This document shows, piece after piece, positions 1 through 64,000 of a DNA stretch of 64,000 bases. Numbering within the stretch: position 1 is the first letter of the stretch; each line of letters opens with the position of its first letter. The notes beneath the pieces were generated by a model. That model made no database searches. It was not told the DNA's origin and saw nothing but the letters and a program-made list of their open reading frames with translations. Source of the DNA: an uncultured Actinomycetota bacterium (GTDB lineage Bacteria; Actinomycetota; Actinomycetes; Mycobacteriales; QHCD01); assembly GCA_963775655.1 (NCBI GenBank), contig CAVZJT010000007.1, positions 680,230-744,229 on the forward strand. The letters are read 5' to 3'. The translations under genes and the position numbers were made by a program.

Positions 1-554
1 TGGCCCCACCGGATCCGGCACCGGTCGAGCACCGTCAGCGGGGTGTCGCCCCGGTCGGCGCCGAGCAACCCGACCCACGGGTAGACGCCGAAGACGTGGA
101 AGCTGTGGTGGGGCACCGCATCGGCCGGGACGTTCTCCTCGAGATAGCTCCAGGTGAGCCCGGTGCGTGGGTGGAACCGGTCGCGCAGGGAGTTGCCGAA
201 CATGTTGCGGTCGACCCGGTCGAGCAGCCGGCTGCCGACCCAGTAGGCCTGCACCACGCGCCGGTCGAGCGGGTCCCCGATGCCGGTGCCTTCGGCGATG
301 AGCTGCAGGTAGGGCCAGGCGCCGAGGAAGCCGCGCGCGAGCTGCACCAGCCCGCCGTCGACGACGCCGGCGGTGCCGTATTCGAGCAGCGCCCGGTGAT
401 CGGGCGGCCCGCAGTAGCCGAGTTCGTTGGGTGGGTAGGCGTAGCGGGTGAATAGCACCGCGCCGGATTCCTTGGCGAGGGCGCTCTCCGGCCGGTCGAG
501 GGTCGTGGGCCGGCCGGCGAGCCGGGCGCCGGTGGTGTCCCCGTCGAGGTTCAC
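1..554 (-). CDS. conserved hypothetical protein, 5' portion (gene runs off the window start)
   Basis: Open minus-strand frame to the window edge, absent from the ORF track. GTG at 554 is preceded by GGGGAGG. Translation is protein-like: VNLDGDTTGARLAGRP...FTRYAYPPNELGYCGPPDHRALLEYG... The listed + ORF 96..455 is its antisense shadow. Confidence 0.55.
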   Translation of the reverse strand, partial: MNLDGDTTGARLAGRPTTLDRPESALAKESGAVLFTRYAYPPNELGYCGPPDHRALLEYGTAGVVDGGLVQLARGFLGAWPYLQLIAEGTGIGDPLDRRVVQAYWVGSRLLDRVDRNMFGNSLRDRFHPRTGLTWSYLEENVPADAVPHHSFHVFGVYPWVGLLGADRGDTPLTVLDRCRIRWG

Positions 555-661
555 AGCTGCCTCCCCTGAGGCAGTCGACCGGGCGCGGCCGGCTGCGATG
601 TGTCCACGATGGAAAGACGTGCGGCCCGTGTCAAGGGCCGCGGTCGCGTGGTCGGGCGGTG

Positions 662-1429
662 TCAGCCCGGGTGTACGGCGCTGTGCACCTGGTCCAGATC
701 GGCGTCGTCGAGGCCGAGCGCGTGCCGCAGATCCGCCCCGGCGACGGGGTCGAGGTCGCGGTCGAGATCCGGACCGTAGGTCTGCGCGGCGAGGTCGGCG
801 TGCCGGGCCATCGCCGACCCCGCCGCCCGGGGACTGCCGGCCCGGATCGCGTTGTAGATCCGCCGGTGCATCGCGACACCGGCGGTCATCGTGGTCGGGT
901 CGCTCAGGCTGCGCAGGATCAGTTCGGTGCTGGGTTCGGCGAGCGAGGCGAACATGACCTCGAGCACCGGGTTGTGCGCCGCGCGCGCGACGGTGAGGTG
1001 GAAGGCGAGGTCGCGGCGTACCCGCTCCGCCAGCCGGTCGGCGCTCTCGAACGCCTCCAGGTGGGCCAGCAGGTCGCGCAGGTCGGCCTCGGTGGCCCGG
1101 ACCGCGGCCAACTCGGCCGCGTGCGACTCGAGCAGCCGACGCGCCTCGACGAGCTGGCGGGCGGTGACCCCGTGCCGGCGGAGCACCCCCTGGAACGCGC
1201 GTGCGGCGTCGGTCGTGCGGGGCGCCCGGACGAACGCCCCGCGACCGGTGACGACCTCGATGAGCCGGCGTTCGGCGAGCACTCCGAGCACCTCACGGAC
1301 GACCGACCGGCTCACCCGGTGGCGCTCGGCCAGCTTGCGTTCGGAGGGGAGCGCACCGCCCGGAGGTATCTCACCGCCGAGTATCTGGCGCTGCAGCAGC
1401 GCGGCGAGCGTGCTCGAGTTCGCCGTCAC
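662..1429 (-). CDS. GntR/FadR-family transcriptional regulator
   Basis: 255-aa ORF. N-terminal winged-HTH signature PSERKLAERHRVSRSVVREVLGVLAERRLIEV, followed by a helical FCD-like C-terminal half. GTG start with GGAGG 4 nt upstream. Confidence 0.85.
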   Translation of the reverse strand: MTANSSTLAALLQRQILGGEIPPGGALPSERKLAERHRVSRSVVREVLGVLAERRLIEVVTGRGAFVRAPRTTDAARAFQGVLRRHGVTARQLVEARRLLESHAAELAAVRATEADLRDLLAHLEAFESADRLAERVRRDLAFHLTVARAAHNPVLEVMFASLAEPSTELILRSLSDPTTMTAGVAMHRRIYNAIRAGSPRAAGSAMARHADLAAQTYGPDLDRDLDPVAGADLRHALGLDDADLDQVHSAVHPG

Positions 1430-1455
1430 GGCGCCTCCACCACCGGCCGTCCGGG

Positions 1456-2325
1456 TCAGCCCTTGACCGAGCCCACGGTGAGGCCCTCGATGAGCTGCTT
1501 GCGCAGCGCCAGGAAGATGAGGATGGTCGGGACGGCCGCGAGGATGGTCCCGGCCATGACGAGGCCGTATTCCCGTGAATACGTGCCGACCAGCGAGTTG
1601 AGCCCGAGCGGGAGGGTGAACTTCTCCTCACTGGACAGCACGACGAGCGGCCAGAGGAAGCTGTTGTAGCTGTTGAGGAAGTTCCAGACCGCCAAGGCAC
1701 CGAGGGCGGGCCGCACCATCGGCAGGACGATGCGGCAGAAGATGCCGAACTCGCTGGCGCCGTCGATGCGGGCGGCCTCGATCACCTGGTCCGGCACCGC
1801 CTGGATGATGAACTGCCGCATCATGAAGATGCCGAAGGCCGGCGCGACCCACGGCACGATCAGCGCGACGTAGGTGTCGGCCCAGCCGATCTTCGCCATC
1901 TCGACGAATAGCGGGATGAGGATGACCGCGAACGGAATCATCATCGAGCTGAACATGATGTCGAAGAGGATCCGTTGCCCGGGGAAGTGGTATTTGGCGA
2001 AGGCGTAACCGCCCAGGGAGCAGAAGAATACGGCGAGTGCGGTCGCGAGAATGCTGACCCAGAGGCTGGTCCACAACCAGCGCGGGAAGGGCACGTTCTT
2101 GAAGAGGTCGGTGAAGTTCTGCAGGGTGCCGTGAGTGGGCCACAGCTTCGGCGGGTAGACGAAGATCTCCGCCACCGGCTTGAACGAGCTCGACAGCGCC
2201 CACACCAGCGGCAGTACGGCGACGATCAGGATGAGGACCAGCACCGCGTAGAGGCCGGTCATCCGGGCCCGGCGGCCCGTCGGAGAGGACGACCGCCGGG
2301 TGCGGGTCATGGTGGTCGCGGCCAT
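1456..2325 (-). CDS. carbohydrate ABC transporter permease (MalG-like)
   Basis: Real start is M255 of the 543-aa track ORF (MAATTMTRTRR...). Multi-TM sequence with an EAA-loop-like EAARIDGASEFGIFCRIVLPMVRP. TGATG start/stop overlap with the upstream permease. Confidence 0.85.
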   Translation of the reverse strand: MAATTMTRTRRSSSPTGRRARMTGLYAVLVLILIVAVLPLVWALSSSFKPVAEIFVYPPKLWPTHGTLQNFTDLFKNVPFPRWLWTSLWVSILATALAVFFCSLGGYAFAKYHFPGQRILFDIMFSSMMIPFAVILIPLFVEMAKIGWADTYVALIVPWVAPAFGIFMMRQFIIQAVPDQVIEAARIDGASEFGIFCRIVLPMVRPALGALAVWNFLNSYNSFLWPLVVLSSEEKFTLPLGLNSLVGTYSREYGLVMAGTILAAVPTILIFLALRKQLIEGLTVGSVKG

Positions 2326-3272
2326 CAGTGATCCTCTCGTCCGATGCCGAAGAAGTGCGCGAGTACGCGGGTCAGGACGAACACGACGATGAAGAGCAGG
2401 AACCCGGCCGCCGCGGCGTAGCCGAAGTCCTCGCGCTCGAACGCGGCGCGGTAGATGAAGTACGCGACGCTCATCGTGGATTCGCCCGGGCCGCCTTGCG
2501 TGAGGATGAACGGCTCTTCGAAGATCTGCGCCGCGCCGATGAAGACGGTGATCGCCACGAACGCGGTCACCGGCTTGAGCATCGGGACGGTGACGTTGCG
2601 GAACTTGCCGAGCGCGCCGGCGCCGTCGAGATCGGCTGCCTCGTAGAGGTCGCGGGGAACGCTCTGCAGTCCGGCGAGGAAATAGATGACCAGGTATCCG
2701 GTCCAGCGCCAGATCAGGACGATGACGATCGCCACCTTCGCCCAGTTGGGAGCGCCCAGCCAGTTGACCGGCTTGATCCCGATCAGACCGCGCAGCACGG
2801 CGTTGAGCAGGCCGAAGTTCTGGTCGAAGATGATCGTGAAGACGAGGGAGACCACGACGGGGGACAGCACCATCGGCAGGAAGTAGCCGACCCGGAACAT
2901 GTCCCGGCCGCGTAGTCCGCGGGTGTTGAGCGCGGTGGCGATCACGAGCGCGAGCGGCGTCACGACCAGCACGCTGGCTGCGACGTACCACAGGGTGTTG
3001 GTCACTGCGCCGTGGAAGCTGGAGTCGCGGAACAGCCGGGTGTAGTTGCTCAGTCCGACCCAGGTGCTCGGCCCGATGCCGGCCCACTCGTGCAGGCTGA
3101 GCCAGAACGCGTAGACCGTCGGTCCCAGCAGGAAAAGCACGTAGAGGACGTAGAACGGCGACACGAACAGGTAGGGCACCAGTCGGCCGTGCTGGCGGGT
3201 GCGCCCAGCCGGCAGCGTGCGGGACTTCCGGTCACCCGCCGGTCGGCGCAGGACGGTCGAGGTCTCAGCCAT
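2325..3272 (-). CDS. carbohydrate ABC transporter permease (MalF-like)
   Basis: 315-aa ORF, polytopic, with an EAA loop YEAADLDGAGALGKFRNVTVPMLKP. Confidence 0.85.
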   Translation of the reverse strand: MAETSTVLRRPAGDRKSRTLPAGRTRQHGRLVPYLFVSPFYVLYVLFLLGPTVYAFWLSLHEWAGIGPSTWVGLSNYTRLFRDSSFHGAVTNTLWYVAASVLVVTPLALVIATALNTRGLRGRDMFRVGYFLPMVLSPVVVSLVFTIIFDQNFGLLNAVLRGLIGIKPVNWLGAPNWAKVAIVIVLIWRWTGYLVIYFLAGLQSVPRDLYEAADLDGAGALGKFRNVTVPMLKPVTAFVAITVFIGAAQIFEEPFILTQGGPGESTMSVAYFIYRAAFEREDFGYAAAAGFLLFIVVFVLTRVLAHFFGIGREDH

Positions 3273-3281
3273 TCTCGTCGC

Positions 3282-4604
3282 TCACTTCATCTGGGAGGTG
3301 ATGGATGCGGTGGCGCTCTTGACGGCCTGTGCTGCGGTCTTGCGGCCGGTGAGGGCGTCTTCGAGGGCGATCGACAGCTCGACCGTCATGATGTTCCAGT
3401 ACGGGCTCTGGTACTGGGTCGGCGCATCGTTGGACAGGCTCTTGAACAGCCGGAACGAGTGCTGGCCACCCAGATACGGGTCGGTGAAGTCGATGAGCTC
3501 CTTGTTGTCCCACGCCTTCTTCATGGTCGGCAGGAAGTGGATCCGCTTGAAGCGCTCGACCTGGCCTTCCTCGGTCAGATAGACCTTCTGCAGCAGGTCC
3601 CAGGTCGCATCCGTGCCGGCCATGCCCTTCGAGACGCAGAATCCGGTGCCGCCCCACACGCTGGTGGGATGCCCGCCGCCGGCGAAGCGGGGGAGCGGAC
3701 GCATCCGCCACTTGCCGGAGAGTTCGGGTGCGGTCGACCGGAGGATGAAGCTCTCGAACCAGTCCGGCATGAAGAAGGCGGCGCCCTTGCCCTGCTTGAT
3801 CGCGGCGGTGCCGGGGCCGCCGTAGAAGTCGCTGACCATCAGGAACGCCCCGGAATTCACGCCGTCGACCATCAGCTGGATCGCGTCGACCGTCTCCCGG
3901 CTGTCGATGGTGAGGTTGCCGTCCTTGTCGAAGAACTGTCCGCCCCGCTGCTGCAGCAGGATTCCGAGCCAGGTCAGGTCGCCGCCCTGCGGGATTCCGA
4001 CCACCCCGAGCGACACGCCGTGTTTGTCGTGGACCTGCTTACCGACCTTCAGGACGTCGTCCCACGTGTCGAGTTCGACCGGGATCTTGTACTTCTCGAA
4101 GAGGTCGGCGCGGTAGTAGTAGACCGCGAGCGGGAAGGACGACTCGACGCCGTACTGCCGTCCGCCCACCTGGTACGGCGCCCAGCGGGACGCGAAGAAC
4201 TGGTCCCGGACGGCGGCGATCCGGTCGGTCAGGTCCACGAACACGGTCGGCGCGATCCCGGCCTTCATGAAACGGGAGAACTGCGAGATCTCGATGCCGG
4301 GTAGCTCCGGCGGGTGGCTGTGCGCGGTGTACGCCGAGAGGGTCTTCGTGGCGACGACCTCGGAGTCCTGGACCAGCGGGCGCAGGTTGTAGCGGTACGT
4401 CGCCGACGGCGTCGACAGGCGCTTCGCCCACCAGGTGAAGAGGTTGACGTAGTTCTGGTCGTTGGTCCACAGGTTCACGTCGACCGAACCGGACTTGATC
4501 GGGGCCTCCGGGCCCTGACCGCAGGCTGCGAGGCCGGGCGCCAGCAGGCCTCCAGCGGCCGCCGCGCCCCCGAACCTCAGCAGGTCGCGTCGTGACAAGG
4601 CCAT
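3282..4604 (-). CDS. sugar-type ABC transporter solute-binding lipoprotein (family 1)
   Basis: 440-aa ORF. Twin-arginine/lipoprotein signal MALSRRDLLRFGGAAAAGGLLAPGLAAC. First transporter gene of the operon. Confidence 0.85.
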   Translation of the reverse strand: MALSRRDLLRFGGAAAAGGLLAPGLAACGQGPEAPIKSGSVDVNLWTNDQNYVNLFTWWAKRLSTPSATYRYNLRPLVQDSEVVATKTLSAYTAHSHPPELPGIEISQFSRFMKAGIAPTVFVDLTDRIAAVRDQFFASRWAPYQVGGRQYGVESSFPLAVYYYRADLFEKYKIPVELDTWDDVLKVGKQVHDKHGVSLGVVGIPQGGDLTWLGILLQQRGGQFFDKDGNLTIDSRETVDAIQLMVDGVNSGAFLMVSDFYGGPGTAAIKQGKGAAFFMPDWFESFILRSTAPELSGKWRMRPLPRFAGGGHPTSVWGGTGFCVSKGMAGTDATWDLLQKVYLTEEGQVERFKRIHFLPTMKKAWDNKELIDFTDPYLGGQHSFRLFKSLSNDAPTQYQSPYWNIMTVELSIALEDALTGRKTAAQAVKSATASITSQMK

Positions 4605-4631
4605 GGCGATCTCCGATCCCAGTGTTTTCGG

Positions 4632-5843
4632 TCAGACCGTGCTGATGCGTCGTCGTACGTCGGCGCGGTCGGCGAGCCCGTCGACCAGCCGCAGCCCGAG
4701 ACCGGGTTCGCGGGTCGGCGCGATCCGGCCGTCGACGACCTCCGGCAGGCCGACGACGAGGTCGGCGTACCAGGTCCGCAGGAATGCCCGGACGGTCTCC
4801 TGGATGAGGCTGTTGGGCTGGCTCATGACCAGGTGCACGCACGCGGCGAAACTCACCGGGCCGGTGCAGTCGTGCGGCGCGATCGGCACGCCGTAGGTGT
4901 CGGCGAGGGCCGCCACCTTGCGCGCCTCGGTGATACCGCCGGTCCACTGCACGTCGACGGTGACCACGTCGAGCGCGCCGGACTGCAGGAGCGGCAGAAA
5001 TCCGCGGCGTCCGATGCACGTCTCGCCGGTGGCGATCGGTACGTCGACCCGCGACGCGAGTCGCGAGAACGCCTCGACCTGGTCTCCGCGCACCGGATCC
5101 TCGACCCAGAAGGGCTGGTAGGGCGCGACGGCGGCGCAGATCCGCTCGGCGGTCGGCCGGTTCCAGAGCCCGTGCAGTTCGACCATCAGCCGCATGTCGA
5201 GCCCGACGGAGTCCCTGATCGCGGCGAGGCACCGCAGTCCGGCGTCCAACTCCGCGGGTGAGATCTCGTTGCCCGCGGTGCGTTCGGCCGCGGTGTCGAA
5301 CGGCCAGACCTTCATCCCGCCGATGCCCTCGGCCAGGAGTTCCTTGGCCAGCGCCGCCGGCCGGTGCAGGAAGGCCTCGAGGTCTTCGTACCGGCCGGCG
5401 TCGCCGACGCCCCAGTTCGCCGACTCCTGCCGGCCGGAGGTGGCGATGTATCCCGGGCCGGCGCAGGTGTTGTAGACGTCGATGTCGTCGCGCACCGGGC
5501 CGCCGAGCAGGTCGGTCACCGGCAGACCGGCCTGCCGGCCGAGCAGGTCCCACAGCGCGATGTCCACCGCGCCGAGGGCCCGGGTCTCCACTCCGCCGCC
5601 CTGGTAGCCGACGTAGGGCGCGAGCAGACGGCTGATCCGTTCCGGGCGGGGATCGGTGCGGTCCAGCAGCGCCGGCGCCACCACCGAATGCAGGTAGGCC
5701 TCGACGGCGTCCGGGCTGAAGAACGTCTCGCCGAGCCCGACCGCGCCGTCGTCGGTGTGCAGCCGGAGCAGCAGCACGTTGGGCTGGAAATCGGGACGCA
5801 GCGTCTCCAGAGCGGTGAGCCGCACGCTGCCTACCTCCACCAT
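4632..5843 (-). CDS. enolase-superfamily enzyme (mandelate racemase/muconate lactonizing family, probable acid-sugar dehydratase)
   Basis: 403-aa ORF. N-terminal capping domain (LLLRLHTDDGAVGLGETF) and barrel-domain motifs (MVELHGLW, FWVEDP, IATGE). First gene of the sugar operon. Confidence 0.8.
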   Translation of the reverse strand: MVEVGSVRLTALETLRPDFQPNVLLLRLHTDDGAVGLGETFFSPDAVEAYLHSVVAPALLDRTDPRPERISRLLAPYVGYQGGGVETRALGAVDIALWDLLGRQAGLPVTDLLGGPVRDDIDVYNTCAGPGYIATSGRQESANWGVGDAGRYEDLEAFLHRPAALAKELLAEGIGGMKVWPFDTAAERTAGNEISPAELDAGLRCLAAIRDSVGLDMRLMVELHGLWNRPTAERICAAVAPYQPFWVEDPVRGDQVEAFSRLASRVDVPIATGETCIGRRGFLPLLQSGALDVVTVDVQWTGGITEARKVAALADTYGVPIAPHDCTGPVSFAACVHLVMSQPNSLIQETVRAFLRTWYADLVVGLPEVVDGRIAPTREPGLGLRLVDGLADRADVRRRISTV

Positions 5844-5849
5844 GTCGGC

Positions 5850-5864
5850 ACTGGTCGGACCGGT
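5850..5864. promoter_or_regulatory. candidate GntR-type operator (near-palindrome ACTGGTCGGACCGGT); related copy GGGTCGGACCAT at 5888-5899
   Basis: Seen in the divergent intergenic region upstream of the operon that ends in the GntR gene. It has the T.GT...AC.A-like dyad typical of FadR/GntR operators. Confidence 0.3.
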
Positions 5865-5995
5865 CGTGCCAGGAGAGGTTGGTAGCCGGGTCGGACCATG
5901 TCAACCCCGGACATCGGATAAGCACTCTTTGCAACCGAAAGCCGGACGCGGACCTACCACATCACTCACAGTGGTAACTGGGACGGGAGGTGGTG

Positions 5996-7108
5996 ATGGA
6001 CGAGTCCCTTCCGCAACCCGTACGACGGGCCGGTTCTGCCCGTCCCGTGGCGCGTCCGCACGCGGGTGCCCGGCTGGGGCTCCTGGTCATCTCCTTCGGC
6101 GTGACCGTCGTCGTCACCCGACTTTTCCTCGTGCTCGCGGGCTATCCGCAGATCGCCGGTGGTGGGTACCACATCGCCCACGCGCTCTGGGGCGGTGTCC
6201 TGTTGGCGATCGGGGCGGTCCTGCCGCTGCTCTGGGCGAACGACTGGGCCTTCACCGTGGCCGCGCTGTGCGCCGGGACGGGTGTCGGGCTCTTCATCGA
6301 CGAGGTGGGCAAGTTCATCACCTCGAAGAACGACTACTTCACCCCGGTGGCCGCCCCGATCATCTACGTGGTGTTTCTCGGGATTCTCGCCCTCGCCCGC
6401 CGGGTGAGCCGGCCCCGGCACTACGACGCGCGCGGGCAGACCTATGTCGTCCTTGACGACCTCACCCGGGTCGCGGACGCGCGGGTGGGCACCGGCCTGC
6501 GGGCCGACCTGCTGTCCCGGCTCACCCTCATCACCTCGTCGACCGATCGGCCCGACCTCGCCGACCTCGCCACCCGGCTGCGGCCGTACATCGCTTCACC
6601 GGCGGTCCAGGCCCGGTTGATCGTCTCGCGGTGGCAACGGGTGGTGGCCTGGCTGGAGTCGGTCGAACGGCGGCTGTTGCCGCGGCTCCTGCACCGGATC
6701 ATCCTGGCGTTCCTGTCGTTTCTGATCGGCGTGTATTCCCTGGTCGGGCTCGCCGTCGTCTACGTGCTCTTGACGAGCGATGCGAAAGCGCTCATCAAGG
6801 TCGACGACAAAACGATCCGCGGAAACGCCGACGCGCCGGTGCTCCTGCTGGCCGGCATCGGCGAGACGATCGTCGGACTCCTGCTGATGGTGGCGACCGT
6901 GCTGCTGATCTTCGCCCGCGACAAGCGTGGAGTGCAGGCCGGCATCGCCGCTCTCGTGCTCTCCCTGGCAGGCGTCAACATTCTCTTGGGTTACGTCAGT
7001 GCCGAGACCGTCGTCGCCGCCATCGTCGTCGAGCTTCCGCTGCTCGGTCTCTATGTCCGCTACCGCAAGCGATTCCTGGTCCCGGCAACGTCCGACGCGG
7101 ACGGTTGA
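5996..7108 (+). CDS. polytopic membrane protein, unknown function
   Basis: ATG at 5996 lies 5 nt after GGGAGG. Several hydrophobic spans. Motif GGYHIAHALWGGVLLAIG...GLFIDEVGKF is shared with the gene at 9170-10036. Confidence 0.7.
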   Translation: MDESLPQPVRRAGSARPVARPHAGARLGLLVISFGVTVVVTRLFLVLAGYPQIAGGGYHIAHALWGGVLLAIGAVLPLLWANDWAFTVAALCAGTGVGLFIDEVGKFITSKNDYFTPVAAPIIYVVFLGILALARRVSRPRHYDARGQTYVVLDDLTRVADARVGTGLRADLLSRLTLITSSTDRPDLADLATRLRPYIASPAVQARLIVSRWQRVVAWLESVERRLLPRLLHRIILAFLSFLIGVYSLVGLAVVYVLLTSDAKALIKVDDKTIRGNADAPVLLLAGIGETIVGLLLMVATVLLIFARDKRGVQAGIAALVLSLAGVNILLGYVSAETVVAAIVVELPLLGLYVRYRKRFLVPATSDADG

Positions 7109-7110
7109 CC

Positions 7111-9240
7111 GTGGCCGAGGACACCGCGACCGCCGGGCGCGCGGCGTCGACGCGACGCGTCATCCTGCTGATCCTCCGCAAGTGTCCATTCACGGCCGCC
7201 GTCGTGGTCGCACTACTCGTCGTCGGTGCCGCCACCACGACGCTGTGGCACGCCACCGAACATCAATCGTGGTATCCCGACGTCGCCTTCGGTCTGCCGT
7301 CTTTCGAGAAGGGACGCTGGTGGACCTTGGTCACCGGCCCCTGGTTCGCCATATCCCCCGTGGTCTACCTGCCGCTGATCCTGGCGTTCGCACTGCTCGT
7401 CGGATACACCGAATGGCAGGTCGGGACCAGGCGGGCGGCGACGTACTGCGTCGGCGGGCAAATAGTCGGCGTACTCGGCGCCGCGTTCTTTCTCTGGATC
7501 TTCCACGACACCGGATGGACGTGGGCGCACCAGCTGGCCGGTGGCGTCGACGTAGGGTTCTCGGCCGGTGCGCTCGCGTCGATCGCCGTCCTCTCCGCGG
7601 CGATCCGTGCGCCCTGGCGGCTGCGCATACGGGCGGTGCTCGTCGGCTATGTCGCGATCTCCGTGCTCTACGTCGGCACCCTCGCCGACCTCGAGCACGC
7701 CATCGCGGTGGCCGTCGCGCTGCCGCTGGGCCGCTACCTGGTCGGCGGTGTGCCGACGCACGACCGGGCTGGACCGTCCCGGCGGGAGTGGCGTCTCATT
7801 TCCGCGGTCGGGCTCGCCGTGATCGCCGGGATCCGCTTCGTCGTCTGGTTGCTCCCCGGTAACGGGCCGCTCGGATCCACCGCAGGGACAGGAGGATCCG
7901 CGGCCGAGGTCGCGGTCGTGCTCGTCGTGACCGCGCTTCTGGTCAACGGGTTGCGGCGCGGACGACGGGTGGCCTGGCGGTGGGCCGTCGGCTTTTCCGG
8001 GTTATTCGTCGCCCTCGCCCTCGTCGCCGCCGTGCTCCTGATCGTCGCCGGAGCGATCCCGGGACCGAACCCCGACATCGATGTGGGCGGTCAACCGTTG
8101 TTCGTTGCCGACGGAGTGCTGTGGGCCGGCATGCTGCTGGTGCTCATCCTCGCGCGCGACGCCTTCGCCGTACCGGGAGGACGACGCCGGCGTCGTGGGG
8201 TGCCGGGCGCGGTCGATCGCGAGGAGGCGGTCGCGCTGCTCCGCCGGCACGGCGGCGACCACCTGTCCTGGATGACGACCTGGCCCGCGAACACCTACTT
8301 CAGCGGTGACGGCACCGAGGCCTACGTCGCCTACCGAGTGCAGGCGGGTGTCGCACTCGGGCTCGGTGATCCGGTGGGGCTCCGCGCGGCCCGACTGACG
8401 TCCGTCCGGTCGTTCGCGTCGATGTGCGACGCGTCCGGCTTCACTCCCTGCCTCTTCTCGGTCGGTGCCACGGTCGCGGCGGCGGCCGAGGAGATCGGCT
8501 GGCAGTCCCTGCAGGTCGCCGAGGACACGGTGATCGACCTCGCCGGACTCGAATTCCGCGGCAAGTCGTGGCAGGGCGTGCGGACCGCACTCAACCGGGC
8601 GAAGAAGGAGGGCATCGAATACCGACTGGTGGTCCTCGCCGACGAGCCCGCCTCGGTGATCGACCAGGTGCGGGAGATTTCCGAGGAATGGGTGGGGGAC
8701 AAGAAGCTCCCGGAGATGGGCTTCACACTCGGCGGTGTCGATGAGGCCCTCGACCGGCAGGTGCGGGTCGGACTCGCGATCGACGGCGACGGCCGGGTGC
8801 AGGGCGTCACGTCGTGGCTGCCCGTGTACGACGGGGGCGACCGGATCTCGGGCTGGACCCTCGACGTCATGCGCCGCCGTAGCGACGGGTTCCGGCCCGT
8901 GGTCGAGTACCTCATCGCCTCGGCGTGCCTCGCGTTTCAGGCCGAGGGCGCGGATTTCCTCTCCCTGTCCGCCGCCCCGTTGGCGCGTAGCGAATCGGCC
9001 CAGGCGACGACCACACTGGACCGGCTGCTCGACGCACTCGGCGCCGCACTCGAGCCCTACTACGGCTTCCGCTCCCTGCACACCTTCAAGATGAAGTTCA
9101 AGCCGCGCTATGAACCGCTCTACCTCGTCTACCGCGACGAGGCGGACCTGCCGCGGATCGGCATCGCCCTCACCCGGGCCTACCTGCCTGATGCGGACGC
9201 CCGGGATCTCCTTCGGCTGGCGACGACGGGGCGTGAGTGA
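7111..9240 (+). CDS. MprF/LysX-like membrane protein (polytopic N-terminal domain plus C-terminal DUF2156 aminoacyl-phosphatidylglycerol synthase-type domain, no LysRS domain)
   Basis: GTG at 7111 (V161 of track ORF 6631..9240) lies 2 nt after the upstream stop. The C-terminal half (LSWMTTWPANTYF...AYVAYRVQAGVALGLGDPVG...FRGKSWQGVRTALNRAKKEGIEYRLV) matches my recollection of the MprF/LysX C-terminal domain. Confidence 0.7.
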   Translation: MAEDTATAGRAASTRRVILLILRKCPFTAAVVVALLVVGAATTTLWHATEHQSWYPDVAFGLPSFEKGRWWTLVTGPWFAISPVVYLPLILAFALLVGYTEWQVGTRRAATYCVGGQIVGVLGAAFFLWIFHDTGWTWAHQLAGGVDVGFSAGALASIAVLSAAIRAPWRLRIRAVLVGYVAISVLYVGTLADLEHAIAVAVALPLGRYLVGGVPTHDRAGPSRREWRLISAVGLAVIAGIRFVVWLLPGNGPLGSTAGTGGSAAEVAVVLVVTALLVNGLRRGRRVAWRWAVGFSGLFVALALVAAVLLIVAGAIPGPNPDIDVGGQPLFVADGVLWAGMLLVLILARDAFAVPGGRRRRRGVPGAVDREEAVALLRRHGGDHLSWMTTWPANTYFSGDGTEAYVAYRVQAGVALGLGDPVGLRAARLTSVRSFASMCDASGFTPCLFSVGATVAAAAEEIGWQSLQVAEDTVIDLAGLEFRGKSWQGVRTALNRAKKEGIEYRLVVLADEPASVIDQVREISEEWVGDKKLPEMGFTLGGVDEALDRQVRVGLAIDGDGRVQGVTSWLPVYDGGDRISGWTLDVMRRRSDGFRPVVEYLIASACLAFQAEGADFLSLSAAPLARSESAQATTTLDRLLDALGAALEPYYGFRSLHTFKMKFKPRYEPLYLVYRDEADLPRIGIALTRAYLPDADARDLLRLATTGRE

Positions 9241-10036
9241 CCGGCGGAGCCGTGGCCGCCGTACCCGCACCTGCAACGGCACCGGTGCCCGTCTCGGGGT
9301 CGGGCCGCCCGGCGATCGTGTCGAAGATCCGGAACTTGAACCGGATCTGGCGGGCCCGGCGGCGCTGTTCGCGCATATCGGAGCGCTCCCGGCGCCGCGA
9401 GCCGTCCTTGTAGAACCAGCGCGCCCAGGGCGACCTCGGGTGGGCCAGCCGGATCGAGCCGATCACGCCGAGGAACGGGATGAACAGGCCGAGCACCCCC
9501 ATGGCCAACTTTCCCTTGAGCACCGTGATCAAGACCAGGATGGCGTTGATCACCAGAACAGCGACCGCTTCGCTGCGGGCGGCGCTTTCCGCCGGCCCGA
9601 GGTCGTTGACCCCGAAGGGCAGCGCGCCGAGAAGAAGCAGACCGGTCACCGCGGCGGCAAGGACGACGGCGTCGACCGAGGTACGTCCCTCCTCCGACCA
9701 GTAGACGTCGTCGAGGTGCAGCAGCAGGGCGAACTCGTCGAGCACCAGGGCGGCACCGACGCCGAAAATGATGCCGAGGATCTGCCACCAGGGGGTGTTC
9801 GCTCCGGCGGGGGTGAACGCCCCGACCCCGCCGATCAGCATCAGCGCGGCCCCGAACACCGCGTGGTGGATGTGCACCCCGCCCGGGGTCACGTTGCCCG
9901 GCCACCAGGACACCCCCGCCCGGATCATCCGCACGCTGAGCCGGGTGAAGAGGAACGTGACGATGAAGGCCCCGAACAGGAAGAGCAACGGCGCCCTGCC
10001 GGGTTCGACGATCACGCGCTGATAGAAGTCGGACAC
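9170..10036 (-). CDS. polytopic membrane protein, paralogue of 5996-7108
   Basis: GTG at 10036 (V28 of the track ORF) with GAGGGA upstream. Motif GGVHIHHAVFGAALMLIG...ALVLDEFALLL aligns with the 5996-7108 protein. The 3' end overlaps the convergent 7111-9240 gene by 71 nt. Confidence 0.65.
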   Translation of the reverse strand: MSDFYQRVIVEPGRAPLLFLFGAFIVTFLFTRLSVRMIRAGVSWWPGNVTPGGVHIHHAVFGAALMLIGGVGAFTPAGANTPWWQILGIIFGVGAALVLDEFALLLHLDDVYWSEEGRTSVDAVVLAAAVTGLLLLGALPFGVNDLGPAESAARSEAVAVLVINAILVLITVLKGKLAMGVLGLFIPFLGVIGSIRLAHPRSPWARWFYKDGSRRRERSDMREQRRRARQIRFKFRIFDTIAGRPDPETGTGAVAGAGTAATAPPVTHAPSSPAEGDPGRPHQAGRPG

Positions 10037-10271
10037 GGTATCCCTCGGTGCTCCCCGAACGGACCGTCGGCCGGCGCGGATCCGGCGCGGTCGACGACCC
10101 ACCCTCGCCCCGATCATGGCCCGACGACTGCTTCGGGCGAGCCGAAACGGAGGATCTCACCTCGGGGCGGCCCACGGTCGGGTTCGGCGACGGGCCGGTC
10201 CGACGGCGATGAGTTTCGCCGCGGTCCTCGGTCTGTGCCCACGTCGATCAACCGCATTCGAGGAGAGCGAC

Positions 10272-10847
10272 ATGACCGCCACCTACACCTTCGACGTCTT
10301 CTCCAGCCTCGACGGTTACGGCGCCGCCGGCGGCGACTGGACCGGCTACTGGGGTAAGCAGGGCCCCGAGTTGCTCGACCACCGCCTTGCCTTGTACGAC
10401 GCGGAGCAGCGGATGGTCTTCGGGGCCAACACGTATCGGGCATTCGCCCAGATGCTGGCTTCGAGCACCGAGGACTCCGAGGTGCGTGACCCCTGGGTCA
10501 CCCGGATGAGGAGCATGCCGGCAACGGTGGTGTCGACGACCCTGGACGGACCGCTCGACTGGCCGGACGCGACCGTCGCCCGCGGTGACGCCGTCGACGT
10601 CGTCGCCCGGCTCAAGGAGGAGTCCGAGGTGCCGTTGCGCTCGCACGGCAGCCTGTCAATGAACCGGGCGCTGATGGCTGCCGGCCTGGTCGACCTCGTG
10701 CAGGTGACGATCTTCCCGGTCATCACCGGTCAGCACGGGCTGGACCCGATCTTCGCGGGTGCAGCCGACTTCGACCTCGAGCTGGTCGAGCACCGGACCC
10801 TCGACCGTCACATCCAAGAGCTCGTCTACCGACCCACCCTGCACTGA
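10272..10847 (+). CDS. dihydrofolate reductase-family protein (RibD C-terminal domain type)
   Basis: ATG at 10272 (M53 of the track ORF) after GAGGAGAG. 191 aa, MTATYTFDVFSSLDGYG...VFGANTY...LRSHGSLSMNRALMAAGLVDLVQVTIFPVI. Confidence 0.7.
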   Translation: MTATYTFDVFSSLDGYGAAGGDWTGYWGKQGPELLDHRLALYDAEQRMVFGANTYRAFAQMLASSTEDSEVRDPWVTRMRSMPATVVSTTLDGPLDWPDATVARGDAVDVVARLKEESEVPLRSHGSLSMNRALMAAGLVDLVQVTIFPVITGQHGLDPIFAGAADFDLELVEHRTLDRHIQELVYRPTLH

Positions 10848-10865
10848 CCCGTACGGCCCGCCGGG

Positions 10866-11519
10866 TCACCAACCCCGGGCGCGCCATTCCCCGAGGTGCG
10901 GGCGTTCGGTGCCGAGGGTGGTGTCCTTGCCATGCCCCGGATAGACCCAGGTCGGATCGGGCAGCGGGTCGAAGACCCGGTCCTCGAGGTCGGCCATCAG
11001 GCTGGCGAACTGCTCGGGGCCGGCGGTCTTGCCGGGCCCGCCGGGGAAGAGCGAGTCGCCGGTGAACAGGTGCGGGTGGGCGCCGGGCTCGTCGAAGCGC
11101 AGCGCGATGCTGCCCGGGGTATGGCCGCGCAGGTGGATGACCGAGAGGGTCGACTCCCCGACCGGGACGGTGTCGCCGTGCTCGACGGTCCGGTCGACGT
11201 CGACCGGCAGCTCGGGCGCGTCCAGGGTGTGCGCCACCACCTCGGCCCCGGTCGCCTCGCGCACGGCGGCGAGGGCCTGCCAGTGGTCGCCGTGCCGGTG
11301 GGTCGTCACGATCGTGCGCAGCGGGACGTCGCGGACCAGGTCGAGCAGCCGGTTCGGTTCGTTCGCCGCATCGATCAGTACGGCGTCCCCCGTGGCCGGG
11401 CAGCGCAGCAGGTAGGCGTTGTTGTCCATGGGGCCGACCGAGACCTTGGTGATCGTCAGGGTGTCGAGCCCGCGGACGTCGGATGGGCCGCCGGGGTGGA
11501 CGTCGCCGGTGTAGGTCAC
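10866..11519 (-). CDS. MBL-fold metallo-hydrolase (glyoxalase II-like)
   Basis: Metal-binding signature TTHRHGDHW, then HLRGHTPGS and GDSLF. Start is uncertain (GTG 11519 or the upstream start at 11576). Divergent from uvrA, as in mycobacteria. Confidence 0.8.
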
Positions 11520-11588
11520 GCCCTCAGATTGCCCGACCGGCCCGTTCCGGGCCAAACCGGGCCACCGGCAGACCACTCGGGAAGAAAC

Positions 11589-11610
11589 TGTCGGTACCCG
11601 TCGCTAGATT
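11589..11610 (+). promoter_or_regulatory. RecA-independent DNA-damage promoter motif (TGTCGGTA-N8-TAGATT) upstream of uvrA
   Basis: Sequence TGTCGGTA cccgtcgc TAGATT lies 56 nt upstream of the uvrA GTG. It matches the tTGTCRgtg-N8-TAnnnT motif described for mycobacterial damage-induced genes. Confidence 0.55.
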
Positions 11611-11666
11611 GGAGCTGTCGACTTCTACCCCCCGATCTCTCGCCCGCCGACACTGACTGGAACCCC

Positions 11667-14660
11667 GTGGCTGACCGTTTGATCGTCCGTGGTGCGCGTG
11701 AGCACAACCTCAAGGACGTCCATCTCGACCTGCCTCGGGACGCCCTGATCGTCTTCACCGGGCTGTCCGGGTCCGGCAAGTCCAGTCTGGCGTTCGACAC
11801 GATCTTCGCCGAGGGGCAGCGCCGTTACGTCGAGTCACTGTCGGCGTATGCCCGGCAGTTCCTCGGCCAAATGGACAAACCGGACGTCGACTTCATCGAG
11901 GGGTTGTCCCCGGCGGTGTCGATCGACCAGAAGTCGACCAACCGCAACCCGCGCTCGACGGTCGGCACGATCACGGAGGTCTACGACTATCTCCGGCTGC
12001 TCTACGCCCGGGCCGGGCACCCGCATTGCCCGAAATGCGGGCGGCCGATCACCCGTCAGACCCCGCAGCAGATCGTCGATCAGGTGCTCGAGATGGAGGA
12101 GGGCACCCGGTTCCAGGTGCTCGCCCCGGTGGTGCGCGGTCGCAAGGGTGAATACGTCGACCTGTTCGGCGAGCTGCAGTCCAAGGGCTATTCGCGGGTG
12201 CGGGTCGACGGGGTGGTCCACTCGCTGACCGATCCGCCGCGGCTGAAGAAGCAGGAGAAGCACACCATCGAGGTGGTCGTCGACCGGCTTGCCGCGAAGC
12301 CCTCGGCCAAGCGCCGGCTGACCGACTCGGTCGAGACCGCACTCGGGCTGGGCGACGGCATGGTCATCCTCGACCTCGTCGACCTGCCCGAGAACGACCC
12401 GCATCGCGAGCGGACCTTCTCCGAGCACCTGGCCTGCCTCTACGACAACCTGTCGTTCGAGGCGCTGGAGCCGCGGTCGTTCTCCTTCAACTCACCGTTC
12501 GGCGCCTGCCCCGAGTGCACCGGAATCGGCACCCGCAAGGAGGTCGACGCGGAACTTGTGGTGCCCGATCCGGAGCGGTCGGTGGCCGACGGGGCGATCT
12601 CGCCGTGGACGTCCGGGCACACCAGCGACTACTTCCTCCGGCTGCTGCAGGCGCTCGCCGACGCGCTCGGCTTCAGTCTGGACACACCGTGGGACGACCT
12701 GCCGGTGCGGGCGCAGAAGGCGATCCTCTACGGCCACGACACCCAGGTGCACGTGCGCTACCGCAACCGCTACGGCCGCGAGCGCGCCTACTACGCGTCG
12801 TTCGAGGGTGTGGTGCCGTGGATCGAGCGGCGTTACTCGGAGACCGACAGCGACTACAGCCGGGAGAAGTACGAGGGCTACATGCGGGAGGTCCCCTGCC
12901 CGGCGTGCGGCGGCGCCCGCCTCAAGCCGGTGGTCCTCGCGGTGACACTGGGCGACCGGTCCATCGCCGAGATCTCCGCGATGTCGATCTCCGAACTCGC
13001 CGACTTCCTCGGTGGGATCGAGCTCTCCGACCGGGAGCGGATGATCGCCGAGCGGGTGCTCAAGGAGGTCCATGCCCGGCTCGGGTTCCTGCTCGACGTC
13101 GGCCTGGACTACCTGTCCCTCGACCGGCCCGCCGGGACGCTCGCCGGTGGGGAGGCGCAGCGGATCCGGCTCGCCACCCAGATCGGGTCCGGTCTGGTCG
13201 GCGTGCTTTACGTCCTCGACGAGCCGTCGATCGGACTGCACCAGCGCGACAACCACCGGCTGATCGAGACGCTGGTGCGGCTGCGCGACCTCGGCAACAC
13301 GCTGATCGTGGTCGAGCACGACGAGGACACCATCCGCTCGGCCGACTGGGTGGTCGACATCGGCCCGGGGGCGGGTGAGCATGGCGGGCACGTCGTGGTC
13401 AGCGGCGGCGTCTCCGAGCTCGAGGCCGCGACCGAGTCGCTGACCGGCGCCTACCTGTCCGGTCGGCGGTCGATCGTGCTGCCCGACAAGCGCCGCCGGC
13501 CGACTCCCGGGCGTGAGCTGGTCGTGGAAAACGCGCACGAACACAACCTGCGCGGTGTCGACGCGACCTTCCCGCTGGGCTGCTTCGTGACCGTGACGGG
13601 CGTGTCCGGGTCGGGCAAGTCCACGCTGGTCAACGACATCCTTTACGCGGCGCTGGCCCGGGCCATCAACGGCGCGAAGACCGTGCCCGGCCGGCACCGC
13701 CGGGTGAAGGGGCTCGGTGAGGTCGACAAGGTGGTCGGCGTCGACCAGTCGCCGATCGGCCGGACACCACGGTCCAACCCGGCGACCTACACCGGCGTCT
13801 TCGACCACGTCCGTCGGTTGTTCGCCGAGACGACCGAGGCGAAGGTGCGCGGCTATCAGCCCGGGCGGTTCTCGTTCAACGTCAAGGGCGGGCGCTGCGA
13901 GGCGTGCGCCGGCGACGGCACCATCAAGATCGAGATGAACTTCCTGCCCGACGTCTATGTGCCGTGTGAGGTCTGCAAGGGCGCCCGCTACAACCGCGAG
14001 ACGCTGGAGGTGCACTTCAAGGGGCGGACGATCGCCGAGGTGCTCGACATGCCGATCGAGGAGGCGGCCGAGTTCTTCGAGGCGATGCCGGCGATCAGCC
14101 GGCACCTGAAGACCCTGGTCGACGTCGGGCTGGGTTACGTCCGGCTCGGCCAGCCGGCGCCCACCCTCTCCGGCGGTGAGGCGCAGCGGGTCAAGCTCGC
14201 CTCCGAACTGCAGAAGCGCTCGACCGGTCGCACCGTCTACATCCTCGACGAGCCCACGACCGGCCTGCACTTCGAGGACGTCCGCAAGCTGCTCGGGGTG
14301 CTCGGCCGGTTGGTCGACCAGGGCAACACGGTGATCGTCATCGAGCACAACCTCGACGTGGTCAAGACCTCCGACTGGATCATCGACATGGGTCCCGAGG
14401 GCGGTCGGGGCGGCGGCGCGATCGTCGCAACCGGTACGCCGGAACAGATCGCCGCGGTGCCCGAGTCCTACACCGGACAGTTCCTGCGACCGCTGGTCGA
14501 GCGGGCGAAGCCGGTTCGGGCGAAGAAGTCGACACCCAGGGCAAAGACGCCGGCGCCGCGGGCGGCGACGAAGGTTGCCGACCGTGGGGCCAAGAAGTCG
14601 GCCGGGCGGATTGCCAAGAAGTCGGCGGCGCGGGCGACCAAGAAGACCGCCGCGCGCTGA
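11667..14660 (+). CDS. uvrA: excinuclease ABC subunit A
   Basis: Starts [54 protein letters not shown]. Two ABC modules and zinc-finger cysteines are present. An extra basic C-terminal tail is also present (see findings). Confidence 0.97.
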
Positions 14661-14686
14661 CACGCCCGACCACTCCGCGGCATCAT

Positions 14687-14735
14687 CGGACGCTGTACTC
14701 GCATTTCCGGGCCGGATTTGCGAGTAGAGCGTCCG
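14687..14735. terminator. 49-nt imperfect hairpin after uvrA (possible terminator or regulatory stem)
   Basis: CGGACGCTGTACTCGCATTTCCGG / CCGGATTTGCGAGTAGAGCGTCCG, about 21 of 24 positions paired. Starts 27 nt after the uvrA stop. No U-tract. Confidence 0.4.
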
Positions 14736-14807
14736 ACATCGCCCACCCGTGGCCGGGGGAGCGCACGATCGCCCCGCACGAGAGCGGACCGCGGGTCGGG
14801 GCGGAGA

Positions 14808-14813
14808 TAGGCT
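14808..14813 (+). promoter_or_regulatory. candidate -10 hexamer TAGGCT placed for a leaderless uvrC transcript
   Basis: TAGGCT ends 6 nt before the A of the uvrC ATG (14820). No SD in between. Confidence 0.3.
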
Positions 14814-14819
14814 CGGGAT

Positions 14820-16820
14820 ATGCCTGATCCGTCCACCTACCGCCCGGCTCCGGGCACCATCCCGGAATCTCCGGGGGTGTACCGGTTCTCGGACGTGCAT
14901 GGCCGGGTCATCTACGTCGGCAAGGCGAAGAGCCTCCGCAGCCGCCTGTCGTCGTACTTCCAGGACATCACCGCGCTCCATCCGCGCACCCGGCAGATGG
15001 TGATGACCGCCGCGGAGGTGCAGTGGACGGTGGTCTCCACCGAGGTGGAGGCGCTCCAGCTCGAATACAACTGGATCAAGGAGTTCGACCCGCGGTTCAA
15101 CGTGCGGTACCGCGACGACAAGAGCTACCCGTCACTCGCGGTCACCTTGTACGAGGAGTATCCGCGGCTGCAGGTGATGCGCGGTCCCAAGCGCAAGGGA
15201 GTGCGCTACTTCGGGCCCTACGCCCACGCCTGGGCGATCCGGGAGACCCTCGACCTGCTGCTGCGGGTGTTCCCGGCCCGCACCTGCTCGGCGGGCGTCT
15301 TCAAGCGGGCCCGTCAGATCGACCGGCCCTGCCTGCTGGGCTACATCGGCAAGTGTTCGGCGCCGTGTGTCGGCCGGGTCAGCGCCGACGAGCACCGGCG
15401 GATCGTCGAGGACTTCACCGACTTCATGGCCGGCAAGACCGATCAGATGCTGCGCCGCATGGAAGTGGAGATGGAGCAGGCCTCCGCCGAACTCGAGTTC
15501 GAACGGGCCGCCCGGCTGCGCGACGACATCGGCGCGCTGCGCCGGGCGATGGAGAAGCAGGCCGTCGTCTTCGGTGACGGCACCGACGCCGACGTGGTGG
15601 CCTTCGCCCAGGACCCGCTCGAGGCCGCGGTCCAGGTGTTCCACGTGCGCGGCGGCCGAGTCCGCGGTCAGCGCGGGTGGGTGGTCGACAAGGTCGAGGA
15701 CGTCACCACCGGCGAGTTGGTCGAGCAGTTCGCCACCCAGATCTACGGGGGCGACTATGCCGAGGACGTTCCCCGCGAGGTGCTCGTGCCGGAGTTGCCG
15801 GCCGATGCGGAGGCGCTCGAGGAGTGGCTGGCCGAGCGGCGCGGCGGCCGGGTGCGGTTGCGGGTGCCGCAGCGCGGTGACAAGCGGGCGCTGATGGAGA
15901 CGGTGGCCCGCAACGCCGAGCAGGCGTTCACCCAGCACAAGCTGAAGCGGGCGAGCGACCTGACGGCCCGTAGCCGGGCACTGGCCGAGATCCAGGACGC
16001 GTTGGGGCTCGACGACGCGCCGTTGCGGATCGAGTGCTTCGACGTCTCCCACGTGCAGGGGAGCAACGTCGTGGCCAGCATGGTCGTGTTCGAGGACGGA
16101 CTGGCGCGCAAGAACGAGTACCGCAGGTTCGCGATTCGGGGCACGCACGGCTCGGACGACACCGCCTGGATCCGGGAGGTCGTGCACCGCCGCTTCAGCC
16201 GATACCTCGAGGAACGGATCCGCTCCGGTGACGAGGACGATCCCGAAGCCACGCCGATCGACCCCGACACCGGGCGACCGCGGAAGTTCGCCTACCCACC
16301 GAACCTCGTCGTCGTCGACGGCGGTGCGCCGCAGGTCGCCGCTGCAGCGGAGGCCCTGGCCGACCTCGGCATCGTCGACGTCGCGCTATGCGGGCTCGCG
16401 AAACGGCTCGAGGAGGTCTGGCTCCCCGGGGACACCGACCCGGTGATCCTGCCCAGGACGTCGGAGGGTCTGTATCTCCTGCAGCGGGTACGGGACGAGG
16501 CGCACCGGTTCGCGATCACCTATCACCGGCAGAAGCGGTCCAAGTCGATGGTGGCGTCGGTGCTCGACGGCGTACCGGGTCTCGGCGAGACACGTCGCAA
16601 GGCCCTGCTGTCGCGATTCGGATCGTTGAAGCGGCTACGCGCCGCGACCGTCGACGAGATCGGCTGCGTGCCCGGAATCGGGCCCCGTATCGCCGAATCG
16701 GTTGTCGCGGCGCTGCATGTCGAGGACGATACCGAGACGCCGGCAGTCAACCCGGCGACCGGGGAAATAGTCGACGACGAGGTCGCGCGGTCCGGCTCAG
16801 GCAGCGATGGTGGGGGATGA
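14820..16820 (+). CDS. uvrC: excinuclease ABC subunit C
   Basis: 666 aa. GIY-YIG N-terminus ([29 protein letters not shown]), UVR domain, C-terminal HhH. Confidence 0.97.
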
Positions 16821-17707
16821 CGGTCCGCGAGGGGGACGACGAACCGCACGGCATCGAGGTGGTCCTCGTGTCCGGGCTGTCCGGCGCCGGTCGGAGCACG
16901 GCCGCGAAGTGCCTGGAGGACCTCGGCTATTTCGTCGTCGACAATCTTCCGCCCGAGCTGATCTCGACGATGGTCGCGCTCGGCAGCCGGTCCAAGGGTG
17001 CCGTCACCCGGATCGCGATCGTCGTCGACGTCCGGAGCCGCGCGTTCTCCGCCGACCTGCGCGACGTGATCGTCGAGCTCGACCGACTCGGCAACCGGCC
17101 GTGGGTCCTCTTCCTCGAAGCACGGGACGACGTCCTCGTCCGCCGCTTCGAAAACGTGCGGCGCCAGCATCCGCTGCAGGGCGCCGGTCGGCTGATCGAC
17201 GGCATCGAGGCCGAACGGGAGTTGCTGCGCGGCATCGCCGGGGAGGCCGACCTGGTCATCGACACCAGCGTGCTCAACGTGCACGAGCTACGGCACAAGA
17301 TGGAGTCGGCGTTCGGGAGCGACGCGACCCCGCCACTGCGGGCGACGGTGCTGTCCTTCGGGTACAAGTACGGCCTGCCGGTGGACGCCGACCTCGTGGT
17401 CGACGTGCGGTTCCTGCCCAACCCGCACTGGATTCCCGAGCTGCGCGAGATGACCGGGCGCGACCCGGAGGTCCGCGACTACGTGCTGAGCCAGGCCGGC
17501 GCTGGCGAATTCCTCGACCTCCTGCACACGCTGCTGCAGCTCGTCGGGGCCGGCTACCAGCGGGAGGGCAAGCGCTACCTCACCCTCGCCGTCGGCTGCA
17601 CCGGCGGCAAGCACCGGTCGGTCGCGATGGCCGAACAGCTCGCCGCGCGCCTCGAGCAGGACGAGGTGCACGCCGAGGTCGTCCACCGCGACCTGGGCAG
17701 GGAGTGA
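16817..17707 (+). CDS. rapZ: RNase adapter protein RapZ (P-loop ATPase)
   Basis: ATG at 16817 (M144 of the track ORF) overlaps the uvrC stop (ATGA). [30 protein letters not shown]. Confidence 0.92.
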
Positions 17708-17711
17708 GCCG

Positions 17712-18698
17712 GTGACCGAGGAGACCGCACGGATGGTCACCGCCGCGGCCGACGGGCCGCGGGTGGTGGCACTGGGCGGCGGGCACGGCCTCGCCGCGTC
17801 GCTGGCCGCGCTCCGCATGCTGACCGAACGGCTCACCGCCGTGGTCACGGTCGCCGACGACGGCGGGTCCAGCGGCCGGATCCGTCGGGAGCTCTCGGCG
17901 GTCCCCCCGGGCGATCTGCGGATGGCCCTCGCGGCCCTCGCCGGCGACGACGAGTGGGGACGCACGTGGGGGGATCTGCTGCAGTTCCGGTTCGGCGGGA
18001 CCGGCGCGCTGGCCGGGCACCCGGTCGGCAACCTGCTGCTCACCGGGTTGGCGGAGCTGACCGGCGACACCGTCGCCGCGCTCGACCTGACCGGGCGGCT
18101 GCTCGGTGCGATCGGCCGCGTGCTGCCGATGAGCACCGTGCCACTCGAGATCGTCGCCGAGGTGGCCGGCATCGACGACGACCCGATGTCGACCCGCCTG
18201 ATCCGCGGACAGGTCGCGGTCGCGACCACGCCCGGCCGGGTGCTGTCGGTCTCGGTCGTGCCGCGCGACCCGCCGGCCTGCGGGCCGGCCGTGCAGGCCG
18301 TCCGCGACGCCGATTTCGTCGTACTGGGCCCGGGCTCGTGGTTCACCAGTGTGCTGCCGCACCTGCTGGTGCCGCAGCTGGCCGAGGCCCTCGCCGAGAC
18401 ACGGGCGCAACGGGTGGTCGCGCTCAACCTCGCACCGCAGGCGGGGGAGACGGATGGATTCTCCCCGGAGACCCATCTGGACGTACTCTGCGCCCACGCC
18501 CCGAAGTTGCGGATCGACGCGGTCGTGGCGGACGCGGCATCCACGGCGGGTGGTGGTGGATTGGCCGCCGCGGTCCGCCGGCTCGGGGCGCGACTGGTGC
18601 TCGCGCCGGTCGCCGCCGCGGACGGTACGGCCCGGCACGACCCCCGGCTGCTGGCCGAGGCGTACCGGCAGGTGTTCGGCGGGGCGATGAATCGGTGA
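17712..18698 (+). CDS. yvcK: YvcK/CofD-like gluconeogenesis factor (CuvA-type)
   Basis: 328 aa. VVALGGGHGLAASLAALR...VVTVADDGGSSGRIRREL. Confidence 0.9.
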   Translation: MTEETARMVTAAADGPRVVALGGGHGLAASLAALRMLTERLTAVVTVADDGGSSGRIRRELSAVPPGDLRMALAALAGDDEWGRTWGDLLQFRFGGTGALAGHPVGNLLLTGLAELTGDTVAALDLTGRLLGAIGRVLPMSTVPLEIVAEVAGIDDDPMSTRLIRGQVAVATTPGRVLSVSVVPRDPPACGPAVQAVRDADFVVLGPGSWFTSVLPHLLVPQLAEALAETRAQRVVALNLAPQAGETDGFSPETHLDVLCAHAPKLRIDAVVADAASTAGGGGLAAAVRRLGARLVLAPVAAADGTARHDPRLLAEAYRQVFGGAMNR

Positions 18699-18737
18699 CC
18701 GAAGGTTTGTGACAGGCGACACGGGGAGGCAGGGCAT

Positions 18738-20877
<2,140 letters not shown>

Positions 20878-20881
20878 GGAC

Positions 20882-22078
20882 ATGAAGACCGTCGACGACC
20901 TGCTCGCCGAGGGTGTGCGGGGCCGGCACGTCCTCGTCCGGTCCGACCTCAACGTCCCGATGGACGGCGGCCGGATCACCGACGACGGCCGGATCCTCGC
21001 CAGCCTCCCCGTGATCGGGCGGCTGGCCGAGGCGGGTGCGCGGGTGGTGGTTACCGCCCATCTGGGTCGGCCCAAGGGCGCTCCCGACCCGCAGTACTCG
21101 CTGCGTCCGGTCGGTGCCCGGCTCGGTGAGCTCCTCGGCCGGCCGGTGACGTGTGCCGCAGACGTCGTCGGGGACAGCGCCCGGTCGGTGGTGTCCGACC
21201 TCGCCGACGGATCGGTGGCGCTGCTGGAGAATGTCCGCTTCGAGGCGGGAGAGACCAGCAAGGACGACGCGCAGCGCGGCGCGTTCGCCGACGCGCTCGC
21301 CGGGCTCGTCGGCGCGGGCGGCGCCTACGTCGACGACGCGTTCGGCGCGGTGCACCGCAAGCACGCCAGCGTCTACGACGTCGCCCAGCGGCTGCCGCAC
21401 TACGCCGGCGACCTGGTGCTGCGGGAACTGACGATGCTGAGCACGCTGACCGGGTCGCCGGACCGGCCCTACGTGGTCGTGCTCGGCGGCAGCAAGGTCT
21501 CGGACAAGCTCGGCGTGATCTCGGCGCTGCTGCCCAAGGTCGACCGGTTGCTGATCGGCGGCGGGATGTGCTTCACGTTCCTCGCCGCCCAGGGCCACGA
21601 GGTCGGCGCGTCGCTGCTCGAGACCGAGCAGATCGACACCTGCCGGCAGCTGCTGGCCGAGTCGGGTGACCGGATCGTGCTGCCGGTCGACATCGTCGTC
21701 GCGGCCGACATCAGCCCGCACTCGGTGCCGAAGACGGTCGAGGCGATCAGCATCCCCGTCGAGGAGATGGGCCTGGACATCGGACCGGAGAGCGTCACCC
21801 TCTTCGCCCACGAGCTCGGCAAGGCCCGCACGGTCTTCTGGAACGGTCCGATGGGCGTGTTCGAGGTGGCACCGTTCGCGGCCGGAACCAAGGGCGTAGC
21901 ACAGGCGGTCGCCGACTGCCCGGGTACGACGGTCGTCGGGGGCGGCGACTCCGCCGCGGCGGTGCGCGCCCTGGGCCTCGACGAGAGCGCCTACACCCAC
22001 ATCTCGACCGGCGGCGGCGCGTCGCTGGAATACCTCGAGGGCAAGGCGCTGCCCGGCGTCGCCGTACTGGAGTCCTGA
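20882..22078 (+). CDS. pgk: phosphoglycerate kinase
   Basis: ATG at 20882 (M81 of the track ORF). [38 protein letters not shown]. Confidence 0.96.
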
Positions 22079-22873
22079 GTGGCGAAGAAGCCCGCCCGGC
22101 GGCCGATGATCGCCGGCAACTGGAAGATGAACCTCACCCACCTCGAGGCGATCGCGCTGGTGCAGAAGATCGCCTTCAGCCTGACCGAGGAGGTGTTCAC
22201 CGACGTCGAGGTCGTGGTGCTGCCGCCCTTCATCGGGCTGCGCAGCGTGCAGACCCTCGTCGACGGTGACAAGTTGCTGCTCGAGTACGGCGCCCAGGAC
22301 CTGTCGCCGCACGCTGCCGGGGCCTACACCGGGGACATCAGCGGACCGATGCTCGCGAAGCTCGGCTGCTCCTACGTCGTCGCCGGCCACTCCGAGCGCC
22401 GTCAGTACCACCACGAGGACGACGCCCTGGTCAACGCGAAGGTGCGCGCCGCCTTCAGCCACGGGCTGACCCCGATCCTGTGCGTCGGCGAAGGCCTCGA
22501 CGTGCGCGAGGACGGCCGGCACGTCGAGCACTGTTGCACCCAGCTGCGCAACGCGCTCCAGGAGGTGCCGGCCGCGCAGGCGCGGGAGATCGTCCTCGCC
22601 TACGAGCCGGTCTGGGCGATCGGCACCGGCAAGGTCGCCACCCCGGAGGATGCGCAGCAGGTCTGCGGCGAGCTGCGCACCACCCTCGCCGACCTCTACA
22701 CCGGCGACCTCGCTGACGGCGTCCGGGTCCTCTACGGCGGATCGGTGAAGGCCGACAACTCGGCCGCGATCGTGGCGCAGCCCGACATCGACGGTGCCCT
22801 CGTCGGCGGGGCGAGTCTCGACGGCGAGGAGTTCGCGGGCATCTGTCGCCGCGCCGCCGAGGCGGTCGGGTAA
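22079..22873 (+). CDS. tpiA: triose-phosphate isomerase
   Basis: 264 aa. [25 protein letters not shown]. Confidence 0.96.
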
Positions 22874-22928
22874 CCTCGAGCTACGCGGAGAACCTCCCGG
22901 ATCGACCGAGAAAGGCCACGCAGCGTCG

Positions 22929-23156
22929 ATGATCCTTGCACTGTCCGTCGTGTTGATCATCACCAGCCTCGGCATGGTGGTGCTGGTGCTGCTGCACCGC
23001 GGCAAGGGCGGCGGGCTGTCCTCGATGTTCGGCGGCGGGATGTCGTCGTCGCTGTCGGGCTCCTCGGTCGTGGAGAAGAACCTGGACCGGCTGACCGTCG
23101 TGCTCGGACTGGTCTGGGCCGTCTGCATCGTCCTGCTGGGCCTGCTGTACAAATGA
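22929..23156 (+). CDS. secG: preprotein translocase subunit SecG
   Basis: ATG at 22929 (M46 of the track ORF). 75 aa, two TM spans, GKGGGLSSMFGGG motif. Confidence 0.9.
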   Translation: MILALSVVLIITSLGMVVLVLLHRGKGGGLSSMFGGGMSSSLSGSSVVEKNLDRLTVVLGLVWAVCIVLLGLLYK

Positions 23157-23300
23157 CCCCTGCGAAACTGCCCAGCGCCATAGGGCGCTCGACAATTGAC
23201 CGGACGGTCAACGGCTGCCGGCATGTCGCGGCGCGCAAGTCGGCACTAGACTGAGCAGCCGGGGGTCCGTTCCATCCGTCGTACGAAGGAGAGCCACACC

Positions 23301-23645
23301 GTGGCAGGTGGTAACGCGATCCGAGGCAGCCGCGTCGGAGCCGGGCCTATGGGCGAGGCGGAGCGCGGCGAGTCGGCACCCCGTCAGCGAATTTCGTTCT
23401 GGTGCGCGAACGGGCACGAGACGCTTCCGTCGTTCGCCGAGGAGGCCGCGATCCCGGACACCTGGGACTGTCCCCGGTGCGGGTTGCCGGCCGGCCAGAC
23501 GAAGGACACACCGCCCGCGGTGCCGCGCAACGAGCCGTACAAGACCCACCTCGCCTACGTGCGGGAGCGGCGCAGTGACGCCGACGGCGCGGCCATCCTC
23601 GACGAGGCACTTGCCCGGTTGCGCAACCAGCGCTCGGGCGGCTGA
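23301..23645 (+). CDS. rbpA: RNA polymerase-binding protein RbpA
   Basis: 114 aa. RQRISFWCANGHETLPSFAEEAAIPDTWDCPRCGLPAG...YKTHLAYVRERRSDADG. Confidence 0.92.
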   Translation: MAGGNAIRGSRVGAGPMGEAERGESAPRQRISFWCANGHETLPSFAEEAAIPDTWDCPRCGLPAGQTKDTPPAVPRNEPYKTHLAYVRERRSDADGAAILDEALARLRNQRSGG

Positions 23646-23676
23646 CCGCACCCTCTCTCATCGGGTGACGAGGGAA

Positions 23677-23693
23677 CACCTCTGTGTGAGGTG
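23677..23693 (+). terminator. short hairpin after rbpA (CACCTC-TGTGT-GAGGTG)
   Basis: 6-bp stem with a 5-nt loop, 32 nt after the rbpA stop. A second 5-bp stem is at 23651-23674. No U-tract. Confidence 0.25.
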
Positions 23694-23823
23694 ACCCCAA
23701 CCGGGCGATCAATGGTCCCGCCGAGTAGCGGACCGGTGCGCCGCCACTGTGCCCAAGTAACCCCGAACCGCCGGTAGGAGAGGCGGCCGGCTGCCACGAT
23801 CGGCGGCCAAGGGGGGTTGGTCG

Positions 23824-24267
23824 ATGCATACCGATCGCTTTGGCATTTCCGTCGCGGCGGACCAGACGACGGTCTGGCGCGCCCTGACCGACCCATGCCG
23901 GACGCCGGCGTTCTTCTTCGGCCTGCGCATCGACTCCACCTGGGAACCGGGTGCGGCCGTCACGTTCACCGGTCCCGGACCCGACGTCCTCGTCGGCAGC
24001 GTGCTCGTCTGCGACCCGCCGCGCCGGCTCAGTTACGGCGTCGGCGGCCCGCTCGGCTGCGACGACGACGCGATCGGCGACGACAGCCTGAGCTGGCTGT
24101 CCTGGGAGCTCGAGCCGGCCGGCTGCGGCCTGACCCGGGTGACGCTGCTGCACGACGAGATGGGCCCGGCCGGGCCCGACGCCGACCGCGTGTGGAACCG
24201 GCTGCTCGGCAATCTCGAGACCTACCTCGACAGCGATCGCCCGATCGTGCGCCGGACCCCCGCCTGA
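23824..24267 (+). CDS. SRPBCC-superfamily (Aha1/START-like) protein
   Basis: 147 aa. Length and pattern (VWRALTDP...; SWLSWELEP...GLTRVTLLH) resemble the Aha1-like SRPBCC family. Assignment is from memory only. Confidence 0.55.
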   Translation: MHTDRFGISVAADQTTVWRALTDPCRTPAFFFGLRIDSTWEPGAAVTFTGPGPDVLVGSVLVCDPPRRLSYGVGGPLGCDDDAIGDDSLSWLSWELEPAGCGLTRVTLLHDEMGPAGPDADRVWNRLLGNLETYLDSDRPIVRRTPA

Positions 24268-24298
24268 CCACACCGCCCATCGGAAGGAACCGCTCCTC

Positions 24299-25741
24299 AT
24301 GACCTCTTCTGCGCGCCCCGCCCGCGACGGCGCCGGTTCCGGCGACGGAACGGCGACCCACGCCCGACCGGTCGACTACACGAGCCTGGCCTCCCGGCTC
24401 GAGTGTGACGTCATCACCGCGCAGGATCCGCGCTGGGACGACGCCCGCACGGGGTGGATCCTCAACGCCGACCAGCGGCCCGCCGCCGTCGTGCCCGTTC
24501 AGGGCGCGTCCGACATCGCCGCCGTGGTTCGCTTCGCCCGCACCAACGGGTTCCGGGTCGCCGCGCAGGGCACCGGGCACAGCGCGACGACGCTCGCCCC
24601 CAATCTCGATCAGACCATCCTCGTCCGCACCGGCGCGCTCGACGGCGTGACCGTCGACCCGGTCGCGTGCACCGCCCGGGCCGAGGCCGGCGTGGTGTGG
24701 TCGCAGGTCAGCGAACTCGCCGCGGAGCACGGTCTGGCCGCACTGGCCGGCTCGTCGCCCGACGTCGGCGTGACCGGCTACACCCTCGGGGGCGGGCTCA
24801 GCTGGCTGGGCCGCAAGTACGGGCTGGCCACCAACTCGGTGGTCGCCGCCGAGGTGGTCACCGGCGACGGGCAGGTTCTGCGGGTCGACGCCGACCACCA
24901 CCCGGAGTTGTTCTGGGCCATCCGGGGCGGCGGCGGCAGCATGGCCATCGTCACGGCGCTGGAGTTCCGGCTCTACCCGGTCGCCGAGGTCTACGCCGGG
25001 ACGATGTTCTGGCCGATGGAGCGGGCTCGCGAGGTCCTCGGCGCGTGGCGGGCGTGGACGCAGGACGCGCCGGAGGAGGTCACCTCGTGCGGCCGGCTGT
25101 TGAGCCTGCCGCCGCTTCCGGTGATCCCGGAGCCGCTCCGCGGCGGAAACTTCGCCGTGATCGAGGTCGCCTTCCTCGGCGACAGCCACGACGGCGAGGA
25201 GCTGATCGCGCCGCTGCGCGCCCTGCGACCCGTGATGGACACCGCGACCACGATTCCGGCGGCCGAGCTCGCGAAGATGCACATGGACCCGGAGTTCCCG
25301 GTGCCCGCCGTCGGAGACGGCTTCCAGCTCCGCGAGTTCCCGCCGGAGGCGCTCGATGCCCTTCTCGCGGTCGCCGGGCCCGGGACCGATTCGCCGCTGC
25401 TGTCGGTGGAGCTCCGCCACGTGGGCGGGGCGCTCGGCCGGGCGCCGCGCGACGCCGGAGCGCTCGCGACCATGCCCGGGGCCTACGCCGGGTTCGCGGT
25501 GGCTCTCACGATGGACCGTGCGGCCGAGCAGGCCGCTCTCACGCGGATCCGCGCCATCCAGGATGCCATCGCGCCGTGGCACTCCGAGCTCAGCTACGCC
25601 AACTTCGCCGAGCACCCCGACCATCCGGCGGCGTTCTTCTCCGCCGACGACGAGGCGCGTCTCGCCCGGGCCAAGACGAGGTACGACGAGGCCTCGACGC
25701 TGGTTTCCGGCCACCCGGTGCGCACGACCCGGACCGCCTAG
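24299..25741 (+). CDS. FAD-binding oxidoreductase (FAD_binding_4 / BBE-like)
   Basis: 480 aa. PAAVVPVQGASDIAAVVRFARTNGFRVAAQGTGHS...GVTGYTLGGGLSWLGRKYGLA. Confidence 0.85.
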   Translation: MTSSARPARDGAGSGDGTATHARPVDYTSLASRLECDVITAQDPRWDDARTGWILNADQRPAAVVPVQGASDIAAVVRFARTNGFRVAAQGTGHSATTLAPNLDQTILVRTGALDGVTVDPVACTARAEAGVVWSQVSELAAEHGLAALAGSSPDVGVTGYTLGGGLSWLGRKYGLATNSVVAAEVVTGDGQVLRVDADHHPELFWAIRGGGGSMAIVTALEFRLYPVAEVYAGTMFWPMERAREVLGAWRAWTQDAPEEVTSCGRLLSLPPLPVIPEPLRGGNFAVIEVAFLGDSHDGEELIAPLRALRPVMDTATTIPAAELAKMHMDPEFPVPAVGDGFQLREFPPEALDALLAVAGPGTDSPLLSVELRHVGGALGRAPRDAGALATMPGAYAGFAVALTMDRAAEQAALTRIRAIQDAIAPWHSELSYANFAEHPDHPAAFFSADDEARLARAKTRYDEASTLVSGHPVRTTRTA

Positions 25742-25761
25742 CCGGCCGGTCGACGCGCCGG

Positions 25762-26541
25762 TCAGGCGAGCGGCAGCCGGACCACCGACGCCGGGAGCCG
25801 GCTCGCGGCCGCCCGGTCGAGCAGCCACAGGGTGCGGACCCGCGCCCGGACCCCGGCCGCCGGGACCTGCAGCGGGCCGGCGCCGCCGAGGGCCATCGCC
25901 ACGGCGGCGGCCTTCTCCTCGCCGGTGGTGGCCAGCCACGCCTCGGTGGCGGTGTTGATCGCCCGCAGCGTGAGGGTGAGCCGGATCGGCGGTGGCTTGG
26001 GCGAACCGTGCACGGCGACGACCGAGCGCTCGTCGTACGCCGCCGGTGACTCCGGGAAGATCGACGCGGTGTGGCCCTCTTCGCCGACGCCGAGCATGAG
26101 GACGTCGAAGTGCGGTACGTCGCCGTGGTCCTCCGGCCGGGCGGCGGCGGCCAGCTCGCGGGCGTAGGCCGCGGCGGCCGCCTCGGGGTCGTTGCCCCAC
26201 GGTCCGTCCGACGCGGGGAACGGGTGCACTCGCTCGGCGGAGAGCGGAATCGAGTCCAGCAGGGCTTCGCGGGCCTGCCGGTCGTTGCGCTCGGGATCGG
26301 CGGCCGGCACGAAGCGTTCGTCGCCCCACCACACATCGACCCGCGGCCAGTCCACCGCGTCGCGGGCCGGATTGGTGCGCAGCTCGGTGAGCACCGCCGT
26401 ACCGAGGCGGCCGCCGGTGAGCACGACCGACGCGCTGCCCCGGGCGGCCTGGGCGTCGACCAGCCGGGTGACGACCCGGGCCGCGATCGCCTTGGCCAGC
26501 AGGTCGGCGTCGCGGTGGACGACGACCTCCGGGCTGCTCAC
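25762..26541 (-). CDS. pgl: 6-phosphogluconolactonase
   Basis: GTG at 26541 (V76 of the track ORF). VVLTGGRLG...VWWGDERFVP...FDVLMLGVGEEGHTASIFP. Confidence 0.9.
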   Translation of the reverse strand: MSSPEVVVHRDADLLAKAIAARVVTRLVDAQAARGSASVVLTGGRLGTAVLTELRTNPARDAVDWPRVDVWWGDERFVPAADPERNDRQAREALLDSIPLSAERVHPFPASDGPWGNDPEAAAAAYARELAAAARPEDHGDVPHFDVLMLGVGEEGHTASIFPESPAAYDERSVVAVHGSPKPPPIRLTLTLRAINTATEAWLATTGEEKAAAVAMALGGAGPLQVPAAGVRARVRTLWLLDRAAASRLPASVVRLPLA

Positions 26542-26566
26542 CGGCCTTCCCGGCCGGACCGCGCGG

Positions 26567-27562
26567 TCACGGGCCGGTGGCCGGTGCCGGCTCGGGGGAC
26601 TCCGCCGGGTCGCGCCACACGTGGGTACGCAGCGCCGGCCGATCGCCCAGGCCGACCGAGCCGGTCGCCGCGCCGAGCGCGTCGGCGTAGATCTCATCAG
26701 CGTCGAGGCGGTGCAACTCCTCGGCGAGCAGTTCCCCGATGCCGCGGTCGGCCAGGGACACGACACTTCCCTCGGCCCCGCGTTCCCGGCGCAGCAGTCC
26801 GCGCCCGTCCTGGCCGCGGTGCATGGTCATCTGCTCGCCGTCGGCCAGGTCGATGGCCACCTCGGTGACTCCGGGGCCGCCGTCGGCGGTGAGCGGCACC
26901 GCCGTTCCGATCCGGCTGCCGAGCCAGCCGGCGAGCAGGGCGGAACTGGGATCGGTCGGCTCGCCCAGGACGCTGGCGCCGGTGAGCCGGTGGTTGCAGG
27001 AGTCGACCGCCGAGGCGAGCTGGCCGCGCCACGGGGTGATCCGGGTCCAGCCCAGGTCGGTGTCGCCGGGCGCGTAGTCGGCGGCGCGGCGCCGCAGGGC
27101 GGCGATCGGGTCGACGGCCCGCGACGAGTCGGTGATGCGCCGGTCGGCCAGTACGCCGAGCGGGTCGTGGGCGATGAGGTCAGGAGGCGGGGCGTGCCAC
27201 CAGGTGACGACCGGGACGTCGGGGGCGAGCAGCGGCAGCGCCACGGATTCGGCGTGCAGCGCCAGGCGGCCGTACATGCGCATGACCACGGCCTCACCGG
27301 GCCCCAGCCGGCCGCCCATCAGCACCTCGGCGTCGAGCCGCGGGACCGGCGCGTCGATCTCGCGCCGGACGACCACCAGCAACCGGCACGGATGGTGCGA
27401 CGCCGCGGTGGTGGCGGCGGCCTCGGCCTCGGCGACGTCGCGCTCACCGACGACGACGATCAGCGTGAGCGCGCAGCCGGAGGTCATGGCGCCGCCGGTG
27501 CGTCGTTCGGCGGCGAGCGCCTTGACGACCTGGGTGCCGGTGGTGTCCCAAAGTGTGGTCAT
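26567..27562 (-). CDS. opcA: glucose-6-phosphate dehydrogenase assembly protein OpcA
   Basis: ATG at 27562 (M24 of the track ORF). MTTLWDTTGTQVVKALAAER...HPCRLLVV...VVTWWHAPPPD. Confidence 0.9.
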   Translation of the reverse strand: MTTLWDTTGTQVVKALAAERRTGGAMTSGCALTLIVVVGERDVAEAEAAATTAASHHPCRLLVVVRREIDAPVPRLDAEVLMGGRLGPGEAVVMRMYGRLALHAESVALPLLAPDVPVVTWWHAPPPDLIAHDPLGVLADRRITDSSRAVDPIAALRRRAADYAPGDTDLGWTRITPWRGQLASAVDSCNHRLTGASVLGEPTDPSSALLAGWLGSRIGTAVPLTADGGPGVTEVAIDLADGEQMTMHRGQDGRGLLRRERGAEGSVVSLADRGIGELLAEELHRLDADEIYADALGAATGSVGLGDRPALRTHVWRDPAESPEPAPATGP

Positions 27563-27596
27563 CGCCGATTCCCTGGTCGCGGCGCGGGTGTGCGCG

Positions 27597-29132
27597 TCAT
27601 GGTCGTCTCCACTGCCGTCCGTCGCCGGCAAGCATGTCGTCGGCCTCCCGCGGTCCCCACTCGCCGGCCCGGTAGGGCGCCGGCGGATGCTCCCGCCAGA
27701 AGGCCTCGAGCGGGTCGATCGCCCGCCAGGACTCCTCGACCTCGTCGTTGCGCGGGAAGAGTGTGGCGTCGCCGAGGAGGACGTCGAGCACGAGCCGCTC
27801 GTAGGCCTCCGGGCTGGACTCGGTGAACGCCTCGCCGTAGAGGAAGTCCATGGCGACGTCGCGGACCTCCATCGTGCTGCCCGGCACCTTCGAGCCGAAC
27901 TTCATCGTCACGCCCTCGTCGGGCTGCACCCGCACGACGAGCTGGTTGTGGCCCAGCTCCTCGGTGTCGGTGGCGTCGAAGGGCAGGTGCGGCGCCCGGC
28001 GGAAGGACAGCGCGATCTCGGTCACCCGCCGCGGCAGGCGCTTCCCGGTGCGCAGGTAGAACGGGACGCCGGCCCAGCGCCGGGTCTCGACGCCGAACCG
28101 GACCGCGGCGTAGGTCTCGGTCGTCGAGTCCGGGGGGACGTCCTTCTCCTGCCGGTAGCCGACCGCGCGTTCGCCGGCCAGCCAGCCCTGGTCGTACTGG
28201 CCGCGTACGGCGTAGCGCTCCATGTCCGTGGGCAGGCTCACCGCGCGCAGCACCTTGAGCTTCTCGGTGCGGATCGCGTCGGCGGAGAACTCGACCGGCT
28301 CCTCCATCGCCGTCAGGGCCAGCAGCTGGAAGAGGTGGTTCTGCATGACGTCGCGCGCCGCACCGGTCTTGTCGTAGAACGCGGCGCGGGTGCCGATCCC
28401 GACGTCCTCGGCCATGGTGATCTGCACGGAGTCGACGTAGTTGGAGTTCCACACCGGCTCGAAGAGCATGTTGGCGAACCGCAGGGCCAGCAGATTCTGG
28501 ACGGTTTCCTTGCCGAGGTAGTGGTCGATCCGGAAGACGTCCTTGGCGGTGAAGACCTCGTCGACCAGCCGGTTGAGCTCACGGGCGCTGGTCAGATCGT
28601 GGCCGAACGGCTTCTCCACCACGACCCGGCGCCAGCCGCCGGACCGCTTGTTGTCCGAGAGGCCGGTGCGTTCCATCTGCTTGAGCACCGTGGGGAACAT
28701 CGCCGGGGGGATCGACAGGTAGAACGCCGCGTTGCCCTGGATGCCGTGCGACTCGCTGAGGTCGCGCAACGTCTGCGCCAGCAGGTCGAACGCGTCGTCG
28801 TCGTCGAAGGACCCGGAGACGAACTTGATGTTCCCGTAGAGCCGGTTCCACGTTTCTTCCTGCCACGGTGTGCGCGAGTGCTGCTTGGCGGCGTTCTTCG
28901 CCAGCTGCTCGAAGTCGCCGTGGTCCCAGTCGCGGCGGGCGAAACCCAGCAGCACGAAGTCGGTAGGGAGCAGCCCGCGGTTGGCGAGGTCGTAGACGGC
29001 CGGCATCAGCTTGTTGCGCGCCAGGTCTCCGGTGACGCCGAAGACGACCAGAGCGCACGGCTCCGGGACCCGGGGGAGCCGGCGGTCCCGCGTGTCGCGC
29101 AGCGGGTTGTCCGGTCGTTCGGTGACGGTCAT
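27597..29132 (-). CDS. zwf: glucose-6-phosphate dehydrogenase
   Basis: ATG at 29132. An alternative GTG at 29144 forms a GTGA overlap with the pgi stop. VVFGVTGDLARNKLMPAVYDL and RIDHYLGKE motifs. Confidence 0.95.
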   Translation of the reverse strand: MTVTERPDNPLRDTRDRRLPRVPEPCALVVFGVTGDLARNKLMPAVYDLANRGLLPTDFVLLGFARRDWDHGDFEQLAKNAAKQHSRTPWQEETWNRLYGNIKFVSGSFDDDDAFDLLAQTLRDLSESHGIQGNAAFYLSIPPAMFPTVLKQMERTGLSDNKRSGGWRRVVVEKPFGHDLTSARELNRLVDEVFTAKDVFRIDHYLGKETVQNLLALRFANMLFEPVWNSNYVDSVQITMAEDVGIGTRAAFYDKTGAARDVMQNHLFQLLALTAMEEPVEFSADAIRTEKLKVLRAVSLPTDMERYAVRGQYDQGWLAGERAVGYRQEKDVPPDSTTETYAAVRFGVETRRWAGVPFYLRTGKRLPRRVTEIALSFRRAPHLPFDATDTEELGHNQLVVRVQPDEGVTMKFGSKVPGSTMEVRDVAMDFLYGEAFTESSPEAYERLVLDVLLGDATLFPRNDEVEESWRAIDPLEAFWREHPPAPYRAGEWGPREADDMLAGDGRQWRRP

Positions 29133-29140
29133 TGCCTCAC

Positions 29141-30730
29141 TCACGCGATGGCCTCCATGAGCTGGCCCAGACCGGCCCGACGGTCGGTCAGATGCAGTCG
29201 TACGAGGGGACGTCCGCGGCCGACCAGCGCTTCGCGGTCGCCGGCGACCTGCGCGGCCTGTAGCTGGCCGAAAGTGTAGGGCTCGCCGGGTATGTCGAGG
29301 TCGTCGCGGACCGCGCCGGTGATCTGCAGGAAGACCCCGACCTGCGGGCCGCCCTTGTGGTACTGCCCGGTCGAGTGCAGAAAGCGCGGTCCCCACCCGA
29401 AGGTGACCGGGTGCGGGGTGGTCCGCGCGAGGATCGCCCGGGTGTTGGCGGCCGACGCGTCGGCCAGCCGGTCGAGGTAGGCCATGACGGCGAGATAACC
29501 GCGGTCCGGCACCGCGGCGAGCAGCCGGTGGATCACGCCACGGACGTCGTGGGTGCCCTCGACGAGCGAGTCGTCGGCGTAGACCTCGATCGCGCCGTGG
29601 GTCGCGGCCGGCTTCGTCGGCGGGATCCCGTCGGCCAGGATCCGCTTCGTGTTGTCCTTGGATTCGGTGACGTTGGGCTGGTCGAACGGGTTGATCCCGA
29701 TCACCCCGCCGGCGAACGCGGTGGCGTATTCCCAGACGAGGAACTGAGCGCCGAGCGGACCGCTGATCGCGACCCGGGGCCCGGTGGCCTGTCCGACCGC
29801 GACGGGGAGGAGGTCCGGCCCGGTGGCGCCGGCGGCGTCGACGGACTCGACGACGACGGGCAGTACGCCGCGGCCGTTCTTGCCGGTGGACTCGGCAATC
29901 AGCTGCTCGGCCCAGTCGCCGAGCCCCACCGCGTCCGAGGTCGGCGTGGGGGCGATGGACACCTTGTCGCGGCCGGCGGCGTAGCCCGCGCCGATCGCGG
30001 CACCGAGGTCGAGGCCCGGGTTGTTCTCGCCGGCGGCCAACGAGGGGGAAACCGCCGCGGCGTCGTCGAGCAGACCCGTGACATCGGCGCCGGCGAGCGC
30101 CGACGGGACCAGGCCGAAGGCGGTCAGCGCGCTGTACCGCCCGCCGACGTCGGGGTCGGCCAGGAAGACCTCGCGGAAGCCGTTGTCCTTGGCCAGCCGT
30201 TCCAGCGGCGAGCCCGCGTCGGTGACCGCGACGAAGCGCCGGCCGACCTCCTCCGCGGACAGGCCGGCTCGGGCGAAGGCGTCGGCGAAGGCCCGCCGGT
30301 GGCTGTCGGTCTCGACCGTGCCGCCGGATTTCGACGACACCACCAGGAGGGTGCGGTCGAGATCAGTGAGCGCCGCCCGGATCTGTCCGGGGTCGGTGGT
30401 GTCGAGGACGACGAGGTCGACGCCCGCGGTGCGGGTGATCACCTCCGGCGCCAGCGACGACCCGCCCATCCCGGCCAGCACGATCCGGTCGATTCCCTCG
30501 GCCTCGAGGTCGGCCCGCAGGGCCGCCAGCCGGGGAAGCAGCTCCCGGGACGACTCGTGCAGCGTCAGCCAGCCGAGCCGGATGGCCGCCTCGGACCGGG
30601 CGTCGGCGCCCCACAGGTCGGGGTCGCCGGCGGCGAGTTTCGCGGGGACGTCGGCGGCGATCGCCTCCGCGGCGACGGTTGCCGCCGCCTCGGCGAAACC
30701 GTCGAGGTCGACCTGCACCGGTGCGCTCAC
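29141..30730 (-). CDS. pgi: glucose-6-phosphate isomerase
   Basis: GTG at 30730 (V241 of the 769-aa track ORF) forms a GTGA overlap with the tal stop. SIS-type motifs [13 protein letters not shown] and [12 protein letters not shown]. Confidence 0.85.
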
Positions 30731-31833
30731 CGGGCCGCCCTCAGCTGGCCGGCCAGGGTGTCGAGCAGACCCTTCCACGAGTCGTCGAACTTCTTCACGC
30801 CCTCCTCCTCGAGCACCTTGACCACATCGTCGTAGTCGATGCCGATCGCCGCGAGTGCGTCGAGCTCGGCCTTCGACTGGTCGTACGTGCCGTGCACCGT
30901 GTCGCCCCGCAGCTTGCCGTGGTCCTCGACGGCCTGCAGGGTCGCCTCGGGCATCGTGTTCACCACGTCGGGAGCGACCAGCTCGACGACGTAGCGGGTG
31001 TCGTCGTAGCTCGGGTCCTTGACGCCGGTCGACGCCCACAGCGGCCGCTGGGTCTTCGCGCCGGCCGCCGCCAGCGCCTTCCAACGGTCCGAGGCGAGCA
31101 TCCGCTCGAAGTGCTGGTAGGCGAGCCGGGCGTTGGCGATCGCCGCCGTGCCCCGCAGCTTCTTCGCCTCGTCGCTGCCGAGCTTGTCGAGCCGGGAGTC
31201 GACCTCGGTGTCCACCCGGGACACGAAGAACGAGGCGACGGACGCCATCGACGAGATGTCGTGGCCGGCGGCCTTGGCCTGCTCCATGCCGTCGAGGAAG
31301 GCGTCCATGACCTCGTCGTACCGGGCCAGCGAGAAGATCAAGGTCACGTTGACGCTGATGCCCTGCGCCAGCGTCTGGGTGATCGCGGGGATGCCTTCGC
31401 GCGTGGCCGGGATCTTGATGAAGAGGTTGGGCCGGTCGACCGCCCACCACAGCGCCTTGGCTTCGGCCGCCGTCGCATCGGCGTCGTGCGCGATGCGTGG
31501 GTCGACCTCGATCGACACCCGGCCGTCGCGGCCGTCGCTGGCGTCGTACGCCGGGCGGAGTACGTCGCAGGCCCAGCGGACGTCGTAAGCGGTGATCGCG
31601 CGGGACGCTTCCTCCACCTCGATCCCGCGGAGCGCGAGATCCTTCACCTGCTCGTTGTAGGCGTCACCCTTCTCCAGGGCCTTGGCGAAGATCGTCGGGT
31701 TGGTGGTGACGCCGACGACGTGCTTGTCCTTCGACAACGCGGCCAGGTTGCCGGTCGTCAGTCGCTCACGCGACAGGTCGTCGAGCCAGATCGCTACGCC
31801 TTCGGCGGAGAGATCGGCGAGAGAGTCGCTCAT
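30727..31833 (-). CDS. tal: transaldolase
   Basis: ATG at 31833 (M65 of the track ORF) after [15 protein letters not shown] and FIKIPAT motifs. Confidence 0.95.
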
Positions 31834-31867
31834 GGGTGCCTCCCGTTGCGGGTGGTAATGGCAGCGG

Positions 31868-34003
31868 TCAGCTGCCGGTGGTCGTTCCGGTGATGGCGCC
31901 GACCTTCTCGAGGCTGGCGTGTGCGGCCGCGACGACCCGGTCCGGGGTGAAGCCGAACTGTTCGAACAGCGCCGTATATGCCGCGCTGGCGCCGAAATGC
32001 TCCAGGCTGACGATCTCGCCGGCATCTCCGACGAAGTCCCGCCACCCCTGCGCCACGGCGGCCTCGATGCTTACCCGTGCCTTGACGCCGGGCGGTAGCA
32101 CCTGCTGCTGATACGCCGGCGGCTGCTCACGGAACCACTCGACGCACGGCATGGAGACCACACGAGTGGCAACGCCCTCTGCCTCCAGCCTCTTCCGGGC
32201 CTCGACCGCCAGGCCGACCTCGGACCCGGTCGCGATCAAGATCACCTGCGCGGTGCCGTGCCCGGCCTCGGCGAGCACGTAACCGCCCTGCGCGGTGCCC
32301 TCCGCGGAGGCGTAGGTCTCGCGGTCGAAGACCGGGATGTTCTGCCGGGTCAGGCACAGGCCGGCCGGTCGGTCGGTGTGCTCCAGCACGGTGCGCCAGG
32401 CCACGCTCGTCTCGTTGGCGTCGCCGGGCCGGACCACGTCCAGCCCGGGAATCGCCCGCAGCGCCGCGAGCTGCTCCACCGGCTGGTGGGTAGGCCCGTC
32501 CTCGCCGAGGCCGATCGAGTCGTGCGTCCACACGTAGGTGACCGGCAGTTGCATCAGCGCGGCGAGCCGCACCGCCGGGCGCATGTAGTCACTGAAGACG
32601 AGGAACGTGCCGCCGTAGGGCCGGGTGCCGCCGTGCAGCACGATCCCGTTGAGGATGGAGCCCATGGAGTGCTCGCGGATGCCGAAGTGCAGCGTGCGGC
32701 CGTAGGGGCCGCCCGGAAACTCCTTGGTCTGGTGTTCGGACGGGACGAACGACGGCTCGCCCTTCATCGTGGTGTTGTTGGACTCGGCCAGATCCGCCGA
32801 GCCGCCCCAGATCTCGGGCACCGGGATGAGGGAGTCGAGCACCGCGTTGGACGCCTTGCGGGTGGCGACCCCCTTCTCGTCGGGCGGGAAGGTAGGCAGC
32901 AGGTCGGCCCAGCCCTCGGGCAGCGTCCGGGTGGCCATCCGGTCGAAGAGCGCGCGGCGGTCGGGGTTGGCCTTGGCCCACTCGTCGAACTTCGGCTGCC
33001 ACTCGGCGTGCGCGGCCCGCCCGCGGTCGACGACCTTGCGGGCGTGGGTCAGCACCTCCGGGTCGACGTCGAAGGACTTCTCCGGGTCGTAGCCCATCAC
33101 CTTCTTGGTGGCGGCCACTTCGTCGGCGCCGAGCGCCGACCCGTGCGCCTTTCCGGTGTTCTGCTTGTTGGGTGCCGGCCACGCGATGATCGTCCGGAGT
33201 TTGATGATCGACGGGCGGCTGGTCTCGCGCCGGGCGGCGGCGTAGGCGCGTTCGAGGGCTGCGATGTTCTCCACGTAGGCGCCGTCGTCGAGCAGGAAGT
33301 CGACGTGCTGGGTGTGCCAACCGTAGGCGGCGTAACGACGCAGGACGTCCTCGCTGAACGCGATGTTGGTGTCGTCCTCGATGGAGATGTGGTTGTCGTC
33401 GTAGAGCAGCGTGAGGTTGCCGAGTTGCTGGTGGCCGGCGAGTGAGCTGGCCTCTCCGGACACGCCCTCCTCGAGGTCACCGTCGGAGGCGATGCAGTAG
33501 ATGTGGTGGTCGAACGGGCTCTCGCCGGGCGCCGCGTCCGGGTCGAACAGCCCGCGCTCACGCCGGGCGGCTATCGCCATGCCCACGGCGTTGCCCACAC
33601 CCTGGCCCAGCGGACCGGTCGTGGTCTCGACGCCCACGGTGTGCCCGTGCTCGGGGTGGCCCGGCGTCAGCGAGCCCCAGGTGCGCAGGGACTTGAGATC
33701 GTCCAGTTCGAGCCCGTAGCCGGACAGGTAGAGCTGGATGTAGAGCGTCAGGCTCGAGTGCCCGGCAGAGAGCACGAACCGGTCCCGGCCGGTCCACGAC
33801 GCGTCCGTCGGGTCGTGGCGCATGATCTTCTGGAACAGCAGGTACGCGGCGGGCGCCAGGCTCATGGCGGTGCCCGGATGGCCGTTGCCCGCCTTCTGCA
33901 CGGCATCCATCGCGAGGAGCCGGATCGTGTCGATGGCCTTGCGGTCGATGTCGTCCCAGTCGCGGGGAAGGATGGTCTCGTGCTTGTCGGATTTCGTGGC
34001 CAC
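31868..34003 (-). CDS. tkt: transketolase
   Basis: 711 aa. [21 protein letters not shown], and a ThDP-binding region. Confidence 0.97.
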
Positions 34004-34332
34004 GCGGTCGCGCTCCCTTGCGGTGACGGGACGGTCCCGAGGGGGTCGGAGGTCCTCAAGGACCGTGCGTGATGATCACCTACCACCCTAGTCCCGTCGT
34101 CCTCCGACGGCCCGGGTGCCTGCACCTCCCCCTTGCCGTCTTGTTGCCGTCCGGGCCGAGGGCGAAACCTCCCGATCCGGCGCGCCGGTCGACCGGTCGC
34201 GCTGGCCCGACCCGCACCCGGGAGGGTCGGCTGCCCGGATTACAGTGATCGGGTCACACCGCCGAGTCCATGAGGTGCCCTTCCCGTGTCCCGCCCCGCC
34301 GTCACCGGCAGCAGTGCGATGAGGGGCACCGG

Positions 34333-35244
34333 GTGACCGCCTACGCCGGGTCGCTGCCACCGCAGCGCACGGTCGGCTCGGTACTGCGGGCCTATCTGGC
34401 CCTGACCAAGCCGCGGATCATCGAGCTCCTGCTGGTCACCACCGTTCCGACGATGATGCTGGCCGCGCGCGGGCTGCCGTCCTGGACGACCGTCGGCGCG
34501 ACGCTGCTCGGCGGCGCGCTCGCCGCAGGCAGTGCCAACGCGCTCAACTGCTACATCGACCGCGACATCGACCAGCTGATGCGCCGTACCGAGCGTCGGC
34601 CGTTGGCCCGCCATCTCGTCCCGCCGCGCAACGCGCTGGCCTTCGGGGTGACGCTCGGAGTGCTCGCCACCGTGTGGCTCGCGCTGACGACCAATGTGCT
34701 GTCGGCGGCGCTCGCCGACGCGGCGATCCTCTTCTACGTCTTCGTCTACTCACTCGGCCTCAAGCGGCGTACGCCGCAGAACATCGTCTGGGGCGGGGCG
34801 GCCGGCTGCATGCCGGTCCTGATCGGCTGGTCGACGGTCACCGGCACGGTCTCGTGGGCGGCCGCGACGCTGTTCCTGGTGATCTTCTTCTGGACCCCGC
34901 CGCACTTCTGGGCGCTCGGCATGCGCTTCCGCGACGACTACGCCGCCGCCGGCGTCCCGATGCTGCCGGTGGTTGCCTCGCCCGAGGTCGTCGCCCGCCG
35001 CATCGTCATCTACACCTGGGTGCTGGTCGTGACGTCGGTGGTCCTCTGGCCGCTCGCCACGTCCTGGATCTACGGCGGCTCCGCGATCGTGCTCGGCGTG
35101 ATCTTCCTCTGGCACGCCTACCAGTTGCGCGCACAGGCCCGGGCCGGTGGGCGCATCACCTCGCTACGGCTGTTCCGCTGGTCCAACACGTATCTGTCGC
35201 TGCTCTTCCTCGCCCTCGCCGTCGACTCTCTGGTGCTGCACTAG
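34333..35244 (+). CDS. ctaB: protoheme IX farnesyltransferase (heme O synthase)
   Basis: GTG at 34333 (V22 of the track ORF) after [23 protein letters not shown]...[20 protein letters not shown]...[11 protein letters not shown]. Confidence 0.93.
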
Positions 35245-35263
35245 CCGCATTACGGCGAGTGTG

Positions 35264-35292
35264 TTGACCCGGCGGTCCGGGGGGCCCACCAT
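35264..35292 (+). promoter_or_regulatory. candidate promoter of the RiPP cassette (-35 TTGACC, 17-nt spacer, -10 CACCAT)
   Basis: TTGACC is at 35264-35269 and CACCAT at 35287-35292, in the 89-nt gap after ctaB. A GGTAC-N5-GTACC dyad follows at 35296-35310, then AGGAG (35321-35325). Confidence 0.3.
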
Positions 35293-35333
35293 TCGGGTAC
35301 AGGTGGTACCGGGTTCCCGCAGGAGTGTGGGTC

Positions 35334-36158
35334 ATGGCGGTGGATTTCGACGGGACCGGCATCGCCCGGTCGCACATCATGCAGATCCCGGGCGACCGCG
35401 CCGCGGCCTACGTCACCCGGATGCGCGCGAGCAGTCCGGACTTCCGTGACCTACTGGTCCACTTCGAGGAGCGCGGCTTCCGCTTCGACGTGGACCGCGT
35501 GCGGGTCTTCGTCTACCTCGCCGACTCGGTCGACGGCGACGTCCCGACCGCCCACGTGTTGGGCATCCTGCCGAGCTACGGCGTCGCGTTCGCGACCGAC
35601 GCCGGCCACCAGGCGGTGTCGATCGGAGTGCACGACAGCGGATCGGCCATCGCCGGCATGGTCGACGTCGAGCACAACCCCTACCGGTTGATCCGGTTCG
35701 CCACCGTCATCCCCGCCGGGGAGGGCGAGCGGCCGGTCGAGCACTCGGTCGGCGCCGAGGAGCTCGGGTCGTTGTCCGCGCTCGAGATCGCCTCGCGGCT
35801 CGGCCCGCATCCGATCCGCGTGGTCGACCCGGTGCCGGCTCCGGCGACACTCGACCTGCCCGACCTGAGTGCGCTGTCGGCGATGCTGTTCCGTGAGCTG
35901 CTCGACGATCCGCAGACCCGGCCGATGTATCCGGCGTCGGCGATCGAGGCGCTGCTGGCGCAGACCCCACTGGTGCAGAAGTTCGCCACCGTCAACGCGC
36001 TGCAGCAGGGCGAGGCGGTGCGCCAGGTCGTACTGGGCATCGCCGACCCGGCGGCGGCCCGGACCATTCGCGGCGCGTGCAGCTGCTCCACCAGCTGCAA
36101 CGCGTGTACATCGACGTCGTGCAGCATCACCATCGGCAAAGCCACCAGCGTGCAGTGA
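35334..36158 (+). CDS. putative azole-RiPP precursor/substrate protein: 248-aa Cys-free N-terminal region plus Cys/Ser/Thr-rich C-terminal core
   Basis: ATG at 35334 lies 8 nt after AGGAG. Uninterrupted GC3-rich frame ending ...AAARTIRGA-CSCSTSCNACTSTSCSITIGKATSVQ. The stop overlaps the next gene's GTG (GTGA). Confidence 0.75.
   Translation: MAVDFDGTGIARSHIMQIPGDRAAAYVTRMRASSPDFRDLLVHFEERGFRFDVDRVRVFVYLADSVDGDVPTAHVLGILPSYGVAFATDAGHQAVSIGVHDSGSAIAGMVDVEHNPYRLIRFATVIPAGEGERPVEHSVGAEELGSLSALEIASRLGPHPIRVVDPVPAPATLDLPDLSALSAMLFRELLDDPQTRPMYPASAIEALLAQTPLVQKFATVNALQQGEAVRQVVLGIADPAAARTIRGACSCSTSCNACTSTSCSITIGKATSVQ
36078..36155 (+). other. predicted core region CSCSTSCNACTSTSCSITIGKATSVQ
   Basis: All 5 Cys of the protein are here. 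14 of the first 16 residues are Cys, Ser or Thr. Preceded by Gly-Ala. Confidence 0.65.
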
Positions 36159-37123
36159 GCGTCGAGCCGGATCCACCGTCCCACCACCCGGTCGTCGATC
36201 GCGCCGTCCGCGACCGGGTGCTCGCCGTACCGGATCTGCCCGCGACGACGGCGGACGCGCTCCGGCTCCTCGACCAGCTGCTGGACGGCCAACGGCCCGG
36301 CGGGGACGCGCTCGGGGCGGCGCTGACCGGCGGGCTCGAGCCCGCCGCGGTGGCCGACGCATGGGGGCGGCTCGTCGCGGCCGGGGCGTTGCGGGAAGGG
36401 CCGGATGCGACGCCCACCGACGCCAGGTGGGGGGACTATGCCGACCAAGCGCGCACGCTGGCCGTCCTCGCCTACGCCGAACGGGACGCGGAGGCGAGTG
36501 CGTGGCAGCGCGCCGGCGGCGAGCTGCAGGAACGGCTGGCCGCGGCCGCCGTCGTCGTCGCCGGTGCCGGCAGCGCGTGGCGCCGGGTCGCCGAGGATCT
36601 CGAGGCGGCCGGGGTCGGCACGCTGTCACCGGTCGGCGACGCCGACCTGACGGTGCCCGGGCGCTGTGATCTCGTCGTGCACGTCAGCGACGATCCGCGC
36701 CCGGAGCGTCGGTTGCAGATCGGCCGGTCGCTGACCCGGGCCGGCGTACCCGCGGTGTTCTATCACCGCGATCAGGGCGACATCGTGGTCGGTCCGTTCG
36801 TCTACCCGGGCCAGACCGCGTGCGTGGAGTGCGTGGAGTTGCGCCGCGCGGCGGCCCGCAGCCACTGGGCGCCGGGTGGCGAGCCCACGGCTCCACCGCT
36901 GCTCCGGTTTCCGGTCGGCACGGATCTGCTCGCGCTCGACGTGGTGAAGTTTCTCAGCGAGGCGGCGCTGCCGGCGACGAGGGGCCGGATCGTGCGGTTC
37001 GACCTGCGGGTCGGCGTACCGAGCGTGCATCCCGTGCTCCGGCTGCCGCGGTGCCCGGCCTGCGGAGTCGGGCCGGCCGCGCCGGTACGTCGGCTGTGGT
37101 CCGCCGCCGACGCCGGGTCGTGA
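36155..37123 (+). CDS. E1/ThiF-like partner of the cyclodehydratase (TOMM C protein, leader-binding scaffold)
   Basis: GTG at 36155 (V27 of the track ORF). Rossmann-like VVVAGAGSAWRRVAEDLEAAGVG. Paired zinc-type motifs CVECV and CPACG. Confidence 0.75.
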   Translation: MSVEPDPPSHHPVVDRAVRDRVLAVPDLPATTADALRLLDQLLDGQRPGGDALGAALTGGLEPAAVADAWGRLVAAGALREGPDATPTDARWGDYADQARTLAVLAYAERDAEASAWQRAGGELQERLAAAAVVVAGAGSAWRRVAEDLEAAGVGTLSPVGDADLTVPGRCDLVVHVSDDPRPERRLQIGRSLTRAGVPAVFYHRDQGDIVVGPFVYPGQTACVECVELRRAAARSHWAPGGEPTAPPLLRFPVGTDLLALDVVKFLSEAALPATRGRIVRFDLRVGVPSVHPVLRLPRCPACGVGPAAPVRRLWSAADAGS

Positions 37124-38427
37124 CCGCCGCACGCCGCCCGGCCGACCTGGTCGACGGTTACGTCGGACTGGTCACCGACCTCGTCCAGGTGCCGGTCGGC
37201 GCGGCCGACCCGGCCGTGCACGTGGTCGGCGGACGGGTCGCCGACCTGGCGTGTTACGGCGTCGACGTCACCGCCGAGGTCAACGGCAGCGGAGCGGGGA
37301 TGACCCTCGCCGACGCCACGAGTGCCGCAGTGGGGGAGTCCTTCGAGCGCTACGCGTGCTGCCTGCCGCCGCCGGGCGGCCTGATCGCCGGGAGCTACGC
37401 GGACCTGAGCGACCGGGCCGACGCCGATCCGGTGGAGCCGGGACGGTGGGCGCTCTTCGATCCGGGCCAGCAGGTTCCTTTTCCGCACTTCGACGAGCAC
37501 ACTCCGCTGACCTGGGTGACCGGCTGGAGCCTGACGCGGCAGCGGGCGCGGCTCGTCCCGGCCTGTCTCGTCTACTTCGGGCCGGACGCCGACCTGCGCC
37601 CCGACGGCTGCGTCACGATCGCGCCCGCGGTGTCCACCGGCGCCGCCTGCGACAGCACCTCGACCGGCGCGACGGTGCGCGGACTGCTCGAACTGATCGA
37701 GCGGGACGCGGTGCTGATCCACTGGCGCAACCGCATCACGCCCCGCCGGCTGCGGATCGACCCGGCGAGCGGGCTCGCCGCCGACTTCACCGACGTCTTC
37801 GCCCGGCCGGGTCTGCGCTACGAGCTCTACGACGTCTCCCTGGACCTGCCGGCCACCGCCGTGCTCGGAACGCTCACCGACGAGCGCCGCAACCCGCCGG
37901 CGGTGTTCGCCGCCGGTGCGGCGCACCCGGATCCGGAGACCGCTGTGCGCAAGACGCTGGTGGAGCTGGTGCAGGGGCTGCGGTGGGGTGACCAGACGAC
38001 CGGGCGCACCGTCGAGCCGCTCCCCGGGTTCGTCAACATCCGCAGTTTCGAGGACCGGATGCGGCTTTACTCCGGCAACGACCTGAGCGAGGCGTTCGCG
38101 TTCCTGCAGTCGCCGGCCGCTCCGCTCGACCTCAGCACGGTGGCGCGCTCGCGCGAGCCGACCATCGACGTCCTCGGCCGCCTCGTCTCCGGGCTCGGCG
38201 ACCGCGACCTCGACGTCATCGCCGTCGACATCACGACCGACGACCTCGCCGAGTGCGGGGTCGTCGTGGTGAAGACGCTGGTGCCCGGCCTGACCACTAT
38301 GGAGGGCGACCACACCGCGCCGTTCCTCGGCGGCCGGCGGTGGCGGCGACTCCCGGTCGAGCTCGGACTGCTCGATCGGGAGCGCGAACCCGCCGAGCTC
38401 AACCCGTATCCGCACCCCTACCCGTGA
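37120..38427 (+). CDS. YcaO-domain azoline-forming cyclodehydratase (TOMM D protein)
   Basis: GTG at 37120 (V101 of the track ORF) forms a GTGA overlap with the upstream stop. AAVGESFERYA, STGAACDST...RGLLELIERDA, and a terminal proline-rich NPYPHPYP (PxPxP-type) C-terminus. Confidence 0.88.
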   Translation: MTAARRPADLVDGYVGLVTDLVQVPVGAADPAVHVVGGRVADLACYGVDVTAEVNGSGAGMTLADATSAAVGESFERYACCLPPPGGLIAGSYADLSDRADADPVEPGRWALFDPGQQVPFPHFDEHTPLTWVTGWSLTRQRARLVPACLVYFGPDADLRPDGCVTIAPAVSTGAACDSTSTGATVRGLLELIERDAVLIHWRNRITPRRLRIDPASGLAADFTDVFARPGLRYELYDVSLDLPATAVLGTLTDERRNPPAVFAAGAAHPDPETAVRKTLVELVQGLRWGDQTTGRTVEPLPGFVNIRSFEDRMRLYSGNDLSEAFAFLQSPAAPLDLSTVARSREPTIDVLGRLVSGLGDRDLDVIAVDITTDDLAECGVVVVKTLVPGLTTMEGDHTAPFLGGRRWRRLPVELGLLDREREPAELNPYPHPYP

Positions 38428-38435
38428 GGTCGCCG

Positions 38436-39257
38436 ATGGAGGAGAACCGGGCACCGCTGCTCGACGAGGCTCCGGCCGACCTCTTCTCGCCCGCCGAGGT
38501 CTTCCACGAAGCCTCCAAGCTCCAGCCGACCGACATCGACCTCTTCCTCACCATCCGGATGGTCAGCGGGTCACCCGACATCCGCCGGGTGATCTCCCGT
38601 CCGGCCGCCCGGTGCGCCGGGCTGCCCGCGATCGACCTCCCCGCCCCCGCAGGGCTCGCGGACGTCACCGTCGGAGACGCGATCCGGCGCCGCCGGTCGC
38701 GGCGGGAGATGACGGGGGAGGCGGTGGGCATGGGCGAGATCGCGACGTTGCTGTACGCCGCCGCCGGGGTGGTGACGCGGTCGACCGACCCGGCGGACGG
38801 CACGACGTGGGGGTTGCGGACCACCCCGTCCGGCGGCGGGCTCTACCCGGTCGAGGTCTATTGCTGCGCGCTCGATGTGGCCGGCCTGCCGGCCGGCGTG
38901 TACGGCTACCTGCCCGCCTCCCACCAGATCGCCCAGCTCTACCCGGGCTCGACCCGGGCCGAGCTCGACACGGCGCTGAGCGTCCCCGACGTCGCCGACA
39001 CCGCGGCGGCCTGCATCGTGCTGTCCGGTGTCCCGCGCCGTACCGCATTCAAGTACGGCGAGCGCGGCTACCGCTTCGAGCTGCTCGAGTCCGGGCACGC
39101 GTGCCAGAACCTGCTGCTCGCCTCGGCGGCGCTCGATCTCGCCGCGGTCCCGATCGGCGGATTCCTCGACGACGCGCTCAACGACATCCTGCGCGTCGAC
39201 GGGCTCACCGAACACGCGCTGTACGCGATTCCGGTCGGACGACCGGCGGCGGACTGA
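38436..39257 (+). CDS. SagB-type FMN-dependent azoline dehydrogenase (TOMM B protein, nitroreductase fold)
   Basis: ATG at 38436 (M62 of the track ORF) after GAGG. RRRSRREMTGE..., PSGGGLYPVEVY, RTAFKYGERGYRFELLESGHACQNLLLA (Lys-Tyr motif). Confidence 0.88.
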   Translation: MEENRAPLLDEAPADLFSPAEVFHEASKLQPTDIDLFLTIRMVSGSPDIRRVISRPAARCAGLPAIDLPAPAGLADVTVGDAIRRRRSRREMTGEAVGMGEIATLLYAAAGVVTRSTDPADGTTWGLRTTPSGGGLYPVEVYCCALDVAGLPAGVYGYLPASHQIAQLYPGSTRAELDTALSVPDVADTAAACIVLSGVPRRTAFKYGERGYRFELLESGHACQNLLLASAALDLAAVPIGGFLDDALNDILRVDGLTEHALYAIPVGRPAAD

Positions 39258-39274
39258 CCCGACCCGGACGTGAT

Positions 39275-39312
39275 ACGGCCCGGCCGCGGGCTGGTGCCCA
39301 CGGCCGGGCCGT
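39275..39312. terminator. bidirectional hairpin between the convergent dehydrogenase and pepD genes
   Basis: Perfect 12-bp arms ACGGCCCGGCCG / CGGCCGGGCCGT with a 14-nt loop, 18 nt after the dehydrogenase stop. Confidence 0.55.
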
Positions 39313-39368
39313 CTGGGGAGAGGCCGGTCCCCGATCAGTGACCTTGTTGTTTCGCCAGTGACCTCTGA

Positions 39369-40856
39369 TCAGTGGCCCTTGTCCGAGCCGAGCGTGACGG
39401 TGACGGTGTGGGTGGCTCCGTCCCGCTCGTAGGTGACGGTGACCGCGTCGCCCGGCCGGTTGGCCCGGACCGCGGCGACCAGCGCGTCCGCGGAGTCGAT
39501 CTCCCGGTCGCCGAGCTTGGTCACCACGTCACCCTGCCGCAGGCCGGCCTTGGCGGCCGCTCCGCTGCCGGTGACCGCGGCGAGCTTCGCTCCGGTCGGG
39601 GTGGCGCCGTTGCTGCTCGCGTCGGTGACGCTGACGCCGAGTTGTGCGTGGCTCGCCGTACCGGAGTTGACCAGCTGGTCGACGATGGGCCGCGCCTCGT
39701 CGATCGGGATCGCGAAGCCGACGCCGATCGAGCCGGACTGCTGTCCACCGCCGGCGTCGCTGCCGCCGAGGCTCGCGATCGCGGAGTTGATGCCCACGAC
39801 CTGACCCTGCATGTTGACCAGCGCCCCGCCGGAGTTGCCGGGGTTGATCGCGGCGTCGGTCTGGATGGCGTCGATGACCGTGGCCTGGGGTGACCCGCTG
39901 GACGGGGCCTGATTCGGGCTCTGCTGCGACGAGTCACTGGTCTGCACCGGCCGGTTCAGCGCGCTGACGATGCCCGACGTCACGGTGCCGGACAGGCCGA
40001 GCGGCGAGCCGATCGCCACGACCGGCTGACCGACCGCGAGGCCGGTGGACTTGCCGAGGCTGGCCGGGTGCAGTCCCTGCACGTCCTTGGCCTTGATCAC
40101 GGCGAGGTCGGTCGTCGGATCGCGTCCGACGATGGTCGCCGGCACGGTCTTGCCGTTGTTGAAGGTGACGGTGAGCGTGGCCGACGCGGAGCTCTGCGAG
40201 CCGAGGGCGCCGTTGCCGCTGCCACTGTTGGCGGCGGCGGCCGCCGCCACGACGTGGTTGTTGGTGAGGATCTGGCCGTCCGAGGACAGGATGATGCCCG
40301 AGCCCTCGTCGCCGCCGTCGCTGGTGGCGACGGTGATCGACACGACGCTGGGGAGCACCCCGGCGGCGACCTGCTGCACGGAACCGGCCGGGGCCCTGTT
40401 CGCGGCATTGTTGGAGACCGGCGGTGCGGCGAGCGAGCTCACCACGGTCTTGGTGCCACCGCCGAAGTGGTTTTCGACCGCGGCGCCGACGCCACCGCCG
40501 ACGAGGGCGACGACGAGGAGCGCCACGGTGGCCGCGGCGATGCGGCGGCGGCGAGGCTGCGGGGCACCGGCCGCCGGACCGTAGGTCGAGTAGCCGTACG
40601 GCGGAGGTGGCGGGGGTGGCTGCTGACTCCAGCCGGGGCCGGTCTGGTGCCAGGCGGGTGACCACGGCGACGGTTCGTCCGCCGGGGTACGGGGACCGGG
40701 CGGCAGGGCCGAGGTCGGGTGGGTCTCATCCGCGCCGCCGGCTCCGGCGGCGAAGGGCCAGTCGGAGCGGGGCGCGGGGCCGCCGGCGCCCGGCTGGGTG
40801 GTGCCATCGTCCTGCGGATACGGACGTGGCTCGTCCGGACGGTGATCGTCTGTCAT
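39369..40856 (-). CDS. pepD: HtrA/PepD-like trypsin-fold serine protease with PDZ domain
   Basis: ATG at 40856 (M144 of the track ORF). Pro-rich cytoplasmic N-terminus, one TM span, TNNHVV, DLAVIK, GNSGGALVN catalytic motifs, and a C-terminal PDZ domain. Confidence 0.88.
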   Translation of the reverse strand: MTDDHRPDEPRPYPQDDGTTQPGAGGPAPRSDWPFAAGAGGADETHPTSALPPGPRTPADEPSPWSPAWHQTGPGWSQQPPPPPPPYGYSTYGPAAGAPQPRRRRIAAATVALLVVALVGGGVGAAVENHFGGGTKTVVSSLAAPPVSNNAANRAPAGSVQQVAAGVLPSVVSITVATSDGGDEGSGIILSSDGQILTNNHVVAAAAAANSGSGNGALGSQSSASATLTVTFNNGKTVPATIVGRDPTTDLAVIKAKDVQGLHPASLGKSTGLAVGQPVVAIGSPLGLSGTVTSGIVSALNRPVQTSDSSQQSPNQAPSSGSPQATVIDAIQTDAAINPGNSGGALVNMQGQVVGINSAIASLGGSDAGGGQQSGSIGVGFAIPIDEARPIVDQLVNSGTASHAQLGVSVTDASSNGATPTGAKLAAVTGSGAAAKAGLRQGDVVTKLGDREIDSADALVAAVRANRPGDAVTVTYERDGATHTVTVTLGSDKGH

Positions 40857-40876
40857 GGCCACAGCGTGGTCCGCCA

Positions 40877-40895
40877 GCCTGAGAGGACCCTGAAA
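40877..40895 (-). promoter_or_regulatory. MprA-box-like 8-3-8 direct repeat TTTCAGGG-TCC-TCTCAGGC upstream of pepD
   Basis: Minus-strand reading. Followed by 8 nt, CACGCT (40868-40863), 6 nt, then the pepD ATG. Same geometry as the mprA box. Confidence 0.45.
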
Positions 40896-40936
40896 GCGGG
40901 CTGAAGTATGCAGAAGACTTTGCGATCGGCGCGCGG

Positions 40937-42331
40937 TCAGGTGCGCGCCGGCGCGTGGCCCGGCAGCCGCAGCGTGAACAGCGCCCCGCCGCCCGGCGCC
41001 GTACCGGCCGCGACCACCCCGCCGTGCCGGTCCGCCGCCTGCCGGACGATGGCCAGCCCGAGACCCGACCCGGGCAACCCCCGCGCGTCGACGGCGCGGT
41101 AGAAGCGGTCGAAGACGTGGGGCAGGTCCGCGGGCGCGATCCCGGGGCCCTGGTCGGCGACCTGCATTACGCCGTCGCGCAGCGTGACGGTCACGGTCGC
41201 ACCGGGCGGGCTCCACTTCGCCGCGTTGTCGAGCAGGTTGGTCACCGCGCGTTCCAGCGCGGTCGGGTCGCCGATGACGATCCACGGTTCGACGGCCACC
41301 GCGTAGGCGAGTCCGGGTGCGCGCCGGCGTACCCGGTCGATCGCCCGGTCGATGACGGCGCGCAGGTCGATCGGTTCGGGCCGGATCGCGGGGGAGTCGG
41401 TGCGGGCCAGCTCGACCAGGTCGCCGACCAGCACGGTGAGCTCCTGCGCCTGCGCGCGGACGTCGGCGAGGAGTTCGTCGCGGTCGGCCGGGTCGAGCGT
41501 CGGACCGCCGGCGCGGGCGCTCTGGGCGAGCAGGTCGAGATTGGTGCGCAGGCTGGTCAGCGGCGTACGCAGCTCGTGACCGGCGTCGGCGACCAGTTGT
41601 CGCTGCCGCTCGCGGGACTGCTCGAGCGCCTCCAGCATCAGGTTGAAGCTGCGGGTCAGCCGAGCCAGCTCGTCGTCGCCCTGCACCGGGATCGAGGTCA
41701 GCTCCTGGGTGCGTGCGACGTGCTCGGTCGCGGCCGTGAGCCGCTCGACCGGGCGTAAGCCGGCGCGGGCGACGGCCAGGCCGGCGCAGGCGGCCACCAC
41801 GATCCCGGCCAGTCCGACGATCAGCAGGACGAGGGCGAGCCGACCCAGTTCGTGGTCGGTCGCGGTCGTGGACTGTGCCAGCACGAGTGCGAGACCAGGC
41901 CGCACCGGGACGGCGACGACGCGGTAGGTGACGCCGTCCTCGATCGCGCTGCGCAGCGACGTATGCACGATGCCGTTGGCGACGGCGGTCTCCGGCGAGC
42001 CGATCGGCGGCACCGGCGCGCCGGAGAAGACGATCCGGTCGCCGCCGGAGGTGACCAGCGCGACCCGGACGTCGGTGGCCAGGGCGAGCACGACGTCGGG
42101 GATCCGGCCGAACCTCGTGATGTCGTTGACGAGCTGGGTCTGGGCCGCGGCGGTGGCACGCTGCTCGAGGTTGCTGTCGAGGCGGCTGCGCAGCTCGTGC
42201 CGCACGGTGAGGTAGCCGGCGACCGACGCCATCGCCACCGCGAGGCCGACCGCGACGGCCACCAGCACGGTGATCCGGGTGCGCAGGTTGAGCCGGGTCC
42301 AGGCCATGCCGACCCGGGACGGTCTGCTCAC
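40937..42331 (-). CDS. mprB: two-component sensor histidine kinase (MprB-like)
   Basis: GTG at 42331 forms a GTGA overlap with the mprA stop (alternative ATG at 42307). Two TM spans, HAMP domain, H-box [14 protein letters not shown], ATPase G-boxes. Confidence 0.88.
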
Positions 42332-43011
42332 GGCGGCGTCTCGCGGAGCGCGTAACCGACGCCGCGCACGGTGTGGATCAGCCGGTTCTCGCCCTCGGCT
42401 TCGGTCTTGCGGCGCAGGTAGCCGATGTAGACCTCGAGCGAGTTCTCGGTGGTCGGGAAGTCGTAGCCCCACACCTCCTCGAGGATGCGGGCCCGGCTGA
42501 GCACCTGGCGCGGGTTGCGCAGCAGCAGTTCGAGCAGGCTGAACTCGGTCCGGGTGAGCCGGATCTGCCGGTCGCCGCGGCGGACCTCCCGGGTGCCCGG
42601 GTCGAGGGAGAGGTCGGCGAAGGTCAGCGACTCGTCGTCGGTGACCTCACCGTGGGTACGGCGCAGCAGCGCCCGCAGCCGGGCCAGCAACTCCTCGAGG
42701 GCGAACGGCTTGGGCAGGTAGTCGTCGGCGCCGGCGTCGAGCCCGGCCACCCGGTCGGAGACGGCGTCGCGCGCGGTGAGCACCAGGACCGGCAGGTCGT
42801 CGCCGGCCGCCCGCAGCCGGCGGCAGGTCGCGAGCCCGTCCAGGCCGGGCATCATCACGTCGAGCACCATGGCGTCGGGCCGGTTGGCCGCGACCACGCG
42901 CAGCGCCTCGAATCCGTCCGCCGCCAGCTCGACGTCGTACCCGTTGAAGGTCAGCGACCGGCGCAGCGACTCGCGCACCGGCCGGTCGTCGTCGACTACC
43001 AAGATCCGCAC
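42328..43011 (-). CDS. mprA: OmpR-family response regulator (MprA-like)
   Basis: GTG at 43011 (V29 of the track ORF). [16 protein letters not shown]...DVMMPGLDG...ADDYLPKPF, with a winged-helix C-terminus. Confidence 0.9.
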
Positions 43012-43031
43012 CCGGCCAGTGTGCCGCGACC

Positions 43032-43050
43032 GGCTGAAGGTCGGCTGAGA
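43032..43050 (-). promoter_or_regulatory. MprA-box-like 8-3-8 direct repeat TCTCAGCC-GAC-CTTCAGCC upstream of mprA
   Basis: Minus-strand reading. Followed by 8 nt, CACACT (43023-43018), 6 nt, then the mprA GTG. Confidence 0.45.
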
Positions 43051-43090
43051 AGCGGGTTGCCGCGCCCCCGGCGCGTCGCCCGTGCGCGCC

Positions 43091-43160
43091 CCCATTCCGC
43101 ATCAACGTGACGTTGATGCGGCTAGAGCGCTTGAACGTGACGTTCAAGCGGAATGGCGGG
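43091..43160. repeat. 70-bp nested-palindrome unit, copy 1 (A type, solo)
   Basis: CCCATTCCGCATCAACGTGACGTTGATGCGGCTAGAGCGCTTGAACGTGACGTTCAAGCGGAATGGCGGG. Confidence 0.9.
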
Positions 43161-43238
43161 CCGCGCTCCGATGGCGTGCGGCGTCGATCTGGTCGGCCGT
43201 GGTCCGACATCGTGCGCCGTACGCGGCGTCCTCCGCCG

Positions 43239-43308
43239 CCCATTCCGCATCAACGTGACGTTGATGCGGCTAGAGCGCTTGAACGTGACGTTCAAGCGGA
43301 ATGGCGGG
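43239..43308. repeat. 70-bp nested-palindrome unit, copy 2 (A type)
   Basis: Identical to copy 1. Followed after 4 bp by copy 3. Confidence 0.9.
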
Positions 43309-43312
43309 CCAC

Positions 43313-43382
43313 CGCATTTGGCATCAACGTGACGTTGATGCCGCTAGATGGCTTGAACGTGACGTTCAAGCCGAATGGAGGG
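43313..43382. repeat. 70-bp nested-palindrome unit, copy 3 (B type)
   Basis: CGCATTTGGCATCAACGTGACGTTGATGCCGCTAGATGGCTTGAACGTGACGTTCAAGCCGAATGGAGGG. Confidence 0.9.
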
Positions 43383-43398
43383 GCGCGCCCCGTGCGGG

Positions 43399-45033
43399 TC
43401 AGGGGTCGCCGAGGACCGCGCGCGCCGCGAGACCCAGCGGCAGGCTGCCGCTCCCGGCGATCGCCGCGTGGAAGTCGGCCAACGGCGCTCCCGGGTTGGC
43501 GGCCCGCCAGCGCTCCCGGATCGCTTCGATCTCCAAGGCCCCGGTGAGGTACGACGCCGCCTGCGTCGGCCAGGCGCAGTAGCGCCGGACCTCGACCTCG
43601 GCGGTGTCCCGGGAGAGCGAGGCCTTGGTCGCCATCGTGTCAACCGCCTCCTCGACGCTCATGTCGCCGGCGTGCAGCGCGGTGTCGACCACGATCCGGG
43701 CGGCCCGGAAGATCCGGGCGTCGAGGTGGGCGAGCACGTGCCGCTGGTCGGTGAAGAAGCCCTCCTCATACATCATCCGCTCGGCGTAGAGCGCCCATCC
43801 CTCGCCGAAGTAGGGCGTGCCGAGCAGCTTGCGGATCGGCCGCGTGCCGCCGGCCGACCAGGTGCGGTGCCAGTGGTGTCCGGGGTAGGCCTCGTGCACC
43901 GAGATGGTCGGGATCGATGCGCTGGCGTTGGTCTGCAGCCGCTGCTGGACCTGCTCCGCACTCGCGTCGTCGGCGGTGAACGGGACGAAGAAGTGCCCCA
44001 GCCGCCGGTCGGTCAGCGGCGGGGGACCGGCGTACGACGCCACCGCCAGCACCGGCCGCTGGAACACCGGGGCGGGCACGACCGCGCACTCCTCGCCGTC
44101 GGCGAACGGCACGAGCTTCCGGTCGCGCAGGAAGTCCCGGGCCTGCCCGGTCGCCGTCTCGTACTCCTGGCGCAGGGTCTCGAGGGTGGGCGCGTGTTCC
44201 TGGTTGAGCTCCTTCATCACGGCGAGCCAGTCCGGCCCGCCGCCCGGCATGTTCTCGGCGACCTTGCGCATCTCGGCGTCCAACTCGTCGTAGGCCGCCT
44301 GCCCGCGCCGATGCAGCGAGTTCGCGTCGAAGTCGAGCTGCTCCCGCTCGGCGAGCAGCGCGGAGTACAGCGGTTCGCCCAGCCGCCAGTCGCCGCCGGC
44401 GCGCTCGCCGAGGCCCTCCAGCCACTCCGCGAACCGCTCGAAGGCGAGTGCCGCCTCGGCCGCGCCGGCCGTGAGGGCGGTCCGCAGCCGCGGGTCCTCG
44501 GCCTCGGCCGGCAGGTAGTCGCGGGCGTAGCGGACGGCCGACCGGGCCTGCCCGATCGCCCGGTCGACGAGCAGCCGGGGAGTGAGCTCCGGGTCGAGGT
44601 TGGCCATCGCCGCGTCGAGGACGTCGGGGACCTGCCGCAGCCGGGCGACCGCGGCGTCGACAAGTTCGGCCTCCGGGTGCAGCCGGTGCAGGAAGAGCGC
44701 GTGCGGGCCGCGCAGGCACGGCTCGAGGTAGGTCGCGGGATCGCGTCGCCAGTCCGGTTGTTCGGCGAGCAGCACCCGGCCGCGCAACGTCGCGATCGCG
44801 AGGTCGCGGTCGATCCGCGCGTCGGCGTCCAGCCCGTCGTCGGCCACGCCGGTGAAGGTGGCGTGCCATTCGCGGTCGCGGGACGCGCGGCGTTCGCGGG
44901 CCGAGGCGGAGAAGTCGCCGAGCCGGTCGTCGTAGCCCACGGCACCGGCCGCCGACGCCATGACAGGTCGGTCCTCGAACTCCTCGGCGATGAACTGGTC
45001 CAGCAGGGTGGCGAGGTCCTGACTCTGCGGCAT
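43399..45033 (-). CDS. DUF885-family protein (putative metallopeptidase-like)
   Basis: ATG at 45033 (M281 of the 824-aa track ORF). 544 aa with HEAYPGHHWH and GEGWALYAE motifs, as I recall for DUF885. Confidence 0.75.
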   Translation of the reverse strand: MPQSQDLATLLDQFIAEEFEDRPVMASAAGAVGYDDRLGDFSASARERRASRDREWHATFTGVADDGLDADARIDRDLAIATLRGRVLLAEQPDWRRDPATYLEPCLRGPHALFLHRLHPEAELVDAAVARLRQVPDVLDAAMANLDPELTPRLLVDRAIGQARSAVRYARDYLPAEAEDPRLRTALTAGAAEAALAFERFAEWLEGLGERAGGDWRLGEPLYSALLAEREQLDFDANSLHRRGQAAYDELDAEMRKVAENMPGGGPDWLAVMKELNQEHAPTLETLRQEYETATGQARDFLRDRKLVPFADGEECAVVPAPVFQRPVLAVASYAGPPPLTDRRLGHFFVPFTADDASAEQVQQRLQTNASASIPTISVHEAYPGHHWHRTWSAGGTRPIRKLLGTPYFGEGWALYAERMMYEEGFFTDQRHVLAHLDARIFRAARIVVDTALHAGDMSVEEAVDTMATKASLSRDTAEVEVRRYCAWPTQAASYLTGALEIEAIRERWRAANPGAPLADFHAAIAGSGSLPLGLAARAVLGDP

Positions 45034-45059
45034 GAAGGAGACCCTAACCGTCCGCCAGG

Positions 45060-46043
45060 TCAGAGGCCGATCAAGGTCTGCCGGTCCTCGGCACCGAGCA
45101 GAGCCGGCGCGTCCGGTGCCGGGCCGCGCTCGCGGGTGGAGAAGAACAGCCGCGCCGTCGCGATCGTCGCCAGCGTGGCACCCGCGATGTGTACGCCGAC
45201 CAGCACGGCCGGCACGTGCGTGAAGTACTGCACGTAGCCGACCACCGCCTGCAGCACGACGACCCCGAGGAGGACGACCGCCCGACGCTGCGTACGCCGC
45301 GGTGCCCGGGTGGCCCGCAGGCCGAGGATCAGGGCGATCACGAGACCGACGTAGAGGAAGACGAGGTCGGCGTGGAACTGGGTGATCATGGTCGGGTCCC
45401 ACCCGAGCCGCCGGGTGTGGATGTCGCCGGCATGCGGTCCGGTCGCGGTCACCAACGTGCCGGCGACCAGCGTGGCCATGAGTACGACGACGAGGATCCG
45501 GATGCCGAGTTGGATCTCGCGTCGGACGAGCAGAGCGGGCGGGTCGTCGCCCTCCGTCGTACGGGCGTGCAGCCACACCGCGACGTAGGTCAGCACCATC
45601 GACAGCAGGAAGTGCGGGGCGACCGTCAGCGGGTTGAGCTTCTCGAGCACGGTAATGCCGCCGAGCACGGCCTGGGCGATGACGCCGAGGGGGAGGAGCA
45701 ACGCGATCGCGCGCACGTCCCGCCGACGCGGGCGCAGCCGCCAGGCGGCGACGACGCAAGCGACCGCGGTGGCGAAGACCAGGAAGGTGAGCAGCCGGTT
45801 GCCGAACTCGATCCCCTGGTGCACCGCGCCGGTCGGGTTGCCGGCGGTCGGCAGCAGGCTGCCGTTGGTGCACTGCGGCCAGGTGGGGCAGCCGAGCCCG
45901 GACTCCGAGAGCCGGACCGCGCCTCCGGTGACCGCGATCCCGGCATTGGCGACGATGGCCGCCACCGCGAGACCCCGCATCAGCCGCGGGCTCGTCGGCG
46001 TGTCACGCATCCGGCGGTACGCCGTCGCCAGGCCGTCCGTCAC
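45060..46043 (-). CDS. ctaA: heme A synthase (COX15/CtaA)
   Basis: C-terminal part of track ORF 45060..46877. GGAVRLSESGLGCPTWPQC, multiple TM spans with His residues. Start is uncertain (GTG 46043, ATG 46010 or ATG 45980). Confidence 0.85.
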   Translation of the reverse strand: MTDGLATAYRRMRDTPTSPRLMRGLAVAAIVANAGIAVTGGAVRLSESGLGCPTWPQCTNGSLLPTAGNPTGAVHQGIEFGNRLLTFLVFATAVACVVAAWRLRPRRRDVRAIALLLPLGVIAQAVLGGITVLEKLNPLTVAPHFLLSMVLTYVAVWLHARTTEGDDPPALLVRREIQLGIRILVVVLMATLVAGTLVTATGPHAGDIHTRRLGWDPTMITQFHADLVFLYVGLVIALILGLRATRAPRRTQRRAVVLLGVVVLQAVVGYVQYFTHVPAVLVGVHIAGATLATIATARLFFSTRERGPAPDAPALLGAEDRQTLIGL

Positions 46044-46090
46044 CCGCCGATCGTAGGCGTCGCCTCCCGGGCGCCCGCAGTGCGGGCCGC

Positions 46091-46877
46091 TCACTCCCAG
46101 CGGAACGTCGCCGCGGCCGCGGTCAGGGCGATCACGGCCCACACGGCCAGGGTCGCCGCGTCGTGCAGCGGCACCGGCCGGCCGTCGCGGAGGACGGCCC
46201 GCAGGCCATGGGCGAGCGCCGTGGTCGGCAGGTATCCGAGCCAGGTCGCCAGCCCGTGGGGGAACTTCGACAGCGGGAAGATGACGTCGCCGAGGAAGAG
46301 CAGCACGAACCAGACCACGTTGGCGGCCGCCAGCGTCGCCTCCGCCCGCAAGGTGCCGGCCAGCAACAGCCCGAGCCCGGCGAAGGCCGCCGTACCGAGG
46401 ACGACGAGCAGCGCCACCGAGGCGGCCGACCCGTGCGGCTGCCAGCCGACGGCCAGTCCGACCAGGCAGATCACCGCGATCTGCGACTATCTCCACACAG
46501 ACGACGGCACAGGTCTTGCCCAGCAACAGCACCGACCGGGGCAGGGCGGTCACCCCGAGGCGTTTCAGGATTCCGTACTTGCGTTCGAAGGCGGTCGCGA
46601 TCGCCTGCCCGGTGAACGCCGCCGACATGATCGCCAGCGCCAGGACGCCCGGGACGAAGAAGCCGGCCCGGCTCCCTCCGACGCTGACGAACGGCTCCAG
46701 GACGAGCACGAGGACGAGCAGCAACGGGATGATGAGGTTGAGCAGGAGTTGCTCGCCGTTGCGCAGGATGAGCTTGAGCTCCATCCAGGTCTGGGCCGCC
46801 AGCATCCGCGGCAGCGGTGCGGTGCCCGGTCGCGGGATGAAGGTGCCGGGCCGCAGCGGCGCGATGTCGTCGGTCAC
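46091..46877 (-). pseudogene. ABC-2-type exporter permease, interrupted by an apparent +1 frameshift near 46484
   Basis: The N-terminal 131 codons are in the frame of ORF 45060..46877 (...LLLGKTCAVVCVEIV). The C-terminal part is in the frame of ORF 46091..46474 (QIAVICLVGLAVGWQPH...). Removing one base restores a continuous, plausible TM sequence. The GTG start forms a GTGA overlap with the ATPase stop. Confidence 0.7.
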
Positions 46878-47827
46878 GACCGCAGCTCCCGCCCGGTGAG
46901 ATCGAGGAAGACGTCCTCCAGCGACCGCTGCTCGATCTGCAGGTCGCGGGCCATGACGTCATGGCGGGCGCACCAGGCCGTGACCACGGCCAGCAGCTCG
47001 GGGTCGACCGGACCTTCGACCAGGTAGCACCCGGGCGTCGGCTCGCTGGCCCGGAAGCCGTCCGGCAGGACTTCCCCGAGGTCGGCGAGGTCGAGGCCGC
47101 CGGGCGCGCGGAATCGCAGCTGTCCCTTCGCGCCGCCCTGGGTGAGTTCCGCCGGCGACCCGTCGGCGACGCACCGGCCGTGGTCGATCACCACGACCCG
47201 GTCGGCGAGCTGCTCCGCCTCTTCCATGTAATGAGTGGTCAGCACGACGCTGACGCCATCCGCCCGGAGGGCCCGCACGACGTCCCAGGTCGCGTGCCGC
47301 GCCTGCGGGTCGAGCCCGGCCGTCGGCTCGTCGAGGAAGACCAATTCCGGTCGGGCGACGATCGCCATCGCCAGCGACAGCCGCTGCTTCTGCCCGCCGG
47401 AGAGCCGACGGTACGGCGTCCGTTCGACGCTGCGCAGACCCAGCCGCTCCAGCAGTTCGTCGCAGTCGAGGGGCTCACGCGCGTAGGCCGCAAGCAGCCG
47501 GAGCATCTCGCCGGCCCGGGCGCCCATGTAGGCGCCGCCGCCCTGCAGCATGGCGCCGACCCGGGGCCGCAGCGACGCGCGGTCCTTGATCGGATCGAGA
47601 CCGAGTACCCGTACCGTGCCGCCGTCCGGTCGGCGGAAGCCTTCGCACGTCTCGACGGTGGACGTCTTGCCGGCGCCGTTCGGGCCGAGCAGTGCCAGCA
47701 CACCGGCGCGGGGTGCGACCAGCGACAAGCCCGCGACGGCGACGAGATCGCCGTAGCGCTTGACGAGTCCGCGGACCTCCAGCGCGGGGACATCGGATCG
47801 TACTGCCCCGTTCGCGGAAAGTCCCAC
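46874..47827 (-). CDS. ABC transporter ATP-binding protein (partner of the ABC-2 permease)
   Basis: LEVRGLVKRYGDLVAVAGLSL...LLGPNGAGKTST, LSGGQKQRL, LVFLDEPTAGLD. Start is uncertain (GTG 47827 chosen, no clear SD). Confidence 0.85.
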   Translation of the reverse strand: MGLSANGAVRSDVPALEVRGLVKRYGDLVAVAGLSLVAPRAGVLALLGPNGAGKTSTVETCEGFRRPDGGTVRVLGLDPIKDRASLRPRVGAMLQGGGAYMGARAGEMLRLLAAYAREPLDCDELLERLGLRSVERTPYRRLSGGQKQRLSLAMAIVARPELVFLDEPTAGLDPQARHATWDVVRALRADGVSVVLTTHYMEEAEQLADRVVVIDHGRCVADGSPAELTQGGAKGQLRFRAPGGLDLADLGEVLPDGFRASEPTPGCYLVEGPVDPELLAVVTAWCARHDVMARDLQIEQRSLEDVFLDLTGRELRS

Positions 47828-48165
47828 GCCAGCGAGGATATGTCGGCACAACCGCGGGTCGCCCGGCAGGTCAGCGCGGTCGCGACGCGACCTGTGGCGA
47901 ATCGTGACAACGGTGGACGAGTGCACCGCAAACGCTGCCCCGACCCGTAAATGATCATGCCGGAGATGCTTGCGCGCCCTAGGTTGCACCCCCTAGCCTC
48001 CCGTCAGCATTAACCCGAGTTCGTATGACGACATAGGACTGACGCCTCCGGCATGACGCCGGCAACCGGCCCGGTCGCTCGACGGGACAGCGTTCTCCGC
48101 CGGGTCGAGTCGGCGGTCCGGCGCGTGTTCCCCGGTCGTTCAATCCATTGGAGGAGCTAGGGATT

Positions 48166-49930
48166 ATGGCCGACCTGCCACATCTGCACCGGACCCGCAG
48201 ACAGTTTCTTGCCGATGCCGCGATTCTGGGTGCTGGAGCCACGTTGGGCGGGGGCCTACTGAGCGCGTGTACCGGCGCGAAGGGAGGCGCGACGGGCAAA
48301 CGGGCGCAGACGTTGTTCGTCGCCGGCTTCCAGTGGGGACCGCCGACGAACTTCAATCCGCTGAGCCCGACCGCGGCCTGGCCGGCCGGGGAGAACACCG
48401 AGCAGTACATCTACGAGACGCTGTTCGGATTCGACCTGCTCGACGGCAGCCTGAAGCCGGCGCTGGCCAAATCGCTGCAGTTCCAGAACAAGACGACGGC
48501 GATCGTCACGCTGCAGAACGGCACGCACTGGCAGGACGGCAAGCCGTTGACCGCTGACGACGTGGTCTACACCTTCGAGCTCGCCAAGCGTCACAAGGAG
48601 ATCTCCTACGCGACCTTCTGGGACTACGTCAGCGCGATCTCAAAGGTCAATGCCACGACGGTGAAGGTGAGCCTGAACTCCAGCAGGCTGAACCCCGGAA
48701 TGGTGAAGGGCTCGCTGGCCGGGACCTACATCCTGCCGGCCCACGTGTGGGAGGGCGTGGAGAAGAAGAACTCGCAGATCACGCAGTACACCAACATGAA
48801 GCCGATGGGCTCCGGGCCCTACACGCTCGCCAACAGCAGCGCGACCCAGGTCGCGATGAATCGCACCGACAGCTACTGGGGCAAGTCCGCGCACGGCAGC
48901 CTGCCGCACCCGCGCTACATCGTGCACCCCATCTTCAAGGACAACGACGCCGGCGACCTCGCCTTCCAGCAGGGTCAGGTCGACGTCTCGCAGCAGTTCA
49001 CGCCCCAGATCTGGCAGATGTGGGAGAACAAGCACCTCCCCGTGCAGACACTGGTACGACAAGTCGCCCTATCACGTGCCCGGCAGCATCCCGATGCTCG
49101 TCGTCAACACCACGAAGAAGGGCCTCGACAACGTCAAGGTGCGGCTGGCGCTGGCGCACGCCATCAACTACGCGCAGATCGCCAACACCGCCATGTCGCG
49201 GTATTCCAAGCCGGCCAACTCCAGCGTGGTCCTGCCGACCGGTGCCGAGGCGGAGTACTTCAACCCCGCGAACGTGAAGGCCAACGGCTGGAGCTACGAC
49301 CCGCACAAGGCGGTCCAGATCCTCGAGCAGGAGCTGCACTGCAAGAAGGGCAGCGACGGCATCTACCGCCTTCCGGACGGGACGCGGCTCGGTCCGTGGA
49401 CCGCGCAGACCCCGACCGGGTGGTCGGACTGGCAGACCGGGCTGCAGGTCGTCGCCTCGAGCGCGAAGGCCGTCGGCATCGACATCCAGACGCAGTTCCC
49501 GCAGGCACCGCAGGTCACCCAGGCCGTGCAGAACGGCGACTTCGACCTGGCGTGCTGGGGCGTGTCCGGCGTGAGCCCGGCGACGCCGTGGCAGCGTTTC
49601 CGCGACGTGCTGGACTCCCGGGGCGTGCCGAAGGCCGGGCAGTCGGCGTTCTACAACTACGGCCGCTTCCATGACAGCCGGGTGGGGCCGCTCCTCGACA
49701 AGGTGGCGACGCTCAACGGTGCGCAGGCGAAGGAGATCTACACCGAGCTCGACAAGATCTTCATGCAGAACGCACCGATGATCCCGTTGATGTACCGGCC
49801 ACTGGAGTTCTTCGAGTACAACGCCTCGACGTGGACCGGCTGGCCGAACTCCAAGCACCCCACCGCGCCACCGCAGTTCTCCGGCGCCGGATCGATGTGG
49901 CTCTACCAGATCAAGCCCAAGTCCGCGTGA
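48166..49930 (+). pseudogene. family-5 (peptide/nickel type) ABC solute-binding lipoprotein, interrupted by an apparent +1 frameshift near 49048-49051
   Basis: ATG at 48166 after GGAGGAG. Tat/lipobox signal RRQFLADAAILGAGATLGGGLLSAC. The frame of ORF 48148..49674 is protein-like up to ...WENKHLPVQT. It continues as WYDKSPYHVPGSIPMLVVNTTKKGL... in the frame of ORF 49076..49930. Confidence 0.7.
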
Positions 49931-49979
49931 CGGCGTTCCTGCGGTCAGACGGGGGCCGCGGAGCGGGAGGTGACCTGGG

Positions 49980-50987
<1,008 letters not shown>

Positions 50988-50990
50988 GCC

Positions 50991-51920
50991 ATGGGCCTTG
51001 CGCGACTCACTCCACGCTTCTACATCGGTGCCGGCATATTCATTCTCATCGTGCTGTTCGCCTTCCTCGGCCCGGTGATCTTCTCCGGGACACCCGGCAC
51101 GGTCGTCGGCGGTCTCTACGACCACCCGTCCGGCCATGCCTGGCTCGGCACCGACAACCTCGGCCACGACGTGTTCGCCAACCTGATGTACGGGACCCGG
51201 ACGTCGCTGATCATCGGGTTGATCGCCGGGACGGTGGCCACCTTGATCGGTGTGGTGACGGGCACCTTCGCGGGCTACAAGGGCGGCATCCTCGAGGAAT
51301 CCCTGATGGGCTTCACCAACGTCGTTCTCGCGATCCCGTCGATCGTCGTCCTGATCCTGCTGTCGATCGCGCTGCACTCGCGCTCGGAGCTCACCCTCGC
51401 CCTCGTCATCGGTGTCACGAGCTGGCCCTGGACGGCACGCGCGGTGCGGGCACAGGCGAACAGCGTGAAGACCCGGGAACACATCGATGTGGCCCGGCTG
51501 TCGGGCGCGAGTTCGTTCAGCCTCATCAGCTTCGACGTACTGCCCTACATCCTGAGCTACGTCTGCATGGCGTTCGTGCTGCAGGTCGCCGGCGCGATCC
51601 TCGCCGAGGCGGGCCTGTCCATGCTGGGCCTGGGGCCGAGTGACGGCGTCTCGCTCGGCATCATGCTGCACTGGGCACTCGCGTGGGAGTCGATGCGCAC
51701 CGGCGCCTGGTGGGCGTTCGTGCCGCCGACCCTGCTGCTGACCCTGATCGCGTTCTCCCTGCTGATGTTGCAGTCGAGCCTCGACGAGGTGTTCAACCCG
51801 CGGCTGCGCCGTGGTGGGACGCGGCTGCGGTCGGTGCCGGTCACCGAGCCGGCCACGGCGGCTGGTTTCGCCTCCGCCGGCGAGGCGGCCGCCATCGAGA
51901 TCGAGGGGGCCAACCGGTGA
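50991..51920 (+). CDS. peptide-type ABC transporter permease (DppC/OppC-like)
   Basis: 309 aa. HAWLGTDNLGHDVFANLMYGTRTSL, EAA-type loop. Confidence 0.88.
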   Translation: MGLARLTPRFYIGAGIFILIVLFAFLGPVIFSGTPGTVVGGLYDHPSGHAWLGTDNLGHDVFANLMYGTRTSLIIGLIAGTVATLIGVVTGTFAGYKGGILEESLMGFTNVVLAIPSIVVLILLSIALHSRSELTLALVIGVTSWPWTARAVRAQANSVKTREHIDVARLSGASSFSLISFDVLPYILSYVCMAFVLQVAGAILAEAGLSMLGLGPSDGVSLGIMLHWALAWESMRTGAWWAFVPPTLLLTLIAFSLLMLQSSLDEVFNPRLRRGGTRLRSVPVTEPATAAGFASAGEAAAIEIEGANR

Positions 51921-52954
51921 CCACCGAGACCACCACCACGACGACCACCTCGACACAGCTGCTGGCGGCTCGCGGACTGCGTGCCTGGTACGCCGGTCAC
52001 GGCGGCCAGGGCACCATGGCCGTCGACGGTGTCTCGATCGACGTCCGCGAGGGCGAGGTGCTCGGTGTCGCCGGGGAGTCCGGCTGTGGCAAGTCGACGC
52101 TGGCCTCGGTCCTGTCCCTCACCGCCCGGCCGCCGCTGTACGTGCTCGAGGGTGAACTCGAGGTCGCCGGCGAGACGCTGAGTTTCGAGCCGCGCCGCCC
52201 GCCGCCGCGGTCGTGGCGTGGTGAGGCGGTATCCCTGCTGCCGCAGGGAGCGATGAACTCGCTGAGCCCGACGCTGCGCATCCGCGACTTCGCCTTCGAC
52301 ATCATCCGCGCGCACGACCGCAAGGTGCACCGGGACGAGGCGATCGACCGCGCCGCCGAACGGCTCGAGCAGCTCGACCTACCGCGCCGGGTCCTCGAGT
52401 ACTACCCGCACCAGCTCAGCGGCGGCATGAAGCAACGTGTCGTCACCGTGCTCTCCACCCTGCTCAACCCGAAGCTGCTGATCGCCGACGAGCCGACATC
52501 GGCGCTCGACGTCTCCTCGCAGCGGATCCTCATCGAGTTGCTCCGCGAGCTGCTGTCCCGCCGATTCATCACCGGCGTCATCTTCGTGACGCACGACCTG
52601 CCCGTACTCAATGCGATCGCGGACCGGATCGCCATCATGTACGCCGGTCAGGTGGTCGAGGTCGGCGCGGCCGAGGAGGTCATCAACCGGGCCCGGCACC
52701 CGTACAGCGCGGCGCTAGTGCACTCGGTGCTCGTCCCGGAGCCACAGATCCGCACCCGCCGGATCACCGGGATCACCGGCTCCCCGCCCGACCTGGTCAG
52801 CCCACCGTCGGGTTGCCGCTTTCATCCGCGCTGCAGCCTTGCCATGGACGTCTGTACGACGGAGCAGCCGCCGATGGTCGGTGACCCGCGCCGGTTCGCC
52901 AGTTGCTGGTGGTCGCGCGACCACAACGGCGAGCCCGTGGAGGCGAAGCTGTGA
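51917..52954 (+). CDS. peptide-type ABC transporter ATP-binding protein (DppD/OppD-like)
   Basis: GTG at 51917 (V79 of the track ORF) forms a GTGA overlap. Thr-rich N-terminus, GESGCGKSTLA, LSGGMKQRV, C-terminal CRFHPRC motif. Confidence 0.88.
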   Translation: MTTETTTTTTTSTQLLAARGLRAWYAGHGGQGTMAVDGVSIDVREGEVLGVAGESGCGKSTLASVLSLTARPPLYVLEGELEVAGETLSFEPRRPPPRSWRGEAVSLLPQGAMNSLSPTLRIRDFAFDIIRAHDRKVHRDEAIDRAAERLEQLDLPRRVLEYYPHQLSGGMKQRVVTVLSTLLNPKLLIADEPTSALDVSSQRILIELLRELLSRRFITGVIFVTHDLPVLNAIADRIAIMYAGQVVEVGAAEEVINRARHPYSAALVHSVLVPEPQIRTRRITGITGSPPDLVSPPSGCRFHPRCSLAMDVCTTEQPPMVGDPRRFASCWWSRDHNGEPVEAKL

Positions 52955-53787
52955 CCCGCCCCAGCGTGCCGCGGGAGCGCGGATCGGAGCAGGGCACCGC
53001 GGAGCACGGCGCTGCTCCGCTGCTCGAGGCCCGCAACCTGACCCGGCTCTTCGGCCACGGCGACCACGTCGTCCGCGCCGTCGACGACGTGTCGTTCACC
53101 GTCGGCCGCAACGAGATCGTCACCGTGGTGGGCGAGAGCGGCAGCGGCAAGTCGACCCTCGCCCGGCTGCTGCTGCGGCTGCTCGACCCGACCTCGGGCT
53201 CGATCCTGCTCGACGGCAAGGACATCACCGCGATCGAGGGCCGCGACGTCAAGTCCTACTGGCGCGAGGTGCAGGCGGTCTTCCAGGACCCGTTCAGCGC
53301 GTTCAACCAGTTCTTCACCGTCCGCAGGCTGCTGCAGCGCTCCCAGGGACTGCTCTCCGAGGCCGAGCAGCTCGTCGGCGCCGAGGACCGGATGATCGCC
53401 GCTCTCGAGCAGGTCGGGCTGAAGGCGAAGGACGTGCTCGGCAAGTGGCCGCACCAGCTCTCCGGCGGCCAGCGGCAGCGGGTGATGATCGCCCGGGCCC
53501 TGATGATGCGCCCGCGCGTCCTGATCGCCGACGAGGCCACCTCGATGCTCGACGCGTCGCTGCGGGCCAACATCCTCAACGTGCTGATGGACCTGCGCCG
53601 CGACCAGGACATGACGATCATCTTCATCACCCACGACATCGGCCAGGCCTGCTACGTCAGCGACCGGATCCTGGCCATGTGCAAGGGCGAGCTGGTCGAG
53701 TCGGGCCCGACCGACGAGGTGATCTTCGCCCCGCAGCACGAATACACCCAGGGCCTGCTGGCCGACGTACCCCGCCTGCACACCTGA
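52951..53787 (+). CDS. peptide-type ABC transporter ATP-binding protein (DppF/OppF-like)
   Basis: GTG at 52951 (V17 of the track ORF) forms a GTGA overlap. [31 protein letters not shown]. Confidence 0.88.
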   Translation: MTRPSVPRERGSEQGTAEHGAAPLLEARNLTRLFGHGDHVVRAVDDVSFTVGRNEIVTVVGESGSGKSTLARLLLRLLDPTSGSILLDGKDITAIEGRDVKSYWREVQAVFQDPFSAFNQFFTVRRLLQRSQGLLSEAEQLVGAEDRMIAALEQVGLKAKDVLGKWPHQLSGGQRQRVMIARALMMRPRVLIADEATSMLDASLRANILNVLMDLRRDQDMTIIFITHDIGQACYVSDRILAMCKGELVESGPTDEVIFAPQHEYTQGLLADVPRLHT

Positions 53788-53815
53788 CCCCCGGATTTTC
53801 GGCACCACCCCGTGC

Positions 53816-53885
53816 CCCATTCCGCATCAACGTCACGTTGATGCGGCTAGACCGCTTGAACGTGACGTTCACGCGGAATCGGGCC
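53816..53885. repeat. 70-bp nested-palindrome unit, copy 4 (A type variant)
   Basis: CCCATTCCGCATCAACGTCACGTTGATGCGGCTAGACCGCTTGAACGTGACGTTCACGCGGAATCGGGCC. Starts 29 bp after the ABC ATPase stop. Confidence 0.9.
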
Positions 53886-53889
53886 GCCC

Positions 53890-53959
53890 TCCATTCGGCA
53901 TCAACGTGACGTTGATGCGGCTAGATGGCTTGAACGTGACGTTCAAGCCGAATGGCGGC
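53890..53959. repeat. 70-bp nested-palindrome unit, copy 5 (B type)
   Basis: TCCATTCGGCATCAACGTGACGTTGATGCGGCTAGATGGCTTGAACGTGACGTTCAAGCCGAATGGCGGC. Confidence 0.9.
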
Positions 53960-54098
53960 CGGCGGACGGGCTTTGGTGCCCGCCGAGGCCGCCGGCCGTG
54001 GCGACACATCGTGCGTCGTACTCGCATCCACGGGGCAAATCGGCGATTAGCACACACGATGTCGGCGACCACCCCTCGGCGTACGCCGACATCAGCCC

Positions 54099-54168
54099 TC
54101 CATTCCGCATCAACGTCACGTTGAGGCGGATAGAGCGCTTGAACGTGACGTTCACGCGGAATCGGCCG
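54099..54168. repeat. 70-bp nested-palindrome unit, copy 6 (A type variant)
   Basis: TCCATTCCGCATCAACGTCACGTTGAGGCGGATAGAGCGCTTGAACGTGACGTTCACGCGGAATCGGCCG. Confidence 0.9.
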
Positions 54169-54171
54169 CCC

Positions 54172-54241
54172 TCCGTTCGGCATCAACGTGACGTTGATGC
54201 CGCTAGATGGCTTGAACGTCACGTTCAAGCCGAATGGCGGG
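54172..54241. repeat. 70-bp nested-palindrome unit, copy 7 (B type)
   Basis: TCCGTTCGGCATCAACGTGACGTTGATGCCGCTAGATGGCTTGAACGTCACGTTCAAGCCGAATGGCGGG. Confidence 0.9.
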
Positions 54242-54304
54242 GCAAGGGAAGCGGTCATATGGGGAGATACCGGCAGTGGTGACCGGCGTCACCGGGGGTC
54301 CTGT

Positions 54305-54342
54305 TTGCCGCGGGAGCCGATAAACGACACAATAGTGTTGTG
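54305..54342 (+). promoter_or_regulatory. candidate leaderless sufR promoter (-35 TTGCCG, 17 nt, -10 CACAAT) with overlapping dyad CACAA-N5-TTGTG (possible SufR operator)
   Basis: AT-richer patch GATAAACGACACAATAGTGTTGTGAAATT in a GC-rich context. The dyad (54328-54342) includes the GTG start. CACAAT ends 6 nt before the start codon. No SD. Confidence 0.35.
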
Positions 54343-55053
54343 AAATTCGCCGGAACCGCCGAGCCGCCCGTGGAGCATCGCACCCGCGATGCTGTCGCGC
54401 GACTGCTCATGGAAGCCGGCCCCCAGACCGCGTCCGCGCTGGCCGAGCGGCTGGACATCAGCCCGGCCGCCGTACGCCGGCACCTCGACGGGCTCTGCGC
54501 CGACGGCATCGTCGTCGGCCGCGACAGCCGGCCGCTGGGCGGACGTCGCCGGGGCCGTCCGGCCCGGGTCTTCGCCCTGACCGAAGGCGGGCGCGAGTCG
54601 TTCCCCCACGCCTACGACGACCTCGCCGCGTCCGCGCTGCGATTCCTCGCCGCCCGCGGTGGCGAGAAGGCCGTCACCGCCTTCGCCGAACAGCGGCTCG
54701 CGGTCCTGGAGTCGCGCAACCGCGACCGCATCGCCGCCGCCGAGACGCCGGGGGAGAAGGTGGCGGCCCTCTCCGAGGCGCTGACCGGCGAGGGATACGC
54801 TGCGTCTGCGCACACGGTGGGTAGCGGCGAGCAGCTCTGCCAGCACCACTGCCCGGTGGCTCACGTCGCCGCCGAGTTCCCCCAGCTGTGCGAGGCCGAG
54901 ACCCAGGCGTTCTCGCGCCTGCTCGGCACCCACGTGCAACGACTGGCCACCATTGCCCGGGGCGACGGCGTGTGTACGACGCACGTCCCGGTCACCACGA
55001 GTTCGACAGCAGGTCCCACAGGTACGCCCGTATCCGGGAGGAAGCACGCATGA
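54340..55053 (+). CDS. sufR: ArsR-type Fe-S cluster regulator SufR
   Basis: 237 aa. HTH ([22 protein letters not shown]) and C-terminal Cys ligand pattern [21 protein letters not shown]...GDGVC. First gene of the suf operon. Confidence 0.88.
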
Positions 55054-56489
55054 CCACTGCACCGGAGACCACCGCGCCCGTCCTCACGCAGGACGAGCAG
55101 ATCGAAGCCATGTCCGGCTACAAGTTCGGCTGGGCGGACTCCGATGTCGCCGGCGAGTCGGCCCGTCGTGGCCTCTCCGACGAGGTCGTCCGAGACATCT
55201 CCCGCCGCAAGAACGAGCCGGAGTGGATGCTCGAGCGCCGGCTGCGCGGCCTGAAGCTGTTCGGCAAGAAGCCGCTGCCCAACTGGGGAGCCGACCTCAC
55301 CGGCATCGACTTCGACAACATCAAGTACTTCGTCCGGTCGACCGAGAAGCAGGCCGCGACGTGGGACGAGCTGCCGGCCGACATCAAGAACACCTACGAC
55401 AAGCTCGGCATCCCGGAGGCCGAGAAGCAGCGGCTGATCGCCGGCGTCGCGGCGCAGTACGAGTCCGAGGTCGTCTACCACAAGATCCGCGAAGACCTCG
55501 AGGCCCAGGGCGTCCTTTTCCTCGACACCGACACCGCGCTGCGCGAGCACGAGGATCTCTTCCGGGAGTACTACGGCTCGGTGATCCCGGCCGGCGACAA
55601 CAAGTTCGCCTCGCTCAACACCGCCGTGTGGTCGGGCGGGTCGTTCATCTACGTCCCGCCGGGCGTCAACGTCGAGATCCCGCTGCAGGCCTACTTCCGG
55701 ATCAACACCGAGAACATGGGCCAGTTCGAGCGGACGCTGATCATCGTCGACGAGGGCGCCTACGTGCACTACGTCGAGGGCTGCACCGCCCCGATCTACA
55801 AGACCGACTCGCTGCACTCGGCGGTCGTCGAGATCGTGGTGAAGAAGAACGCCCGCTGCCGCTACACCACGATCCAGAACTGGTCCAACAACGTCTACAA
55901 CCTCGTGACCAAGCGCGCGGTCGCCCACGAGGGCGCGACGATGGAGTGGATCGACGGCAACATCGGCTCCAAGGTGACGATGAAGTACCCCGCCGTCTGG
56001 ATGCTCGGTGAGCACGCCAAGGGCGAGACGCTCTCGGTCGCCTTCGCCGGTGAGGGTCAGCACCAGGACGCCGGCGCCAAGATGGTGCACGTCGCGCCGC
56101 ACACCTCGAGCACGATCATCTCCAAGTCGGTCGCGCGCGGCGGTGGACGCACCTCCTACCGCGGTCTGGTGCAGATCGAGCCCGGCGCACACGGCTCCAA
56201 GTCGACGGTGAAGTGCGACGCGCTGCTGGTCGACACGATCAGCCGATCCGACACCTATCCCTACGTCGACGTCCGCGAGGACGACGTGTCGATGGGCCAC
56301 GAGGCCACGGTGTCGAAGGTCAGCGAGACGCAGCTGTTCTACCTCATGAGCCGCGGGCTCACCGAGGACGAGGCGATGGCCATGATCGTCCGCGGCTTCG
56401 TCGAGCCCATCGCGCGCGAGTTGCCGATGGAATACGCGCTCGAGCTCAACCGGCTGATCGAGCTGCAGATGGAAGGAGCCGTCGGCTGA
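55050..56489 (+). CDS. sufB: Fe-S cluster assembly scaffold SufB
   Basis: ATG at 55050 (M55 of the track ORF) forms an ATGA overlap with sufR, after GGGAGGAAG. Highly conserved SufB sequence ([21 protein letters not shown]...). Confidence 0.96.
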
Positions 56490-56491
56490 CG

Positions 56492-57772
56492 ATGGCTGAT
56501 ACCGACACGAGCCCTGACAGCCAGGGCGCGCAGACCGACGCCGTCCGCGAACAGGCGGCGGCCGAGCAGGCGGTGGTCGCGTCGCAGGTGCTGGGGACCG
56601 ACACCGGCGCCGCGGCTGGCCCGCCACCCGGCGCCCACAGCCACGGCGGTCCGGTGCGCCAGCCCGGCGACGCGAAGCCGGCCCGCATCACCTCGCGTGA
56701 CCCGGACCTGTTCGGCGTACCGACCGGGCGCGAGGAGGACTGGCGGTTCACCCCGCTGGACCGGATGCGGACGCTGCTCGAACCGCTGACCGCCGACGGC
56801 AAGGTCGTCGTCGAGGTGCGGGCCGCCGACAAGGTCGACGTCGGCCATGTCGCGGGCGACGACCCGCTGGTCGGCAGCGTGCTCAGCCCGGCCGACCGGG
56901 TCAGCGCGCTGGCGATGGCCCACGTCGACCAGGCACTGGTCGTGACCGTGCCGCGTGGCGTGGTCTCGCCCGCGCCGACCTTCCTCACCGTCCGCGGTGA
57001 GGGCGGCACCGCCTACGGCCACCTCGTCATCGACGTCGGCGAGGCCGCGCAGGCCGTCGTCGTCGTCGACCACGTCGGTACGACGACCCTCGCCTCCAAC
57101 ATGGAGATCCGGGTGGGCGACGGTGCTTCCCTGACCGTCGTCTCGCTGCAGGACTGGGACGACGACGCCGTGCACGTCGAGGCGCAGGCGGCGAGGCTCG
57201 GCCGCGACGCCCGGCTGCGCCACGTTGCGGTGACCCTCGGCGGCGGACTGGTCCGGCTCACGCCGACCGTGGAGTTCGGCGGCCCGGGCGGCGACGCCGA
57301 ACTGCTCGGCCTCTACTTCGCCGACGCCGGCCAGCACCAGGAGCACCGGCTCTTCGTCGACCACGCGCAGCCCAACTGCCGCAGCCGGGTCACCTACAAG
57401 GGCGCGCTGCAGGGTGACGACGCCACCGCGGTGTGGATCGGCGACGTCCTGATCCGCCCCGAGGGCGAGCAGACCGACACCTACGAGCTCAACCGCAACC
57501 TGCTGCTCACCGAGGGCGCCCGCGCCCACTCGGTGCCCAACCTCGAGATCGAGACCGGCGAGGTGGCCGGGGCCGGTCACGCCAGCGCCAGCGGTCGCTT
57601 CGACGACCTGCAGCTGTTCTACCTGATGGCCCGGGGGATCCCGGCCGACGTCGCCCGCCGGCTCGTCGTCCGTGGGTTCTTCGCCGAGGTGATCGACCGG
57701 ATCGGCGTGCCGGAGGTGCAGGAGCGGCTGGTCGCCGCGGTCGAGGACGAGCTGGCGCAGGTGGGGTCATGA
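56492..57772 (+). CDS. sufD: Fe-S cluster assembly protein SufD
   Basis: ATG at 56492 (M94 of the track ORF). EEDWRFTPL...; C-terminal NLEIETGEVAGAGHASASGRFDDLQLFYLMARGI. Confidence 0.92.
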   Translation: MADTDTSPDSQGAQTDAVREQAAAEQAVVASQVLGTDTGAAAGPPPGAHSHGGPVRQPGDAKPARITSRDPDLFGVPTGREEDWRFTPLDRMRTLLEPLTADGKVVVEVRAADKVDVGHVAGDDPLVGSVLSPADRVSALAMAHVDQALVVTVPRGVVSPAPTFLTVRGEGGTAYGHLVIDVGEAAQAVVVVDHVGTTTLASNMEIRVGDGASLTVVSLQDWDDDAVHVEAQAARLGRDARLRHVAVTLGGGLVRLTPTVEFGGPGGDAELLGLYFADAGQHQEHRLFVDHAQPNCRSRVTYKGALQGDDATAVWIGDVLIRPEGEQTDTYELNRNLLLTEGARAHSVPNLEIETGEVAGAGHASASGRFDDLQLFYLMARGIPADVARRLVVRGFFAEVIDRIGVPEVQERLVAAVEDELAQVGS

Positions 57773-58089
57773 CCGACTTCGTGCGCGCCTGCGCACTCGA
57801 CGAGGTGCCCGAGCCCGGTGCTCATCGGGTCAAGTTCGACGACACGCCGGTCGCGATCGTGCGCAGCGACGGCGAGGTCTACGCGATCTACGACGTCTGC
57901 TCGCACGAAGAGGTGGCGCTCACCGAAGGCGACGTGGAGGGCACCACGATCGAGTGCTGGCTGCACGGCTCGTGCTTCGACCTCCGGTCCGGCCGGCCGA
58001 CCAGCCTGCCCGCCACCAAACCCGTACCCGTCTATCCCGTGAAGATCGAGGGCGGCGACGTCTACGTCCGCCTCACTGAGGAGAGTTGA
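57769..58089 (+). CDS. Rieske (2Fe-2S) ferredoxin-like protein embedded in the suf operon
   Basis: ATG at 57769 forms an ATGA overlap. 106 aa. CSHEEVAL...CWLHGSCF Rieske ligands. I recall the same placement in Streptomyces suf operons. Confidence 0.88.
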   Translation: MTDFVRACALDEVPEPGAHRVKFDDTPVAIVRSDGEVYAIYDVCSHEEVALTEGDVEGTTIECWLHGSCFDLRSGRPTSLPATKPVPVYPVKIEGGDVYVRLTEES

Positions 58090-60113
<2,024 letters not shown>

Positions 60114-60114
<1 letters not shown>

Positions 60115-60629
60115 TGCAGCTGCAGTCGATGTACCAGGAGATCATCCTGGACCACTACAAGAACCCGCACGGGCGCGGGCTGCGCGACCCGTACGACGCC
60201 GAGGTGCACCACGTCAACCCGACCTGCGGCGACGAGGTGACGCTGCGGGTGCACATCGACGACGGCATCGTCAAAGACGTGTCCTACGACGGCGTCGGCT
60301 GTTCGATCAGTCAGGCGTCGACCTCGGTGCTCACCGACCTGCTCGTCGGCGAGTCGCTGGAGCACGGGCTCGCCGTACAGGACGCCTTTCTCGACATGAT
60401 GCAGTCGCAGGGTCGGGGCGAGCCCGACGAGGAGCTGCTCGAGGACGCCGTCGCCTTCGTCGGCGTGTCGAAATACCCGGCCCGGATCAAATGTGCACTG
60501 CTCGGCTGGATGGCGTTCAAGGACGCCGTGGCCCGCGCCGGGCAACCGATCGAGGCTTCGCCTCAGCAGCCAATCGAGGCTTCGCCTCAGCAGCCAATCG
60601 AGGCTTCGCCTCGGGGAGGTACGTCATGA
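60114..60629 (+). CDS. sufU: SUF sulfur-transfer/scaffold protein SufU (IscU-like) with a C-terminal repeat extension
   Basis: ATG at 60114 (TGATG overlap). YQEIILDHYKNPHGRG, NPTCGDEV, GVGCSISQAS, RIKCALL. Ends in (QPIEASPQ)x3. Confidence 0.9.
60543..60614 (+). repeat. 24-bp in-frame tandem repeat x3 at the 3' end of sufU
   Basis: CAACCGATCGAGGCTTCGCCTCAG / CAGCCAATCGAGGCTTCGCCTCAG / CAGCCAATCGAGGCTTCGCCTCGG, encoding QPIEASPQ QPIEASPQ QPIEASPR. Confidence 0.95.
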
Positions 60630-60973
60630 CCAGCCCAGAGTCCACCGCCACGGCGAGCGTCGATGACGTCGAGGAGGCCATGCGCGACGTGGTCGACCCC
60701 GAACTCGGCATCAACGTCGTCGACCTCGGCCTCGTCTACGGCATCACCGTCGCCGACGACAACGTGGCCACCATCGACATGACGCTCACCTCGGCCGCCT
60801 GTCCGCTCACCGACGTGATCGAGGACCAGACCCGCACCGCCCTCACCGGCGGGCCCGGCGACGGCGTGGTGCAGGACTTCCGGATCAACTGGGTCTGGAT
60901 GCCGCCGTGGGGACCGGACAAGATCACCGACGACGGCCGCGACCAGCTGCGGGCGCTCGGCTTCAACGTGTGA
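60626..60973 (+). CDS. sufT: DUF59-family Fe-S assembly protein (SufT-like)
   Basis: ATG at 60626 (M46 of the track ORF) forms an ATGA overlap after GGGGAGG. VEEAMRDVVDPELGINVVDLGLVYG...TLTSAACPL. Confidence 0.88.
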   Translation: MTSPESTATASVDDVEEAMRDVVDPELGINVVDLGLVYGITVADDNVATIDMTLTSAACPLTDVIEDQTRTALTGGPGDGVVQDFRINWVWMPPWGPDKITDDGRDQLRALGFNV

Positions 60974-61057
60974 GCCGGCGGTCGGCCGGAATATCGGTCG
61001 AGGTCTCCGGCCGGGACGACGTAAACTGCCCCGGTGATCAGTCGAACCTGCTGAGGC

Positions 61058-61077
61058 GGCCACGTACGGACGTGGCC
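61058..61077 (+). terminator. hairpin after the suf operon (GGCCACGT-ACGG-ACGTGGCC)
   Basis: Perfect 8-bp stem with a 4-nt loop, 85 nt after the sufT stop and 30 nt before the ABC-F start. Confidence 0.4.
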
Positions 61078-61106
61078 TGCCCCTTCTCACCCTCAGCGAG
61101 ACCACT

Positions 61107-62708
61107 GTGATCACCGCTTCCGCACTCGAGCTGCGCGCCGGGTCGCGCATCCTGCTCAGCGACACCTCCCTCCGGGTCCAGCCCGGCGACCGGATCGGCC
61201 TGGTCGGCCGCAACGGTGCCGGGAAGACCACCGCCCTGCGCGCCCTCGCCGGCGAGACGCTGCCCTTCGGCGGCACCATCGACCGGCGCGGCGAGGTCGG
61301 CTACCTCCCGCAGGACCCCCGCACCGGCGACCTCGCCGTCACGGCCCGGGACCGGGTGCTCTCGGCCCGGGGCCTCGACGCGCTCATGCAGGACATGGAG
61401 AAGGCACAGGTCGCGATGGCCGGCGCCGTCGACGACAGCGTGCAGGGCCGCGCCGTACGCCGGTACGGGCAGCTGGAGGACACCTTCTCCGCGCAGGGCG
61501 GCTACGCGGCGGAGAGCGAAGCCGCCCGGATCTGCGCCAACCTCGGCCTGCCCGACCGGGTGCTCGCCCAGCCGCTGCGCACCCTCTCCGGCGGGCAACG
61601 CCGCCGGATCGAGCTGGCCCGGATCCTCTTCTCCGGTGCCGAGACGCTGCTGCTGGACGAGCCGACCAACCACCTCGACGCCGACTCCATCGGCTGGCTG
61701 CGCGACTTCCTGCGCGGGCACGACGGCGGGCTGGTGGTCATCAGCCACGACGTCGAGCTGCTCGACCACATCGTCAACAAGGTGTGGCACCTCGACGCCA
61801 ACCGCGCCGAGATCGACCTCTACAACGTCGGCTGGAAGACCTACCTGCAGCAGCGGGAGACCGACGAGCGGCGCCGGCACCGCGAGCGGGCCAACGCCGA
61901 GAAGAAGGCCGCCGCGCTCTTCGCGCAGGCGGACAAGATGCGGGCCAAGGCGACCAAGGCCGTCGCGGCGCAGAACATGGCCCGCCGGGCCGAGCGGATG
62001 CTGGCGGGCACCGAAGCGGACCGGCGCGCCGACCGGGTCGCTCGGGTGCGCTTCCCGACCCCCGCGCCGTGCGGCCGGACGCCGTTGACCGCCTCCGAGC
62101 TGTCGAAGTCCTACGGGTCGCTCGAGGTCTTCACCGACGTCGATCTGGCGGTCGACCGGGGCGGGCGGGTCGTCGTCCTGGGGCTCAACGGTGCCGGCAA
62201 GACGACGCTGCTGCGGGTGCTCGCCGGCCTCGAGCCGGCCGACACCGGCGCGGTGCACCCGGGCCACGGGCTGCGGATCGGCTACTACGCGCAGGAGCAC
62301 GAGACGCTCGACGTCGACCGCACCGTGCTGGAGAACATGCGGGCGACCGCGCAGGACAGCACCGACACCGAGCTACGCCGTATCCTCGGCGCGTTCCTCT
62401 TCTCCGGTGACGCCGCCGACCAGCGCACCGGCACCCTCTCCGGCGGGGAGAAGACCCGGCTCGCCCTGGCTGCGCTGGTCTGCTCCTCGGCCAACGTGCT
62501 GCTCCTCGACGAGCCCACCAACAACCTCGACCCGGCCTCCCGCGAGCAGGTGCTCGAGGCGCTCCGCAACTTCGCCGGAGCGATCGTGCTGGTGACCCAC
62601 GACGAGGGCGCGGTGCAGGCGCTGCATCCCGAGCGCGTCATCCTGCTGCCGGACGGGATCGAGGACGCCTGGAGCGAGGAATTCGTCGATCTGGTGGCGC
62701 TGGCCTGA
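61107..62708 (+). CDS. ABC-F family ATPase (two ABC domains, no TMD; translation-factor type)
   Basis: 533 aa. Two Walker A motifs (GRNGAGKTT, GLNGAGKTT), two LSGG signatures, and a charged linker (ERRRHRERANAEKKAAALFAQADKMRAKATKA). Confidence 0.9.
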   Translation: MITASALELRAGSRILLSDTSLRVQPGDRIGLVGRNGAGKTTALRALAGETLPFGGTIDRRGEVGYLPQDPRTGDLAVTARDRVLSARGLDALMQDMEKAQVAMAGAVDDSVQGRAVRRYGQLEDTFSAQGGYAAESEAARICANLGLPDRVLAQPLRTLSGGQRRRIELARILFSGAETLLLDEPTNHLDADSIGWLRDFLRGHDGGLVVISHDVELLDHIVNKVWHLDANRAEIDLYNVGWKTYLQQRETDERRRHRERANAEKKAAALFAQADKMRAKATKAVAAQNMARRAERMLAGTEADRRADRVARVRFPTPAPCGRTPLTASELSKSYGSLEVFTDVDLAVDRGGRVVVLGLNGAGKTTLLRVLAGLEPADTGAVHPGHGLRIGYYAQEHETLDVDRTVLENMRATAQDSTDTELRRILGAFLFSGDAADQRTGTLSGGEKTRLALAALVCSSANVLLLDEPTNNLDPASREQVLEALRNFAGAIVLVTHDEGAVQALHPERVILLPDGIEDAWSEEFVDLVALA

Positions 62709-62731
62709 CGGTGCCGCAGACCGAACCCGCA

Positions 62732-62752
62732 CCGACCCGAATCGGGGGTCGG
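62732..62752 (+). terminator. short hairpin after the ABC-F gene (CCGACCC-N7-GGGTCGG)
   Basis: 7-bp stem, 24 nt after the stop. No U-tract. Confidence 0.3.
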
Positions 62753-62837
62753 CTGGCCGTGGCCGCCGACCTGGGTGATCATGGTATTGCTGGACCCGGT
62801 TTCTGCCGGGAACCGGCGCATGCGAGGAGGATGCCCC

Positions 62838-63050
62838 GTGGCCGACCTGAAGAAGGGCGCCCGGATCACCGGTGCGACCCGCGACAAGCTCGCCGTCGAT
62901 CTCCGCAAGAAGTACGACTCCGGCAAGAGCATTCGCGCCCTGGCAGACGAATCGGGGCGGTCCTACGGGTTTGTCCACCGGATCCTGTCCGAGTCGGGAA
63001 CGACCCTGCGCGGCCGCGGAGGGCCGACCCGGCGGAGGAAGAAGTCCTAG
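62838..63050 (+). CDS. small helix-turn-helix DNA-binding protein
   Basis: GTG at 62838 (V22 of the track ORF) lies 7 nt after GAGGAGG. 70 aa. KSIRALADESGRSYGFVHRILSESG HTH and a basic tail RGRGGPTRRRKKS. Confidence 0.75.
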   Translation: MADLKKGARITGATRDKLAVDLRKKYDSGKSIRALADESGRSYGFVHRILSESGTTLRGRGGPTRRRKKS

Positions 63051-63171
63051 CCGGTCGCCCGCCGTCCGGGGAACACCGCGGACGGCGGTCGCGTTGTCGA
63101 CGACCGTGGTGAGCACATGACGATGGCCGGCGGGCGCCGCATCCCTGCGCGCCTTCTCCAGCGATCCGCAG

Positions 63172-64000
63172 GTGACCCGTCGGAAGCTGGCCCCGGGCAC
63201 CGTCCGGCGGATCGCCCGATTCGCGGCGCCGTACCGCCGTCAGCTCATCGTCTTCTGCGTGCTGATCACCTTCGACGCGGCGATCGGGGCCGCGAACCCG
63301 CTGATCTACCGGTCGATCCTCAACAACGGCATCCTCGGCCACGACGTCGGCCTGATCGTGGCGCTGGCCGGCCTCATCGCCGGACTGGCCGTCTTCGACG
63401 CGCTCCTGTCGCTGGGCCAGCGATGGGTGTCGGCGCGGGTCGGCGAGGGACTCATCTACGACATGCGCTCCGCGGTGTTCTCGCACGTGCAGCGGATGCC
63501 CATCGCCTTCTTCACCCGCACCCAGACCGGCGCCCTGATGAGCCGGCTCAACAACGACGTGCTCGGCGCGCAGCAGGCGTTCACCGGGACCCTGTCGACC
63601 GCGGTCAGCAACCTGCTGACCGTGGTGCTCGTGCTGGCCGCGATGTTCGCACTGTCCTGGCAGCTGACCCTGTCCTCGTTGATCCTGCTGCCGGTCTTCC
63701 TGCTGCCGGCCCGCTGGATGGGCCGCAAGCTGCAGGGCATCACCCGGGAGTCCTACGCCCTCAACGCCACCATGAACACCACGATGACCGAGCGGTTCAA
63801 CGTCGCCGGCGCGTTGCTGGTGACGCTGTTCGGTCGCCGGCACGAGGAGGACGAGGCGTTCCGGGCCCGGGCCGGTCGGGTCCGCGACATCGGCATCACC
63901 CAGGCGATGTACAGCCGGGTGTTCTACGTCTCGCTGATGCTGACCGCGGCGCTGGCCACCGCCATCATCTACGGCTGGGGCGGCCGGGAGGCGGCGCTCG
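63172..64000 (+). CDS. ABC exporter, fused TMD-NBD type, N-terminal TMD portion (runs off the window end); start unresolved
   Basis: Frame open from 63121 to the window end, absent from the track. ...APYRRQLIVFCVLITFDAAIGAANPLIY...LIYDMRSAVFSHVQRMPIAFFTRTQTGALMSRLNNDV is a typical type-I exporter TMD. The first in-frame start is GTG 63172. See findings for a possible frameshift from ATG 63117. Confidence 0.8.
   Translation, partial: MTRRKLAPGTVRRIARFAAPYRRQLIVFCVLITFDAAIGAANPLIYRSILNNGILGHDVGLIVALAGLIAGLAVFDALLSLGQRWVSARVGEGLIYDMRSAVFSHVQRMPIAFFTRTQTGALMSRLNNDVLGAQQAFTGTLSTAVSNLLTVVLVLAAMFALSWQLTLSSLILLPVFLLPARWMGRKLQGITRESYALNATMNTTMTERFNVAGALLVTLFGRRHEEDEAFRARAGRVRDIGITQAMYSRVFYVSLMLTAALATAIIYGWGGREAAL

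What the first reader, a model, noticed from the sequence alone, without database searches (positions are those of the whole stretch)
35264..39312. Compact four-gene azole-forming RiPP (TOMM/LAP-type) cassette between ctaB and the mprAB-pepD stress module
Four co-directional, tightly coupled genes sit between two housekeeping loci.
- 35334-36158: a protein ending in a Cys/Ser/Thr-rich tail.
- 36155-37123: an E1/ThiF-like protein with CVECV and CPACG motifs.
- 37120-38427: a YcaO protein with GESFERY, ELIERDA and a terminal NPYPHPYP, the proline-rich C-terminus typical of azoline-forming YcaOs.
- 38436-39257: a SagB-type nitroreductase-fold protein with the FKYGERGYRF Lys-Tyr motif needed for azoline oxidation.

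Two junctions are GTGA start/stop overlaps (36155-36158 and 37120-37123). The third is an 8-nt gap with GAGG, so the four genes look translated as one unit. A C + D + B enzyme set next to a Cys/Ser/Thr-rich C-terminus is the defining signature of thiazole/oxazole installation. I know of no described product with this core, and the substrate architecture is atypical (next finding).
Basis: partly seen in the sequence, partly recalled or inferred. Interest (0 to 1): 0.88.

Follow-up and report, generated by a model that had tools for sequence, protein, structure and literature searches.

The report
Azole-forming operon with protein-sized substrate
This is a real four-gene operon whose enzymes should turn cysteine, serine and threonine into thiazole and oxazole rings, but the apparent substrate is the tail of a folded 274-residue protein from an unnamed family found in several phyla, not a short peptide.

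Summary

**The genes.** Window 35334-39257 (+) carries four translationally coupled genes.
- A: 274 aa, no Pfam or NCBIfam family.
- C: TOMM leader-binding, E1-like protein; TIGR03882 above cutoff.
- D: YcaO cyclodehydratase; TIGR03604 above cutoff, ATP motifs and C-terminal PxPxP invariant.
- B: SagB dehydrogenase; TIGR03605 above cutoff, Lys-Tyr conserved.

**What is new is gene A.**
- It is one member of a family of about 100 clusters at 50% identity.
- Wherever the upstream DNA was available, its gene lies directly upstream of C-D-B. This holds in Actinomycetota, Bacteroidota, Chloroflexota and Armatimonadota, and in Alphaproteobacteria for a sister subfamily.
- AlphaFold2 gives a confident fold for residues 1-235 (pLDDT 82), with no match among solved structures. 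A disordered tail follows.
- The tail motif is conserved: C-(S/T/C)5-(C/S)-N-(A/G)-C-(S/T/C)6. Substitutions stay almost entirely within Cys/Ser/Thr.
- About half of the full-length members have an N-terminal extension, nearly all with a Tat-type signal. The window protein has none.
- Only A, C, D and B are conserved across 22 loci. No protease, transporter or immunity gene travels with them.

**Reading.** The tail is most likely converted to a polyazole while attached to the folded domain. Whether it is later cleaved off is open. I class it as a new variant of a known kind.

The parts
35264..35333 (+). Intergenic leader between ctaB and gene A. It contains a block of about 50 nt conserved among orthologues, roughly 35273-35322, and an AGGAG Shine-Dalgarno at 35321-35325, 8 nt before the ATG.
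   Evidence: Sequence. No sigma-70 consensus promoter was found and no Rfam family matched.
35334..36158 (+). Gene A: a 274-aa protein with no Pfam or NCBIfam family, the presumed substrate of the synthetase.
   Evidence: ORF. Third-position GC is 0.85-1.0 over the full length. No family hit. There are 102 cluster representatives with E<=1e-3. Every source that names a member calls it 'hypothetical protein'.
35334..36038 (+). Folded N-terminal domain of A, residues 1-235: two helices, a six-stranded antiparallel sheet, then four or five helices. Near-invariant residues are L18, F51, R55, P80, H92, A94, H114, P116, D192 and Y199.
   Evidence: AlphaFold2 with a 44-sequence alignment gave mean pLDDT 82.3 and pTM 0.82. 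Foldseek against the PDB found nothing better than E=0.19.
36078..36134 (+). Predicted core, residues 249-267: CSCSTSC-NA-CTSTSCS-ITI. It comprises two blocks of seven cyclisable residues separated by Asn-Ala, then a short hydrophobic stretch. Residues 268-274 (36135-36155) are a variable follower.
   Evidence: pLDDT is below 50 for residues 242-274. Column counts: C249 71/81, N256 71/81, C258 75/81, S262 73/81. Thirteen positions vary almost only among C, S and T. Purifying selection is shown.
36155..37123 (+). Gene C: an E1/ThiF-like TOMM leader-binding (docking) protein of 322 aa. CxxC pairs sit at residues 223-226 (nt 36821-36832) and 300-303 (nt 37052-37063).
   Evidence: TIGR03882 scores 52.5 bits against a cutoff of 36.9. 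The ThiF match is weak. There are weak PDB sequence matches to the TruD N-terminal part, MccB and MoeB. The N-terminal half aligns only within the large-precursor clade.
37120..38427 (+). Gene D: a YcaO cyclodehydratase of 435 aa, with the GESFERY and ELIERD ATP/Mg motifs and a C-terminal NPYPHPYP.
   Evidence: PF02624 at 1.6e-61 and TIGR03604 at 233.3 against 219.25. The motifs are invariant in 16 relatives. The closest solved relatives are LynD, TruD and MusD.
38436..39257 (+). Gene B: a SagB-type FMN dehydrogenase of 273 aa. The Lys206-Tyr207 motif is at nt 39051-39056.
   Evidence: TIGR03605 scores 138.1 against 78.4. K206 is kept in 64/66 and Y207 in 66/66 relatives. PDB relatives are the CyaGox oxidase and McbC.
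39277..39310 (.). A G+C-rich hairpin with a perfect 10-bp stem, lying between the convergent gene B and the HtrA/PepD-like gene. It is probably a bidirectional terminator with no U-tract.
   Evidence: Folding gives -52.5 kcal/mol with z=-3.8, and none of 200 shuffles folds as well. The consensus terminator scan does not call it.

Best explanation
**Proposed mechanism.** A-C-D-B is one operon. It encodes a thiazole/oxazole (TOMM/LAP-type) synthetase together with a dedicated, protein-sized substrate.
1. Protein A folds into a domain of about 235 residues. This domain takes the place of a leader peptide. (The fold is predicted; the leader role is inferred.)
2. The domain is recognised by the N-terminal half of C, which recruits D. 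(Inferred.)
3. D, a YcaO enzyme, uses ATP to cyclodehydrate the Cys, Ser and Thr of the disordered tail CSCSTSC-NA-CTSTSCS to azolines. (Inferred from family membership.)
4. B, an FMN dehydrogenase, oxidises the azolines to azoles. (Inferred from family membership.) The result would be two polyazole blocks separated by Asn-Ala.

All of this happens in the cytoplasm while the tail is still attached to the folded domain.

**Export.** In about half of the family the modified, folded protein is then exported by the Tat pathway. The window protein has no signal and would stay cytoplasmic unless something unlinked exports it.

**Fate of the tail.** It may be released later by a protease encoded elsewhere, or it may stay on the protein. 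This is not settled. I lean slightly towards release.
For: **Enzyme identity.** Family models pass their curated cutoffs. Catalytic motifs are invariant or nearly so. The closest solved relatives are azoline- and azole-forming enzymes: LynD, TruD, CyaGox and McbC.

**Operon structure.** The genes have 4-nt overlaps and an 8-nt gap. Orthologues keep these junctions, except that gene D was called with a later start in L001.

**Linkage of A to C-D-B.**
- An A homologue lies directly upstream of C-D-B in 16 loci. A full-length-homologous sister subfamily does so in 6 more.
- In a neighbour-joining tree, the YcaOs of these loci form one clade.
- A, C, D and B are the only genes conserved across the 22 loci.

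**The tail behaves like a substrate.**
- It is disordered in the model.
- The tail and the helices before it are the most constrained part of the gene.
- Thirteen positions exchange almost only among Cys, Ser and Thr. That pattern fits selection for residues that can be cyclised. It does not fit disulfides or metal thiolates.
- More distant YcaO relatives have ordinary short precursors of 37-105 aa with the same two-block core, for example CTSTSTSCKCTSSSTSCC.
- One locus has four tandem A paralogues ahead of a single C-D-B set, as RiPP precursor genes often do.

**Recognition by C.** The N-terminal half of C aligns only within the large-precursor clade.

**Tat export.** Of 71 full-length representatives, 37 have an N-terminal extension. 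Nearly all of these carry an RR motif followed by a hydrophobic region.
Against: - There is no chemical evidence that azoles are made.
- No leader protease, transporter or immunity gene is conserved with the cassette, unlike most LAP clusters.
- The window protein has no export signal.
- The SagC-specific model TIGR03603 is far below its cutoff, 23.5 against 187.65. I could not show that C contains a RiPP recognition element.
- The strongly conserved residues of the A domain (H92, H114, D192, Y199, R55) hint at a function beyond being a handle. The sister subfamily lacks one or both histidines.
- A core conserved across phyla is unusual for an antibiotic RiPP.
Confidence: 0.75

Rival explanations
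1. **The product is an azole-tailed protein, not a peptide.** The polyazole tail is a permanent post-translational modification of A. The mature entity is the whole protein, cytoplasmic here and Tat-exported in other lineages. The tail would then work together with the conserved domain, for example in binding a metal, a cofactor, nucleic acid or a membrane.
For: - No protease or transporter is conserved in 22 loci.
- The core motif is conserved across at least five phyla rather than diversified.
- About half of the members carry Tat-type signals, and Tat exports folded proteins.
- The domain has near-invariant residues H92 (79/81), H114 (79/81), D192 (78/81), Y199 (78/81) and R55 (76/81).
- There is no conserved cleavage motif between the domain and the core.
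Against: - Every characterised TOMM releases a peptide (background knowledge).
- Closely related YcaO clusters have short leader-type precursors with the same core. The core therefore works without the domain.
- The sister subfamily lacks H114, and some of its members lack H92 too.
- Tandem precursor paralogues with different tails look like natural-product diversification.
Confidence: 0.35
2. **A bacteriocin-plus-immunity fusion of the halocin C8 type.** The N-terminal domain would be an immunity or chaperone protein. The C-terminal Cys-rich peptide would be the toxin, separated from it after Tat export.
For: - The architecture runs in parallel: a Tat signal, an N-terminal domain of about 200 aa, then a Cys-rich C-terminal peptide. 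Real halocin C8-like precursors were retrieved and inspected.
- There is a weak hit to PF22862 Hac8_like_N, E=0.095, covering profile positions 8-92 of 106.
- hhalign of the two families gives probability 61% and E=8e-5.
Against: - The Pfam hit is below its cutoff (13.7 against 27 bits) and appears in only 1 of 81 members.
- Once the Tat signals are trimmed, the hhalign signal falls to probability 3% and E=0.014.
- The C-terminal peptides are unrelated. Halocin C8 is not YcaO-modified (background knowledge).
- The window protein has no Tat signal.
Confidence: 0.1
3. **A is not the substrate.** It would be an accessory or scaffold protein whose Cys/Ser/Thr-rich end is incidental. The true precursor would be a small unannotated ORF, or would be encoded elsewhere.
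For: - Automated pipelines have failed before to find precursors for some actinobacterial TOMM clusters, for example the 'mobilisins' (PMC4603692).
- A is far larger than any known TOMM precursor.
Against: - A six-frame scan of 80 loci found no recurrent alternative Cys/Ser/Thr-rich ORF in the A-type cassettes. The only extra hits there were A paralogues and isolated ORFs confined to one locus each.
- The tail is conserved, disordered and under purifying selection.
- Short precursors in sister clusters carry the same core.
Confidence: 0.05
4. **The YcaO performs other chemistry.** D would carry out thioamidation or amidine formation, and B would have an unrelated redox role.
For: YcaO enzymes are known to catalyse all three reactions (background knowledge). 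D has a secondary, sub-threshold hit to the McrA thioamidation YcaO model, 67 bits against a cutoff of 365.
Against: - No TfuA is conserved with the cassette.
- The best model is the azoline-forming SagD subfamily, above its cutoff.
- The PxPxP C-terminus is present, and an E1-like partner and a SagB dehydrogenase with Lys-Tyr are conserved.
- The substrate positions are restricted to residues that can be cyclised.
Confidence: 0.05

Closest known systems
Linear azol(in)e-containing peptide (LAP/TOMM) synthetases with discrete C, D and B proteins, such as microcin B17 McbBCD and streptolysin S SagBCD
   Same: The enzyme set is the same: an E1-like docking protein, a YcaO cyclodehydratase with a PxPxP C-terminus, and a SagB/McbC-type FMN dehydrogenase with Lys-Tyr. 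A Cys/Ser/Thr-rich C-terminal substrate gene sits directly upstream.
   Different: - The substrate is a 274-aa protein with a folded domain of about 235 aa, not a leader of 20-60 aa.
- No protease, ABC transporter or immunity gene is conserved with the cassette.
- The core is conserved across phyla.
- The SagC-specific model is not met.
Plantazolicin / coryneazolicin-type polyazole LAPs
   Same: The predicted product has contiguous runs of cyclisable residues arranged as two blocks around a short spacer. This resembles the two pentazole blocks of plantazolicin (background knowledge compared with the core).
   Different: - No methyltransferase or CAAX-type protease is conserved.
- The blocks are longer, seven residues each.
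- The spacer is a conserved Asn-(Ala/Gly).
- The leader is a protein domain.
NHLP / Nif11 precursors (proteusin-type), whose long structured leaders engage enzymes by protein-protein contacts
   Same: The concept is the same: a leader derived from a folded protein domain, recognised through tertiary structure by, among others, an azoline-forming YcaO (PMC12455567).
   Different: - There is no sequence relationship. No NHLP or Nif11 model hits A.
- The domain here is roughly two to three times larger.
- It has no match among solved structures.
- It often carries a Tat signal.
- NHLP systems usually have a GG cleavage site and a C39 peptidase transporter, which are absent here.
Halocin C8 precursor (ProC8) of haloarchaea
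   Same: The overall architecture in many family members is the same: a Tat signal, an N-terminal domain of about 200 aa, then a Cys-rich C-terminal peptide.
   Different: - Homology is not demonstrated.
- The C-terminal peptide is unrelated.
- No YcaO chemistry is involved in halocin C8.
- The window protein has no signal.
Bufferins (MNIO-modified, signal-peptide-bearing precursors)
   Same: Cysteine-derived heterocycles are installed in the cytoplasm on a larger-than-usual precursor. That precursor carries an export signal rather than a classical leader, and its modified residues are conserved (background knowledge, not tested here).
   Different: - The enzyme family differs: MNIO against YcaO/SagB.
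- The heterocycle differs: thiooxazole against thiazole/oxazole.
- The export route differs: Sec against Tat.
- The precursor families are unrelated.

Membership tests
TOMM/LAP azole synthetase (B-C-D) | YcaO cyclodehydratase domain with the ATP/Mg-binding motifs | tested here: met
   PF02624 at 1.6e-61 and TIGR03604 at 233.3 bits against a cutoff of 219.25. E73, E76, R77, E191, E194, R195 and D196 are invariant in 16 relatives.
TOMM/LAP azole synthetase (B-C-D) | Proline-rich PxPxP C-terminus of azoline-forming YcaOs | tested here: met
   D ends in NPYPHPYP. N428, P431, H432, P433, Y434 and P435 are invariant.
TOMM/LAP azole synthetase (B-C-D) | E1/ThiF-like partner (C protein) that binds the precursor | tested here: met
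   TIGR03882 'TOMM precursor leader peptide-binding protein' scores 52.5 against 36.9. Two CxxC pairs are present. There is a weak match to the E1-like part of TruD. A RiPP recognition element as such was not demonstrated.
TOMM/LAP azole synthetase (B-C-D) | SagC-subfamily C protein (TIGR03603) | tested here: not met
   23.5 bits against a cutoff of 187.65. C is a different branch of the docking proteins.
TOMM/LAP azole synthetase (B-C-D) | SagB-type FMN dehydrogenase with the Lys-Tyr motif | tested here: met
   TIGR03605 scores 138.1 against 78.4. K206 is kept in 64/66 and Y207 in 66/66 relatives. McbC and CyaGox are the solved relatives.
TOMM/LAP azole synthetase (B-C-D) | Adjacent precursor gene with a Cys/Ser/Thr-rich C-terminal core | tested here: met
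   The A tail is CSCSTSCNACTSTSCS. It is conserved in family members in at least 22 loci and about 70-75 of 81 representatives.
TOMM/LAP azole synthetase (B-C-D) | Short unstructured leader peptide with a dedicated protease and/or transporter | tested here: not met
   The part preceding the core is a confidently folded domain of about 235 aa. No protease or transporter is conserved in 22 loci.
TOMM/LAP azole synthetase (B-C-D) | Azol(in)e heterocycles shown in the product | not testable with these tools
   This needs mass spectrometry or NMR on co-expressed A with C, D and B.
NHLP / Nif11 long-leader precursors | Leader homologous to nitrile hydratase alpha or to Nif11 | tested here: not met
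   A has no NCBIfam or Pfam hit at E<=0.01. No such family appears among 81 members at E<=10.
Halocin C8-like precursors | Hac8_like_N domain (PF22862) | tested here: inconclusive
   13.7 bits against a cutoff of 27, and in only 1 of 81 members. hhalign gives probability 61% with the Tat signals included and 3% without them. No structure comparison was possible.
Halocin C8-like precursors | Twin-arginine signal peptide | tested here: not met
   The window protein starts at the domain, with an in-frame stop just upstream. About half of the wider family does have a Tat-like signal.

The most novel reading that the evidence does not exclude
The A family would be the first case of thiazole/oxazole (YcaO/SagB) chemistry used to mature a protein rather than to make a peptide. 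The protein would be a folded domain of about 235 residues with no match among solved structures. It would permanently carry a conserved two-block polyazole tail. It would be exported by Tat in about half of the lineages and stay cytoplasmic in the rest, including here. The tail would act with the conserved His/His/Asp/Tyr residues of the domain, for example as a ligand-binding or metal-binding appendage.
Probability: 0.3. Interest if true: 0.9.

Novelty: new variant of a known kind. Interest (0 to 1): 0.7.

Why it matters
**Blind spot in genome mining.** Searches for thiazole/oxazole peptides look for short precursor ORFs. A substrate of 230-360 residues is invisible to them. These cassettes would therefore be filed as clusters with no identifiable precursor.

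**How widespread it is.** The family is neither a singleton nor a local oddity. I found about 100 sequence clusters in at least five phyla. They share a conserved fold, a conserved core and frequent Tat signals. Every database that names a member calls it 'hypothetical protein'.

**What it would show.**
- If the tail is modified as predicted, the system gives a natural example of a YcaO synthetase docking on a folded protein. That is useful for engineering azoles into proteins.
- It also suggests how insoluble polyazoles could be kept soluble and exported by Tat.
- If the tail is never cleaved, backbone heterocyclisation becomes a protein modification rather than only a peptide one.

**Strains for testing.** Cultured strains carry the cassette: Planomonospora sp. 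ID67723, Nocardioides sp. LHG3406-4 and Pontibacter toksunensis KCTC 23984. Nonomuraea species and Cellulomonas sp. 179-A carry the sister subfamily.

Tried and rejected
**Searches that failed or were unavailable**
- Exact-protein lookups found no contig for the window's own A or D. The source contig was therefore not recovered. The nearest genome is a Jatrophihabitantaceae MAG, with 93-97% amino-acid identity.
- Word-indexed homologue searches found only 3 and then 7 members of the A family. The exhaustive HMM search found 102.
- The promoter and terminator consensus scans found nothing. Rfam gave only a chance miRNA hit. There are no tRNA genes nearby.
- NCBIfam has no family for the short-precursor relatives or for the sister subfamily.

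**Homology leads followed and not accepted**
- Halocin C8 N-domain. I retrieved real halocin C8-like genes using a peptide probe recalled from memory. The profile-profile signal depends largely on the Tat signals. I keep this as an architectural analogy only.
- Profile matches of A to insect allergen repeats and to a Gloeobacter phycobilisome linker. These are short helical-motif similarities and I did not pursue them as homology.
- A metal site formed by H92 and H114 as a general feature. This is weakened because the sister subfamily lacks one or both histidines.

**Literature**
- Motif-string searches and topic searches found no description of this family.
- The 2015 TOMM atlas has no matching class. 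Its 'mobilisin' class has a fused cyclodehydratase.

Full report
**1. The observation**

| Gene | Coordinates | Length |
|---|---|---|
| A | 35334-36158 | 274 aa |
| C | 36155-37123 | 322 aa |
| D | 37120-38427 | 435 aa |
| B | 38436-39257 | 273 aa |

- The A/C and C/D junctions are GTGA overlaps. D and B are 8 nt apart, with GAGG overlapping the D stop codon.
- The orthologous loci L003/L004 keep both 4-nt overlaps and L001 keeps the A-C one; both loci keep the 8-nt D-B gap. In L001 gene D was called with a later start.
- Every quoted motif is present.
- In this genome of about 72% G+C, third-position GC is 0.85-1.00 along the whole of frame A. An AGGAG lies 8 nt upstream of the ATG at 35334. 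A is therefore one long coding unit, not a short peptide gene behind a spurious extension.
- A has no cysteine in its first 248 residues and five in its last 26.

**2. The enzymes**

Three curated NCBIfam models pass their cutoffs.

| Gene | Model | Score | Cutoff |
|---|---|---|---|
| D | TIGR03604, SagD-type YcaO | 233.3 | 219.25 |
| B | TIGR03605, SagB dehydrogenase | 138.1 | 78.4 |
| C | TIGR03882, TOMM leader-binding protein | 52.5 | 36.9 |

- Pfam agrees: YcaO at 1.6e-61 and Nitroreductase at 1.1e-22.
- In 16 YcaO relatives at 37-80% identity, the ATP/Mg motifs (E73, E76, R77; E191, E194, R195, D196) and the terminal N-P-x-P-H-P-Y-P are invariant.
- In 66 B relatives, Lys206 is kept in 64 and Tyr207 in all 66.
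- The closest solved relatives are enzymes that form azolines and azoles. For D they are LynD, TruD and MusD. For B they are CyaGox and McbC. For C there is a weak match to the E1-like part of TruD.
- The SagC-specific model is not met, at 23.5 against 187.65. C is therefore a different branch of docking proteins.

**3. Protein A belongs to a family**

- A has no Pfam or NCBIfam family.
- The word-indexed search found only itself, an 84% orthologue and one 35% relative.
- An exhaustive profile search of 1.84 billion cluster representatives found 102 with E<=1e-3. About 80 of the retrieved sequences are 200-400 residues long, that is, full length.
- Every source that names a member calls it 'hypothetical protein'.
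- I retrieved 80 genomic loci using the YcaO. tblastn and ORF extraction placed an A homologue directly upstream of C-D-B in the following:
  - Jatrophihabitantaceae and related MAGs.
  - Planomonospora, Nocardioides and another actinomycete MAG.
  - Pontibacter, Cyclobacteriaceae, Flavobacteriales, Flavipsychrobacter and UBA6221 (Bacteroidota).
  - Chloroflexaceae and Caldilineales.
  - Armatimonadota.
- A sister subfamily of 225-243 aa is homologous over its full length, with E between 1e-26 and 1e-18. It holds the same position in Nonomuraea, Cellulomonas and Rhodobacteraceae.
- In a neighbour-joining tree, the YcaOs of all these loci form one clade.
- Clustering all ORFs of the 22 loci shows that only A, C, D and B are conserved. 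No protease, transporter or immunity gene travels with them.

**4. Anatomy of A**

- *Fold.* With a 44-sequence alignment, AlphaFold2 gives mean pLDDT 82.3 and pTM 0.82. Residues 1-235 fold as two helices, a six-stranded antiparallel sheet and four or five helices. Residues 242-274 are disordered, with pLDDT below 50.
- *Structural relatives.* Foldseek against the PDB finds nothing better than E=0.19. The other fold libraries were not available.
- *Conserved domain residues*:

| Residue | Kept in (of 81) |
|---|---|
| H92 | 79 |
| H114 | 79 |
| P80 | 79 |
| D192 | 78 |
| Y199 | 78 |
| R55 | 76 |

- *Conserved tail residues.* C249 is kept in 71, N256 in 71, C258 in 75 and S262 in 73 of 81.
- *Tail motif.* The consensus is hydrophobic-C-S-(T/S)-S-T-S-(C/S)-N-(A/G)-C-T-S-T-S-(T/S/C)-S-hydrophobic. 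Thirteen tail positions vary almost only among Cys, Ser and Thr. Some members are nearly all Cys. This is the pattern expected if selection acts on the ability to form a heterocycle. It is not the pattern expected for disulfides, metal thiolates or glycosylation sites.
- *Selection.* Counts are codon changes between the window and L006/L007.

| Region | Synonymous | Non-synonymous |
|---|---|---|
| Tail (27 codons) | 6-7 | 0-1 |
| Codons 1-180 | 38-41 | 37-39 |

**5. Export signals**

- Of 71 full-length representatives, 37 have an N-terminal extension of 25-110 residues. Nearly all of these show a twin-arginine motif (S/T-R-R-x-F/L-L/G), a Gly/Ala-rich hydrophobic region and an A-x-A site.
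- Pfam's TAT_signal model detects only three of them, weakly. The call therefore rests mainly on the motif.
- Tat exports folded proteins. That fits folding and ATP/FMN-dependent modification in the cytoplasm before export.
- The window protein and its close orthologues have no signal.

**6. Link to ordinary peptide systems**

- More distant YcaO relatives in the same search have short precursors of 37-105 aa. Their leaders carry a short acidic motif (F/L-E-E/Q-L-E) and their cores have the same two-block design. Examples are ...FEELEQRIVPISGACATSSSCSCSSSSCVVIA and ...CTSTSTSCKCTSSSTSCC.
- The core scaffold is therefore older than the large domain. The domain replaced, or was added to, a classical leader in one clade.
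- The N-terminal half of C aligns only within that clade. This fits co-evolution of the docking protein with the new 'leader'.
- One Flavipsychrobacter locus has four tandem A paralogues ahead of a single C-D-B set. Three of them have a different tail. That is typical of RiPP precursor genes.

**7. Mechanism**

*Shown:*
- The operon structure.
- The family membership of C, D and B, with catalytic motifs intact.
- Conserved linkage to A.
- A predicted folded domain followed by a disordered, constrained tail restricted to Cys, Ser and Thr.

*Inferred:*
- C binds the A domain and recruits D.
- D cyclodehydrates the tail.
- B oxidises the azolines.
- The product is two polyazole blocks around Asn-Ala.
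- Tat exports the modified protein where a signal exists.

*Open:* whether the tail is then cleaved off.
- For a released peptide: all precedent, the short-precursor relatives, and the diversified paralogues.
- For a permanently modified protein: the absence of any conserved protease or exporter, the conserved core, and the conserved domain residues.
- The His pair cannot be a universal requirement, because the sister subfamily lacks it.

**8. Comparison with known systems**

- The enzymology matches LAP/TOMM B-C-D synthetases.
- The substrate does not match any described class. The 2015 TOMM atlas lists about 20 families and none resembles this one.
- No paper in the searchable library contains the core strings. 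The topic searches also found nothing.
- The nearest concept is the protein-protein engagement of NHLP leaders by a YcaO (PMC12455567). A is unrelated to NHLP or Nif11.
- Halocin C8 precursors share the architecture of Tat signal, large N-terminal domain and Cys-rich C-terminal peptide. Homology is not established.
- The literature library covers open-access papers only. A description in a subscription journal cannot be excluded.

**9. Verdict**

- I class it as a new variant of a known kind, with interest 0.7.
- The cassette's position between ctaB and the HtrA/PepD-like two-component module is conserved only among close relatives. It carries no evident functional meaning.

Noticed in passing
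L015:788-4539: A Flavipsychrobacter MAG has four tandem A-family paralogues (788-1618, 1670-2500, 2550-3380, 3736-4539) ahead of one C-D-B set. Three of them carry a different tail, with a single Cys, a Ser/Thr run and then a Gly-rich ...GGFGGFGGG...W end.
   Followed up: partly
L053:8508-8621; L063:4768-4890; L043:4531-4713; L030:4419-4667; L028:4729-4896: More distant YcaO clusters have short precursors of 37-105 aa with the same two-block core, for example CTSTSTSCKCTSSSTSCC. They occur in Prevotella/Hoylesella, Maricaulaceae, Bryobacteraceae and Clostridia. They have no NCBIfam family and no literature hit. This looks like an undescribed LAP class in its own right.
   Followed up: partly
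window 35376-35519 (A residues 15-62): The N-terminal helix hairpin of the A profile (...SPDF..L...F...G..F) matches the tandem repeats of insect allergen proteins of the Bla g 1 type (P0210, P0217), with 7-14 repeat matches each. One family member also has a weak PF06757 hit. It is probably a shared helical motif.
   Followed up: no
window about 35780-35970 (A profile positions 150-213): The A profile matches three repeats of the Gloeobacter phycobilisome linker Glr2806 (PDB 9k9w chain M2). The summed E-value is 1.6e-6, at about 10 bits per repeat. The aligned stretches are ...AVYRQVLGNTYVMESERPTQAESLL and ...aayrellnDsyarplYppeglesLl. Unexplained.
   Followed up: partly
window 39277-39310: A perfect 10-bp G+C hairpin lies between the convergent gene B and the HtrA/PepD-like gene. 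Folding gives -52.5 kcal/mol with z=-3.8. It has no U-tract and the consensus terminator scan misses it.
   Followed up: yes
window 35273-35322: An upstream block of about 50 nt is conserved among orthologues whose proteins are only about 78-84% identical. L006 and L007 carry an insertion of about 49 nt between this block and the start codon. It may be a promoter or operator. No sigma-70 consensus and no Rfam family match it.
   Followed up: partly
family members P0162, P0175, P0195, P0221, P0173: Some A-family tails are extreme variants. Several are almost pure poly-Cys, for example ...CCCCTCCCCNGCCSCCCC. One is Gly/Asn/Cys-rich (...GCSGNSGSCGNCGTNCGNNCGNSG) and recalls microcin B17 or heterocycloanthracin cores.
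   Followed up: no
L022-L026 (sister subfamily of A): The Nonomuraea, Cellulomonas and Rhodobacteraceae proteins are homologous to A over their full length. They replace H114 with an acidic or basic residue, and in L025 and L026 they also replace H92. The near-invariant His pair is therefore specific to the main subfamily.
   Followed up: yes
window 39369-43095 (- strand): The neighbours called 'mprAB-pepD' match HtrA-type protease and OmpR/HisKA models only below the equivalog cutoffs. The naming rests on synteny, not on a passed model.
   Followed up: yes

What the first reader, a model, noticed from the sequence alone, without database searches (positions are those of the whole stretch)
35334..36158. 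The apparent substrate is a 274-aa protein, not a short peptide: a 248-aa Cys-free region fused to a 26-aa CSCSTSCNACTSTSCS... core
The frame is uninterrupted from the ATG at 35334 (AGGAG 8 nt upstream) to the TGA at 36156. Third-position GC is high throughout. The opposite-strand ORFs (35451..36629, 35681..36448) are Arg/Pro-rich shadow artefacts.

The first 248 residues contain no cysteine and look like a normal, non-repetitive globular sequence (MAVDFDGTGIARSHIMQIPGDRAAAYVTRMRASSPDFRDLLVHFEERGFRFDVDRVRVFVY...). I do not recognise it as an NHLP, Nif11 or other known leader family. All five Cys lie in the final 26 residues: CSCSTSCNACTSTSCSITIGKATSVQ. Of these 26, 17 are Cys/Ser/Thr, and 14 of the first 16 are.

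The core is preceded by ...AAARTIRGA. The Gly-Ala just before the first Cys recalls GG/GA-type leader cleavage sites.

Known TOMM/LAP precursors are mostly about 40-110 aa. A leader of roughly 250 aa, or azole installation on the tail of a folded protein, would be unusual either way.
Basis: partly seen in the sequence, partly recalled or inferred. Interest (0 to 1): 0.9.

Follow-up and report, generated by a model that had tools for sequence, protein, structure and literature searches.

The report
Protein-sized precursor for an azole synthetase
A 274-residue folded protein with a short cysteine/serine/threonine tail, not a short peptide, appears to be the conserved substrate of a standard thiazole/oxazole-forming enzyme set; it belongs to an unannotated family found in several phyla, about 40% of whose members carry an export signal for folded proteins.

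Summary
ORF 35334-36158 (+) encodes 274 aa, and all five Cys lie in the last 26 residues. Its stop overlaps the start of the next gene. Downstream lies a complete azole synthetase: an E1-like C protein, a YcaO D protein and a SagB-type B dehydrogenase.

The fusion is not an annotation artefact. An exhaustive search found about 90 distant relatives (25-40% identity). All 66 near-full-length ones keep the ~230-aa domain and a bipartite core: about 7 Cys/Ser/Thr, then Asn-Ala/Gly, then about 7 Cys/Ser/Thr. In 16 of 17 informative loci (GC 32-73%; Actinomycetota, Chloroflexota and unassigned metagenome contigs) the gene is followed by C-D-B.

Both domain and tail are under purifying selection, the tail more strongly. 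AlphaFold2 predicts a confident α/β domain with a disordered tail. No Pfam, NCBIfam, NHLP, Nif11 or PDB match was found.

New here: 25 of 66 relatives carry an N-terminal twin-arginine (Tat) signal; the window protein does not.

Best reading: a protein-sized precursor for an otherwise canonical azole synthetase. Whether the tail stays on the protein or is released is unresolved. It is a new variant of a known kind, supported by computation only.

The parts
35321..35325 (+). Shine-Dalgarno-like AGGAG, 8 nt upstream of the ATG
   Evidence: Read directly from the sequence.
35334..36158 (+). Gene A: the 274-aa precursor protein (domain, linker, core, follower, stop)
   Evidence: Translation. GC3 is 0.93. 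There are about 90 family representatives. dN/dS was measured against close orthologues.
35367..36038 (+). Folded α/β domain, residues ~12-235. Near-invariant residues are L18, F51, R55, P80, H92, H114, P116, D192 and Y199.
   Evidence: AlphaFold2 gives pLDDT mostly above 90 here. Residue conservation is 62-65 of 66. No Pfam, NCBIfam or PDB match.
36039..36077 (+). Linker, residues 236-248 (…GIADPAAARTIRGA), variable in length and sequence across the family
   Evidence: Family alignment. pLDDT is below 50 from residue 242. The residue before the core is not conserved.
36078..36125 (+). Bipartite core, residues 249-264: CSCSTSC-NA-CTSTSCS, with 14 residues that could be heterocyclised
   Evidence: All 66 members have run1 (median 7), a 2-residue spacer (NA 28, NG 21) and run2 (median 7). 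Among orthologues there are 0 non-synonymous versus 2-5 synonymous changes.
36126..36155 (+). Short C-terminal follower, residues 265-274 (ITIGKATSVQ)
   Evidence: The family median is 7 residues after the core, range 0-18, often alternating hydrophobic residues.
36155..37123 (+). Gene C: E1/ThiF-like partner protein. Its GTG start overlaps the stop of A (GTGA).
   Evidence: TIGR03882 scores 52.3 bits against a cut-off of 36.9. ThiF is found in 10 of 10 homologues. CxxC…CxxC is conserved. The overlap is read from the sequence.
37120..38427 (+). Gene D: YcaO cyclodehydratase. Its GTG start overlaps the stop of C (GTGA).
   Evidence: PF02624 at 3e-61. TIGR03604 scores 232.4 bits against a cut-off of 219.25. 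The closest solved structures are LynD, TruD and MusD. The C-terminus NPYPHPYP is conserved in 15 of 15 homologues.
38436..39257 (+). Gene B: SagB-type FMN dehydrogenase (azoline to azole)
   Evidence: TIGR03605 scores 137.3 bits against a cut-off of 78.4. PF00881 at 1e-22.
39275..39312 (.). GC-rich hairpin (17-nt arms, 94% complementary) between the convergent B and HtrA-like genes; a possible terminator
   Evidence: Inverted repeat I1. The consensus terminator scan found nothing.

Best explanation
Gene A encodes the genuine, full-length substrate of the adjacent C-D-B azole synthetase. It has a ~230-residue folded domain, a flexible linker, and a conserved bipartite Cys/Ser/Thr core near the C-terminus.

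Inferred mechanism:
1. A, C, D and B are made from one translationally coupled operon.
2. The C/D complex engages the A protein. The domain, or its conserved C-terminal helices, plays the role that a short leader peptide plays elsewhere.
3. YcaO cyclodehydrates residues of the disordered tail in an ATP-dependent reaction.
4. The SagB-type dehydrogenase oxidises the azolines to azoles. This would give two contiguous polyazole blocks separated by Asn-Ala, up to 14 rings and about -280 Da in the window protein.
5. In about 40% of family members a Tat signal then exports the folded, already modified protein. The window protein has no signal and would stay cytoplasmic unless exported by some other route.

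Shown here: the ORF, the gene order, the enzyme family memberships, conservation of the fusion, selection, the predicted fold, and the Tat motifs in relatives.

Inferred only: the modification itself, how the enzymes recognise the protein, and what becomes of the tail. I lean slightly (about 45 to 40) towards the tail staying on the protein as a functional appendage rather than being released as a free peptide. The reasons are that the core is more constrained than the domain, the domain has its own near-invariant His/His/Asp/Tyr/Arg set, and no protease, exporter or immunity gene travels with the cassette.
For: - ORF, ribosome-binding site and GTGA overlaps with downstream genes.
- Canonical enzymes above curated cut-offs.
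- The YcaO C-terminal NPxPHPYP motif is kept in 15 of 15 homologues.
- The exhaustive search found 90 representatives, most aligning over residues ~10-265.
- All 66 aligned members keep both the domain and the bipartite core.
- Gene order A-C-D-B is complete in 14 loci and cut by the contig end in 2 more. These span GC 0.32-0.73 and include Jatrophihabitantaceae and Caldilineales MAGs.
- dN/dS is 0.11-0.25 for the domain and about 0 for the tail.
- AlphaFold2 gives pLDDT 82.9 and pTM 0.81, with the tail disordered.
- No other Cys/Ser/Thr-dense ORF lies near the cassettes.
- 25 of 66 members have a twin-arginine motif plus a hydrophobic stretch. The Caldilineales examples read GRRAFLG and ARRSFLG.
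- No protease or exporter is conserved in the flanks.
Against: - There is no biochemical evidence that the tail is modified or that the full-length protein accumulates.
- All family members come from MAGs or metagenomes. No cultured organism was identified.
- A leader-binding (RRE) domain in the C protein could not be confirmed. Pfam gave no PqqD hit and the structure model was unusable at pLDDT 41.9.
- One homologue (L017) has no C-D-B within 6 kb downstream, though its contig ends 490 bp upstream.
- Additional internal translation starts cannot be excluded from sequence alone.
Confidence: 0.78

Rival explanations
1. Giant-leader LAP. The whole ~248-residue domain is only a disposable, protein-like leader, like NHLP but larger. 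After modification an unlinked protease releases a roughly 16-26-residue, plantazolicin-like polyazole peptide, and that peptide is the active product, for example an antibiotic.
For: - The enzyme set is the canonical LAP set.
- The bipartite core (7 - 2 - 7) resembles the plantazolicin core RCTCTTIISSSSTF, which is 5 - 2 - 5. That sequence is attested in the papers found; its parsing into blocks is my own knowledge.
- Structured NHLP leaders are an accepted precedent (PMC12455567 and PMC12537861).
- The cassette often sits among mobile-element genes, as accessory antagonism traits do.
Against: - No conserved cleavage motif precedes the core.
- No protease, ABC exporter or immunity gene is conserved with the cassette.
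- The core is under stronger constraint than the leader.
- The domain has near-invariant polar residues H92, H114, D192, Y199 and R55 that hint at a function of its own.
- About half the family has no export route for a toxin.
Confidence: 0.4
2. Halocin-C8-like pro-protein. The precursor is exported by Tat and then cleaved outside the cell into an N-terminal immunity or chaperone protein and a C-terminal Cys-rich toxin. Here the toxin would also be azole-modified.
For: - ProC8 is 283 aa, Tat-secreted, and cleaved into N-terminal HalI and a 76-aa C-terminal halocin (bioRxiv 10.64898/2026.07.27.741052).
- It has similar size and layout.
- 25 of 66 family members have Tat motifs.
- A built-in immunity domain would explain the absence of a separate immunity gene.
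Against: - The Pfam Hac8_like_N hit appears in 1 of 66 members at E = 0.095, which is chance level.
- No halocin C8 domain family was reported in any member at E ≤ 0.1.
- The window protein and about half the family lack any signal peptide.
- Halocin C8 is not known to need YcaO enzymes (my own knowledge).
Confidence: 0.15
3. Conventional short precursor. Translation really starts internally, for example at ATG 35883, and the upstream part of the frame is either a separate function or not translated.
For: An in-frame ATG exists at 35883 (residue 184), as seen. Sequence alone cannot exclude dual initiation.
Against: - The upstream 183 codons are under purifying selection.
- They are conserved to 25-40% identity across phyla as one continuous protein.
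- They form a single confident fold together with residues 184-235.
- In relatives the Tat signal precedes the whole domain.
- The ATG at 35334 has an AGGAG 8 nt upstream. I saw no similar purine-rich site before 35883 in that sequence.
Confidence: 0.03
4. A is not a substrate. It would be an accessory, scaffold or regulatory protein of the synthetase with a low-complexity tail, and the real substrate would be encoded elsewhere.
For: Cox et al. 2015 describe actinobacterial TOMM clusters ('mobilisins') that have only B, C and D, with no bioinformatically identified precursor (PMC4603692). So clusters with a remote or unrecognised precursor are conceivable.
Against: - The tail has exactly the composition that azole synthetases act on.
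- It is the most constrained part of the protein.
- It is predicted disordered and accessible.
- No other Cys/Ser/Thr-dense ORF is present in the cassettes.
- The four genes travel together between phyla and on mobile elements.
Confidence: 0.04

Closest known systems
Linear azol(in)e-containing peptide (LAP/TOMM) clusters with separate C, D and B proteins, such as the plantazolicin, microcin B17 and streptolysin S types
   Same: The three enzyme families are the same and score above curated cut-offs. The YcaO C-terminal proline-rich motif is present. A Cys/Ser/Thr-rich core is encoded directly upstream of the enzymes. The core's two contiguous blocks split by two residues echo plantazolicin's RCTCTTIISSSSTF (plus my own knowledge).
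   Different: The precursor is 240-360 aa with a folded ~230-aa domain. Leaders are quoted as ~20-110 aa in PMC9052802. No conserved cleavage site, protease, transporter, immunity gene or methyltransferase is present. The core is conserved across phyla. About 40% of members carry Tat signals.
NHLP and Nif11 'protein-like' leader families (proteusins and relatives)
   Same: These leaders are unusually long and structured, and are engaged by modifying enzymes, including azoline-forming YcaOs, through protein-protein contacts (PMC12455567 and PMC12537861).
   Different: There is no sequence relationship: no NHLP or Nif11 model hit at E ≤ 0.1 in any of 66 members. From my own knowledge the domain is roughly 2-3 times larger than those leaders and is α/β rather than a small helical bundle. 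Here the core is conserved; hypervariable cores in those families are my own recollection.
Halocin C8 precursor ProC8
   Same: It is a ~280-aa pro-protein with a Tat signal, a large N-terminal protein part and a Cys-rich C-terminal part.
   Different: No detectable homology. Halocin C8 has no associated YcaO/SagB enzymes (my own knowledge). Half of the present family lacks a signal peptide.
Bufferins (MNIO-modified small-protein metallophores)
   Same: These are ribosomal products that keep a small protein fold, carry enzyme-made heterocycles derived from Cys, and use a general export signal instead of a dedicated transporter. They are conserved and widespread rather than hypervariable (PMC11626156).
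   Different: The chemistry and enzymes differ: MNIO/DUF692 plus DUF2063 make 5-thiooxazoles, versus YcaO/E1-like/SagB here. Bufferins use a Sec signal, not Tat, and are 80-120 aa. No metal link is shown here.
Engineered azole installation in folded proteins (MicD-F/ArtGox on mCherry and Rop)
   Same: Azoles are placed at the terminus or in a loop of a folded protein (PMC9052802).
   Different: That system is artificial and leader-free, and its authors present it as the first folded protein with an installed heterocycle. The present family would be a natural counterpart if the tail stays attached.

Membership tests
TOMM/LAP biosynthetic cluster | YcaO (D) cyclodehydratase of the SagD/TOMM type | tested here: met
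   TIGR03604 scores 232.4 bits against a cut-off of 219.25; PF02624 at 3e-61. The C-terminal NPYPHPYP is conserved in 15 of 15 homologues.
TOMM/LAP biosynthetic cluster | E1/ThiF-like C protein partner | tested here: met
   TIGR03882 scores 52.3 bits against a cut-off of 36.9. ThiF is found in 10 of 10 homologues.
TOMM/LAP biosynthetic cluster | SagB-type FMN dehydrogenase | tested here: met
   TIGR03605 scores 137.3 bits against a cut-off of 78.4.
TOMM/LAP biosynthetic cluster | Adjacent precursor with a Cys/Ser/Thr-rich core | tested here: met
   The core CSCSTSC-NA-CTSTSCS lies directly upstream and is conserved in 66 of 66 members.
TOMM/LAP biosynthetic cluster | Short precursor peptide (leader of roughly 20-110 aa) | tested here: not met
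   248 residues precede the core and form a confident fold. The quoted leader range comes from PMC9052802.
TOMM/LAP biosynthetic cluster | Azol(in)e rings actually present in the product | not testable with these tools
   This needs mass spectrometry or NMR.
TOMM/LAP biosynthetic cluster | RRE-type leader-binding domain in the C protein | tested here: inconclusive
   A conserved N-terminal 'LLDGxRT' three-helix segment is seen. Pfam gave no PqqD hit at E ≤ 10, and the AF2 model is unusable at pLDDT 41.9.
NHLP / Nif11 leader families | Match to the NHLP or Nif11 leader HMMs | tested here: not met
   No such NCBIfam/TIGRFAM hit at E ≤ 0.1 in the window protein or in any of 66 members.
Plantazolicin class | Two contiguous polyazole-forming blocks split by two residues | tested here: met
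   Run1 has median 7, the spacer is 2 residues, and run2 has median 7, in 66 of 66 members. This is a resemblance only.
Plantazolicin class | Short leader, dedicated protease and N-methyltransferase in the cluster (features recalled from my own knowledge) | tested here: not met
   The cassette has only four genes. The flanks vary and show no conserved protease or methyltransferase.
Halocin C8 pro-protein | Hac8_like_N (HalI) and halocin C8 domains | tested here: not met
   PF22862 appears in only 1 of 66 members at E = 0.095, below the 27-bit cut-off. No halocin C8 domain family was reported.
Tat-exported proteins | N-terminal twin-arginine motif followed by a hydrophobic stretch | tested here: not met
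   The window protein starts directly at the domain, and the longest in-frame ORF starts only 3 codons upstream. The feature is met in 25 of 66 relatives. Weak model hits fall on families I know to be Tat-signal proteins.
Bufferins | MNIO (DUF692) plus DUF2063 modifying enzymes | tested here: not met
   None appears in the cassette or its flanks.

The most novel reading that the evidence does not exclude
The polyazole tail is never cut off. This family would then be the first natural class of folded proteins carrying a permanent thiazole/oxazole appendage installed by RiPP-type enzymes. In that reading the appendage is made in the cytoplasm and, in many lineages, exported in the folded state by Tat. 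It could serve as a metal-binding site, a membrane or cell-wall anchor, or a ligand-like lid over the domain's conserved His/His/Asp site. That would move YcaO azole chemistry from peptide natural products to a protein-level modification.
Probability: 0.35. Interest if true: 0.9.

Novelty: new variant of a known kind. Interest (0 to 1): 0.8.

Why it matters
Azole-forming YcaO systems are understood as acting on short leader-plus-core peptides. The largest accepted leaders, NHLP and Nif11, are already treated as exceptional and protein-like.

A conserved, cross-phylum family with a ~230-residue folded domain in front of the core, often behind a Tat signal, stretches that paradigm in two ways:
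- It offers a natural system for studying protein-protein substrate recognition by azole synthetases.
- It raises the testable possibility that azoles occur naturally as modifications of folded, exported proteins. Until now this has been reported only as an engineering feat (PMC9052802).

There is also a practical consequence. Genome-mining tools that look for short precursors would presumably miss these clusters. Public records call the gene only 'hypothetical protein'.

Tried and rejected
- **Profile against PDB sequences.** The only hit was Gloeobacter Glr2806 (9k9w) at E = 1.4e-5. It is the sum of three weak repeats, each with an individual E-value of 5-47. They match a short helical motif (FRELLnDkyArPLYP versus YRQVLGNTYVMESERP). 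I rejected it as evidence of homology.
- **Pfam Hac8_like_N.** The hit at E = 0.095 occurred in 1 of 66 members, alongside about 10 unrelated families with similar scores, so it is chance level. I kept halocin C8 only as an architectural analogy.
- **Ser-His-Asp autoprotease idea.** S81 is only 52 of 66 and is replaced by Gly or Thr. I did not pursue it.
- **Word-indexed protein searches.** These returned only 3, 6 and 10 hits, probably because low-complexity tail words filled the candidate list. Trimming the tail helped little. No domain-only paralogue was seen, but the sensitivity of this test is limited.
- **RRE in the C protein.** Lenient Pfam found nothing. The single-sequence model was too poor to search with.
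- **Mobilisins (Cox 2015).** These are actinobacterial clusters with only B, C and D, and I checked them as a possible known equivalent. They have a fused cyclodehydratase and a short candidate peptide poor in Cys/Ser/Thr, so they are not the same.
- **Literature searches.** Searches for the core motifs, for Tat-signal RiPP precursors and for long-leader YcaO systems found no description of this family.
- **Promoter and terminator scan.** It found nothing.
Full report
**1. The observation**

Translating window 35334-36158 (+) gives a 274-residue protein ending …AAARTIRGA-CSCSTSCNACTSTSCSITIGKATSVQ*. All five Cys lie in the last 26 residues. Seventeen of those 26 are Cys/Ser/Thr, as are 14 of the first 16.

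AGGAG sits 8 nt before the ATG. The window is 70.5% GC, and the ORF has the codon-position GC of a real gene (0.68/0.50/0.93).

**2. The surroundings**

- Upstream on the minus strand lie zwf, tal and tkt. On the plus strand lies a heme O synthase, ctaB, at 34270-35244.
- Downstream of A lies a complete azole synthetase:
  - an E1/ThiF-like C protein (TIGR03882, 52.3 bits against a cut-off of 36.9);
  - a YcaO D protein (TIGR03604, 232.4 against 219.25);
  - a SagB-type dehydrogenase B (TIGR03605, 137.3 against 78.4).
- The stop of A (TGA 36156-58) overlaps an in-frame GTG at 36155 of C. The stop of C overlaps a GTG of D at 37120 in the same GTGA arrangement. B starts 9 nt after D. The four genes therefore look translationally coupled.
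- A 17-nt GC-rich hairpin follows B. Beyond it lie a convergent HtrA-like protease gene and a histidine kinase gene.
- The closest solved relatives of D are the YcaO domains of the cyanobactin heterocyclases LynD, TruD and MusD.
- All 15 D homologues I collected end in N-P-x-P-H-P-Y-P. I recall a C-terminal proline-rich motif as typical of active azoline-forming YcaOs.

**3. The fusion is a conserved protein family**

The word-indexed search found only the protein itself, an 84% orthologue and one 35% relative. The exhaustive HMMER scan of 1.84 billion cluster representatives found 90 relatives, 66 of them at E ≤ 1e-10. Most align over query residues ~10-265, that is, through both domain and core.

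In an alignment of 66 near-full-length members (A1), every one has a bipartite tail:
- a run of Cys/Ser/Thr (median 7, range 3-11);
- a two-residue spacer (Asn-Ala 28, Asn-Gly 21, Asn-x 57 in all);
- a second run (median 7, range 4-9);
- a median of 7 further residues to the C-terminus.

Upstream of the core, Cys is rare (median 0.38%). No member has a stop between domain and core.

**4. Linkage to the enzymes**

I gathered loci from GTDB genomes, metagenomes and contig look-ups. I then located homologues of A, C, D and B by tblastn.

- The order A-C-D-B is complete in 14 distinct loci.
- It is cut by the contig end in two more (L018, L019).
- One locus (L017) has an A homologue with no C-D-B downstream. 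Its contig ends 490 bp upstream, so it is undetermined.

The loci span GC 0.32-0.73. They include Jatrophihabitantaceae/Mycobacteriales MAGs (97% identical to the window protein) and Caldilineales (Chloroflexota) MAGs, where A is ~30% identical and D 46-48%.

Flanking genes differ everywhere. Several cassettes sit among transposase, relaxase, resolvase or primase genes. No protease, ABC transporter, methyltransferase or immunity gene is conserved.

A six-frame scan found no other Cys/Ser/Thr-dense ORF that recurs near the cassettes. That argues against a hidden short precursor.

**5. Selection**

I compared the window gene with three orthologues (84-97% identical). dN/dS is 0.11-0.25 for residues 1-240. 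For residues 241-274 it is essentially 0, with 4-10 synonymous against 0-1 non-synonymous differences. The whole frame is therefore protein-coding, and the core is the most constrained part. From my own knowledge, NHLP/Nif11 precursor libraries show the opposite pattern, with hypervariable cores.

**6. The domain**

With the 66-sequence alignment, AlphaFold2 gives mean pLDDT 82.9 and pTM 0.81. It predicts a compact α/β domain over residues ~12-235: a six-stranded antiparallel sheet plus N- and C-terminal helices. The tail is disordered from residue 242.

The domain matches nothing:
- nothing in Pfam or NCBIfam, for the window protein or for any of the 66 members;
- no PDB sequence;
- no PDB structure by Foldseek (best E = 0.16).

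Near-invariant residues are L18, F51, R55, P80, H92, H114, P116, D192 and Y199, each 62-65 of 66. H92 and H114 lie at the open end of one β-hairpin in the predicted topology. This suggests a binding or metal site, but that is inference only.

Two apparent leads were rejected. One was a phycobilisome-linker hit built from three weak repeats. The other was a chance-level Halocin-8-like N-domain hit.

**7.

31 of 66 members have an N-terminal extension of at least 35 residues. 25 of these carry a twin-arginine (or KR) motif followed by a hydrophobic stretch and an Ala-rich end, and 23 have true RR. Examples are SRRALMGASVASV… and the Caldilineales proteins' GRRAFLGVGAASL…AAAAQ and ARRSFLGTGLASL…AAAQA.

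Weak model hits to hydrogenase small subunits, MelC1 and TAT_signal_seq appear in a few members. I know these families to carry Tat signals, so the hits are probably to the signal region.

None of the 35 short-N members has such a motif. That group includes the window protein, whose longest in-frame ORF starts only three codons upstream.

From established knowledge, Tat exports folded proteins. In these relatives the signal precedes the whole domain. So the domain is translated with the tail and travels with it at least as far as export.

**8. What it most likely is**

The best-supported reading is that A is the true, full-length substrate of a canonical C/D/B azole synthetase. Its folded domain takes the place of a leader peptide. 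The disordered tail would be converted into two contiguous polyazole blocks separated by Asn-Ala, up to 14 rings in the window protein.

What happens next is unresolved.

Points favouring a tail that stays attached (an azole-modified protein):
- the core is more conserved than the domain;
- the domain has its own invariant polar residues;
- no protease, exporter or immunity gene travels with the cassette.

Points favouring release of a peptide:
- every characterised LAP known to me is a released peptide;
- the core resembles plantazolicin's two-block design (plus my own knowledge);
- halocin C8 is a precedent for a Tat-exported ~280-aa pro-protein that is cleaved outside the cell;
- the cassette is often associated with mobile elements.

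I put these at roughly 45% and 40% respectively.

**9. Comparison with what is known**

On the enzyme side this is a member of the TOMM/LAP kind. It fails the 'short precursor peptide' criterion. It is not NHLP, Nif11, halocin C8 or bufferin by any sequence test run here.

The closest functional analogies are:
- NHLP leaders, which are structured and engaged through protein-protein contacts (PMC12455567, PMC12537861);
- bufferins, which are small folded proteins that keep their heterocycles and use a general export signal (PMC11626156);
- the engineered installation of azoles in folded proteins, described by its authors as the first such case (PMC9052802).

Literature searches found nothing for the core motif, for Tat-signal RiPP precursors or for long-leader YcaO systems. 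Public records call the protein 'hypothetical'. The held library lacks most subscription-journal papers, so prior description cannot be fully excluded.

**10. Verdict**

It is a new variant of a known kind: a canonical azole synthetase paired with a previously unannotated, protein-sized and often Tat-targeted precursor family. Interest is high (0.8). It offers a directly testable route to natural azole-modified proteins and to protein-level substrate recognition by YcaO systems. All mechanistic steps beyond gene content, conservation and predicted fold remain inferred.

Noticed in passing
L006 3060-4139; L007 7707-8759; family members P0003, P0007, P0019, P0021, P0041 and others: About 40% of family members (25 of 66) carry a canonical N-terminal twin-arginine signal ahead of the domain. 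The window protein and its close orthologues do not. The family therefore splits into exported and apparently cytoplasmic forms.
   Followed up: yes
L008, L009, L010, L020, L021 (flanks of the cassette): The four-gene A-C-D-B cassette often sits among transposase, relaxase (Replic_Relax), resolvase, SSB and primase genes. This suggests it moves horizontally. In the window it lies in a chromosomal context between ctaB and an HtrA-like protease gene.
   Followed up: partly
L009 1955-6341: A class II lanthipeptide synthetase (DUF4135 plus LANC_like) and an ATP-grasp MvdD-like gene lie just upstream of one cassette. This looks like a small island of peptide-modification genes.
   Followed up: no
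P0037, P0059, P0065, P0073, P0092, P0093 (tails); L008-L010 ~8778-8819: One sub-type has extremely Cys-dense cores, for example CCCCTCCCCNGCCSCCCCT and LCTCTCCCCNGSCSCSTVP. Another sub-type reads CSCTCCNGCTTTS. All keep the central Asn-Gly/Ala spacer.
   Followed up: partly
P0069, P0022, P0055 (C-termini): A few members deviate. P0069 has a Pro/Thr-rich ~25-aa extension after the core. P0022 has ~30 extra residues. P0055 has a Gly/Asn/Cys-rich tail (GCSGNSGSCGNCGTNCGNNCGN…) instead of the usual motif.
   Followed up: no
L017 496-1239: A low-GC (0.34) homologue with a typical core (ICTSTSSNACTSTSSSFTIFSAS) has no C-D-B genes in the 6 kb downstream. A LuxR-type regulator gene follows on the opposite strand. 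The contig ends 490 bp upstream, so the enzymes could lie there or elsewhere.
   Followed up: partly
window 35856-36000 (residues ~175-222 of A): The most conserved helical segment of the domain (FRELLxDxxArPLYPpxGxxxLL) weakly resembles the start of each of the three repeats of Gloeobacter protein Glr2806 (PDB 9k9w), which I know as a phycobilisome linker. Each single repeat is non-significant.
   Followed up: yes
window 39275-39312: A 17-nt, 94% complementary GC-rich inverted repeat lies between the convergent B and HtrA-like genes. It has no T-run, so the consensus terminator scan missed it.
   Followed up: partly
window 36155-36400; alignment A5 columns ~40-95: The C proteins share a conserved N-terminal segment (…LLDGxRT…G[FL]E…AGxLxE). 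It looks to me like a three-helix leader-binding (RRE/PqqD-like) module, but no HMM detects it.
   Followed up: partly
window 39369-41285 (-): The HtrA-like ORF is 638 aa when read from its first start. The orthologous gene called in L001 is 383 aa, and tblastn splits the match in two. The N-terminal ~250 codons may be a separate gene or an over-extended ORF.
   Followed up: no

What the first reader, a model, noticed from the sequence alone, without database searches (positions are those of the whole stretch)
43091..54241. Seven copies of a ~70-bp hierarchical palindrome carrying 14 AACGT-S-ACGTT dyads
Copies: 43091-43160, 43239-43308, 43313-43382, 53816-53885, 53890-53959, 54099-54168 and 54172-54241.

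Consensus: CCATTCSGC-ATCAACGTGACGTTGAT-GCSGCTAGA..GC-TTGAACGTGACGTTCAA-GCSGAATGG.

Each unit has three levels of symmetry:
- Two 17-19-bp (near-)perfect palindromes, CATCAACGT-G-ACGTTGATG and CTTGAACGT-G-ACGTTCAAG, which share the core AACGT-S-ACGTT.
- Outer arms CCATTCCGC and GCGGAATGG that are mutually complementary.
- A whole-unit dyad centred on CTAGA.

As DNA the unit could form a cruciform. As RNA it could form a two-hairpin or three-way-junction fold. It could also be a pair of dimeric-protein binding sites.

All copies are intergenic. Copies 1 and 2 are 100 percent identical over 70 bp. I cannot assign the unit to any REP/MITE/MIRU family I know.
Basis: seen in the sequence. Interest (0 to 1): 0.7.

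Follow-up and report, generated by a model that had tools for sequence, protein, structure and literature searches.

The report
REP-like nested-palindrome repeats in actinobacteria
A 70-bp palindrome-within-a-palindrome is copied dozens of times between genes, mostly just after stop codons, in a small group of uncultured soil actinobacteria; it behaves like the REP/BIME repeats of E. coli but matches no family in Rfam or in the papers searched, and it is conserved as tightly as protein-coding positions.

Summary
Seven ~70-bp units and 14 AACGT-S-ACGTT cores lie at the stated coordinates; chance predicts 0.02 cores.

The unit is not a local oddity. At least 70 full units in 47 intergenic clusters occur in the window and in two related genome assemblies (MAGs, ~85% nucleotide identity). 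Sister families with the same 11-bp core, 30-bp spacing and a TAGA-type centre occur in Actinophytocola, Lentzea and Haloechinothrix (Pseudonocardiaceae).

Anatomy: each unit is a co-oriented pair of ~30-bp hairpin modules closed by a 9-bp outer stem. There are two subtypes, I and II, whose arms differ by compensatory changes and which usually sit in tandem as I-II.

Location: units lie a median 38 bp after stop codons and are enriched between convergent genes. They show no target-site duplication, no U-tract and no promoter.

Conservation: orthologous units are 88-95% identical. Neighbouring third codon positions are 74-81% identical, and the spacers cannot be aligned.

There is no Rfam, plasmid, phage or literature match.

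Best reading: a previously undescribed REP/BIME-like hairpin repeat family. It probably acts as a U-tract-less 3'-end hairpin. It spread by an unidentified trans-acting factor and is reshaped locally by recombination. No RAYT-type transposase was found, so membership of the REP-RAYT family is unproven.

The parts
43091..43160 (+). Unit 1, subtype I (arms CCATTCCGC / GCGGAATGG; hairpin 1 CATCAACGTGACGTTGATG; centre GCGGCTAGAGCGC; hairpin 2 CTTGAACGTGACGTTCAAG). Cores at 43104 and 43134.
   Evidence: folds as a three-way junction, z -7.2 as RNA and -7.9 as DNA
43239..43308 (+). Unit 2, subtype I, 100% identical to unit 1. Cores at 43252 and 43282. Orthologous to L024 2098-2167 (95.4%) and L008 3160-3229 (92.3%).
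43313..43382 (+). Unit 3, subtype II-like (arms GCATTTGGC / GCCGAATGG; centre GCCGCTAGATGGC), 4 bp after unit 2, forming an I-II tandem. Cores at 43326 and 43356. It ends 17 bp from the stop codon of the DUF885 gene.
53816..53885 (+). Unit 4, subtype I, with a C at the centre of hairpin 1 and the TTCACGCGGAATCGG variant. It starts 29 bp after the stop codon of the oligopeptide ABC ATPase gene. Cores at 53829 and 53859.
53890..53959 (+). Unit 5, subtype II-like. Cores at 53903 and 53933.
54099..54168 (+). Unit 6, subtype I, sharing the derived variants of unit 4. Units 4-5 and 6-7 are 93.8% identical across their length, including the junction between units, so they are a local segmental duplication. 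Cores at 54112 and 54142.
54172..54241 (+). Unit 7, subtype II-like. Cores at 54185 and 54215. It is the only unit with a counterpart at the orthologous site of MAG MFD00822, where the unit is a hybrid with a subtype I left arm and a subtype II right arm.
54003..54065 (+). Element B: a second, unrelated dispersed hairpin repeat lying between the two I-II pairs of cluster 2 (left arm GACACATCGTGCGTCGTACTCGC, 17-nt loop, degenerate right arm).
   Evidence: nine copies aligned, A7
43203..43225 (+). Left half only of element B, in the spacer between units 1 and 2. The orthologous spacer in L008 carries a complete B.

Best explanation
The units belong to a previously undescribed family of REP/BIME-like hairpin repeats in a Pseudonocardiaceae-related lineage of Actinomycetota.

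Anatomy. The basic module is a ~30-bp hairpin whose tip is the invariant AACGT-S-ACGTT. Two co-oriented modules joined by a (C)TAGA linker and closed by a 9-bp outer stem make the 70-bp unit. Subtype I and subtype II units usually sit in tandem.

Shown:
- The family is dispersed over dozens of intergenic sites.
- Units lie just downstream of stop codons, preferentially between convergent genes.
- There are no target-site duplications.
- Base pairing is kept through compensatory changes.
- Units are conserved between species about as well as first and second codon positions, while the surrounding spacers have diverged beyond alignment.
- Arrays grow and shrink locally by duplication and by recombination between the repeated cores.

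Inferred:
- When single-stranded, as a transcript or as DNA during replication or under supercoiling, the unit folds into a very stable two-hairpin junction or an alternative long hairpin.
- In mRNA this would act as a U-tract-less ('I-shaped'), orientation-independent 3'-end hairpin that terminates transcription, protects the 3' end, or both. That would explain the position and the constraint.
- The original dispersal needed a trans-acting enzyme that recognises the conserved hairpin tip and TAGA loop. A single-strand-DNA hairpin transposase of the HUH/RAYT kind is the obvious model, but none was found.
For: - Real and non-random: 14 cores against 0.02 expected.
L088 carries a unit missed by the truncated scan, so these counts are lower bounds.
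- Structure: z-scores of -4.1 to -7.9 on both strands. 94.4% of cells pair in the three-way-junction model, with compensatory pairs at columns 7-67, 10-64, 11-63, 16-28 and 44-60; no shuffle or slid control reaches this.
- Location: all clusters are intergenic, a median 38 bp from the upstream stop codon (7 bp in the other genera). Convergent regions are enriched: 29% of occupied regions against 11% of all regions, P = 0.002. There is no orientation bias relative to transcription, 12 same against 11 opposite.
- No target-site duplication.
- Constraint: orthologous units are 88-95% identical against 74-81% for third codon positions of the flanking genes, and the spacers are unalignable.
- Array dynamics: there is one hybrid I/II unit in MAG H where the window has I-II-B-I-II. 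Units 1 and 2 are identical, and the two I-II pairs of cluster 2 share derived variants. Single-hairpin 'solo' forms exist. All 23 adjacent unit pairs are co-oriented.
- Stable hairpins without U-tracts are a major class of mapped transcript 3' ends in Streptomyces (PMC8269248).
Against: - No transposase of any kind was found next to units, and a motif screen for RAYT/IS200 signatures over about 0.75 Mb of fetched DNA was negative. That screen was crude, and the whole genomes could not be scanned.
- No clean empty-site versus filled-site pair was obtained, so mobility is inferred from dispersal only.
- There is no unpaired GTAG or CGTC tag, and the modules are co-oriented rather than inverted, unlike classical REPINs and BIMEs.
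- Persistence at orthologous sites, and constraint on almost every position, would also fit a host-encoded function unrelated to mobility, or homogenisation by gene conversion.
- There is no canonical terminator tail and no expression data.
Confidence: 0.6

Rival explanations
1. The units are arrays of double-strand-DNA binding sites for a dimeric protein, such as a nucleoid-associated protein or a global regulator. The 5-1-5 dyad AACGT-S-ACGTT would be the site. The 30-bp (about three helical turns) spacing would put two dimers on one face of the helix.
For: The core is an ideal dimer site and is invariant in 68 of 68 copies, whereas adjacent stem positions vary. The same core is kept in several genera whose flanking stems differ. 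Core-to-core spacing is fixed at 30 bp. Sequence constraint goes beyond what base pairing alone needs.
Against: None of the 143 cores stands alone; every one is embedded in a unit or a solo hairpin. Palindromy extends 12 bp either side of the centre, and the outer arms pair across 50 nt with compensatory changes, which a binding site does not need. Units sit after stop codons and between convergent genes rather than in promoters. No candidate protein is known, and the motif is absent from the searched literature.
Confidence: 0.12
2. The unit is a dedicated structured RNA, a three-way-junction cis-regulatory element or small RNA with a specific ligand or protein partner, rather than a generic hairpin repeat.
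For: The predicted junction is very stable, with compensatory changes in all three helices. G-U pairs outnumber A-C mismatches 40 to 19 on the strand that carries G at the hairpin centres. Near-total sequence conservation is typical of RNAs with tertiary or protein contacts.
Against: Orientation relative to the flanking genes is random, 12 same against 11 opposite, so half the copies would be transcribed as the complement. Both strands fold equally well. Units occur in tandem arrays of one to four next to unrelated genes. No promoter lies in or beside the units. No Rfam family matches. The G-U excess comes mostly from one inherited variant.
Confidence: 0.1
3. The unit is a classical MITE: a deletion derivative of a DDE-transposase insertion sequence, with the 9-bp arms CCATTCCGC/GCGGAATGG as terminal inverted repeats.
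For: The terminal arms are inverted repeats that co-vary between subtypes. The family is dispersed, multi-copy and intergenic. Extra copies of the arm motif are about 19-fold enriched next to units.
Against: No target-site duplication of 2-8 bp appears at any tested boundary; at best 5 of 68 copies agree, which is near chance. No insertion sequence carrying these ends occurs in about 0.75 Mb of fetched DNA, in plasmids or in phages. At 70 bp the unit is short for a MITE. Units form co-oriented tandem arrays.
Confidence: 0.04
4. The units are only a local tandem or segmental duplication (a minisatellite) with no dispersal mechanism.
For: Units 1 and 2 are identical, and the two I-II pairs of cluster 2 are a segmental duplication. 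Copy number at orthologous sites differs between species.
Against: The same unit is found at 47 or more separate intergenic clusters with unrelated flanking genes on many contigs.
Confidence: 0.03

Closest known systems
REP / BIME elements and REPIN-RAYT systems of Proteobacteria (E. coli, Pseudomonas, Stenotrophomonas)
   Same: Short, GC-rich, imperfectly palindromic modules of ~30 bp. Tens to hundreds of extragenic copies. Clustering into composite arrays of two module types. A location at gene 3' ends and between convergent genes. No target-site duplication. Persistence at orthologous sites. Sequence held close to a consensus.
   Different: There is no unpaired GTAG or CGTC tag. The two modules of a unit, and all units of a cluster, are co-oriented instead of alternating. 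An outer stem encloses the pair and gives a three-way junction. No RAYT was found. The phylum, Actinomycetota, is absent from the REP surveys read (PMC3733652; zero mentions of Actinobacteria in the RAYT papers listed).
IS200/IS605-derived palindrome-associated transposable elements (PATEs)
   Same: Two similar but not identical subterminal hairpins in the same orientation on one strand, a small size, and no target-site duplication (own knowledge of the family; for the missing duplication).
   Different: PATEs lack terminal inverted repeats and insert 3' of a specific tetra- or pentanucleotide. Here the ends are inverted repeats, the only flank signal is a C-run and a G-run, and no TnpA or TnpB gene was seen.
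Bacterial MITEs such as Correia/NEMIS (Neisseria), ERIC/IRU, and RUP or BOX (Streptococcus)
   Same: Small, non-coding, dispersed, foldable repeats with inverted ends, often co-transcribed with neighbouring genes.
   Different: Those elements are typically 100-200 bp or longer, create target-site duplications or have a defined target, and lack the nested 30-bp hairpin periodicity. No duplication is found here.
I-shaped (U-tract-less) intrinsic terminators and structured 3'-end hairpins of high-GC Actinobacteria
   Same: A very stable GC-rich hairpin immediately after the stop codon with no T-run. Hairpins of this kind form a large class of mapped transcript 3' ends in Streptomyces (PMC8269248).
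   Different: Ordinary terminators are unique sequences. These are ~90-95% identical copies of one sequence at dozens of loci.
MIRU (mycobacterial interspersed repetitive units)
   Same: Actinobacterial, intergenic, 50-100-bp units in short tandem arrays whose copy number varies between relatives. MIRUs were first seen next to a two-component system, as cluster 1 is here (own knowledge).
   Different: MIRUs are not palindromic and carry small overlapping reading frames. These units are nested palindromes, and their length is not a multiple of three.

Membership tests
REP / REPIN-RAYT | Short (20-40 bp) imperfect palindrome in high copy number, extragenic | tested here: met
   Each ~30-bp hairpin module has a 12-bp stem. 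At least 70 units (140 modules) occur in 47 intergenic clusters.
REP / REPIN-RAYT | Conserved unpaired GTAG (or CGTC) tag at one end of the palindrome | tested here: not met
   The ends are paired arms (CCATTCCGC/GCGGAATGG). The only conserved unpaired motif is the central CTAGA. The CGTC within the core is base-paired (definition from PMC3733652).
REP / REPIN-RAYT | Two REPs in inverted orientation forming one long hairpin (REPIN) | tested here: inconclusive
   In the window lineage both modules carry G at the centre, so they are co-oriented: 52 and 54 of 60 distinct units. The long hairpin pairs in only 81.5% of cells. In Lentzea, Actinophytocola and Haloechinothrix most pairs are G...C, that is inverted and REPIN-like.
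REP / REPIN-RAYT | A cognate single-copy RAYT (Y1 HUH transposase) gene flanked by the repeats | not testable with these tools
   The whole genomes could not be scanned. A crude motif screen of about 0.75 Mb of fetched loci was negative.
BIME | REPs of different types in alternating orientation with defined linkers | tested here: not met
   Two unit types (I and II) do alternate, but all 23 adjacent unit pairs are co-oriented.
MITE (DDE-type) | Terminal inverted repeats | tested here: met
   The 9-bp arms are complementary and co-vary between subtypes.
MITE (DDE-type) | Target-site duplication flanking each copy | tested here: not met
   No boundary and length combination (2-8 bp) exceeds chance; the best is 5 of 68 copies.
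MITE (DDE-type) | A parent insertion sequence with the same ends | tested here: inconclusive
   None was found in the fetched loci, plasmids or phages. Complete genomes were not searchable.
IS200/IS605 PATE | Subterminal hairpins at both ends, no inverted ends, no duplication, insertion 3' of a fixed short target | tested here: inconclusive
   Two co-oriented hairpins and no duplication fit. However, the ends are inverted repeats, and the flank shows only a C-run and a G-run rather than a fixed target.
Any Rfam 15 RNA family | Match to a covariance model at the gathering score | tested here: not met
   There are 0 hits in the whole window. At E up to 10 only far-sub-threshold matches appear, mostly eukaryotic miRNA-precursor hairpin models.
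Canonical intrinsic terminator | GC-rich hairpin followed by a T-run | tested here: not met
   No terminator-like site occurs in either cluster.
I-shaped terminator / 3'-end hairpin | Stable hairpin without a U-tract directly downstream of a gene; produces transcript 3' ends | tested here: inconclusive
   Position (median 38 bp after the stop codon) and stability (-37 to -48 kcal/mol) fit. 3'-end formation cannot be tested here.
Transcription-factor operator regulon | Free-standing sites in promoter regions of regulated genes | tested here: not met
   Of 143 cores, 142 lie inside units and 1 in a solo hairpin; none stands alone.
MIRU | Non-palindromic 46-101-bp tandem units with overlapping small ORFs | tested here: not met
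   The units are nested palindromes, and the 73-74-bp period is not a multiple of 3.

The most novel reading that the evidence does not exclude
These repeats mark an RAYT-independent hairpin-repeat system specific to Pseudonocardiaceae-like actinobacteria. The invariant hairpin tip AACGT-S-ACGTT, together with the TAGA-type centre, would be the recognition module of an unknown conserved protein, either a new kind of hairpin-DNA mobilising enzyme or an RNA/DNA hairpin-binding host factor. The copies would have been domesticated as sequence-specific, orientation-independent 3'-end elements, which would explain why they evolve as slowly as coding positions.
Probability: 0.3. Interest if true: 0.65.

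Novelty: new variant of a known kind. Interest (0 to 1): 0.45.

Why it matters
REP, BIME and REPIN elements are textbook features of Proteobacteria. The surveys read here list none in Actinobacteria, and nothing in the literature searched links RAYT transposases to that phylum.

This is a well-defined hairpin-repeat family in high-GC actinobacteria with three notable properties. Its core is shared across genera. Its base pairing is maintained by compensatory changes. Its conservation equals that of coding positions. Together these give a concrete handle on two open problems:
- how such repeats spread without an obvious transposase;
- what ends and protects transcripts in organisms whose terminators mostly lack U-tracts.

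On the practical side, the units mark variable-copy loci and sit at rearrangement junctions, so they are potential strain-typing and assembly-breakpoint markers for this lineage. It remains a variation on a known theme, and there is no experimental evidence.

Tried and rejected
- **Insertion into pre-existing hairpins or terminators.** Some flanks looked as if they extended the palindrome. Across 68 copies, flank complementarity equals that of shuffled left and right flanks (mean extension 1.93 against 1.89). Only a general C-run and G-run remains. Rejected.
- **Target-site duplications.** None found.
- **Empty-site comparison.** The pair L032/L034 turned out to be synteny breakpoints, not clean empty sites.
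- **Replication-strand bias.** Orientation along the Mb-scale contigs shows no switch pattern (inspection only).
- **RAYT/IS200 motif screen** of all fetched DNA: nothing found, but the screen was crude.
- **ORFs bracketed by two units.** L005 holds ABC-transporter fragments. L081 holds a 337-aa ORF with no Pfam hit. Neither is a transposase.
- **Exact-protein look-up** of a window permease to identify the source genome: not on record.
- **Metagenome scan with SufR** to find close strains: the best hit was 66% identical and none carried cores.
- **Nocardia hits.** They are one conserved hairpin in the infB-rbfA operon, not a repeat family.
- **Non-actinobacterial and viral hits.** The non-actinobacterial hits (Clostridiales, Bdellovibrionota and others) are unrelated tandem repeats that share the core by chance. 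The two viral-contig hits were not inspected.
- **Consensus folding.** RNAalifold on the family prefers the long imperfect hairpin, while single-sequence folding and pair counts prefer the junction. The two conformers are alternatives built into the sequence, so neither was rejected.

Full report
**1. Observation**

The dyad AACGTSACGTT occurs 14 times in the 64-kb window, all inside these units, against 0.02 expected from dinucleotide-preserving shuffles. Units 1 and 2 are identical over 70 bp, and in fact over about 75 bp.

A profile search finds no further unit in the window. A three-mismatch search for hairpin 1 adds only one chance-like match.

**2. Surroundings**

The window is high-GC (~0.70).

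Cluster 1 (43091-43382) lies between the stop codon of a DUF885 gene and the start of an OmpR-type response regulator. Both genes are on the minus strand.

Cluster 2 (53816-54241) lies between the last ATPase gene of an oligopeptide ABC operon and a SufR-like regulator that heads a suf operon. These genes are on the plus strand.

Neither cluster contains a sigma-70-like promoter or a hairpin followed by a T-run.

**3. Anatomy**

Single units fold, on either strand and with RNA or DNA parameters, into an outer stem plus two hairpins. Energies are -37 to -48 kcal/mol as RNA, and z-scores are -4.1 to -7.9.

On an alignment of 68 copies (A6) this three-way-junction model pairs 94.4% of cells. Compensatory changes occur in all three helices, and no shuffle or slid control comes near. 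The whole-unit long hairpin pairs only 81.5%, although RNAalifold prefers it as a consensus. Both conformers are built into the sequence.

The unit is best described as two co-oriented copies of a ~30-bp hairpin module:

- module design: N-SCGC-NNN-AACGTGACGTT-NNN-GCGG-N
- linker between modules: CTAGA
- outer closure: the arms CCATTCCGC/GCGGAATGG

Two subtypes exist:

| Subtype | Arms | Centre |
|---|---|---|
| I | CCATTCCGC/GCGGAATGG | GCGGCTAGAGCGC |
| II | CCGTTTGGC/GCCAAACGG | GCCGCTAGAAGGC |

The window's own subtype II units are intermediate. The four positions that distinguish the subtypes change in concert.

Subtype I is usually followed 73-74 bp later by subtype II. All 23 adjacent unit pairs in 15 multi-unit clusters are co-oriented. 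Single-hairpin 'solo' forms also occur.

**4. Distribution**

By my rough estimate, chance would give one or two hits in the whole collection.

Most hits fall in these genomes:

- two MAGs, MFD00822.bin.2.25 and MFD05442.bin.3.622
- an Actinophytocola MAG
- Lentzea sp. NBRC 105346
- Haloechinothrix sp. LS1_15
- single loci of Streptoalloteichus and a Streptosporangiales MAG

The named genera are all Pseudonocardiaceae.

The window is syntenic with both MAGs at ~85% nucleotide identity, so it comes from a third species of the same clade.

In the window plus the two MAGs there are at least 70 full units in 47 clusters. A further unit, found by another route, shows that the scan was truncated.

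The family is lineage-restricted. There are no cores in 355 kb from 84 loci of more distant actinobacterial relatives, and no matches in plasmids or phages.

The families in the other genera have different stems but share three features:

- the same 11-bp core
- the same 30-bp core-to-core spacing
- in about 60% of pairs, a (C/A/G)TAGA or TCTA(C/G/T) centre, by my count from the listing

In those genera the two cores are mostly G...C, that is inverted and REPIN-like.

**5. Where units sit**

Every cluster is intergenic. The 47 clusters break down as 14 convergent, 23 tandem, 6 divergent and 4 undetermined.

Compared with all intergenic regions of the same loci, convergent regions are over-represented: 29% of occupied regions against 11% of regions and 8% of intergenic bases (P = 0.002 and 1.5e-4).

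The median distance to the upstream stop codon is 38 bp in this lineage and 7 bp in the other genera.

Orientation relative to transcription is random, 12 same against 11 opposite.

No core stands alone outside a unit.

**6. Evolution**

Orthologous units of the three species are 88-95% identical. In the adjacent genes, first and second codon positions are 90-98% identical and third positions 74-81%. The spacers between and around units cannot be aligned.

Identity among copies within a genome (0.91-0.93) equals identity between genomes. The subtype I consensus is identical in the window and in MAG H. Variation is therefore confined to about ten positions. That pattern fits purifying selection, or alternatively continuous homogenisation by gene conversion.

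Arrays are nevertheless dynamic:

- At the site of cluster 2, MAG H has one hybrid unit with a subtype I left arm and a subtype II right arm. The window has I-II-B-I-II there.
- At one orthologous site, one species has subtype I and the other subtype II.
- The window's duplicated I-II pairs share derived variants, including the junction between units.
- Short tandem copies of the terminal arm are about 19-fold enriched beside units.
- Some units lie at synteny breakpoints.
- Cluster 2 lies at the right junction of an ABC operon that is absent between the same neighbouring genes in more distant relatives.

**7. What it is not**

- It matches no Rfam family, either at gathering scores or at permissive E-values.
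- It has no target-site duplication.
- Its flanks show no copy-specific complementarity.
- No transposase motif occurs in the fetched DNA.
- The core motif appears in the searchable literature only in unrelated papers with no bacterial-repeat context.
- The REP super-family survey lists no Actinobacteria.
- The RAYT/REPIN papers retrieved do not mention the phylum.

**8. Interpretation**

The combination of features matches the REP/BIME/REPIN kind of element: a short hairpin module, many extragenic copies, composite arrays of two types, a 3'-end and convergent-gene location, no duplication, and persistence near a consensus. That is the best description of how it works.

Membership of the REP-RAYT family itself is not established. 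The terminal tag is absent, the modules are co-oriented, and no RAYT could be looked for genome-wide.

The most likely role of the copies is a U-tract-less, orientation-independent 3'-end hairpin. This is inferred from position, stability and constraint, and from the fact that such hairpins are a major class of mapped 3' ends in Streptomyces.

The conserved tip and TAGA centre across genera point to a conserved trans-acting partner that remains unknown.

Three rival readings are weaker but not excluded: a double-strand-DNA binding-site array, a dedicated structured RNA, and a classical MITE. The reasons are given with each rival.

**9. Verdict**

The feature is real, correctly described and dispersed. 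It is a new variant of a known kind of element in a phylum where the surveys read here list none. Interest is moderate. The mechanism of spread and the cellular role are inferred, not shown.

Noticed in passing
window 54003-54065 (full) and 43203-43225 (left half); L008 3021-3087, L046 3143-3206, L049 4510-4577, L047 1326-1388, L027 6742-6799, L013 7137-7197, L023 1612-1669, L052 227-286: A second, unrelated dispersed hairpin repeat ('element B'). Its consensus is CGACATCGTGCGCCGTACTCGCAT-N13-ATCGGCGAGTAGGACGCACGATGTCG, with a variable loop and two conserved stem mismatches. It is often sandwiched between the 70-bp units but also occurs alone. It has no Rfam match.
   Followed up: partly
L020 ~5520-5546, L026 ~963-1000, L045, L066 5000-5030 and 5100-5140, L088 3790-3835; weakly at window 53789-53815: Short tandem 'satellites' of the unit's terminal arm (ATTCCGC or GCGGAAT plus 5-8 nt) lie next to full units. 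The arm 7-mers are about 19-fold enriched within 120 bp of units. They may be deletion remnants or slippage products.
   Followed up: partly
window 48148-53787: The oligopeptide-type ABC operon has lower GC (0.657 against 0.70-0.74). It sits between an ABC exporter and sufR, which are adjacent (49-bp gap) in more distant relatives (L089-L092). This looks like a lineage-specific insertion whose right junction is repeat cluster 2.
   Followed up: partly
L032 3590-3686 versus L034 ~5030-5125; L034 7342-7510 versus L032 ~6884: Units sit exactly at the edges of synteny blocks between the two MAGs. Homology starts or stops within about 25-100 bp of a unit.
   Followed up: partly
L054 6321-6360, L063 6121-6160, L077 2670-2709, L082 6822-6861 (Nocardia spp.): A single long hairpin carrying the same AACGTSACGTT core twice is conserved in four Nocardia species between infB and a DUF503-like/rbfA-like gene pair (genes identified by eye from the ORF translations). 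It is not a repeat family, and may be an operon-internal processing or attenuation hairpin.
   Followed up: partly
L081 2802-3959 (Actinophytocola MAG): A 337-aa ORF (2900-3913; no Pfam hit; GC3 0.73, low for this genome) lies between two convergent genes. It is bracketed by two directly repeated long-hairpin elements of the family, which gives a cassette-like arrangement.
   Followed up: partly
L022 5322-5457 (Gemmatimonadales MAG MFD01275.bin.2.206): A nested palindrome in another phylum carries the core and the 13-nt centre GCGGCTAGATGGC, identical to the centre of window unit 5. This could be chance, horizontal transfer or a binning error.
   Followed up: no
window 54290-54340: A conserved palindrome, AACGACACAATAGTGTTGT, lies just upstream of the SufR-like gene and is retained in MAG H. 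It is probably the regulator's own operator. The last repeat unit ends ~50 bp upstream of it.
   Followed up: no
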